The position numbers were made by a program, and so were the translations under genes. Shown piece after piece: positions 1 through 64,000 of a stretch of DNA of 64,000 bases (positions are counted from its first letter, which is position 1; each line of letters starts with the position of its first letter). The notes under the pieces were generated by a model. The model ran no database searches and was not told the origin of the DNA. It saw only the letters and a list, made by a program, of their open reading frames with translations. Source of the stretch: Eledone cirrhosa (Eukaryota); NCBI GenBank assembly GCA_964016885.1, contig CAXHJY010001100.1, positions 124,001 through 188,000 on the forward strand, given 5' to 3'.

Positions 1-117
1 ATACATATACACACACACACACATATATATATATATGCGGTACAGATACACACACATATATATATATATATACATATACACACACACATATATATATACA
101 TACACACACACACACAC

Positions 118-172
<55 letters not shown>

Positions 173-209
173 CACACACACATATATATATATACATACA
201 CACACACAC

Positions 210-256
<47 letters not shown>

Positions 257-701
257 CACACACACATATATATATATATATACATACACACACACACGTA
301 TATATATATATATATATATATGGTGGCTGCCAACTCGTTTTCGAGTACGGCCACTACTTTATATCCATGTAGGAGAACCCCTACCGATGCGCTGAACGAA
401 TGTGACTTTTTAGTCCAGCCAGCGACTTGAAAACTCTGGTACAAAGCCTACACTTGTGACCATTATTGACACATAGTGCAGGGCCCATGATACCATGTGA
501 TGACAAGTGCAGAGAGATCTCCAGATATAAAGCAATGCCTGTGCTGTGAAGCTTTTATAGTGAGCAAAGGCACTGCACAAAGCCAGTCCCACTCTCTCAA
601 CCAAGATGATATTTACCAAAAAGAAGAACAAGTCAACATCATTGGATACCATCAGGGTTGCAGGTGTTATATCAGAGTTTTCCTTCTCCTAGAATTCTGC
701 C

Positions 702-806
702 TTGGACGAAATAGAAATCATAAAAATATATATGAAGTTAATTTGAGCATAAAATAACATTATTGTAATTTTCAACTTTTTGTCTTGAAAAATATATCAT
801 GTAGCG

Positions 807-870
<64 letters not shown>

Positions 871-909
871 CACACACACATATATATATACATACACACA
901 CACACACAC

Positions 910-979
<70 letters not shown>

Positions 980-1171
980 GCTACATGATATATTTTTCAA
1001 GACAAAAAGTTGAAAATTACAATAATGTTATTTTATGCTCAAATTAACTTCATATATATTTTTATGATTTCTATTTCGTCCAATTTTCTATTGAGTCGTC
1101 AAGTACGAAATTTGTAGAAATTAGTTTCTTTTCAACAAATTTCTACAAATTTCATACTCGACGACCCAATA
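702..1171. repeat. Double inverted repeat around a (TA)n/(CA)n tract
   Basis: About 702-810 vs 975-1083 are reverse complements; a second pair at about 1089-1122 vs 1138-1171. Confidence 0.8.
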
Positions 1172-1342
1172 CAATAAAGAACGTTTTATGATCTCGTTTT
1201 GGATGTAACTTGTACACACTTAATGTTTTCTTATTGCTAGTATGTACTCTGGTTTTACCGTCTACAAAGACATCTACACACACACACATGACACCACGCC
1301 TGTTCTATGTGTATATATATGTATATGTTTGTATATATACAC

Positions 1343-1421
<79 letters not shown>

Positions 1422-1484
1422 TTTATCGGGACTTCGAAGAAAAAATAGGTATATATCTGTGTCTATTATTTCCTCTTATTTTAG

Positions 1485-1520
<36 letters not shown>

Positions 1521-1524
<4 letters not shown>

Positions 1525-1720
1525 CGGAGGAAATGTGGTAATGAACCAGGTGGACCATAACGCACCAAAGTACTCAATACTTAGGGTAGTAGAGTGGGTA
1601 ATAGGAACGAGTAGGACCCCGACGGCTGAGCTCAAGCCGTTTCGACGGCTAATTCTGGACTCAGAGTCCAGAATTAGCCGTCGAAACGGCTTGAGCTCAG
1701 CCGTCGGGGTCTTACTCGTT

Positions 1721-1725
<5 letters not shown>
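1521..1725. mobile_element. Hairpin element family A with 3' half of a hammerhead
   Basis: 62-bp arms 1601-1662 and 1664-1725 with a 1-nt loop; contains GAAAC-ggct(tgagctc)agcc-GTC; embedded in (TA)n. Confidence 0.75.
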
Positions 1726-1807
<82 letters not shown>

Positions 1808-1991
1808 CTCTCTCTCATTATATATATATATAGAGAGAGAGAGAGGGGAGGGGAGAATGAGAGAAGAGGGGGATAAGGTCGGGAGGAGTGGTGGGAAAAT
1901 AGAAAGTAATAAGTATATGAGAATTCGGTATACCCAATAGGAGAGATGCATAGGTATATATATATATATTATATATATATACACACACACA

Positions 1992-2047
<56 letters not shown>

Positions 2048-2053
2048 CATACC

Positions 2054-2145
<92 letters not shown>

Positions 2146-2151
2146 CATACC

Positions 2152-2297
<146 letters not shown>

Positions 2298-2386
2298 CAT
2301 ACCTACATATATATATATATATATATAGCCTTTAGGGGAGACAGAGAAATATCCCATCAACAGCATCCACGTGAGAGAGAGAGAGA

Positions 2387-2478
<92 letters not shown>

Positions 2479-2966
2479 CAGAAAGAAATATATAAATATT
2501 GTTAAATGGAAACAATAACATTTAGAAAGAAGGCGTAATTTCTGAGTTAAAGTAATAATTCGAAGGAAAGTAATAAAATTTAAAACAAAAAGGAGGATTG
2601 AATCAACTACATTTCAGTATTTTGAATAATAATAATGAAATCGGAGAAGATAAAGGCTGCTTGAGAAGAGGATGTGGTGGTATATTGGCATAATAGTGAG
2701 GAGGTTGGTGGGCAAGAGGAAGAGGAGGAGGTTTGTGGAGAAGAGGTGGAGGGGTGGGCAAGGGCGAGAGCAGGTAGTAGCGTGAAAAAGAGTAGAATAA
2801 GATGGAGAAAAGATGGAATCAACGACGGAGACGGAGAAGAAGAAGAAGAAGAAGAAGAAGAAGAAGAAGAAGAAGAAGAAGAAGCATTGGAGACAGTAAG
2901 GAATCTAGCATGTTAACTAGAACAATACCAATATTGGCATGTATATTTACAGATGCATATGATTAT

Positions 2967-3021
<55 letters not shown>

Positions 3022-3273
3022 TATAATATATATATACACATACATACACACACTCACACACACACACATATATATATTTATATATATATGTATATATATA
3101 AATATATATATTTACATATATATATACATATAAATGTATATATATATGTACATATATTGGATCGATATAAATATATATATATATATATATGTCTCTCTCT
3201 CTCTCGCTCTCTCTCTCTCTATATATATATGTATACACACACACACGCACATATATATATATATATATGAGTC

Positions 3274-3341
<68 letters not shown>

Positions 3342-3502
3342 ATGAATAACACTAATATTAGCTAGGCCTTCTACAATGTAAATATGGCTGCCATATGTTA
3401 AATTAATGTTATGCATCATTTATGTATGAAGAATACATGTATGATGCATGATGTACGTTATTGGATCGATTGAATGAGATACACAGCGAGAGAGTGATGT
3501 AT

Positions 3503-3575
<73 letters not shown>

Positions 3576-3683
3576 TATACATACATACATATATATATAT
3601 GTATATGTATGTATATGTGTATGTATGATGTATGGATGCATGATCCATGTTATTGAATCGAGTGTTGCATATAAAGATTGTTA

Positions 3684-3733
<50 letters not shown>

Positions 3734-3898
3734 CCATCACCATCACCACCACAACAACACACCACCATACCACCACCACCACCACCACCACCACCACCAC
3801 CACCATCACCAGACTACCACCACCACTACTACCACCACCACCACCACCACCTGCATCACCACCACCATCACCACCACAACCACAACCACCGCCACCAC

Positions 3899-3942
<44 letters not shown>

Positions 3943-4178
3943 CCATCACCATCACCACCTCCAACAACACACCACCATACCACCACCACCACCACCACCA
4001 CCACCACCACCACCACCACCACCACCACCACCACCACTACCACCACTACCACCACCATCACCAGACTACCACCACCACTACTACCACCACCACCATCATC
4101 ACCACCACCTCTACTACCACCACCACCACCATCACCACCACCACCACTACCACCACTACCACCATCATCATCATCTTC
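3684..4178. repeat. (CAT)n/(CAC)n trinucleotide array
   Basis: Direct reading. Confidence 0.9.
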
Positions 4179-4442
4179 ATTGTTAGACTGATGAACCTAT
4201 TTTTATTCCTGATCCGAGCGATTCCCTGCAACCATATCTATATAAACTTCTTATTCCGCCCAAAATTCTGTTGACTGAGATTATGAAAGTTATCTCCCTT
4301 TGTTGACTTCAGATTTTACAATCCACCCCGGGGAATTGTCATCTATTAATTGCTAGGAGAATCTGAGTCAATGGAAGTTTTGTTCAATCTTTCAACTTAC
4401 TATATTACATATATGAGATTTTACTGAATATATACTCACGCG

Positions 4443-4493
<51 letters not shown>

Positions 4494-4501
4494 ATATCTG
4501 G

Positions 4502-4537
<36 letters not shown>

Positions 4538-4662
4538 ATTAGTGAGCATATGTCAGTGTACATAAAATATAGATTTATGCATATGTATATATGTATGTAT
4601 ATATATGTATATATATATATATATATGGATATATATATATTTATATATATATATATATATAT

Positions 4663-4741
<79 letters not shown>

Positions 4742-4855
4742 TATATACATTTATTTATATGTATATATACGATTACTCTGCATATACTTATATATATATA
4801 TATATATATATATTACTATACATATATATATGTATATATACGATTACTATGCATA

Positions 4856-4911
<56 letters not shown>

Positions 4912-4952
4912 TATATACACATACATATATATATATATATATATAGATATAT

Positions 4953-5008
<56 letters not shown>

Positions 5009-5012
5009 ATAT

Positions 5013-5102
<90 letters not shown>

Positions 5103-5103
5103 A

Positions 5104-5206
<103 letters not shown>

Positions 5207-5211
5207 CATAT

Positions 5212-5360
<149 letters not shown>

Positions 5361-5653
5361 ATCATAAAAAGACAGACTATAACAGTTGACCCCTTAAGTT
5401 ATTTGAGCTAAATTTATAATTGAAAAATATTATTGATGTTGCTGATCTGCATTATCGATCTGGTTCGAATATTCCTGTTTGCTAAGCTTAGATGATAGAA
5501 AGTTGAATGTTATATCTGATATATATATATAACTTTAATACTCCTTTATGTCATAGGTGGCCGGGAAAATATGTAGAGGTCGCTGTTGTCAGTGACTTAT
5601 TGACCAATAGTATCCTTCGACAACCGTTACTAACAATATCTATATTTTATTAC

Positions 5654-5708
5654 TGTTGCTGTTGTTGTTGTTGTTGTTGTTGTTTCTTCGTTTTCTTCGT
5701 TTTCTTCT

Positions 5709-5740
<32 letters not shown>

Positions 5741-6185
5741 TTCTTCTTTTTCTTCTTCTTCTTCTTCTTCTTCTTCTTCTTCTTCTCCTTCATTTTCTTC
5801 TTCTTCTTCTCCTTTTTCTTCTTCTTCTTCTTCTTCTTCTTCTTCTTCTTCTTCTTCTCCTCCTCCTCCTCCTTCTTTTTCTTCTTCTTCTTCTTCTTCT
5901 TCTTCTTCTTCTTCTTCTTCTTCTCCTTCTTCTTCTTCTTCTCCTCCTCCTTCTTCTTCTTCGTCTTCTTCTTCTTCTTCTTCTTCTTCTTCTTCTTCTT
6001 CTTCTTCTTCTTCTTCTTCTTCTTCTTCTCCTCCTTCTTCTTCTTCTTCTTCATCTTCTTCTTCTTCTTCTTCTTCTTCTTCTTCTTCTTCTTCTCCCCC
6101 TCCTCCTCCCCTTCTCCTTCTTCTCCCCCCCCCCACTCCTCCTCATCCTTCTTCTTCTCCCCCCCACCCCTCCTCATCCTTCTTC
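5654..6185. repeat. (TTG)n/(TTC)n array
   Basis: Direct reading; a similar array lies at 33517-34075. Confidence 0.9.
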
Positions 6186-6202
6186 TCTACCACATATGTG
6201 TG

Positions 6203-6251
<49 letters not shown>

Positions 6252-6950
6252 ATGTTCATATGTGTATGCTAGTGCAATAAATGCTATCCCGTCGTTTGTT
6301 ATCGCCAGGAGTTCAAATCTCGCTGGGTTCACATTTGGTCTTCAGTGTGATCGATAAACTAATTACAATCAATGATATATTCTGATTTCCTGCCAAATCA
6401 AAAAGAATAGACCCCAATAAAAAAAAAGATCAATATCTAACGTCATACAAATATAATTCGATTTTAAAGAAATCAGAAGTTCGATCTTTCGTTGATTTTG
6501 ATTAACTATCGATATCTATCGTGACTTCTTCGTATTTATATCTATTTCTCAATCATAACCTTCTTTCTATAAAGGAAGGTGTGGAAACTATTCTATTACG
6601 TGTAAATCTATTGTTATCGTTTTAAGTAACAGCATCGATATAACAGCATCAGTGACTGTTATATCGATCTTTTCTGATCACCTGTCTTTAATAAGTTTCT
6701 AATCAAATGAAACTAGCCGAATATGACGGAATGTTCTGGAGATCTCGCGAAAATCTCACCTAAATCAAATGTAATTTTACTTTTAAAATAGAAAATGGAA
6801 TTTTAACTATGGAATTGTAACTCTGCCTCTCTCTCAATCCATCTCTCTCTCTCTCAATCTCTCTATCTCTCTTTCTCTCTCACTCTCTCTCTCTCTCTCT
6901 CTCTCAATCCCCCTCTCTCTCTCAATCGCTCTCTGTGTGTCTCTGTCACT

Positions 6951-6989
<39 letters not shown>

Positions 6990-7424
6990 TCACTCTCCCC
7001 CCCACCCCTCTCTCTTTCTGATATCGATTACACCTTTCCAAATAATCCGTTTGCTCTGTTTATATAAATGTTCTTCTTCGTCTGACCCCCCACCCCCTTT
7101 AGATATTGCTCTCCTATCCGCCCCCGCCCCAACTCTTTCTTCTCCTATTCATGATCACCACGATCATGATCATTATGATGATGATGATGATGATGATCAT
7201 CATCATCATCATCCTATCCCGATGTCATCTACAGAGATTCTGGTATCGAAATCCAGGACTTGGTAACGGCAATGAACGAGAGACCCACGTGGAGATCAAT
7301 TGTTGAGTCCATTTCGGCTGAGGCCGTCGGCTGCTGCTGCTGCTGCTGCTGCTGCGGATGATGATGATGATGATGATGATAATGATATACACCACCAATA
7401 ATTGTCATTTCGACATCGAACACA

Positions 7425-8765
7425 ATTTTTATATATACAGTTCTGACAATTTTAATATATAGTGCTGAAAATTTTAATATATACACCGCTGAAAATTTTA
7501 ATATATACACCGCTGAAAATTTTAATATATACACCGCTGAAAATTTCAATATATACACCGCTGAAAATTTTAATATATACACCGCTGAAAATTTCAATAT
7601 ATACACCGCTGAAAATTTCAATATATACACCGCTGAAAATTTCAATATATACACCGCTGAAAATTTCAATATATACACCGCTGAAAATTTTAATATATAC
7701 ACCGCTGAAAATTTTAATATATACACCGCTGAAAATTTTAATATATACACCGCTGAAAATTTCAATATATACACCGCTGAAAATTTTAATATATACACCG
7801 CTGAAAATTTCAATATATACACCGCTGAAAATTTTAATATATACACCGCTGAAAATTTCAATATATACACCGCTGAAAATTTTAATATTTACACCGCTGA
7901 AAATTTCAATATATACAGTGCAGAAAAATTTAATATACTGTATATACTGTTGAAAATGTTAATATATACGCCACTGAATATTTTAATACATACAGTGCTT
8001 ACAATTTTAATATATACACCGCAGACAAATTTAATATATACACCGCTGACAAATTTAATATATATAGTGGTAAAATGTTTTATATTTCTAATATATACAT
8101 CGCTGAAAATGTTAATATATACACCACTGAATATTTTAATATATACAGTGCTTACAATTTTAATATATACACCGCTGACAAATTTAATATATACATCGCT
8201 GACAAATTTAATATATACACCGCTGACAAATTTAATATATACATCGCTGACAAATTTAATATATACACCGCTGACAGATTTAATATATACACCGCTACAA
8301 TTTGAATATATACACCGCTGACAAATTTAATATATACACCGCTGGCAATTTTAATATATACACCGCTGACAATTTTAATATATATAGTACTGACAAATTT
8401 AATGTATATATATCACTGAATATAGACAGCGATGACCATTTTAATATATACACCGCTGACAAATTTAATATATACACTGCTGACAAATTTAATGCATACA
8501 GTGCTGACAAATTTAATATATATATATCTAACAAATTTAATATATACACCGCTGATAAACTTAATATATACAGTGCTGACAAACTTAATATATATATCAT
8601 TGACAAATTTAATATATACACCGCTGAAAATTTTAATATATACACTACTGACAAATTTAATATATACATCACTGAATATAGACAGCGATGACAATTTTAA
8701 TATATACACCGCAGACAAATTTAACATATATATCACTGACAAATTTAATATATACAGTGCTGACA
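7425..8765. repeat. ~24-bp minisatellite (aattttaatatatacaccgctgaa)
   Basis: Homogeneous block 7465-7915, more diverged to the right. Confidence 0.92.
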
Positions 8766-10034
8766 AAACCCCAAGATGACTCATACGATGTAAAAATGTA
8801 TTATAGTTTCATGTCTTCTATTTTTACTCACACCCACACACTGTTAGGGACAGTTTTGTCTTAGGTTTAATGGAACACAGGAAACAAATCATCGACTTAG
8901 GGATAATGTTGATACATTGCAACATTGTAGCCAGTGAAAAGGTTAATTTAAATCAAGTATAGCTAACATTTCTTTTTCATATTGTATTTTTATTATATTT
9001 TATATCCCGGACACAGACATATTGAAATGTCAAATTCATTAGTAATTTTGCCTGGAAATAATCCTACCAATTATATTATCACAACTATGTAAACGAATGT
9101 TGTTGCTTCTACGTTTTTTTTTTTATTTTCCGAATGGTTTGGAAACCATTCATCTGTCTTCTTCAGTGACTGTTAGAGTTGACGCAAATCAGCTAATTTC
9201 GAGTTTGCTCGTCACTGAACAGGGAAAAATGAGAAGATTTGTTCTACATGCTCGCTATTTACTATGTCAACTCAATTACCGTTGAATAAATAAACCAAAT
9301 ATTTAAAATAAATAAATAAGCTGAAAAAAAATTATTAAAAAAGTAGCTGAAAAATTAAATAAATAAATAAATAAATAAATTAAAATGGAGGAACACAAAA
9401 CAAAACAAAACAAAACAATACACAAAATAGAAAAAAACAATAATGAAACCAAATTACTCAGCGTTCTTTAACATTCTGCCTGTGTTCGAAGTCTTTCCGC
9501 TTGATTATACTCGTGCTGGCGTGCTTATTTGAAATATTTTAACACGTCCATTTTAACGTGGCTTACGAAAGTCTAAATTTCTGAGATGAGAGAGGAGAGA
9601 AGAGGAGAGAAGAAAACTTATTAACAAACAAACGAATAAACAAAACAAACACAGAAATAAATAAATAAATAAATATATAAATAAACAAATAAATAAATAA
9701 ACAAATAAATAAACAAATAAATAAATAAATATATAAATAAATAAATATAAAAATAAATAAATGTGTAAATAAACAAAGAACCCCCCCCCCCCGCCAAAAA
9801 AAATGGAAATAACTTCGTTAGAATTAAAAAATAATACATCCTTTGTCATTATAGTAATAACATTTTAAAAAAAATTAAACTGTTTATCTGATAAGGATTT
9901 TTTAAATGATATATTTTTATCATGACTTTCATTTAACTTCTCATAAGCCTATTATCTTATTTATTATCATATGTAGACACTTAATGTTAATGTAAGAATG
10001 GTTTCTTATATAGGCACAAGGCCAGCAATTTTGT

Positions 10035-11080
10035 GACGTCAACCCACCACCTCATCGCGTATTCCCGTCACCATGTTACCAGGTCATCCCGTCATCACGA
10101 AGTCACGTCAGTACGTCATTCAATCACCACGTCACCACGTCATCTCGTCACCACGTCACCACGTCATCCCGCCACACCACATCACCACGTCACCACATCA
10201 CCAGGTCATCCCGTTTCCACGACATCACGTCAGTACGTCATTCAATCACCACGTCACCACATCACCAGGTCATCCCGTTTCCACGACATCACGTCAGTAC
10301 GTCATTCAATCACCACGTCACCACGTCACAACGTCATCTCGTCACCACGTCACCACGTCATCCCGTCACCACTTCATCCCGTCATCCCGTCACCTCGTTA
10401 GCACGTTACCACTTCATCACGCAACCAGGTCACCACGTTACTACGTCACCATGTCACCACGTCACCACGTCACCACGTCACCACGTCACCACGTCACCAC
10501 GTCATCCCATCCCCACGTCACTACATCACAACATCACAACGTCACCATGTCATCCTGTCACCACATCACAATGTCACCAAGTCAACCCTCCCACCAAATC
10601 ATCCCGTGACCACGTCACCACGTCATCCCGTCACCACGTCGCCACGTCACCTCGTCATCCCATCCCCACGTCACCACGTCACAACATCACAACGTCACCA
10701 TGTCATCCTGTCACCACATCACAACGTCACCAAGTCAACCCTCCCACCAAATCATCCCGTGACCACGTCACCACGTCATCCCGTCACCACGTCGCCACGT
10801 CACCACGTCACAACGTCACCACATCATTACATAGCTAGGTCATCCCGTCACTGAGTCACCATGTCATCATGCCATCATGCCATCATGTCACCACGTCACC
10901 ACGTCACCACGTCACCACATCATTACATAGCTAGGTCATCCCGTCACTGAGTCACCATGTCACCACGTCACCACGTCACCACGTCACCACGTCACCACGT
11001 CACCACGTCACCACATCATTACATAGCTAGGTCATCCCGTCACTGAGTCACCATGTCATCATGCCATCATGTCACCATGT
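10035..11080. repeat. (caccacgt)-based minisatellite with higher-order duplications
   Basis: 8-bp core and variants. Confidence 0.88.
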
Positions 11081-11198
11081 TATCTTTTGTAGACATATGG
11101 TAATTGTTACGTCAAACACTCTCTCAGTATTTTCTCTAAGATCTCCGTTTACATGTAATAAACACGACAAACTTGCATTTCCTCAACACACGCCACCT

Positions 11199-11250
<52 letters not shown>

Positions 11251-11391
11251 TCCTTCTTTTTCAGTCTTCCTTCCTTTCTTTCTTTCTTTGTTTTTTTCTT
11301 CCTTTTTTTTCTTTCTTTTTTTCTTCTAAACTGGAATAATTTGAAATGTAAAGCTACACATTTTCACATTCTGTGGAATGTCTCTAAAACT

Positions 11392-11471
<80 letters not shown>

Positions 11472-11511
11472 GAGAGAGAGAGAGAGAGAGAGAAAGATAT
11501 ATATATATATA

Positions 11512-11566
<55 letters not shown>

Positions 11567-11876
11567 CTTTCTCTTGCCTCCCCCCTCTCTCTCTCTCTAT
11601 ATATATATAGAATGTATATATATATATATATATATATATATGGGGGGGGGGGCGGTATATATGATTGTGTGAGTATTATGCGTTTATACGTGTTTCTGTA
11701 TATGAGTGCGTATATAAATTAATACATACATATCTGTCTGTCTGTTCTCTCTCTCTAAACAATCGGATGTTTTGATCAGGAGAGGCATGGTCTTGCCCAA
11801 GACAAGCTGTTTGTAAAAATGGCACTCCTACGGTTCCTGTAGCAAGTAAAGGTCCATTATCGTATTTTTTAGCCTT

Positions 11877-12032
<156 letters not shown>

Positions 12033-12229
12033 TGTGTGTGTGTGAATGAAGTAATTCCGTCGGAAAAGTCCAGGAAAAAAGAGTGCTCTATGTAGGTAAC
12101 AGGTTTTTAAAATCCAAATTCAATAAACAGACCAGGATTTTTTCATTCTGAGGATTGAAAGCAAAATCTTTTGCTTTTAAGAAACCACTGGTAAATGGAA
12201 TAATTGCCTTATGTTGTTTATTACATAAC

Positions 12230-12260
<31 letters not shown>

Positions 12261-12837
12261 ATTAAGGGAAGATTTTGGGACATAGTGTGTACCCTTTAAG
12301 GTTTAATTCCTCATTGAGGTTTGGTTGCCATTTCTAGCAGGGCAAATGACTACGTAGAGAGACTATCTGTACGTATTAACTGAGATAGTGTAAGGCCTGG
12401 TTTTTATAACGAGTATGCCATGTTTTTTTTCTTTTCGTTTTCTTATTTTCGTAGTGGTGGTGGTGGTTGGTGGGGCGGGGTACAACTCCTGATACCAGTT
12501 CATCAGTTGAAACTGATTTCTCAATGTAGCAAACCACCAATGTGTGTTTTCTAATGATATGTTCACATGAACAGAACAGCTTTTCATGTATAAAATTAAT
12601 AAAGTCATTCTGCAATGTACTTATACATATTTAAAATGGATTTTCTTATTTCTCTTCTGAAATGTTGTAAAGGACAGTCTTTCTTTCTGATGTGGCATGT
12701 AATCTTTGTTGTATAGTTTGTAGCTGATTAATGAGACTCATTATTTTGTTCTATTATTCTTTTATTAGTTTCAATCATTAAACTGTAGCCAGGATAACAA
12801 TTTCAAAAATTGGCGACAATGGCTCAAGACGTTAGAG

Positions 12838-13074
12838 CAGTGGTTCTCAACCTTTTTTTTGCCAATGGCACACCTTGGAACACATGGAAAAATAGCGGCA
12901 CACCTGGATTTATAAAATAAAAACATGGCAAGTCATATGAACTTACTTTATTGCAGTGTTTCGAATTTCATCAGTCAAATAACTGGCTTCTTTAGTGAGA
13001 AAATTGTGACTGGCTTTTCAAAATTTTGCGGCACACTTAAGAAGATCTCGCGGCACACTGGTTGAGAATCACTG
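12838..13074. mobile_element. hAT (Charlie-like) MITE
   Basis: TIRs cagtggttctcaacc / ggttgagaatcactg; 8-bp TSD cgttagag / cattagag; subterminal gcggcacac repeats. Confidence 0.85.
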
Positions 13075-13489
13075 CATTAGAGAGAGAGTTCTCAAGCGAA
13101 ATACCGGGCAGGGGGACAAATAAAGCACGTTAAGGGGAAGGGATTTACATTGAGCAAAAGCTTCGTTACATTTCGAACATATGAACAGGGCCATAGGTTT
13201 GGAGTAGGGAGCAATCGATTATATCGACCACTATACTTTCCTTATACTTGTTTTATCGATCTCGTAATAGTGAAAGGTCAAGTAGTTAGAAAATGATTCT
13301 TTGATCTTTAGTATTGCGCTCAAGTTGAATTGATCCCTGGAATCAGAGAATGATCTTTGCGCTCAATTTTGAATTCATTTCTGAAGCCAGGAGAATGCAT
13401 CTGTGATGTTTAGCAATGTGTTCAAGTTAAATGGATTTCTGGAGTTAGAGGAATGGTTCTTTGGCCTTTAATATTGCGCTCAACTTGAA

Positions 13490-13870
13490 TTGATCCCTGG
13501 ATACAGATGAATTGATCACTGGATACAGATGAATTGATCACTGGATACAGATGAATTGTTCACTGGATACAGATGAATTGATGACTGGATACAGATGAAT
13601 TGATCCATGGACACAGATGAATTGATCCCTGGACACAGATGGTTTGATGCTTGGATACAGATGAATTGATCCCTGGATACAGATGAATTGATCTCTAGAT
13701 AGAGATGAATTGATCACCGGATACAGATGAATTGATCACTGGATACAGATGAATTGATCCCTGGACACAGATGAATTGATCCCTGGATACAGATGGCTTG
13801 ATCCTTGGATACAGATGATTTGATCCTTGGATACAGATGAATTGATCACTGGATACCGATGAATTGATAG
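13490..13870. repeat. 22-bp minisatellite (ggatacagatgaattgatcact)
   Basis: About 17 copies. Confidence 0.9.
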
Positions 13871-14521
13871 TTTGGACTTCATTATCTCTGCTCACACTTG
13901 AATAGATTCAGTGAGATGATTCTTTGGTCCTCAGTATTGCGCTCAAGTTGAACTAATTCCTGGTGCTAGACAAAACAAAGCTGCTATTGCAACCATGGTT
14001 TAAATCAATTTTATCCCTAAGAGTCCAAAAATAAGTTTACTGCATTTGCTGACTCAAAATGTCGGATGTTAGTAAAAATGTCCTTCAAAGATTATGGGTG
14101 TTTTATTTTTTAAAACGTTTTATTTCATATCCAGTAGTGATTATTTCTTACATTCTTCAACGTTTGAAGTCTTTCCCCATGACTAATTCCTACGGACACA
14201 ATAGTATAGGTTGTGTTTGATGTATGCTCTTTCCCATTTACTGAGTATAATATACTACCTGGCAGACATTTTTGGCATTCGATAGAAAGGTAAGCCGTTC
14301 ATTTGGTCTTGAAAAAAAAATCTAGGTCGTTCTCATGTCTTAACCATCTCTCTAGTCTTTCTCTGTTCCCCCGAACTGTCTTTGTTTCTTTGGCTATCAG
14401 TTTCTCATCTATCTGATTATCCACCATCTTTCAATCATCTCACGCTACACCCTATATACTTTATCGTTATCACTAATTTTCTTCCAGTCTCTTTCTCAGT
14501 CTCTCGTTTCGTCTCGCCTCG

Positions 14522-14751
<230 letters not shown>

Positions 14752-14849
14752 TCTCTTTCTCTTTCTCTCTCTCTCACTATCTTCACACCTTCTTCTTTTA
14801 GCGTTATCGTTGCCTCGGTCCAAATATTTCTGTCAATCTGTCTGTCTAT

Positions 14850-15805
14850 CTGTCTATCGTCTGCCAGTCTCAGTCTATCGTCTGCTCGTCTATCGTCTGC
14901 CAGTCTATCGTCTGCTAGTCTCAGTCTATCGTCTGCTAGTCTAAGTCTATCGTCTGCTAGTCTCAGTCTATCGTCTGCCAGTCTCAGTCTATCGTCTGCC
15001 AGTCTATCGTCTGCTAGTCTCAGTCTATCGTCTGCTAGTCTCAGTCTATCGTCTGCCAGTCTATCGTCTGCTCGTCTATCGTCTGCCAGTCTCAGTCTAT
15101 CGTCTGCTCGTCTATCGTCTGCCAGTCTATCGTCTGCCAGTCTATCGTCTGCCAGTCTCAGTCTATCGTCTGCTAGTCTCAGTCTATCGTCTGCTAGTCT
15201 ATCGTCTGCTAGTCTCAGTCTATCGTCTGCCAGTCTCAGTCTATCGTCTGCTAGTCTCAGTCTATCGTCTGCCAGTCTCAGTCTATCGTCTGCCAGTCTC
15301 AGTCTATCGTCTGCTAGTCTCAGTCTATCGTCTGCCAGTCTCAGTCTATCGTCTGCCAGTCTCAGTCTATCGTCTGCCAGTCTCAGTCTATCGTCTGCTA
15401 GTCTCAGTCTATCGTCTGCTAGTCTATCGTCTGCCAGTCTCAGTCTATCGTCTGCTAGTCTCAGTCTATCGTCTGCTAGTCTATCGTCTGCTAGTCTCAG
15501 TCTATCGTCTGCCAGTCTCAGTCTATCGTCTGCTAGTCTCAGTCTATCGTCTGCCAGTCTCAGTCTATCGTCTGCCAGTCTCAGTCTATCGTCTGCTAGT
15601 CTCAGTCTATCGTCTGCCAGTCTCAGTCTATCGTCTGCCAGTCTCAGTCTATCGTCTGCCAGTCTCAGTCTATCGTCTGCCAGTCTCAGTCTATCGTCTG
15701 CCAGTCTCAGTCTATCGTCTGCCAGTCTCAGTCTATCGTCTGCCAGTCTCAGTCTATCGTCTGCCAGTCTCAGTCTATCGTCTGCCAGTCTATCGTCTGC
15801 TAGTC
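14850..15805. repeat. 21/15-bp minisatellite (gtctcagtctatcgtctgcya)
   Basis: Source of the spurious LADDRLR ORF. Confidence 0.92.
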
Positions 15806-15994
15806 TGTATTTACTGTAATCCCACTCCCGCTCCCACTCCGACATCCATTTCCCCTTCCTGATTTATCCCCATTCAATCAATCTCTATTTTCATTGCTGT
15901 TACCTTTGAAGAACTTTCTCCATTCTCAAAAGTTTTGATATTCTACATCATTACAGTCAATTGGGTGAATATTTATACATAGATGTTTACATGT

Positions 15995-16037
<43 letters not shown>

Positions 16038-16096
16038 ATATGTATATATATATATATATATATATGTGTGTATATGTATATATGTAGATATATATG

Positions 16097-16155
<59 letters not shown>

Positions 16156-16181
16156 GTATATGTATATATGTAGATATATAA

Positions 16182-16281
<100 letters not shown>

Positions 16282-16339
16282 GTATATGTATATGTATATA
16301 TGTAGATATATAAATGTAGATATATATATGTGTGTGTAT

Positions 16340-16408
<69 letters not shown>

Positions 16409-16463
16409 CATATATACATATATACATATATACATATATGTATATATATATATATATATACAT

Positions 16464-16511
<48 letters not shown>

Positions 16512-16531
16512 ATATATGTATATATATATAT

Positions 16532-16723
<192 letters not shown>

Positions 16724-16761
16724 AGAACAAAAGCAACAGCACTATCCCAGCATGAGAAGCC

Positions 16762-17215
16762 ACAGTAGCAATAACAGCAGCAGTAGCAGCAGCAGCAACA
16801 GCGGCAACTGTAGCAGGAACAACAGCAACAGCAGAAACAGCAACAGTAGCAGCAGTAACAGCAGTAGCAGTAACAGCAGTAGCAGTAACAGCAGCAACAG
16901 CAACAGCAACAGTAGTAACAACAACAGCAGTAGCAGTAACAGCAGTAGCAGTAACAGCAGTAGCTCTAACAACAACAGCAGCAACAGCAGCAGTAGTTGC
17001 CATAACAGCAGTAGCAGTAACAGTAGCAGCAGTAACAGCAGCAACGGCAACAGCAGTAACAACAACAACACCAGCAACAGCAGCAGTAGTTGCCATAACA
17101 ACAGCAACAGCAACAGTAGCAGCAGTAACAGCAGCAACAGCAACAGCAGTAACAACAACAACAACAACAACAGCAACAGCAACAGCAGCAGTAACAATTA
17201 CATAACAACAACAAC
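16762..17215. repeat. (AGC/AAC/AGT)n array
   Basis: Direct reading. Confidence 0.88.
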
Positions 17216-17289
17216 ACATTGTACAAATCCCAGACGTACAACAATGACAATTAACGTAAGGGCATTTTAAATTCTCAGCTGATATAATT

Positions 17290-18480
17290 AATTGTTTCTA
17301 CTTTTGGCACAAGGCCAGCAATTACCCCCCAGTGTATTACTGGTACTTTATTTTATCGACCCCCGTAAGGATGAAAGACAAAGTTAACCTCGGCGGGATT
17401 TGAACTCAGATCATAAAGGGCCGTAACTCTGTGCTGCAAAGCATGGCGTCCGGTCGTCTATCGATACTGCCAATCCACCGCCCTATACTCAGAAAGTAAA
17501 GGGCCGTAACTCTGTGCTGAAAAGCATGGCGTCCGACCCGATACCGATACTGCCAATCCACCGCCATATACTCAGAAAGTAAAGGGCCGTAACTCTGTGC
17601 TGCAAAGAATGGCGTCCGGCCGTCTACTGATACTACCAATCCACCGCCATATAATCAGAAAGTAAAGGGCCGTAACTCTGTGCTGCAAAGAATGGCGTCC
17701 GGCCGTCTACCGATACTGCCAAATCCACCGCCATATAATCAGAAAGTAAAGGGCCGAAACTCTGTGCTGCAAAGCATGGCGTCCGACCCGATACCGATAC
17801 TGCCAATCCACCGCCCTATAATCAGAAAGTAAAGGGCCGTAACTCTGTGCTGCAAAGATTGGCGTCCGGCCGTCTACCGATACTGCCAATCCACCGCCAT
17901 ATAATCAGAAAGTAAAGGGCCGTAACTCTGTGCTGCAAAGCATGGCGTCCGACCCGATACCGATACTGCCAATCCACCGCCCTATAATCAGAAAGTAAAG
18001 GGCCGTAACTCTGTGCTGCAAAGAATGGCGTCCGGCCGTCTACCGATACTGCCAAATCCACCGCCATATAATCAGAAAGTAAAGGGCCGTAACTCTGTGC
18101 TGCAAAGCATGGCGTCCGACCCGATACCGATACTGCCAAATCCACCGCCATATAATCAGAAAGTAAAGGGCCGAAACTCTGTGCTGCAAAGCATGGCGTC
18201 CGACCCGATACCGATACTGCCAATCCACCGCCATATACTCAGAAAGTAAAGGGCCGTAACTCTGTGCTGCAAAGAATGGCGTCCGGCCGTCTACTGATAC
18301 TGCCAATCCACCGCCATATAATCAGAAAGTAAAGGGCCGTAACTCTGTGCTGCAAAGAATGGCGTCCGGCCGTCTACCGATACTGCCAAATCCACCGCCC
18401 TATAATCAGAAAGTAAAGGGCCGTAACTCTGTGCTGCAAAGAATGGCGTCCGGCCGTCTACCGATACTGCCAATCCACCT
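17290..18480 (-). mobile_element. Meta-domain tRNA SINE with head amplified into ~13 tandem 83-84-bp units
   Basis: Body atcgacccccgtaaggatgaaagacaaagttaacctcggcgggatttgaactc, then repeated tcagaaagtaaagggccgtaac..ccaatccaccgcc. Confidence 0.88.
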
Positions 18481-18827
18481 CTCAACTGATATAATTAATG
18501 TTTAGGTTTACGACATGGTGACTTTTGTGAGAGGATAATTGGTGAAACCAAGCTTTGGCTGCCAACTTTAGTAATGAATCTGGCATGTTTGAGAGTGATC
18601 CTCTAACGAAATCACCAAATCCTATCTGAAAAGTTAATAGTAATGGACAAAACGTGCGAGATTGAAAACAAGAAGAGAATTTTCAAACGTGAAATACCAT
18701 AGACAGCTTCCATGGTTACTGCATCTTAAATAATGTACGAATGTTTTTGATACATGCAAAACTGAGTGGCTAAGAAATTCGCTTCGGTATCATGAAATCC
18801 CGCTTCGGTATCATGTTTTACCTCGCC

Positions 18828-19730
18828 TTAACCCATCAGCATTAACATTACTCTATATACAAAGTCCTTGTTTCAGGGGGGAGGTACTAGGGGACAAGCC
18901 CCCCCCCCCACATTTTTTTTTAAACGTCTATATTTTATTTTTTGTTTATTTGATATAATTGTTTCTTCTTTTGGCACAAGGCCAGCAATTTCCCAGTACA
19001 TTACTGGTACTTTATTTTATCGACCCCGTAAGGATGAAAGGCAAAGTTTATTTGATATAATAAATTCTTTTTAAGCTTATTCTTTTATATCTGAACTTCA
19101 TTTAAATATATAAAATTTAATTAGCGTAAAATTTTACATATGTGATTAGGGTCTGGGAAAGGGACCATAAGCAATTTATGCTCCTTTAAGAATCAACAAA
19201 TGTTGGTTTGTCCCTCTCACACTTTTAAGGCAAACGAGGCCCCTGTCTATATATATACTATTGTGGAGGCACGTGGCCTAGTGGTAAGAGTGTTCGACTT
19301 ACGATCATAATGTCGTGGGTTCGATTCATGGGCTGCGTGCTGTGTTCTGGAGCCAAACACTTCATTTCACGTTGCTCCAGTATACTCAGCTGAAAATGAG
19401 TACCAGCAATAGCTGGGGGTTTAACCCTGCGAGGGACTGGCGTCCTGTCCAGGGGAGAGTCTTGCAATCTCAGTCGCTTCACGCCATGGAATCGACCAAA
19501 TGAGCCTTGTGGCTTAAGACAGACTTTAGATATATACTATTGTATTTTTGTGGTAAAGGCTTTATTTTATATAATTATCTCACATAATATTGAATCTATC
19601 AGATTTTGATGTTATTTATTTTGAGAACAATACCTTAACATCAGTATGAGCAGCCGGTTACAGCTTGTTTGAACAGAAAGAGGTGAGAGAATTCTGGCCG
19701 GATACAGCCGGTTTAAATGCTAAGGGTTAA
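18828..19730. mobile_element. piggyBac-like non-autonomous element with nested SINEs
   Basis: TTAA-cccatcagcatt ... aatgctaaggg-TTAA termini. Confidence 0.5.
19265..19530 (+). mobile_element. tRNA-derived SINE with CORE-like domain
   Basis: A box tggcctagtgg, B box ggttcgattc, then acacttcatttcacgttgctccag and gactggcgtcctgtccagggg. Confidence 0.85.
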
Positions 19731-19829
19731 TACATCTTGGGCAAGTGTCTTTGCAGTAGCCACAGGTCGACCAAAGTCTCACGAGTGAAATTCGGGACAA
19801 GGAAAGTTTGTGAAAGCCAGTCGACTGGA

Positions 19830-20135
19830 TCGTACCAGTAATATCAGCGGTATTGCCATTAAAAGATGCTAGAGATTTATGTGAAAGGAAATAGACTTAA
19901 TACATCTTGGAAAAGCCAGGATTGTACCAGTAATATTAGCGGCATTGTCAATAAAAGCTGCTAGAGGCGTATGTGAAGAGAAACAGACTCATTTTTAAAT
20001 GACAAGAGATTTATGTGAAAGGAAATAGACTTAATACATCTTGGACAAGCCAGTATTATACCAGTAATATCAGTGGCATTGCCAATAAAAGCTTCTAGAG
20101 GTGTATGTGAAGAGAAACAGACTCACTTTTTCAAA
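19830..20135. repeat. ~134-bp tandem duplication
   Basis: agagatttatgtgaaaggaaatagacttaatacatcttgg at 19871 and 20005. Confidence 0.75.
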
Positions 20136-20374
20136 TGACAATCGAAACGAAATCAGAGAAAGAATATTTCTAGTTTTGAGAAACATGCTGACGTAAGATA
20201 AAATGGCCAGACGTCAGGGTAGATTTGATGTGCACTCCTTTACATGTTTGACAGCATCAGAAGAAATATTTCACTCAGCATTAAATAAAATCGGAAAAAG
20301 CAAAAACCACATTATTTTTTTTCTTGTTCTACATGTGTTAATGATTAATGTATTTTGCACTACTAACCATTGTC

Positions 20375-20695
20375 TGTGTTCAACCGTCGTCGGTTCCCAC
20401 ACCGAGTGTGCTAGTTAATTCGATCAACAGAACAAACACCATATCCGTGAAATTAACGTGCAAGTGTCTGTGCATTCCACAGACACAAATAATCTTAAAG
20501 TAGCTAGCAGGGAGTTCCAACGTAACTCAGTTTATGACAAGGCTGGGTTTTTGAATTATAGTTGCAACTAATATTTTTTCCTGAACTGGGACAATGTGAA
20601 ATCCAATGTCTCACTCAAAGAAATAATATACCACCGGGAATCTAACTCACAACGGTCGCGAGTGGAATACACTAACCAACCAAGACACGATCCTT
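20375..20695 (-). mobile_element. Old SINE; a related + strand piece lies at about 50110-50275
   Basis: Shared gtgaaattaacgtgcaagtgtctg / cagacacttgcacgttaatttcac. Confidence 0.6.
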
Positions 20696-20700
20696 CACAT

Positions 20701-21135
20701 TAGTATCGGTAGAGGGTCGGATGACATGCTTTGCAGCATAGAGTTACGGCCCTTTGCGCTCTGAGTTCAAACCCCGCCTCGTAAGGATGAAAGGCAAATG
20801 TTAGCTTTGCCTTTCATCCTTACAGGGTCGATAAAATAAAGTACCAGTAATGGACTGGTATCGATTTAATCGACTTTTCCCTCCTCTCCAAACTGTTGGC
20901 CTTGTGCCTAAACTAGAAACAATTATCGTTAGTATCGGAAGAGGGTTGGACGCCATGCTTTGCAGCATAGAGTTACGGTCCTTTACAGTCTGAGTTCAAA
21001 TCCCGCTGAGGTTAATTTTGCCTTTCATCCTTACAGGGTCGATAAAATAAAGTACCAGTAATGCACTGATGTCGATTTAATCGACTTTCCTACTTTCCCT
21101 TCTAATTGCTGGCCTTGTGTCTATAGTAAAAACAA
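20701..21135 (+). mobile_element. Two tandem Meta-domain SINEs
   Basis: gagttcaaa B box; gcctttcatccttacagggtcgataaaataaagtacc. Confidence 0.85.
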
Positions 21136-21433
21136 GTATGTGTGTGGGTGAGAGAGAGAGATAGAGGAGGAGAGAGAGAGAGAGACAGAGAGTGAGAGCT
21201 AGAAAGAGAGAGAGAGAGATAGAAAGAGAGAGAGAGATAGAAAGAGAAAGAGAGAGAGAGAGACAAAGGGAGAGAGAGAGAGATAGAAAGAAAGAGAGAG
21301 ATAGAGATAGAAAGAGAGAGAGAGAGAGAAAGAGAGAGAGATAGAGAGACAGAAAGAGAGAGAGAGATAGAAAGAGAGAGGGAGAGAGATAGAAAGAGAG
21401 AGGGAGAGAGATAGAAAGAGAGAGAGTGTGTGT

Positions 21434-21480
<47 letters not shown>

Positions 21481-21503
21481 TGTGTATGTGTGTGTGTGTG
21501 TAT

Positions 21504-21560
<57 letters not shown>

Positions 21561-21581
21561 TGTGTGTGTGTGTATGTGTGT

Positions 21582-21668
<87 letters not shown>

Positions 21669-22061
21669 CGCGCGCGCGCGTGTGTGTGTGTGTGTGTATG
21701 AAAGTATAGCTAGTTCAGAAAGTCAGTGTACACCAATTAAAATTTTTTAATATTTTGGCTTCAAAATAACAGATTTTACACTATTAGACCTAAGAACTGT
21801 TCAATGAAATCTTAAAGGTTGATTAAAGTACATTACAAGAATGTGGCTAATGTATTTCATTGGCTTGTGGCCAAAGAAGGGTGTTGTCTATTAAGTCAAC
21901 TCCAGTGTTTGTCTTAATTAAACGACCTTCACCTCGGTGGGAGTAAAATGATTTATTAAACTAGCAAGATTTGAACCTATATATATATATATTTATATAT
22001 ATATATATATATATATTAATTCAAAATATTAAAAAATATAGACATTCGTGTGATCAAGTAT

Positions 22062-22126
22062 ATTTTATTATACATATTTCAGAGGTACTGAGCTATTTAC
22101 AACAGTACGTGCTCATCAGATAAAAT
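22062..22126 (-). ncRNA. Type I hammerhead ribozyme
   Basis: Minus strand: attttat-CTGATGA-gcacgtactg..cagtacctct-GAAA-tatgta-TA-ataaaat. Perfect 7-bp stem I; stem II core gtactg/cagtac. Confidence 0.8.
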
Positions 22127-22365
22127 GAGATGATGCTTGACATACCTAAACTATGTTGATGCTAAAATTCAGTCATGGCAATTAATATTAATAACTCCAT
22201 AATTAGTTTGCAGCAACAGAAGTCCGACGAGGTTTTGATTCCAGAGTCGGGCTATATCGATACAGATCGAACCTTGAGCTGATCAATAGCGAAACGTGCG
22301 TCACTACTCAATAAACGTAATGAAGACATAACAAATCGTCTTGTTTATTATTATAATTATATATT

Positions 22366-22408
<43 letters not shown>

Positions 22409-22522
22409 TAAGTAATTCTTCAGCTCTGTTTAATTACATTGAGCTATATCTTATACTGTCATTTCTATAATATGAAGAGGGTGTTTAACTCCAACACACT
22501 CTAGTATTTTAATTCGTATATA

Positions 22523-22625
<103 letters not shown>

Positions 22626-22853
22626 ATGCAGTTGCGGACTGGGTCTAAAAATATTGGCTGCCGTGAGATGGAGGGGGGCCCACCTACATATAGAATGTTA
22701 TCATTTAATTTTTATAATGAATAAATAACATTTTCGAAAAATACATAAGTGGAAACAAAACAGTGCAATCAAATCTTTACGGGAAAATATCTTACCGTCT
22801 CCATTAAAAAGTATTATGTATTTTGCGAAATCCAGAGACTTTCAATACTGACC

Positions 22854-23315
22854 AGAAGTCGACCCTAAATATTACTAAGGAATAGCTCTAGGAATGCCAT
22901 GAACGACACCACATCTTTCTAACATTGATTTTGAAAGTAGGTTTATAATTATCAATTTTCATCACATTTTTGTAGCTGTCTCGTTGGCCTAGTTGGAGGA
23001 ATCATAGCCGGTGGTGATCCTGGTCTGAAGTTTGATCCTGGTCGGGAGGAGGTTCCCCGTCAACCTTTTCAGTTTTTTTTTCTATTGGTTGTAAAATAAA
23101 AACTGAAAAAGGTTACATGTATCTCTTGACCAGGATTGAACCTCAGGTCCGGATCTTCACCGTCACTAGTACCTACCGCTCGGCCACAGAGACAACTACG
23201 AAAATCTTATGAAAATTCATACTTATAAACCTACTTTCAAAATTTTCAAAACAAAGTGTTGTGGTGTCGTTCATGTCTTTCTTAATGTTATTGCTCCTAC
23301 TTAGGGTCGACTTCT
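22854..23315. mobile_element. ~460-bp imperfect palindrome (MITE-like) with a tRNA-like unit in each arm
   Basis: Ends agaagtcgaccctaa/ttagggtcgacttct; arms align to the centre near 23085; A/B-box-like motifs on both strands. Confidence 0.65.
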
Positions 23316-23531
23316 AAATCATTTGGGTGTTCCATAAACTACATCTTCGTTTTGTTTCACATCTATCTAGACTATATTTTAACCTGTAATCCATGGTTCA
23401 TTTCTGTTGCACCTCATCCCCCCCCCCCCCGCTCTCTCTTTCTCTCTGTGATATTTGAATCTACAATGATTTGGGCTTAGCTTATTCCTATATTTTGGAT
23501 GTCAGTTACATTCAAACTTACAATGATTGGC

Positions 23532-23609
<78 letters not shown>

Positions 23610-23616
23610 AAATGCA

Positions 23617-23930
23617 AAGTTACTCTCGGCGGGGTTTGAACTCAGACCATAAAGGGCTATAACTCTATGCTGCAAAGCATGGTGTCCGACTCTCTACCGA
23701 TACTGCCAATCCCAGCACCCTTTGAAATGATTAAATAATTGTTTCTACTTTTTGGCACAAGGCCAGCAATTATCCCAGTGCATTACTGGTACTTTATTTT
23801 ATCGACCCCGTAAGGATGAAAGGCAAAGTTAACCTCGGCCGGATTTGAACTCAGAATGGCAAGGGCCGCAACTCTATGTGTCCAAAGCATGGTGTCCGAC
23901 CCTCTACCTATACTGCCAATCCACCGTCCT
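23617..23930 (-). mobile_element. Meta-domain SINE head plus a full copy
   Basis: Same consensus, reverse complement. Confidence 0.85.
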
Positions 23931-24324
23931 CCCAGAGCAAAAGTCTTATGAATAATAATAATAATTGATATTCAAAACAACGAACAGCGGAGGACACGTT
24001 TCGCACCTTTCCGACAGACAACCTCTCCCCCCCCCCACCCCCCACCGCCCCCCGAAAAAAAAACCCCAGTTGATGGATGTGAATCCGAAATATATAGGGA
24101 CAATTAAATCTCTCCCAAGGTAACTCTTTCTCGTGTTGTTATTTTCATTTATATCCTTTACGCTCATTCCTTCATTCCTCTACACGTTACAGTCTTATAC
24201 ACGCCACGCATCTCAACGTACACCCACTTACATCTCTCTCTCCACCACCGGATCTTGTTACCCGAGATTTACCCATCTGCATTGTCGAGGCTTCCAAACG
24301 ACTTAAAGAAATTTACCATAATAA

Positions 24325-24590
24325 TAATTGTTTCTACTGTTGGCACAAGGCCAGCAATTATTCCAGTGTATTACTGGTACTTTATTTTATCGACCCCGTA
24401 AGGATGAAAGGCAAAGTTAACCTCGGCGGGATTTACCTTAATAATAATTATTTCTACTTTAGGCACAAGGCCAGCAATTACCCCAGTGTATTACTGGTAC
24501 TTTATTTTATCGACCCCGTAAGGATGAAGGGCAAAGTTAACCGCGGTGGTGTATCCGACTCTCTACCGATACTGCAAATCCACCACCCTC
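24325..24590 (-). mobile_element. Two partial Meta-domain SINEs
   Basis: ggcacaaggccagcaatt..atcgaccccgtaaggatgaa occurs twice. Confidence 0.8.
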
Positions 24591-24812
24591 CGTTAAGATA
24601 CATATATGACATCAGCAACCCCTCAGGTGTAATTAGCTACCTGTGTCTTTATTTTCGCTGATACCTCAATCGGATACTGTATCAGATCATCGATACGATA
24701 GATGTTTGCCGTTGATAATGGCGTTTGTATCGATAACGACACTACCAAGCCTATTGTTATCAATTATAACACCTCTCATAACAGCTGTATCGATGATCGC
24801 ACCGTAAATAAC

Positions 24813-24888
24813 AATACTACTACTACTACTACTGCTACTACTACTGCTACTACTACTACTACTGCTGCTACTACTACTACTGCTACTG

Positions 24889-24920
<32 letters not shown>

Positions 24921-25167
24921 GCTACTACTACTGCTGCTGTTGATGTTACTGCTACTACTGCTACTACTACTACTACTGCTACTACTGCTACTACTGCTAC
25001 TACTGCTACTGATACTACTACTGCTACTACTGCTACTACTACTACTATTACTGTTACTACTACTGCTACTACTGCTACTACTGCTACTACTACTGCTGCT
25101 GTTGATGTTACTACTGCTACTACTACTGCTACTACTGCTACTACTGCTACTACTACTGCTACTACTG

Positions 25168-25214
<47 letters not shown>

Positions 25215-25742
25215 GCTACTACTACTCCTACTACTACTGCTGCTGTTGATGTTGTTGCTACTACTACTGCTACTCCTACTACTACTGCTGCTGTTGATGT
25301 TGTTGCTACTACTACTGCTACTACTACTGCTACTACTACTGCTACTGCTAGTGCTACTACTACTGCTACTGCTGCTGATGCTGTTGATGTTACTGCTACT
25401 ACTACTGCTACGTCTACTGCTGTTACTGATGCTGTTGATGGTGCTGCTGCTACTGCTACTGCTACTGCTACTACTGCTATTGCTACTGATGTTGTTGTTG
25501 CTACTACTGCTGCTGCTGCTACTGCTGTTACTGATGCTGATACTGCTGCTGCTACTACTGATGCTGTTGCTGTTGCTGCTATGGCTACTACTGCTGCTGC
25601 TACTGCTGCTGTTACTGATACTGCTGCTTCTGTTGTTGCTGCTGCTATTGCTGCTGTTGCTGCTGCTACTGCTGCTGCTCTCGATGATGATAACGACGCT
25701 AATGATGATGATGATGATGACTCTAATGATGATGATGATGAA
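24813..25742. repeat. (ACT/GCT/GAT)n trinucleotide array
   Basis: Direct reading. Confidence 0.88.
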
Positions 25743-26309
25743 TGATTATAAGATCGAACAGCCGTAATATTAACAAGATCGATAAACATAACAAAATATC
25801 TCCATTGTTTTCAAAGATCCCATTAATTGAGATAGGAATATTTATTATTTTATTATTTTATTTTATTTCATTTCGTTTCATTATTATTTCATTAAATTTT
25901 TTTATTATTTTTAATATTATTTAATTATTATTTCATTGCTAATTATTTAAATAAACTAAATATGCTAAAAATAAAAAAAGAATTGAAAAAAAGAAACGAT
26001 CAGGTGATAATAATAGCTTCCAATTTAGATACAAGACCAGCAATTGATGTGGTGAAAGGGGAAGGGAATTATATCGATCCGGTACATGATTTGTACTTTG
26101 TTTTATCGATCTTGGATGGATGAAAGGCAAAGGTAACCTCGGTTGGGTTTAAACTTAAAGATCAAGTGATAATAAATGGATTGCAATAAAGAGGTGACAT
26201 ATCTCATTAAGAGACATAATATCTCAGGTGAGAAAACAAGAAAAGAAAGTACAAAGAATCCAATAAATCCAACATAGATTCTTCAAAAGCTATCCACCAT
26301 CTCTTGCTA

Positions 26310-27080
26310 TTTATCTTTCCTTCTTCTTTCCTAAATCTCTCCTTCTACCCCCAAATTCACCTCTTCTTCCGTACCTTATGTCTATCACCTCTCTTTCTCA
26401 ATCCCTCTTGTACCAAAACTAACCCCTTCTGCCTATCACCTTCTGTCTATCACCCCTCTTTCTCAATCCCTCTTGAACCAAAACTCACCCCTCCTTCCCT
26501 ACCTTGTTTATCAACTCTCTTTCTCCATCCCTTTTGTACTAAAACTAACCCCTTCTGTATATCGCCTTCTGTCCATCATCTCTCTTTCTCACCCCTCTTT
26601 TAGCCAAACTCATTCCTTCCTTCCTACCTTGTCTATCACCTCTTTCTAACCTCCCGCTTATACCACAACTCATCCCTTCCCCCATCTTACCCTTGTCTAT
26701 CACTTCTCTTTCTCCATCCTTCTTGTAACAAAACCCATCACCTTTTCCCTACCCTTCTATCATCTCTCTGTCTCATCCCTCTTGTAACAAAACCCATCAC
26801 CTTTTCCCTACCCTGTCTATCATCTCTCTGTCTCATCTCTCTTGTATCAAAACTAATCCCTTCTCTCTAACACCTTCTGTCTCTCACCCCTATTTCTCCA
26901 TCCCTCTTGTAACAAAACCCATCACCTTTTCCCCACCCTGTCTATCATCTCTCTGTCTCATCTCTCTTGTATCAAAACTAATCCCCTTCTCTCTAACACC
27001 TTCTGTCTCTCACCCCTATTTCTCCATCCTTCTTGTACAAAAACTCATTCTTTCCTCCATACCTTGTCTATCACCTCCCA
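26310..27080. repeat. Diverged CT-rich ~60-bp minisatellite
   Basis: Recurrent tcttgtaacaaaac..ccttgtctatcacc. Confidence 0.8.
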
Positions 27081-28304
27081 AGATCAGAAAGGAATCATGG
27101 AATCCCCTTCCACGTTTCCTTACTGACCATCTATTGTACTCTCTTCTGACTAAATGCCCTGTGCACCTTCACAGTTATTTCCCTTAGATATTTCCTTACC
27201 TCGTCTCTATTCTCGTCGTCGTTATTTTCGTCTAGTCAGTCTCCTCTATTCCGATTAAATAAATATCTTACACATCTCCACCGTTTTTAGAAAGCGTTCA
27301 ATCAATGCGTGTTGCCAATATGGAAGGTAAACCAGAGAATGAAAAAAAAAAAAGCAAAACAAAAGGGAAACCAACACAATGTCATGGAAAGAAAAAGAAA
27401 TGTTAAATATCACGTTGAAAGATAGAATTAGATGCGTCGAGATAAGAAGTTAGAAGACTAGAATCAAAGATATATTTCAAGAGATGTAATCAGATAATAG
27501 GTAGGAAATCCTTATTAGTTCCACACGACGTCACAGTCTAATCTTTAGAAGATGTTGGTGGTTATGTTTTATAAAATGGGGTTCTATACGACAATGTAAC
27601 GTTTTACAATAAAAACTAATGTATTGATTGACTTTTTTTCTTTTCTAGTTAGTTTGTAGCAGTAAGTCAGAGAGAAGATAAATAGAAATGAAAATAATAA
27701 ATAATAAATAATAAATATATTACATTTATATTGCAATTACAAGAACCCGGATATAGCTTTAAGCACAAATAAGAAGAAAAAAACAGAGAAAGGGAGAGGC
27801 GATATATATATATACAGAGAGAGAGAGAGAGGGGGGGGGAGAATAAAAGAAAGTACAAGAGAAGTATCAGATAAAACAGTAAGTTTCTGGCTAGTTACCA
27901 AACATTCTTTGCCAGAATAAGCAATCATTTATAAGAAAATGTCAAAAACTGTATATTAAATCACTGTCAAACATGGAAGATTAATTTAATTTAGAAAAAA
28001 AGGTCAGCATTTGTGAAGTTTGAGAAGTACAGTTTGAAAAACAAAACACAAGACATCTAGCGTACCAGATTAAAACAAAACACAGGACTTGTAAAAGTAA
28101 GAGAGAGAGAGAAGTGGATAGAGAGAGAGAGGTGGGGATAGAGAGAGGGACAGAAAGAGAGATATAATAAAAGAAAGAGAGAGAGAGAGAGAGAGTGAGA
28201 AAGAGAGAGAGAGAGAGACGAAGATAGAGGGAGAGAGAGATAATGAAAAAGACAGAGAGAGAGAGAGAGAAAGAGACGGAGAGAGAGAGACGAAGATAGA
28301 GAGA

Positions 28305-28357
<53 letters not shown>

Positions 28358-28446
28358 CGAGAGAGAGAGAGAGAGAGAGACGGAGACAGACAGAGAGAGA
28401 GAGAGGCAGAGAGCAGGAGAAAGAAAGAGAGAGAGAGAGAGAGCGA

Positions 28447-28491
<45 letters not shown>

Positions 28492-28515
28492 GGAGACAGA
28501 GAGAGAGATGGAGAC

Positions 28516-28586
<71 letters not shown>

Positions 28587-28963
28587 GAGAGAGAGACATC
28601 TAGCGTATTTGGCGTTTTTTATGGTAAGTCTGTGCTATGTTTCTTTCATAGAGAAAGCGCTAGTGATCTAGTTTATGTTTTTTTGTTTTGATACGCGAAA
28701 CAAGATCTTGCATGTATATTTGATTTGAGCCAAATATTATTACAATCTCCTCTCCCTGTGGGAATCTGAGATTAGTTCTCACTTGAGCCAAGCTAATTCT
28801 AGTCGTGTAATCAGATTTAAACGCTGTTACATGTTAATTATAGATATTATGTTCAACTGTGTTACACCATGTCAAACATAAGATGACATGTACACACACA
28901 CACAAACACACATATATATGTACATATGTTAATACATACACACACACACACATATATATATAT

Positions 28964-29105
28964 AATTGTTTCTATGTTAGGCACAAGGCCAGCAATTAGC
29001 CAGTGTATTACTGGTACTTTATTTTATCCCCCCCCCCCCTAAGGATGAAAGGCAAAGTTAACCTCGGCGGGATTTGAACTCAGATCATAAAGGGACGTAA
29101 CTATA
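28964..29105 (-). mobile_element. Meta-domain SINE, 5' truncated
   Basis: Same consensus. Confidence 0.8.
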
Positions 29106-29126
29106 ATGTATATATATAATATATAT

Positions 29127-29179
<53 letters not shown>

Positions 29180-29399
29180 CAAATAACGAAACGAAATTAA
29201 ATTTCGTTTCGCTTCTAACTCACTTTTGTATGACTGACGCTTAAACAATTAAGTTAAAAGTGTACATCTACATATGTATACGGAAATATTAGTATGCATA
29301 TAAATACACACATGTATACATATGTACATGTACTGAGTTTTTCACTGGACACTTTACTGTGAGTGTCCAGCTAGTCTGTATGTAAACAAACAGACAAAC

Positions 29400-29535
29400 C
29401 GGGGTCATACATTTTCCTATATATATATATATATAGGAAAATGTATGACCCCGACGGCAGAGCTCAAGCCGTTTCGGCGTCATAGATTTTCCTATTACAC
29501 ACTCTACTACCCTAAGTATTGAGTACTCTATATTG
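29400..29535. mobile_element. Family A fragments in both orientations
   Basis: cggggtcatacattttcctat-(TA)n-ataggaaaatgtatgaccccgacggcagagctcaagccgtttc..gtattgagtac. Confidence 0.65.
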
Positions 29536-29675
29536 GAAAAGTAAATAACAACAAGAAGGAGTACAGTTACGAAAGGTGTGAGGCATTGAGAGTGGGGGGC
29601 GGGGGTGTATGAAATATTTGTATATATATATGTATATATACAAACGAATATTTTACACACACACACACACACACA

Positions 29676-29768
<93 letters not shown>

Positions 29769-29819
29769 ATTTCTAATGAATGAAACAGTTCTAGTCCTGT
29801 AGAATCTCATCTATATTAA

Positions 29820-29854
<35 letters not shown>

Positions 29855-29857
<3 letters not shown>

Positions 29858-30023
29858 ATTCCGGGTTGAATCGGAGGTAACCACAGTAAGTACGGTACTC
29901 AATACATTGCAGAGTATAAAAGTTTTAATATAGATGAGATTCTACAGGACTAGAACTGTTTCATTCTTTAGAAATCATCAGGATTTCTAAAGAATGAAAC
30001 AGTTCTAGTCCTGTAGAATCTCA

Positions 30024-30030
<7 letters not shown>
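29855..30030. mobile_element. Hammerhead fold-back cassette (family B)
   Basis: Minus strand: CTGATGA-tttctaaagaat-GAA-ACAG(ttctagtc)CTGT-A-gaatc at about 29938-29981. Inverted arm 29982-30030; a further partial copy at 29767-29822. Confidence 0.75.
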
Positions 30031-30062
<32 letters not shown>

Positions 30063-30230
30063 GAAGTGATATATTTGATATATCTCATATGAAATGATAC
30101 AGCCAATTCTGCACACAATACAATGTAGTTAGCACCCCGAACGTTTAATTAGGAATATACTCAGATATTTCCTAATGTTTGTTGAGTGAGTTGGAATTTG
30201 GCCGGAGTATCGCTATTAGCTTTCTCCGTT

Positions 30231-30268
<38 letters not shown>

Positions 30269-30271
<3 letters not shown>

Positions 30272-30748
30272 GATATATTAACAAATGGAAACTATATTTA
30301 TAAAACCATATTTATTTCATTATACATATTTGAAGGACACCAAGTTAAATTATGGTGTGCTTTCATCAGATAAAATATAATATAGATCAGTTTTATAAAT
30401 AAATATTGACATACCCTTAAAGAATGCGACCATTTCTGTTGGAAGCTCCCGGATAGTGGGGTTATCAATTCACTATCCGGGAGCTTCCAACAGAAATGGT
30501 CGCATTCATTAAGGGTATGTCAATATTTATTTATAAAACTGATCTATATTATATTTTATCTGATGAAAGCACACCATAATGTAACTTGGTGTCCTTGAAA
30601 TATGTATAATGAAATAAATATGGTTTTATAAATATAGTTTCCATTTGTTAATATATCGTATTTTTACTCTAATAATTTGTTGAGTGCTTTATATCAGTTA
30701 TAAAAATATTTGTTTGTTGTATCCCAACAATTTAAATAGAACTTCTAC
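30269..30748. mobile_element. Hammerhead fold-back cassette with ~190-bp inverted arms in (TA)n
   Basis: Arms 30269-30458 and 30471-30660 with a 12-nt spacer. The minus-strand hammerhead copy (30314-30376) has GAAA changed to CAAA. Confidence 0.75.
30553..30615 (+). ncRNA. Type I hammerhead ribozyme, complete core
   Basis: attttat-CTGATGA-aagcacacca(taatgtaact)tggtgtcctt-GAAA-tatgta-TA-atgaaat. The stem III region ATATGTAT is one change from the palindrome ATACGTAT. Confidence 0.85.
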
Positions 30749-30944
30749 ATATATATATATATATATACGACGGTATGCTGCAGTTTCCATCAACCAAATT
30801 CAGCTTCAGGCATGGGCTTTAGTAGAAAACTTTTTCTTGCCCAATGTGCCACAATATACTGACACGGAATCCCGAAATCATGTATATAGTTGCCAGGCGA
30901 AATCGTTAACGAAACAAAGCTGCCTTACATTTCTTTAGAGATAA

Positions 30945-31482
30945 TTACTTCTATAATACTTTTGGCACAAGGCCAGCAATTACCCCAGTGTATTACTGGT
31001 ACTTTATTTTATCGACCCCCGTAAGGATGAAAGACAAAGTTAACCTTGTCGGCGGGATTTGAATTCAGAATGGCAAGGGCCGTAACTCTTTGCTTACAAA
31101 GCATGGCGTCCGACCCTCTACCGATACTGCCAATCCACCACCCTATTTATAAAATAATTTGTTTCTACTTTTGGCACAAGGCCAGCAAATTACCCGGTAC
31201 ATTACTGGTACTTTATTTTATCGACCCCCGTAAGGATGAAAGACAAAGTTAACCTTGTCGGCGGGATTTGAATTCAGAATGGCAAGGGCCGTAACTCTTT
31301 GCTTGCAAAGCATGGCGTCCGACCCTCTACCGATACTGCCAATCCACCACCCTATTTACAAAATAATTTGTTTCTACTTTTGGCACAAGGCCAGCAAATT
31401 ACCCGGTACATTCCTGGTACTTTATTTTATCGACCCCCGTAAGGATGAAAGGCAAAGTTAACCTCGGCGGGATTTGAACTCA
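30945..31482 (-). mobile_element. Tandem triplication of a Meta-domain SINE (209-bp period)
   Basis: Near-identical units sharing a private gttaaccttgtcggc variant. Confidence 0.85.
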
Positions 31483-31850
31483 CCTGAGGATATCATCGTT
31501 GATAGAACACAATACCCCAAATATTTATAAAATCTCTGACAACCACCGTTATATTTCCACTGGATTAATTACGTCAACATTCCTTACCCAACACGCAATC
31601 CTATCTCAGTAATTGCGTTGTATTTCGGACGCCATTTTCAGCGAATATTTCACTATCTGAGTTGAAAATATCCATAAATTGAACAGGATTGCTTTTAATG
31701 CAGCATCCGTCACTCTTTCCTGAAAATTAATCGATATTTATTGGTAATTGATACATTCATATATATAATATATATATTAATATTGCCAATTTTATGGGAC
31801 ATATATTTACGGCCACACACGCATGCACATATATATACTGTTCTCACATC

Positions 31851-31899
<49 letters not shown>

Positions 31900-31943
31900 A
31901 ATACATTTACATACATACATACATATATATACATAAATACATT

Positions 31944-32054
<111 letters not shown>

Positions 32055-32099
32055 ATATGTATATATATACATATATATATGTATGTATGTAAATGTATT

Positions 32100-32195
<96 letters not shown>

Positions 32196-32204
32196 CATAT
32201 ATAC

Positions 32205-32310
32205 ATTTAATATAGAAATGGCTTCTACGGGACTTCCTGATGATTTCTCCTGATGATTTCTCCCGAATGAAACAGTTCTAGTCATGTAGAAGCCATTTCT
32301 ATATTAAATA
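32205..32310 (+). mobile_element. Hammerhead fold-back cassette (family B variant)
   Basis: gacttc-CTGATGA (duplicated at 32237 and 32250)..GAAACAGttctagtcATGTA-gaagcc; inverted arms about 32205-32234 and 32280-32310. Confidence 0.7.
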
Positions 32311-32355
32311 TATACATATATATGTGTGTGTGTGTGTGCGTGTGTGTGTGTGTAT

Positions 32356-32402
<47 letters not shown>

Positions 32403-32465
32403 GAGAAAAATAGAGTGAGAGAGGGAGGTGCAGAAAAAGAAACAGAGATAGAGATAGATAGATAG

Positions 32466-32526
<61 letters not shown>

Positions 32527-32866
32527 GAGAGAGGGGGGGCTTGGGGTGCAGGTGCAAGGGCCCGAGAGAAAACAAGATTTCGAAATGTTGAAACGTGTCT
32601 TTTTCTAACAATTTGGGCGTATTTTACTTGGAAACCAGTCAAAGCTGGAAGACAGAAAATAAAATATTGAAATAACTTAAGATAAAATAAATTATGAAAT
32701 ACTAATAATATAGTTAGTCAATGTTTTTGATTTTTTGCTGTATTTATTTGCACCATGGCAACGGATTTTGGGAGTTTTTTGTTTTTTGTTGTTGTCGTTG
32801 TTGTTGTTTATTTTGCTTTCTTTGCATAAGTTGGGTGTCTTCCAAAATGAGAAAGGAATATATGTA

Positions 32867-32902
<36 letters not shown>

Positions 32903-32924
32903 TGTATGTATGTATGTATGTATG

Positions 32925-32975
<51 letters not shown>

Positions 32976-32996
32976 GTATATATACATATATATATA

Positions 32997-33081
<85 letters not shown>

Positions 33082-33143
33082 TGTGTATGTATATATATAT
33101 ATGTATATACATATATATATATGTGTATGTGTGTGTATAAGTA

Positions 33144-33193
<50 letters not shown>

Positions 33194-33279
33194 TATATGT
33201 ATATGTATGTATATATATACACATAAATATAAATATATATGTACGTATATATGAATATCTATATATATATGTGTGTGTA

Positions 33280-33329
<50 letters not shown>

Positions 33330-33565
33330 CGTGTTAGCAAGCAAGACATGGTAGGGTTCAAGAAAGAAACCAAACTCTGTTTTAGTTGTTCTTTTTGTTT
33401 CATTTTTTTTCTTTTTTCTTTTCCCTTGCCATAATCGTAAGTGGGAGGACTCCGTGTCAGCAGTGTGTTCGTCTCGCACTTACACGATTATCTCTTGGTT
33501 AACTCACACCTAGTTAGTTGTTGTCGTTGTTGTTGTTGTTGTTGTGGTTGTTGTGGTTGTTGTGG

Positions 33566-33596
<31 letters not shown>

Positions 33597-33724
33597 GGTT
33601 GTTGTTGTGGTTGTTGTTGTGGTTGTTGTTGTGGTTGTTATTGTTGCTCTTCTTCTTCTTCTTCTTCTTTATCATCATCATCTTCTTCTTCTTCTTCTTC
33701 TTCTTCTTCTTCTTCTTCTTCTTC

Positions 33725-33772
<48 letters not shown>

Positions 33773-33953
33773 TTCTTCTTCTTCTTCTCTTCTTCTTCTT
33801 CTTCATTATCATCATCATCATCATCTTCTTCTTCTTCTTCTTCTTCTTCTTCTTCTTCTTCTTCTTCTTCTTCTTCTTCTTCTTCTTCTTCATCATCATC
33901 ATCATCATCATCTTCTTCTCTTCTTCTTCTTCTTCTTCTTCTTCTTCTTCTTC

Positions 33954-33998
<45 letters not shown>

Positions 33999-34045
33999 TT
34001 CTTCTTCTTCTTCTTCTTCTTCTTCTTCTTCTTCTTCTTCTTCTT

Positions 34046-34076
<31 letters not shown>

Positions 34077-34634
34077 TACAAAGTATAACTTTATGAATAC
34101 ACCAATCCCACTCCGCAGTCATTAGCTGGTACTTTATTTTAACGACCCCTCACTACATAACTGGTACTTGATCTTATCGACCCCAGTTCATGGCCAAAGG
34201 ACCGGGACTCTATCTTATCAACTACAGTTCATGATCGGTACTTTATTTTATCGATCCTGAAAGGTTGAAAGCCACAAAGTAAATATTTCTACGCTTTACC
34301 CAATCCGACAATTCAACGCCTCAGCGTCTCTTTCACCCTAAATCCTAAAACATTTGACCTTCGACTGACTCTAATCTAGTTTTTAATTACTTCATTAATT
34401 TAGCTGTTAGAGCACAAACACTGTCCTTGCGCCAACATGGAGATGTTTCTAATACATTTTCATTCCTCATTTTTTTTTTGGGTTTCTCGAAATATCGATT
34501 TGCATCGATGTATTCAATCACATTAAAACACATTATTTTGTTAACATTTTTTTTCTTTTTATCCATCAAGAATTATGAAGTACAAAGATGATTGAGCTAA
34601 AGTTAAGATTGGATTTTTATAATGGAGTCAATGA

Positions 34635-35050
34635 GAGTTAACTGAAGCTAACTGAAGCTAACTGGAGCTAACTGGAGCTAACTGGATCTATCTGGAGCTA
34701 ACTGGAGCTAACTGAAGCTAACTGGAGCTAATTGGAGCTAACTGGAGCTAACTGGATCTATCTGGAGCTAACTGGGGCTAACTAGAGCTAACTGGAGCTA
34801 ACTGGAGCTAACTGGAGCTAACTGGAGCTAACTGGAGCTAACTGGAGCTTACTGGAGCTAACTGGAGCTTACTGGAGCTAACTGGAGCTAACTAGAGCTA
34901 ACTGGAGCTAACTAGAGCTAACTGGAGATAACTGGAGCTTAGTGGAGCTAACTGGAGCTAACTAGAGCTAACTGGGGCTAACTAGAGCTAACTGGAGCTA
35001 AATGGAGCTAACTGGAGCTTACTGGAGCTAACTGGAGCTAACTGGAATTA
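34635..35050. repeat. 10-bp minisatellite (actggagcta)
   Basis: About 40 copies. Confidence 0.93.
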
Positions 35051-35550
35051 ACAGGAAGTATCTGTATAATTTGTTGCTTCTTTACACACAACCCTGATAC
35101 GTGCTTTACTCTCATACATATTTCAATATTCATTCATAAGCAAGGTATACAATAGTGAAGAAGTGGCCCAATTGATTTGATCGATCTCAGTATTGAACTA
35201 GCATATTATTTTATTTATTTGAATATTGATTTCTAAAAAAGACATATTGTCTCAAATTTAGTGAACGATTATCATAATCGATTTGATTGCCCTCAAACTT
35301 ATGATTCAACTAGTATTTTATTTTAGCAATTTTTTCATTTGTGTCACTCTTTTTTTTTTATTTGTTTCACTTTATTTTATGTTATATTATTCTAATTCTA
35401 CCCCCCCCCCCCTCCCTCCAACTGCACACAACTCTATTTACCAAGATTCCTCACCGAAATAAGCAATAAAACATTAAACATATACTACTTTTTTATCAAT
35501 TTAAATGATGTCATAATGCACATTTTCAAGTGTTTTACAGAGTTGAGATA

Positions 35551-36235
<685 letters not shown>

Positions 36236-36236
36236 T

Positions 36237-36685
<449 letters not shown>

Positions 36686-36923
36686 TTCCTTGACCTCCTG
36701 CCCTGCTGGGTTTCCTCACACGACTGGGTTTCCTCCACCCCCTCTCCCTCTTTCTTCTACTGGCAGGTTCAGCTACCCCTTCCTTCCACAAATTGCCATG
36801 ATAGAATTATGTGTCTCAACAACAGACTTTTGACCAATCCTTGTGACAATCACTTTTACCATATATGGAATTACTCCCTGAGAAACTCGGCTATTCATAT
36901 ACCAGGATAAAAATGTTCATTTA

Positions 36924-36983
36924 GTCCAGAATTAGCCGTCGAAACGGCTTGAGCTCAGCCGTCGGGGTCTTACTCGTTCCTAT
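36924..36983 (+). mobile_element. Family A solo short arm
   Basis: gtccagaattagccgtcgaaacggcttgagctcagccgtcggggtcttactcgttcctat, then (TA)n. Confidence 0.7.
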
Positions 36984-37139
36984 ATATATATATATATTAT
37001 TATTATTATGTAATAAACAACATAAGGCAATTATTCCATTTACCAGTGGTTGTTTATTACATAATAATAATAATTAAGCTCTGTTGCCTACATAGAGCAC
37101 TCTTTTTTCCTGGACTTTTCCGACGGAATTACTTCATTT

Positions 37140-37237
<98 letters not shown>

Positions 37238-37464
37238 TTATATCTGTATTTTTAACCGTTGGTTAATCAATGATAAACATTGATTGCCAGATAAATTAAC
37301 TATGGAGATATAAAAGATACAGAAGCGAGAACCAACCGAAACAAAACAGTGAGTGTGTTCTGTTATTATTTCTGGCAATATTATAACAATATGACTCCAG
37401 AAGGAAATAATTTGGTGAAGTAGGGATTGAATTAGTTAATTGTTCTTGTTAACAAAGGATAAGA

Positions 37465-38548
37465 CCAGCAAATTGTGGGAAGGGCAAAGTCAATTACACC
37501 GATCCTAGTTGTTAACTGGTAATTTATGTTATCGATCTCGGAAGGATGAAAGGGGGTGGGATTTGAACTCAGAACGTAAATGGTCGTAACTTGATGTCTC
37601 AAAGCTGCATCTCCTACAGCCTGAAATGAATATTAATAACTGTTTCGACTTTTGGCACAAGGCCAGCAATTACCCCAGTGCATTACTGGTACTTTATTTT
37701 ATCGACCCTGTCAGGATGAAAGGCAAAGTTAACCTCGGCGGAATTTGAACCTAACAGCGTAAAGGGTCTTAACTCTATGCAGCAAAGCATGGTGTCCGAC
37801 CCTCTACCGATACTGTCAATCCACGGAATATTAATAACTGTTTCGACTTTTGGCACAAGGCCAGCAATTACCTCAGTACATTACTGGTACTTTATTTTAT
37901 CGACCCCGTAAAGATGAAAGGCAAAGTCAACCTCGGCGGGATTTGAACTCAGAACATAAAGGGCCATAACTCTATGCTGCAAAGCATGATTTCTGACGCT
38001 CTACCGATACTGCCAATCACCGAATATTTATGAGAGATATTTTAAATTTATTTTCTAATAGTTCCAGAAATAGTAGATTGTAAAATTTGCATTAGTCTTT
38101 TTCCTACTTCAGCGAATAAGATTTGGACACAACTAGTAATTAGGTTTATGTAGGAAACTCTCAATGTCCATTGGTGAAAGAAACAAATACACAGCCAGCA
38201 TTTTAAACCAATAGCTTTAAGCAGCAATATCCAAATTGGCAGTATAGGTAGTGAGTTGGACACCATGCTTTGAAGCTAGGGTTACGTCCCTTTATGATCT
38301 GAGTTCAAATCCCGCCGAGGTTAATTTTGCCTTTCATCTTTACGGGATCGTAAAGGGACGTAACTATGCTGGAAAGCATGGCGTCCGACCCTCTAACGAT
38401 ACTGCCAATCCACCGCCCTTCTAATAATAATAATAATGATTTCTGATTTAGGCAAAAGGCCAGCAATTTTGGGGAGGAGAAAGTCGATTAAATCGAACCA
38501 GTACGTTACTGGTACTTTATTTTATCGATCCGTGAGGATGGAAGACAA
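37465..38548. mobile_element. Cluster of Meta-domain SINEs in both orientations
   Basis: Copies at about 37640-38022 (-, two), 38236-38350 (+) and 38350-38548 (-). Confidence 0.8.
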
Positions 38549-38634
38549 TTTATTCCTTCTTTCACCTCTCATGTCATGTATTATGAACCGAAGGAATTAA
38601 AAGAGTTGAATACCCGAACAAAGGCTGGTACCGG

Positions 38635-39815
38635 TGGTGGCGTGTGTGAAAGGGAGGTGGTGTGTGTGAGAGGGTGGTGGTGTGTGTGAGAGGGTGGTGG
38701 TGTGGTGTGGTGCGATGTGTGAGACGTTGGTGGTGTGGTGTGATGTGTGGGAGGGTGATGGTGTGGTGCGATGTGTGAGAGGGTGGTGGTGTGGTGTGAT
38801 GTGTGAGAGGGTGGTGGTGTGGTGTGTTTCTGAGGGGTTGGGGTGTGTAGTGAGAGAGGTTGGTGGTGTGGTGCGATGTGTGAGAGGGTGGTGGTGTGGT
38901 GTGTTTCTGAGGGGTTGGGGTGTGTAGTGAGAGAGGGTGGTGGTGTGGTGTGATGTGTGAGAGGTTGGTGGTGTGGTGTGGTGCGATGTGTGAGAGGTTG
39001 GTGGTGTGGTGCGATGTGTGAGAGGGTGGTGGTGTGGTCTGTTTCTGAGGGGTTGGGGTGTGTAGTGAGAGAGGGTGGTGGTGTGGTGTGATGTGTGAGA
39101 GGTTGGTGGTGTGGTGTGGTGCGATGTGTGAGAGGTTGGTGGTGTGGTGCGATGTGTGAGAGGGTGGTGGTGTGGTCTGTTTCTGAGGGGTTGGGGTGTG
39201 TAGTGAGAGAGGTTGGTGGTGTGGTGCGATGTGTGAGAGGTTGGTGGTGTGGTGTGTTTCTGAGGGGTTGGGGTGTGTAGTGAGAGAGGGTGGTGGTGTG
39301 GTGTGATGTGTGAGAGGTTGGTGGTGTGGTGTGTTTCTGAGGGGTTGGGGTGTTTAGTGAGAGAGGGTGGTGGTGTGGTGCGATGTGTGAGAGGTTGGTG
39401 GTGTGGTGTGTTTCTGAGGGGTTGGGGTGTGTAGTGAGAGAGGGTGGTGGTGTGGTGTGATGTGTGAGAGGTTGGTGGTGTGGTGTGTGAGTCTGTGTTT
39501 AGTGTGTGGTGGGATCTGGTCTGGTGTGGTGTGGTGTAGTGTGGTGTGTGGTGTGGTGTGGTGGGGTGTTGTGGTGTAGTGTGGTGTGGTGTGGTGTGGT
39601 GTGTGGTGTAGTGGTGTGTTGTAGTGTAGTGTGGTGTGGTGTGGTGTGTGGTGTAGTGGTGTGTTGTGGTGTAGTGTGGTGTGGTGGTGTGGTGTGATGG
39701 TGTGTCGTGGTGTGGTGTGGTGTGGTGTTGTGTGGTGGTGGTGTGTTGTGGTGTAGTGTGGTGTGGTGTGGTGTGTGGTGTAGTGGTGTGGTGTTGTGTG
39801 GTGGAGGCGGTGTGT
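38635..39815. repeat. GT-rich minisatellite grading into (gtgtg)n
   Basis: Recurrent gatgtgtgagagggtggtggtgtgg and tttctgaggggttggggtgtgtagt. Confidence 0.85.
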
Positions 39816-39964
39816 TAATGTGTGTGAATTTGGGTAGGAGCTAGGACAGAACAGCAGCAACAACAACAACAACAAATATGGCAGCGAGAGAGAGAAAGAG
39901 AGAGGAAGAGAGAGGAAGATATATATATATATATAGAAAGAGAGAGAGAGGGAGAGAGAGGAAG

Positions 39965-40006
<42 letters not shown>

Positions 40007-40514
40007 GGGAGAGAGGGGGCGAGAAGGGGAGAGAGAGTGAGAGGGAGAGAAAAATAAATAGCCAGATAGATAGAGAGAGAGATATAGAGAGAGAGAGATA
40101 TAGAGAGATGGGGGAGGGGGAGGGAGAGAGAGATAGAGAGAGAGAGGGAGAGAGCGAGGGAGAGACAAATAGATAGCCAGAGTGATAGATAGAAAGAGAG
40201 AGAGAGAGGAGAGAGAGGAAGATAGATAAATAGATAGATAGATAGATAGATAGAAAGAGAGAGAGAGGGAGAGAGAGTGAGAGATAGAGAGATAGAGAGA
40301 GAGATGGGGAGAAAGAGAAAGACAGAGAGACAGAGAGAGACAGAGAAAGACAGAGAGAGAGAGAGGGGGAGAGAGAGTGACGGGACAAGATGGAAGGCGG
40401 TAAAAGAGATGTGACCTAATTGTAAACCCGTGTAGTGTTTTGTCGTCCTACATCCGGCACCTCCATTAACCGGACATTTTATGCTATGTCCGGTTAACTT
40501 ATTTACAATTATTA

Positions 40515-40860
40515 CTATCGGTAGAGGGTCGGACGCCATGCTTTGCGGCATAGAGTTATGGCCCTTTGCGTTCTGAGTTCAAATCCCGCCGAGGTTAACT
40601 TTGCCTTTCATCCTTACGGGGTCGATGAAATAAAGTACCAGTAATACACTGGGGTAATTGCTGGCCTTGTGCCAAAAGTAGAAGCAATTATTTAATCATT
40701 TCAAAGAGAGGTGGATTGGAAGTAATTGGTATAGCGCCGAACAAATAAAGTACCAGTACCAGCGTCGATGAAATAAAGTACCAGTAATGCACTGGTGTAG
40801 TTTTAATCGAATTTCTCTCTCCGCAAATTGCTGGCCTTGTGTTTATACCAGAAACCATTC
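40515..40860 (+). mobile_element. Meta-domain SINE plus a partial copy
   Basis: Same consensus. Confidence 0.8.
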
Positions 40861-40992
40861 TCTCTTTCCTTCTTTCCCTCCATTCTTGATGTTCGTTTTT
40901 TTTTATCTTTCTTTATTACATTTCTTTATTCTTTCTTTTCTTCATTCTTTCTCTCTTTCCCCCTTTCAATTTTCCATTTCTCTCTCTCTCTC

Positions 40993-41029
<37 letters not shown>

Positions 41030-41185
41030 ATCTCCTTTTTTCTTTCTCTCTCTCTCTCTTTTTATCTCTTTCTTATTTTTTTCCTTTCCTTCTTTCCTTT
41101 TTTCCTTCTCTCTCTTTTTCTTTCATCCTTCCTTCCTTTTGTCCATCTTTCTTTGTTTTCCTCTTTCTTTCTTTCTTTCCTTCTG

Positions 41186-41216
<31 letters not shown>

Positions 41217-41344
41217 CTCTTTCTCTCTTTCTATATTTATTTATTTATTGATTTATTTGTTCCTTTCTTTTTCAGCTTCGTTTTACTTCCTTCCGGCCGT
41301 CTTTCGACTTTCTTTCATTTTAATATAACTGTCACTGCCTCGAA

Positions 41345-42117
41345 TTGGTACATCCGTTCCACTTATAATAGTAATAATAATAATTGTTTCTACATTTGGC
41401 ACAAGGCCAGCAATTATCCCAGTGCATTACTGGTACTCCGTTCCACTTATAATAGTTGTTTCTACTTTAGGCACAAGGCCAGCAATAACCCAGTGCATTA
41501 CTGGTACTCCGTTCCACTTATAATAATTGTTTCTACTTTAGGCACAAGGCCAGCAATTACCCAGTGCATTACTGGTACTCCGTTCCACTTATAATAGTTG
41601 TTTCTACTTTAGGCACAAGGCCAGCAATAACCCAGTGCATTACTGGTACTCCGTTCCACTTATAATAATTGTTTCTACTTTAGGCACAAGGCCAGCAATT
41701 ACCCAGTACATTACTGGTACTTTATTTTATCGACCCTGTAAGGATGAAAGGCAAAGTCAACCTCGGCGGGATTTGAACTCAGATCGTAAAGGGACGTAAC
41801 TATGCTGGAAAGCATAGTAATAATAATAATAGTAATAATAATAGTAATAATAGTAATAATAATTGTTTCTACGTTAGGCACAAGGCCAGCAATTACCCAG
41901 TGTATTACTGGTACTTTATTTTAGTAATAATAGTAATAATAATAATGGTTTCTTATATAGGCACAACGCCAGCAATTTTGGGGGAAGGGAAAGTCGATTA
42001 AATCGACCCCAGTGCATTACTGGTGCTTTATTTTATCGACCCCCGTAAGGATTAAAGGTAAAGCTAACCTCAGCGAGATTTGAACCCAGAACGTAAAGGG
42101 CCATAACTCTACGCCGC
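41345..42117 (-). mobile_element. Meta-domain SINEs with tail amplified as ~71-bp tandem units
   Basis: ccgttccacttataat..ggcacaaggccagcaat..actggtact at 41354, 41438, 41509, 41580 and 41651. Confidence 0.82.
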
Positions 42118-43040
42118 ATGTTGTTCGACTCTCATTAACATGTGATATCTCTCTCCACAAAGTTCGATCACCAACAGCAGAGTTTAAAGAGCAAAGATCA
42201 AGTCCAGTCCATAAGTTGACATTGTCAAGCCATCGTTTTGGCTGCCGGCCTCTGCTTCTCTTACCAGCCAACTTTCCTTCCAGGCATAACCTACTCACAC
42301 CACGAGTTGATCTTTTTATATGGCCGTATAGTTTGAGTACTCTTGACTTGACAATTGATGTAATTGGTCTGAGTTTGGTAATGTTGAGCAGCTCACTGAT
42401 ACAGCTACGGTCACTGACCCGCTTTACCAGTCATAAGTCTCATGATGTGGTTCTGGAATGTACAGAGCTTTGCTCTGAGCCTGGTAATGTTGAGCAGCTC
42501 ACTGATACAGATACAGTCGTTGAGCCACTTACCAGTCATGAGTTTCATGATGTGGTACTGGAATGTAGAGAGCTTTGCTCTGAGCCTGGTAATGTTGAGC
42601 AGCTCACTGATACAGATACGGTTGCTGAGCCACTTACCAGCCATGAGTTTCATGATGTGGTACTGGAATGTAGAGAGCTTTGCTCTGAGCCTGGTAATGT
42701 TGAGCAGCTCACTAATACAGATACGGTCACTTAGCTGCTTGCCAGTCATAAATAAGGCTCATGATGTGGTTCTGGAATGTACAGAGCTTTGCTCTGAGCC
42801 TGGTAATGTTGAGCAGCTCACTGATACAGTTATGATCGCTGAGCCGCTTGCCAGTCATAAGTCTCATGATGTGGTACTGGAATGTAGAGAGTTTCTGAAG
42901 TGACCTTGTCGTCCAATTAACACAGTCAAGACCATATAACACAACTGGTAGGATGTAAGTATCAAAGATCTTAGCCTTCAAGTGATAGTAAACTCGTTTT
43001 GGTGTTAGTACCTCCTTGTCCTTGTTGAAAGCTGCTCAAC
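42118..43040 (-). mobile_element. RTE-clade LINE 3' fragment (degenerate ORF C-terminus)
   Basis: KAKIFDTYILPVVLYGLDCVNW..; LEGKLAGKRSRGRQPKRWLDNV..DRTLWR; internal ~105-bp tandem expansion. Confidence 0.85.
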
Positions 43041-43087
43041 CTAGAGCGATGCGATGCTGCGGAGCAACCATTCCATGGAAAGTATGT

Positions 43088-43590
43088 TTAAGAGGGGTAA
43101 AATTCCCGAGATCCATGGACGAGTTTTTTCCAGCGGTCTCTGTCCCGCATTATCGCTGCCATGTCCTGCGTCTCCAACAGACCAGTGTCTGTCCTTAAGG
43201 CACCAACATAAGTTAACTTCGGTCTTCCTCTTCCAGTGTGTCCATGCAGGGGATCCCACATCCTGTATCTAATCCTCTGCCTCCTGCACTGTGTTTGTCA
43301 CCAGAACTATGTCGTCGGCAAATTCAGCATCCGATATCTTTTTCGCCTTAACTCTCCTACTCTGAGACGGTGTTATAGTAAAGCCAGAGTCCTGGTGTTT
43401 CTCCAGCGCAAGGCGCATACAATAGTCCACCTCGATGATAAAAAGGTAAGGAGCCAATGTATCTCCCTGGAGCATTCCAGCCAGTATCTCAAAGAACTCT
43501 GTCATCCCATCAGGTGTAATAACTTGGGCTTTGGTGTTGGCGTAGCGCAGTGATATCAGGTCCACTATCTTCTTTGGGATTCCATAAGCT
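43088..43590 (-). mobile_element. RTE-clade LINE reverse transcriptase fragment joined to its 3' end by an internal deletion
   Basis: KAYGIP..GMLQGDTLAPYLFII..EFADDIVL; near 43260 the sequence jumps to the C-terminal HGHTGRGRP region. Confidence 0.88.
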
Positions 43591-43735
43591 TTCTGAGACG
43601 GAAGATCAACCACCGGTCACATCCTGATGCTGAGGAGCATATTAGAGGGAGCTAGAGCAAAGTGCCTTCGTGCAGTCATGGTTTTCATTGATTTTAGGAA
43701 GGCCTTTGATTCTGTGGACCGTCACTGCCTGATGG
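43587..43735 (+). mobile_element. Inverted upstream RT segment of the same LINE
   Basis: GRSTTGHILMLRSILEGARAKCLRAVMVFIDFRKAFDSVDRHC on the + strand. Confidence 0.85.
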
Positions 43736-43909
43736 AAAGTATAAAGGGTATAAAGAATATATGTATGGAATGAAGAAGTTACATGCAACATATCGTTGTT
43801 GTTGCAGGTTAAATGGCTACTCTAAATAGTTTCTGGCTGACATTTTACCCTGTATATGTTACAGACGAGAATCTCCCTGTGTTTGTATGTATGTGTGTGT
43901 ATGTGTCTG

Positions 43910-43973
<64 letters not shown>

Positions 43974-44088
43974 TGTGTCTGTATATATATATATGTGTGT
44001 GTATGTGTCTGCATAGATATATATGTGGGTGTGTGTGTATGTGTGTATATGTCTGTATATATATATGTGTGTGTGTGTATGTGTCTGC

Positions 44089-44124
<36 letters not shown>

Positions 44125-44219
44125 CTGTATATATATATATATATATGTGTGTTTGTGTATGTGAGTATGTCTCTGTATGTATGTGTACGTGTTTGTCTGT
44201 GTCTGTATGTGTATGTGCA

Positions 44220-44250
<31 letters not shown>

Positions 44251-44559
44251 TTGTGTGTACTTGTGTATGTACGTGTATGCGTATGTGTGTGTGTATATGT
44301 GTGTATATGTTTGTGTGTGTATATGTGACTATATGTGTGTGTGTGTCTGTATATGTGTGTGTATGACCTTTCATGTTGGCCTTGTTGAGGACGTTAGGGA
44401 GAATGATAAGCTATTCGCGGGGGCGTCGTGTGATGGATGTGGGGTGGTGTATGGGGCCAGTTGTGGTGTGAGGAGGTCAGCAGTGGTGTATGGGTATTAG
44501 TGGTGGTGTGTGGTAGTCAAGGCTGGTGCGTGGTGATCAGTAGTGATGTATGGTCGTCC

Positions 44560-57312: not shown

Positions 57313-57719
57313 TGACAAATGGAAACAAAGAGTATATGCCCCAGTTTAGTCTTCTGGTACATTCTTTGTCGACCCCGAAAGTTTGAAAGGCAACGGAAAG
57401 CTCATCGGAAGATGCAAAAATCCACAACAAATAATCTAATCTAATCTGGCCGAGTTTACACTCGCAAATACGAAGACCCAGGGCCGCCTCTAATTGCATT
57501 GGATTTGGTGTATTTCATATTTGTTTCGGTTGATGAATACAATCAGGGGTCGCTGCTTCTCCTGAAGGTCAATAGTTCTCTTCTAACTCGAGCGGGAGCG
57601 CCTTTCCATTGTCAATTTGCATTGATCATGTGCAAAGCCACATTGTTCTCAGAACCACTACACCAGTCTTTCGATGTGTGCAGCTGGAACTACTGCCACT
57701 CATTGATTTGGCAGGATCA

Positions 57720-58015
57720 CAACTCATTTCTACAGCTGAGTAAACTGGAGCAACGTGAAATAAAGTGTCTTGCTCAAGGAAGACGGCTAAAAATTAACAG
57801 CTGCTGTTCCAGAAGGCCGCCTGTATATATATACACACACACATATTCTTTTTAAAGGCGATCGGACCGAGGGAACAATGTTTCCGTTGGTCTTTCCAAT
57901 TGCTAATACTATCTATCGGTCGCAACTCTAGGTAGAAGGAGCAACGTGAAATAAAGTGTCTTGCTCAAGGACATAACGCGTCGGCTGGTCCAGGAATCGA
58001 ACTCACAATCTTACG

Positions 58016-58018
<3 letters not shown>
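57720..58018 (-). mobile_element. CORE-like SINE split by an insertion
   Basis: ggagcaacgtgaaataaagtgtcttgctcaagga occurs twice (about 57747 and 57938); B box reverse complement ggaatcgaac. Confidence 0.65.
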
Positions 58019-58068
<50 letters not shown>

Positions 58069-59366
58069 CTTTCGATGCGTGTAGGTGGATTGACTGCCGC
58101 CCATTGATTTGGCAGGAGTTTTATTTTTTGCCGTATTAGTTCTTCCGCCCTTTGTCAGGTTTTGTTTTTGTACCAAATCACCCTCCTCACCAAGTAAACA
58201 TGGTGGGGTTGCCGGTTCCGTCGCTGGTTCAGTCGTCGACGACCCGACCATACGACAGGTTATACTGTGTTACACGTTACCAGTAGCGCTCAAGAATGAC
58301 CTGACAACAAATAACCAACATCGAAATAACTCTACAACTACACTCCTTCAAAGAATATGAATCAAACATTTCTTTTGCTAACTCCATGTACTTCCATTCC
58401 AATTTATGTTCGAGATAAAAGCTTGTGTAAATCAAAGGCAGAAAGAAGTTCTTTGGAATAAATAATTAAATAGCAACTTAGTCTTCCGCCAACAGCAGAA
58501 CTGTCGAAAGCGAATAATTGATATTTATCATATTTGCACTATACTATCTTGATAATTTGTTACTATAGTTTCGCAGGATCCCGATGGATATATGGCCATA
58601 TTTATGTAGAATATCAAGAAGGATAATTCTATATCCAACAGTGAAAAATTCACATTAAGGCGTAATGCTAAGACGTTGTAAATGAGAAACACAAAAGCTG
58701 GATATTCAGTTGATGTTTGATAACATTCATGTGTTTTCATCGTGCTTGCATAGTTAATTCTAGGAAGTTTCATTATAAGTTGCATCAATTTTCCTTACGC
58801 TTCCACATTTTAAATTACTGGGCTGCATTTTAAATTACAGACATTTCCATATTGACTAATGACTAAAAATACATCATAGCATATTATAGAATATAGGAGG
58901 ACATTTATATGAACGCTATAGCATTACAAATGAAACAGATGTTCTCTGAATTGATCAAATAACCTTTGATCAGCTTTGCCTATATGTAAGATAATTCGGC
59001 TCTTCTAGTTGTTAGAATATATTTCCGTATAAAATATGTCTTTAAGTATCTTGTCATATATTTCATAATTCTGGAAATGGCAAAGAGATTGAGGCTTCTA
59101 TAACCGTGTACTTAAGAGGTTTGCTTCACAAACACATAGTTCTCGGTTCGAGCACTTTCCTTTCGTTTGATCTGTTTAGCTTGCTTCGTTTTTTTGGTTT
59201 CGGTAGCTGATGGCTTCTTGACTGCCGTTTTCAGTTTGTTTGGCCTCTATAACCTATGTTTATTGCTCTGATCTTCTCTTAGTCCATTGAGCGCTTGCCG
59301 CATATCTCGAAAATTACATTTCGCTTTGTTTTTGACCACTGCCGAAATTCGATCTCGCTGAAATTA

Positions 59367-59427
<61 letters not shown>

Positions 59428-60135
59428 ATTAACACTCCCCGACTCTCTATATCTACTACAGGGGACTCTCGTCCGATCCCCCTCTCTATATCAATTATCA
59501 CCAAATTCTCCCCCTCTCTACATCTACTACACAGCACTCTCTTCTAATCCCCTTCTCTACATCAATTAACACCAAACTCTTCGCTCTCTTTATATCTACT
59601 ACACGGAGCGCTCTTCCAGCCCCCCCCCCCCTTTATATCACTTAGCACCAAACTCTCTCCCACTCTATATCTACCATACAACGCTCTCTACCAATCTCCC
59701 TCTCTATATCAATTATCACCTGCTCAACCGTTCAACCGCTCAACTGCTCAGCTGCTCAACTGCTCAGCTGCTCAACCGCTCAATCACTCAACTGGTCAAC
59801 TGTGGTGAAACACAATTCGCAGCCGCTATCGTTTAAGTGTTCAGTGGTCAGATATGTTTGATCACCTGACCAACTGTAATCAGTAACAGTAAGTGTCAGG
59901 ATTTCTCTCAAATCCAGACGACAGTGTGTGAATATAGAGAGAAGAAGAAAAAAATCAACAATTAACAGACCAGGTATATATGAATTTATACGACTGTCAT
60001 AACTAACCAATAGGGAGGAAGCTGTTTCGTTGCCTAGGAAACAGTTTTCTTGGTAACTAAGCTTCTACTTTTGTTAGATACGATCGATTCATCAATATTC
60101 TATAAACCATAACAAGTTGGTAATTCTATAACAGC

Positions 60136-60190
<55 letters not shown>

Positions 60191-60600
60191 CACTTTCTTT
60201 ATTAACCAGTCTATATAATAGTATTTTAACGTTTTATAATCGTGCGTAAGGTAACACACACACATATATATGTACGAGTGTGTATATATGTATGTATATA
60301 TATATATGTATATATATATGTATATATGTATATATGTATGTATGTATATATATATATGTATATATGTATATATGTATGTATATATGTATGTATATATGTA
60401 TATATGCATATATGTATGTATATATGTATATATGTATATATGTATGTATGTATGTATGTATCTATCTATCTATGAGTGTGCGTGTGCGTGTGTGTTTGTT
60501 TGTATGTTTGTCTGTGTGTGTGTGTATGTGTGTGTATGTATGAGTGTATATATATATATAAATATATATATATATATGTACATATATATATATCTATATA

Positions 60601-60685
<85 letters not shown>

Positions 60686-60724
60686 GTGTGTGTGTGTGTG
60701 TGTACATGTACGTGTTATAAACAT

Positions 60725-61665
60725 AGAGTTAGAGAGGTGGTAAGGAGAGCTACAGAAGATGAGAGCTCCAGATATAGAGAGGTTGTAAGAAGGAGAGCTC
60801 TAGAGATAGAGAGGTGGTGAGAAGGAGAGCTCCAGAGATAGAGAGGTGGTGAGGAGGAGAGCTCAAGATATAGAGAGGTGGTGAGAAGGAGAGCTCCAGA
60901 GATAGAGAGGTGGTGAGGAGGAGAGCTCAAGATATAGAGAGGTGGTGAGAAGGAGAGCTCCAGAGATAGAGAGGTGGTGAGGAGGAGAGCTCAAGATATA
61001 GAGAGGTGGTGAGAAGGAGAGCTCTAGAGATAAAGAGGTGGTGAGAAGGAGAGCTCCAGATATAGAAAGGTGATGAGAAGGAGAGCTCCACAGATAGAGA
61101 GGTGGTGAGAAGGAGAACTCCACAGATAGAGAGGTGGTGAGAAGGAGAGCTCTAGAGATAGAAAGGTGATGAGAAGGAGAGCTCCACAGATAGAGAGGTG
61201 GTGAGAAGGAGAGCTCCAGATATAGAAAGGTGATGAGAAGGAGAGCTCCACAGATAGAGAGGTGGTGAGAAGGAGAACTCCACAGATAGAGAGGTGGTGA
61301 GAAGGAGAGCTCCAGATATAGAAAGGTGGTGAGAAGAAGAGCTCCAGAGATAGAGAGGTGGTGAGAAGGAGAACTCCACAGATAGAGAGGTGGTGAGAAG
61401 GAGAGCTCCAGATATAGAAAGGTGATGAGAAGGAGAGCTCCACAGATAGAGAGGTGGTGAGAAGGAGAGCTCCAGATATAGAAAGGTGATGAGAAGGAGA
61501 GCTCCACAGATAGAGAGGTGGTGAGAAGGAGAACTCCACAGATAGAGAGGTGGTGAGAAGGAGAGCTCCAGATATAGAAAGGTGATGAGAAGGAGAGCTC
61601 CACAGATAGAGAGGTGGTGAGAAGGAGAACTCCACAGATAGAGAGGTGGTGAGAAGGAGAGCTAC
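60725..61665. repeat. 32-bp purine-rich minisatellite
   Basis: gctccagagatagagaggtggtgagaaggaga repeated. Confidence 0.92.
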
Positions 61666-61762
61666 AATGGTGGTTAGTAATAAACTGTAGCAGACCTGTA
61701 AATGTAATGAAGCAAATATTTTGTATGAGTAAATATGTATCTATATATTTGTACAGGTAGAA

Positions 61763-61851
<89 letters not shown>

Positions 61852-61895
61852 ATTTATTTATACATATTTATATATATATATTTATACATGCATAA

Positions 61896-61951
<56 letters not shown>

Positions 61952-61957
61952 GCATAA

Positions 61958-62079
<122 letters not shown>

Positions 62080-62085
62080 GCATAA

Positions 62086-62139
<54 letters not shown>

Positions 62140-62231
62140 ATGTATATATATGTATATATATATAGAGAGAGAGATATGTATAAATATCTACATACATATA
62201 AGTATATATATATACATACACACACACACAC

Positions 62232-62278
<47 letters not shown>

Positions 62279-62377
62279 CATACATACATATATATGTGTA
62301 AATATATATATATATATATATACATATATACATACATGCATATATACATATACATATATATATTCATATATATGTTA

Positions 62378-62428
<51 letters not shown>

Positions 62429-63071
62429 TACATTCGCACACAGACACACACACACGCACACACACACACGTGCGTATGCTTGAAAATATGCGTGTTTGTC
62501 AGCAACAGTCAAGTGTATGGTTGCAACGTCGGTGGATGAACCGGCAGCGTATAAGTGTTCAAACATTGTCTATTGAATCGACATATTAAGTTCTGATACA
62601 CTTTGATCTCACTTAATGAACAACCGGAATTTCTTAGAAGTTCAATATCTTTTTATCACGTCTTGATCAAATTAAATGAAGTACAACCAACCTGTAAATA
62701 TCAAGTAATCTTTCATACTTCATATATCTACACCTATATTTCTACCAATAGATCATATCATATACACACTTGCCTCTTTTTCTTCATCACTAATTCCCAT
62801 TTACCTTTTCTTGAAAATCTACCATTTTGAAATATTCACGTATTTTCTTGTTGATATAGTTTTTCCCTATTTCTTTGTCTTGTTAATGAAACACAGTCTG
62901 TAGATAACAGTATATTGTGTATTATTCTACCTCAATGCTCATTATACAATTAAATGTGTCTTTGGTCTGCCATATTCTCGTAATTCCCGAGAGAGTCATA
63001 CGAGCGCCATATTGACAGACGACATTTATAGAGCATTATAAAGCATTATAGAGCATAATATATATATATAT

Positions 63072-63234
63072 ATAACGAAGGAAATGTGGTAAGGAACCAG
63101 GTGGACCATAACGCACCAAAGTACTCAATACTTAGGGTAGTAGAGTGGGTAATAGGAACAAGTATGACCCCGACGGCAGAGCTCAAGCCGTTTCGACGGC
63201 TAATACTGGGCCGAGTCGGGGTCATACTTGTTCC

Positions 63235-63237
<3 letters not shown>
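63072..63237. mobile_element. Hairpin element family A with short inverted arm
   Basis: The inverted arm begins at gtc-gggg (63215), the predicted cleavage triplet. Confidence 0.72.
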
Positions 63238-63272
<35 letters not shown>

Positions 63273-63367
63273 CAAAATTAAATTAAGGGTTGTCATGTCT
63301 GAGAGACATGCGCCATATCCACTGTAGAATAAGCTCAAAGATTCCAATGAATAGATCCAAGCATTTC

Positions 63368-63770
63368 ATATCAACTAGAAATAGATTGACATATATATAT
63401 ATAAAATAAACATATGAAACAATCACAGGGAATAATTTGTAAAGAATCTAAGAACACATAGCTAGTCATTCACAGATTTGCATTTGCTTTGTAAACGCAG
63501 ATAGCTATTTTCTTCTCCTTTGGTGACCATCCAGGATTTGACTACTGTGATTTACTGATTAATTGGTGAAATATATTTTTTACTTAAAGAAATATATACA
63601 AAGGAGATTAATCATTTTAAAAGGTATCTATATTTGAAGTTCTAGTTAAACTTTAATTGGTTACCTACCTAGCTATGTGTGCCTACATTCTTTACAAATT
63701 ATTCCCTGTGATTGTTCCATATGTTTATTTTATATATATATATATATGTCAATCTATTTCTAGTTGATAT
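63368..63770. repeat. Fold-back with ~100-bp arms between TA tracts
   Basis: 63368-63465 vs 63669-63770 (atatcaactagaaatagattgac / gtcaatctatttctagttgatat). Confidence 0.8.
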
Positions 63771-63891
63771 ATATATATATATATATATTAAAATAACAGA
63801 TTAAAGTTTAAGCAAAGAATCGCTGCTTTCACCCTTAACGGGATCTTCTGAAACTAACAAAGTCAATCTGTGAACGCAGAAGTGAATATTT

Positions 63892-64000
<109 letters not shown>

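What the first reader, a model, noticed from the sequence alone, without database searches (positions are those of the whole stretch)
1521..1725. Family A: recurring near-perfect hairpin whose apex falls inside the ribozyme
Seven loci (1521, 29400, 36924, 51246, 51480, 52202, 63072) share GAAAC-GGCT(tGAGCTC)AGCC-GTC with a palindromic loop but lack CUGANGA. In three copies the fold-back apex lies at almost the same position with a 1-2 nt loop (ggactc-a-gagtcc, ggaca-g-tgtcc, ggactc-ca-gagtcc). Inference: reverse transcription repeatedly stalls in stem II and snaps back on the nascent cDNA, or a hairpin master copy is itself mobile.
Basis: partly seen in the sequence, partly recalled or inferred. 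Interest (0 to 1): 0.75.

Follow-up and report, generated by a model that had tools for sequence, protein, structure and literature searches.

The report
Retrotransposon hairpins marking the transcription start
These hairpins are short, head-to-head insertions of a Penelope-like retrotransposon, present in thousands of copies, whose fold point likely marks the capped start of the element's RNA inside its hammerhead ribozyme motif, which would help explain how this class of elements makes its inverted ends.

Summary
The hairpins are real but are not a separate element. They are truncated insertions of a Hydra-clade Penelope-like retrotransposon (RT plus C-terminal GIY-YIG) in (TA)n, with at least 9,567 short hairpins in the genome. 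The ribozyme's 5' half exists in longer copies, one in the window (36685-36983). It reads UUGANAA (U3-A8) or CUGAGAA (C3-A8), not CUGANGA. Apexes differ between insertions (34 middles in 40) while arms share subfamily alleles (50 of 50), so hairpins form at insertion. Arm 5' ends stop at a sharp edge: 59 of 160 at -4..+2, none at -10..-5. The edge lies on initiator-like TCATT/T(C/T)AGTC; a sister family keeps the motif and the edge. A non-parental G often precedes it, on both arms at once. The likely mechanism is two cDNAs, primed from both target strands at two internal sites, running off the capped 5' end and joined. Stall and snap-back fit less well: the untailed arm is often the longer. 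Start site, cap and cleavage are untested; no RNA data. The parts have precedent; tying the apex to the start site was not found in print.

The parts
1490..1520 (.). (TA)n target, tail side
   Evidence: 90 of 92 tailed copies run into a TA run
1521..1600 (-). 80-nt 'tail' (element positions about +62 to +141 plus a terminal TAT shared with the target). In the parent it lies between the pLTR and the ORF start.
   Evidence: L077:1967-2046 continues into the ORF ATG at 2136
1601..1661 (-). tailed (direct) arm, +1 to +61: 3' strand of stem II, GAAAC (1643-1639), stem III with palindromic GAGCTC loop, predicted GUC cleavage triplet (1623-1621), 3' strand of stem I, CCTAT
1662..1664 (.). apex: a non-parental G before +1 on each arm (1662 on the minus strand, 1664 on the plus strand), likely copied from the RNA cap, around one middle base (1663)
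   Evidence: parents have T or C at -1; 566 arms with the extra base against 185 with the other non-parental base
1665..1725 (+). untailed (inverted) arm, +1 to +61, ending at CCTAT, the second 3' end of the element
   Evidence: 64 of 68 inverted arms abut a TA run
1726..1793 (.). (TA)n target, untailed side
29400..29530 (+). fragmentary copies: untailed arm remnant, (TA)n, inverted arm, then a short direct arm with part of the tail
36685..36983 (+). single untailed long arm (3' UTR/pLTR) with the whole hammerhead motif: stem I 36873-36877, core CTGAGAA 36878-36884 (C3-A8), stem II 5' strand 36888-36893, initiator-like A at 36919 (-4) and 36923 (+1), GAAAC 36941-36945, GUC 36961-36963
   Evidence: 80-82% identical over 265 nt to the pLTRs of the ORF-bearing copy L078
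51246..51447 (-). family A hairpin, tail 51246-51324, perfect 61-nt arms, 1-nt middle at 51386
51480..51684 (+). sister family B hairpin: inverted arm, apex near 51540 at the TTAGTT register, direct arm and tail
52202..52407 (-). family A hairpin, extra G on both arms, 2-nt middle
63072..63237 (-). family A copy: tail, full direct arm, short inverted arm (63215-63237)

Best explanation
The hairpins are short head-to-head insertions of a Hydra-clade Penelope-like retrotransposon into (TA)n, and their apex likely marks the capped 5' end of the element's RNA, which two cDNAs would copy before being joined. Shown: the parent has pLTR, tail, then one ORF with RT and C-terminal GIY-YIG; copies end at two fixed 3' points (+61 and the tail end, both at TAT) and start at a sharp edge (-4 and +1, numbering from the A of AGTCC) in the loop of hammerhead stem II. 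Inferred: the pLTR promoter starts at those two A's (TCATT and T(C/T)AGTC); the protein binds near the tail and ORF start, so on the 5' pLTR it primes only 60-140 nt from the cap; the endonuclease cuts both strands of (TA)n; one 3' end primes at the tail end and the other at +61 on the same RNA; both cDNAs run off the cap, often gaining a C and A's; their 3' ends are joined by template jump or end joining, with variable trimming. Longer copies with the whole ribozyme would come from priming at a downstream pLTR. Odds by step: identity 0.95, apex = start site 0.75, twin priming 0.6.
For: Parent anatomy and motifs. Edge: 59 of 160 arm ends at -4..+2, 0 at -10..-5, 11 further upstream. Independent contigs show loose ends before L077:1902 (-4) and 1906 (+1) and TA runs behind 1966 and 2046. 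Motifs at the edge match INR TCAGTY and INR1 TCATTCG as given for Drosophila (PMC4079975). Family B keeps TTAGTT at the same register with an unrelated loop upstream, and its longer arm ends at -2..+2 in 41 of 50 hairpins (hand count). Extra base: 566 arms against 185, on both arms in 36 of 64 hairpins where 5% is expected (hand count; for the expectation); extra G marks capped full-length L1 junctions (PMC11702581). Either arm can be longer: 12 and 10 of 68; 292 exact cases with a full untailed arm and a cut tailed arm in one subfamily. In family B the 1-nt middle occurs in both orientations, 4 and 3 of 9. A purified PLE protein cuts and extends both strands and starts at two internal RNA sites that bound the tail (PMC11167929).
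Against: No RNA evidence for a start site or cap. The initiator consensus is from Drosophila, is short and AT-rich, and no RGWY-type DPE (consensus recalled) stands at +28..+32; a TATA-like word near -29..-31 is seen in family A but not in B. The extra base is on only about 10% of arms (566 of 5,652) and was not evident as a class in family B (2-3 of 50); RTs add untemplated bases without a cap. Arm identity and the paired extra G fit one arm being copied from the other as well as two copies of one RNA. Deletion at palindrome centres after insertion could create the longer-untailed-arm cases. In the family A double-G class the middle base is T in tail sense in 14 of 17 and never A (mostly a query-biased set), which a symmetric join does not predict. 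Snap-back after full-length cDNA is documented for R2 (PMC11371274).
Confidence: 0.62

Rival explanations
1. The RNA 5' end is the start site, but the inverted arm is made by snap-back: one tail-primed cDNA runs off the cap, folds on itself and is extended back to CCTAT, where it anneals to the TA target.
For: Arms were identical at insertion; the paired extra G (36 of 64) and the fixed middle base (14 of 17) fit copying; some junctions have 3-4 nt microhomology with a loop (6 of 50 of one type); snap-back after full-length cDNA occurs with R2.
Against: Perfect palindromes with 0-2 nt middles cannot prime in cis; the untailed arm is longer in 12 of 68 and in L054, L069, L165 holds sequence absent from the tailed arm; untailed arms also occur alone (window 36685-36983), so +61 is a 3' end in its own right.
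Confidence: 0.2
2. One reading: RT stalls in ribozyme stem II and snaps back on the nascent cDNA.
For: The apex lies within stem II (positions -33 to +16); an inner helix can be drawn at -3..+5 in some subfamilies.
Against: RT has already passed stems I, III and the strong part of II before the edge; stalls are expected at the 3' foot of a helix (established behaviour, recalled), not beyond it. The edge follows the TTAGTY motif in family B, whose loop sequence is unrelated. The same objections to snap-back apply.
Confidence: 0.06
3. The 5' edge is an RNA processing site (a nuclease cut in the loop of stem II), not a transcription start; cDNAs run off an uncapped end and the extra base is plain terminal addition.
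For: No RNA data exclude it; the site is in a predicted loop; A-runs of variable length show terminal addition or slippage.
Against: Two edges both fall on the A of initiator-type words; C is favoured over T as the added base (566 to 185, and most T cases are the partner's T run). The ribozyme's own cut site (+42) is not a main 5' end: 3 of the first 100.
Confidence: 0.07
4. A preformed hairpin is itself the mobile unit (master copy, MITE-like or self-primed on an antisense template as proposed for Adineta PLEs).
For: One apex recurs (15 of 36 double-G hairpins) with fixed orientation; head-to-head palindromes were read as antisense self-priming in PMC3846280.
Against: 34 middles in 40 hairpins, and repeated middles occur on different subfamily backgrounds; no terminal inverted repeats, since the tail lies outside the repeat; short copies lack the ORF start that PAc needs; antisense priming does not predict an edge with an extra G.
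Confidence: 0.05

Closest known systems
Hydra clade of Penelope-like elements (Craig et al. 2021, PMC8557442; e.g. Hydra-1_Obim, Hydra-1_Amil, Penelope-13_HM)
   Same: Single ORF with RT and C-terminal GIY-YIG, DKT, RW(K/R), CxCX5C linker, no CCHH, CxxC, (TA)n target, pLTR with hammerhead, inverted 5'-truncated copy (noted for Penelope-13_HM), tail.
   Different: Core U3-A8 or C3-A8 with a stem II loop of about 35 nt, where all Hydra motifs listed in their file S2 have CUGANGA; unit about 3.5 kb, not under 3 kb; tail 80 nt, not 30-40; CxQ instead of CxH; copies dominated by 60+140 nt hairpins.
U3-A8 minimal hammerheads of Schistosoma mansoni Cercyon PLEs (Cervera and de la Pena 2014, PMC4209133)
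   Same: The same core covariation, in PLE repeats, about 1,300 hits; some motifs in close opposite-strand pairs.
   Different: Different PLE family and host; those are minimal motifs, while this one has a 6-bp stem III with a palindromic loop; no link to a start site or apex was made.
Poseidon PAc of Anolis in vitro (Frangieh et al. 2024, PMC11167929)
   Same: Both target strands cut and extended; two internal RT start sites bound the tail; ribozyme cleavage not needed for insertion.
   Different: PAc starts at RNA sites without homology to the target, whereas both ends here are at TAT; the paper does not resolve the 5' junction or inverted arms.
L1 twin priming and cap-derived extra G (passages in PMC11702581); R2 snap-back (PMC11371274)
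   Same: Second priming from the other target end gives an inverted segment; extra G at full-length 5' junctions.
   Different: In L1 the two segments are adjacent with 1-10 bp overlap or gap; here they overlap fully, start at a fixed internal site and both reach the RNA 5' end.

Membership tests
Penelope-like element, Hydra clade | Single ORF, RT with C-terminal GIY-YIG endonuclease | tested here: met
   L077 and L078 give RT (YRDDGL) and VIY..YIG in one frame order; both copies read are broken. 632 homologues at E<=1e-20, best 37-55% identical, unnamed; Pfam scan gave 0 families.
Penelope-like element, Hydra clade | DKT in place of DKG; RWK motif | tested here: met
   SDKTG and RLRWR (R for K) in L077; definition from section 11 of PMC8557442.
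Penelope-like element, Hydra clade | CxCX5C linker, no CCHH in the endonuclease, CxxC and CxH near the end | tested here: met
   CNCPDRSSC; one Cys only inside the GIY-YIG core; CNLC present; CxH reads CKQ in both L078 units, a deviation.
Penelope-like element, Hydra clade | Insertion into (TA)n | tested here: met
   90 of 92 tail ends and 64 of 68 inverted-arm ends abut TA runs.
Penelope-like element, Hydra clade | pLTRs, partial tandems, inverted truncated copy, tail | tested here: met
   L078 has pLTR-tail-ORF-pLTR-tail; L163 tandem; 68 of 92 with an adjacent inverted arm. Tail is 80 nt.
Penelope-like element, Hydra clade | Canonical hammerhead (CUGANGA) in the pLTR | tested here: not met
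   First 100 of 1,580 full motifs: U3-A8 65, C3-A8 35, G8 none (hand count). A hammerhead motif is present but is a variant.
Penelope-like element, Hydra clade | Generally under 3 kb | tested here: not met
   Tail end to tail end about 3.5 kb in L078, owing to a long 3' UTR; the paper gives this as a tendency.
Penelope-like element, Hydra clade | Placement in the RT tree | not tested
   No tree built. By eye the RT matches Hydra-1_Amil and Hydra-2_Amil in the supplement and not the Naiad entries.
Type I hammerhead ribozyme | Three stems around the core, GAAA, NUH triplet | tested here: met
   Stem I 5 bp, G10.1-C11.1, stem II 6 bp (A) or 9 bp (B) with changes on both sides between families, stem III, GUC. 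The fold is 5.2 kcal/mol above the minimum-energy fold; free folding gave z -1.2 and -0.8; no Rfam hammerhead match.
Type I hammerhead ribozyme | Pair between positions 3 and 8 | tested here: inconclusive
   Family B first 100 of 107: U-A 93, U-G 6, C-G 1, C-A 0 (hand count; the pattern allowed only Y and R). Family A: 35 of 100 are C-A mismatches.
Type I hammerhead ribozyme | Self-cleavage | not testable with these tools
   5' ends at the predicted cut (+42) are rare, 3 of the first 100 of 292.
MITE / DNA transposon | Terminal inverted repeats and target duplication | tested here: not met
   The inverted repeat covers one end only; the 80-nt tail is outside it. Duplications cannot be read inside (TA)n.
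Naiad/Chlamys PLE | N-terminal endonuclease, DKA motif | tested here: not met
   Endonuclease is C-terminal, motif is DKT.

The most novel reading that the evidence does not exclude
About ten thousand genomic hairpins are frozen records of the Penelope-type insertion reaction: both cut target strands prime on one sense RNA at two internal sites, both cDNAs run off the cap, and the ends are joined. The ribozyme's stem II loop doubles as the core promoter, so the mRNA starts with half a ribozyme, and a C3-A8 lineage that should not cleave has spread anyway. This would replace antisense self-priming as the explanation of head-to-head PLE palindromes.
Probability: 0.5. Interest if true: 0.68.

Novelty: new variant of a known kind. 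Interest (0 to 1): 0.52.

Why it matters
How Penelope-like elements make their inverted repeats and tails is named as open in PMC3846280 and PMC8557442, and the one in vitro system (PMC11167929) stops short of the 5' junction. This family supplies thousands of natural junctions with a sharp edge and a cap-like extra base, which give base-level predictions (start sites at -4 and +1, two primings, either arm longer). It also shows why CUGANGA searches miss PLE ribozymes, and that such hairpins should be annotated as retrotransposon debris rather than MITEs or microRNA precursors.

Tried and rejected
Rfam on the whole window gave 283 matches at E<=1; the 150 shown were almost all microRNA models on TA/CA repeats, below gathering score, none a hammerhead; Rfam on the full motif gave one chance snoRNA. 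Search for CTGANGA parents: 16 hits, none a true parent. Pfam on two ORF pieces: 0 families. My first guess of Naiad was dropped on domain order. The first junction parser over-extended through microhomology and was replaced. A peak of 5' ends at the cleavage site, suggested by a few copies, did not hold. RNA runs: no RNA holder listed; the two runs laid were contigs, which cannot show starts, and their depths were not used. Free folding did not return the hammerhead fold. Earlier findings of the scan: nothing. The figure 37/63 printed was a miscount; the recount is 36 of 64 (note). Host group was not determined.

Full report
Observation. The window is G000:C1127:124001-188000 of a 3.0-Gb, microsatellite-rich genome. 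All seven loci carry GAAACGGCT and the three apexes are as quoted. Four loci are long hairpins (1521, 51246, 52202, and 51480 of a sister family B); 63072 and 29400 are partial; 36924 is the end of a single long arm. Read on the minus strand, the 1521 copy is (TA)n, an untailed inverted arm, a 3-nt apex, a direct arm, an 80-nt tail, (TA)n. I number from the A of AGTCC (+1); the predicted cleavage site is +41/+42 and CCTAT ends at +61.

Parent element. Copies picked by the tail alone led to long parents. In L077 the tail runs on into an ORF; in L078 the order is pLTR, tail, ORF, 3' UTR, pLTR, tail, about 3.5 kb per unit. The ORF has RT then GIY-YIG, with DKT, RWR, CxCX5C, CxxC and no CCHH, which are the marks of the Hydra clade in section 11 of PMC8557442. 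By eye the RT matches the Hydra proteins in that paper's supplement. A homologue search gave 632 unnamed proteins at E<=1e-20 that share these motifs in the 8 aligned. Both ORF copies I read are broken, and no tree was built.

Ribozyme. CTGANGA upstream gave 16 hits, none a parent. The real 5' half gave 1,580 exact hits; of the first 100, 65 read UUGANAA and 35 CUGANAA, none G8 (hand count). U3-A8 was reported in Schistosoma PLEs (PMC4209133). Family B has 107 full motifs, with a pairable 3-8 position in 100 of the first 100 and stem II changed on both sides relative to family A. So the motif is a type I hammerhead variant by anatomy. Free folding and Rfam do not recover it, the drawn fold is 5.2 kcal/mol above the minimum, and cleavage is untested. 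The C3-A8 third of family A, which includes the window's 36878 copy, would be expected not to cleave; that fits cleavage being dispensable for insertion in vitro.

Abundance and sample. Exact-match lower bounds: 13,375 tail junctions, 9,567 hairpins with the apex within 30 nt, 2,826 with both arms reaching +1. For an apex-blind sample I took 92 of the first 100 places (the last 8 were not fetched; 94 hits less 2 duplicates). The parser found an adjacent inverted arm in 68 of 92; it missed at least two seen by eye and any arm far upstream.

Hairpins form at insertion. Middles are heterogeneous: 34 distinct in 40 and 32 in 50 (hand count), and repeated middles sit on different subfamily backgrounds. 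In the 50 hairpins long enough to compare, arms agree at +48 in 50 (chance 21) and at +53 in 46 (chance 22); no shuffle of 10,000 matched as well; rare alleles are on one arm in 45 cases and on both in 4. Arms were thus identical at birth and have not been homogenised since. One copy (L127) has arms from different subfamilies.

The apex is an edge. Of 160 arm 5' ends, 59 lie at -4..+2, none at -10..-5, 36 at +3..+8, 54 further downstream and 11 upstream of -10. Contigs from an independent run show loose ends before -4 and +1 and TA runs behind +61 and the tail end. The two A's are those of TCATT and T(C/T)AGTC, matching INR1 and INR as given in PMC4079975. Family B keeps TTAGTT with its A the same 15 nt before GTCGAAAC, although its loop is unrelated; of 50 of its 560 hairpins the longer arm ends at -2..+2 in 41, is shorter in 8 and longer in 1 (hand count). 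Parents have T or C at -1, yet 566 arms carry G there against 185 with A, most of the latter being the partner's T run. The G is on both arms in 36 of 64 hairpins, where independence gives 5%. An extra G marks capped full-length L1 junctions, and Penelope's promoter with an initiator lies in the pLTR (PMC2377424). I infer a capped start site. Against this: no RNA data, a Drosophila consensus, no DPE of the recalled type, only 10% of arms with the G, and little of it in family B.

How the inverted arm is made. The untailed arm is longer by 10 nt or more in 16 of 68; dropping 4 explained by internal deletion or microhomology leaves 12, against 10 with the tailed arm longer. There are 292 exact cases of a full untailed arm with a cut tailed arm in one subfamily. 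Many junctions are perfect palindromes with 0-2 nt middles, A-runs of unequal length, or templated inserts. Snap-back on a tail-primed cDNA predicts a loop and a tailed arm that is never shorter. Two primings fit better and agree with PAc, which extends both strands from two internal sites bounding the tail. Later deletion at palindrome centres could blur this, the paired G also fits copying, and the middle base of the double-G class is T in tail sense in 14 of 17 (biased set), which suggests an ordered template jump or a share of snap-back. In family B both orientations occur (4 and 3 of 9).

Prior work and novelty. Inverted truncated copies, tails, (TA)n targeting and U3-A8 are all published. 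Head-to-head palindromes were read as self-priming on an antisense template and left open (PMC3846280). Searches of the open-access library found no paper tying PLE inverted junctions to the start site, a cap base or twin priming; subscription papers were not searched. What I saw: PMC8557442 passages, section 11, supplement part 2 of 59 and supplement search passages; PMC11167929 and PMC4209133 parts 1-2 of 4; passages only of PMC2377424, PMC3846280, PMC11702581, PMC11371274, PMC4079975. Supplements of the other papers were not read and may bear on the junction claim.

Verdict. A new variant of a known kind: a Hydra-clade PLE with a non-canonical hammerhead whose commonest products are short hairpins. 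Identity is firm; the start-site reading is likely; twin priming is the better of two live mechanisms. Interest 0.52, because the data make an open mechanistic question directly testable.

Noticed in passing
window 29872-30030 and 32170-32290: Another tailed hairpin family in (TA)n with canonical CTGATGA; at 29981 the apex falls at the start of the core itself.
   Followed up: no
window 30270-30700, 46910-47190, 22000-22160: Inverted or single copies of further families with CTGATGA and long stems; 30270-30700 has a near-perfect palindrome of about 400 nt.
   Followed up: no
window 12040-12230 and 37010-37140: A further TA-flanked family; one copy has CTGAGGA, the other forms a hairpin right next to the 36685-36983 copy.
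   Followed up: no
window 702-812 and 973-1083: Two identical 111-nt arms in inverted orientation across a TA/CA run, tail to tail.
   Followed up: no
L163 (G000:C1:27005826-27010350): Head-to-tail 257-nt units, each starting at the +1 edge and ending about 25 nt into the ORF: looks like repeated template jumps from the RNA 5' end.
   Followed up: partly
L113: Hairpin whose inverted arm is the tail itself, so both ends are tailed: 1 of 92.
   Followed up: no
window 17280-18479 and about 20 other places: An abundant 200-nt repeat family with direct and inverted copies, and an 83-nt tandem array grown from its end.
   Followed up: no
window 7385-8767, 60763-61600: Tandem arrays: a GC-richer minisatellite, and a 32-nt unit holding GAGCTC that is unrelated to the hairpins.
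   Followed up: no
window 36343-36633: TA-flanked fragment also seen in L048 and L077, where it translates as the end of a LINE-type RT (RTE-like by recall).
   Followed up: no
L032, L036, L039, L040, L045: Family A arms joined at their 5' edge directly to the hammerhead region of other families, i.e. chimeric insertions.
   Followed up: partly
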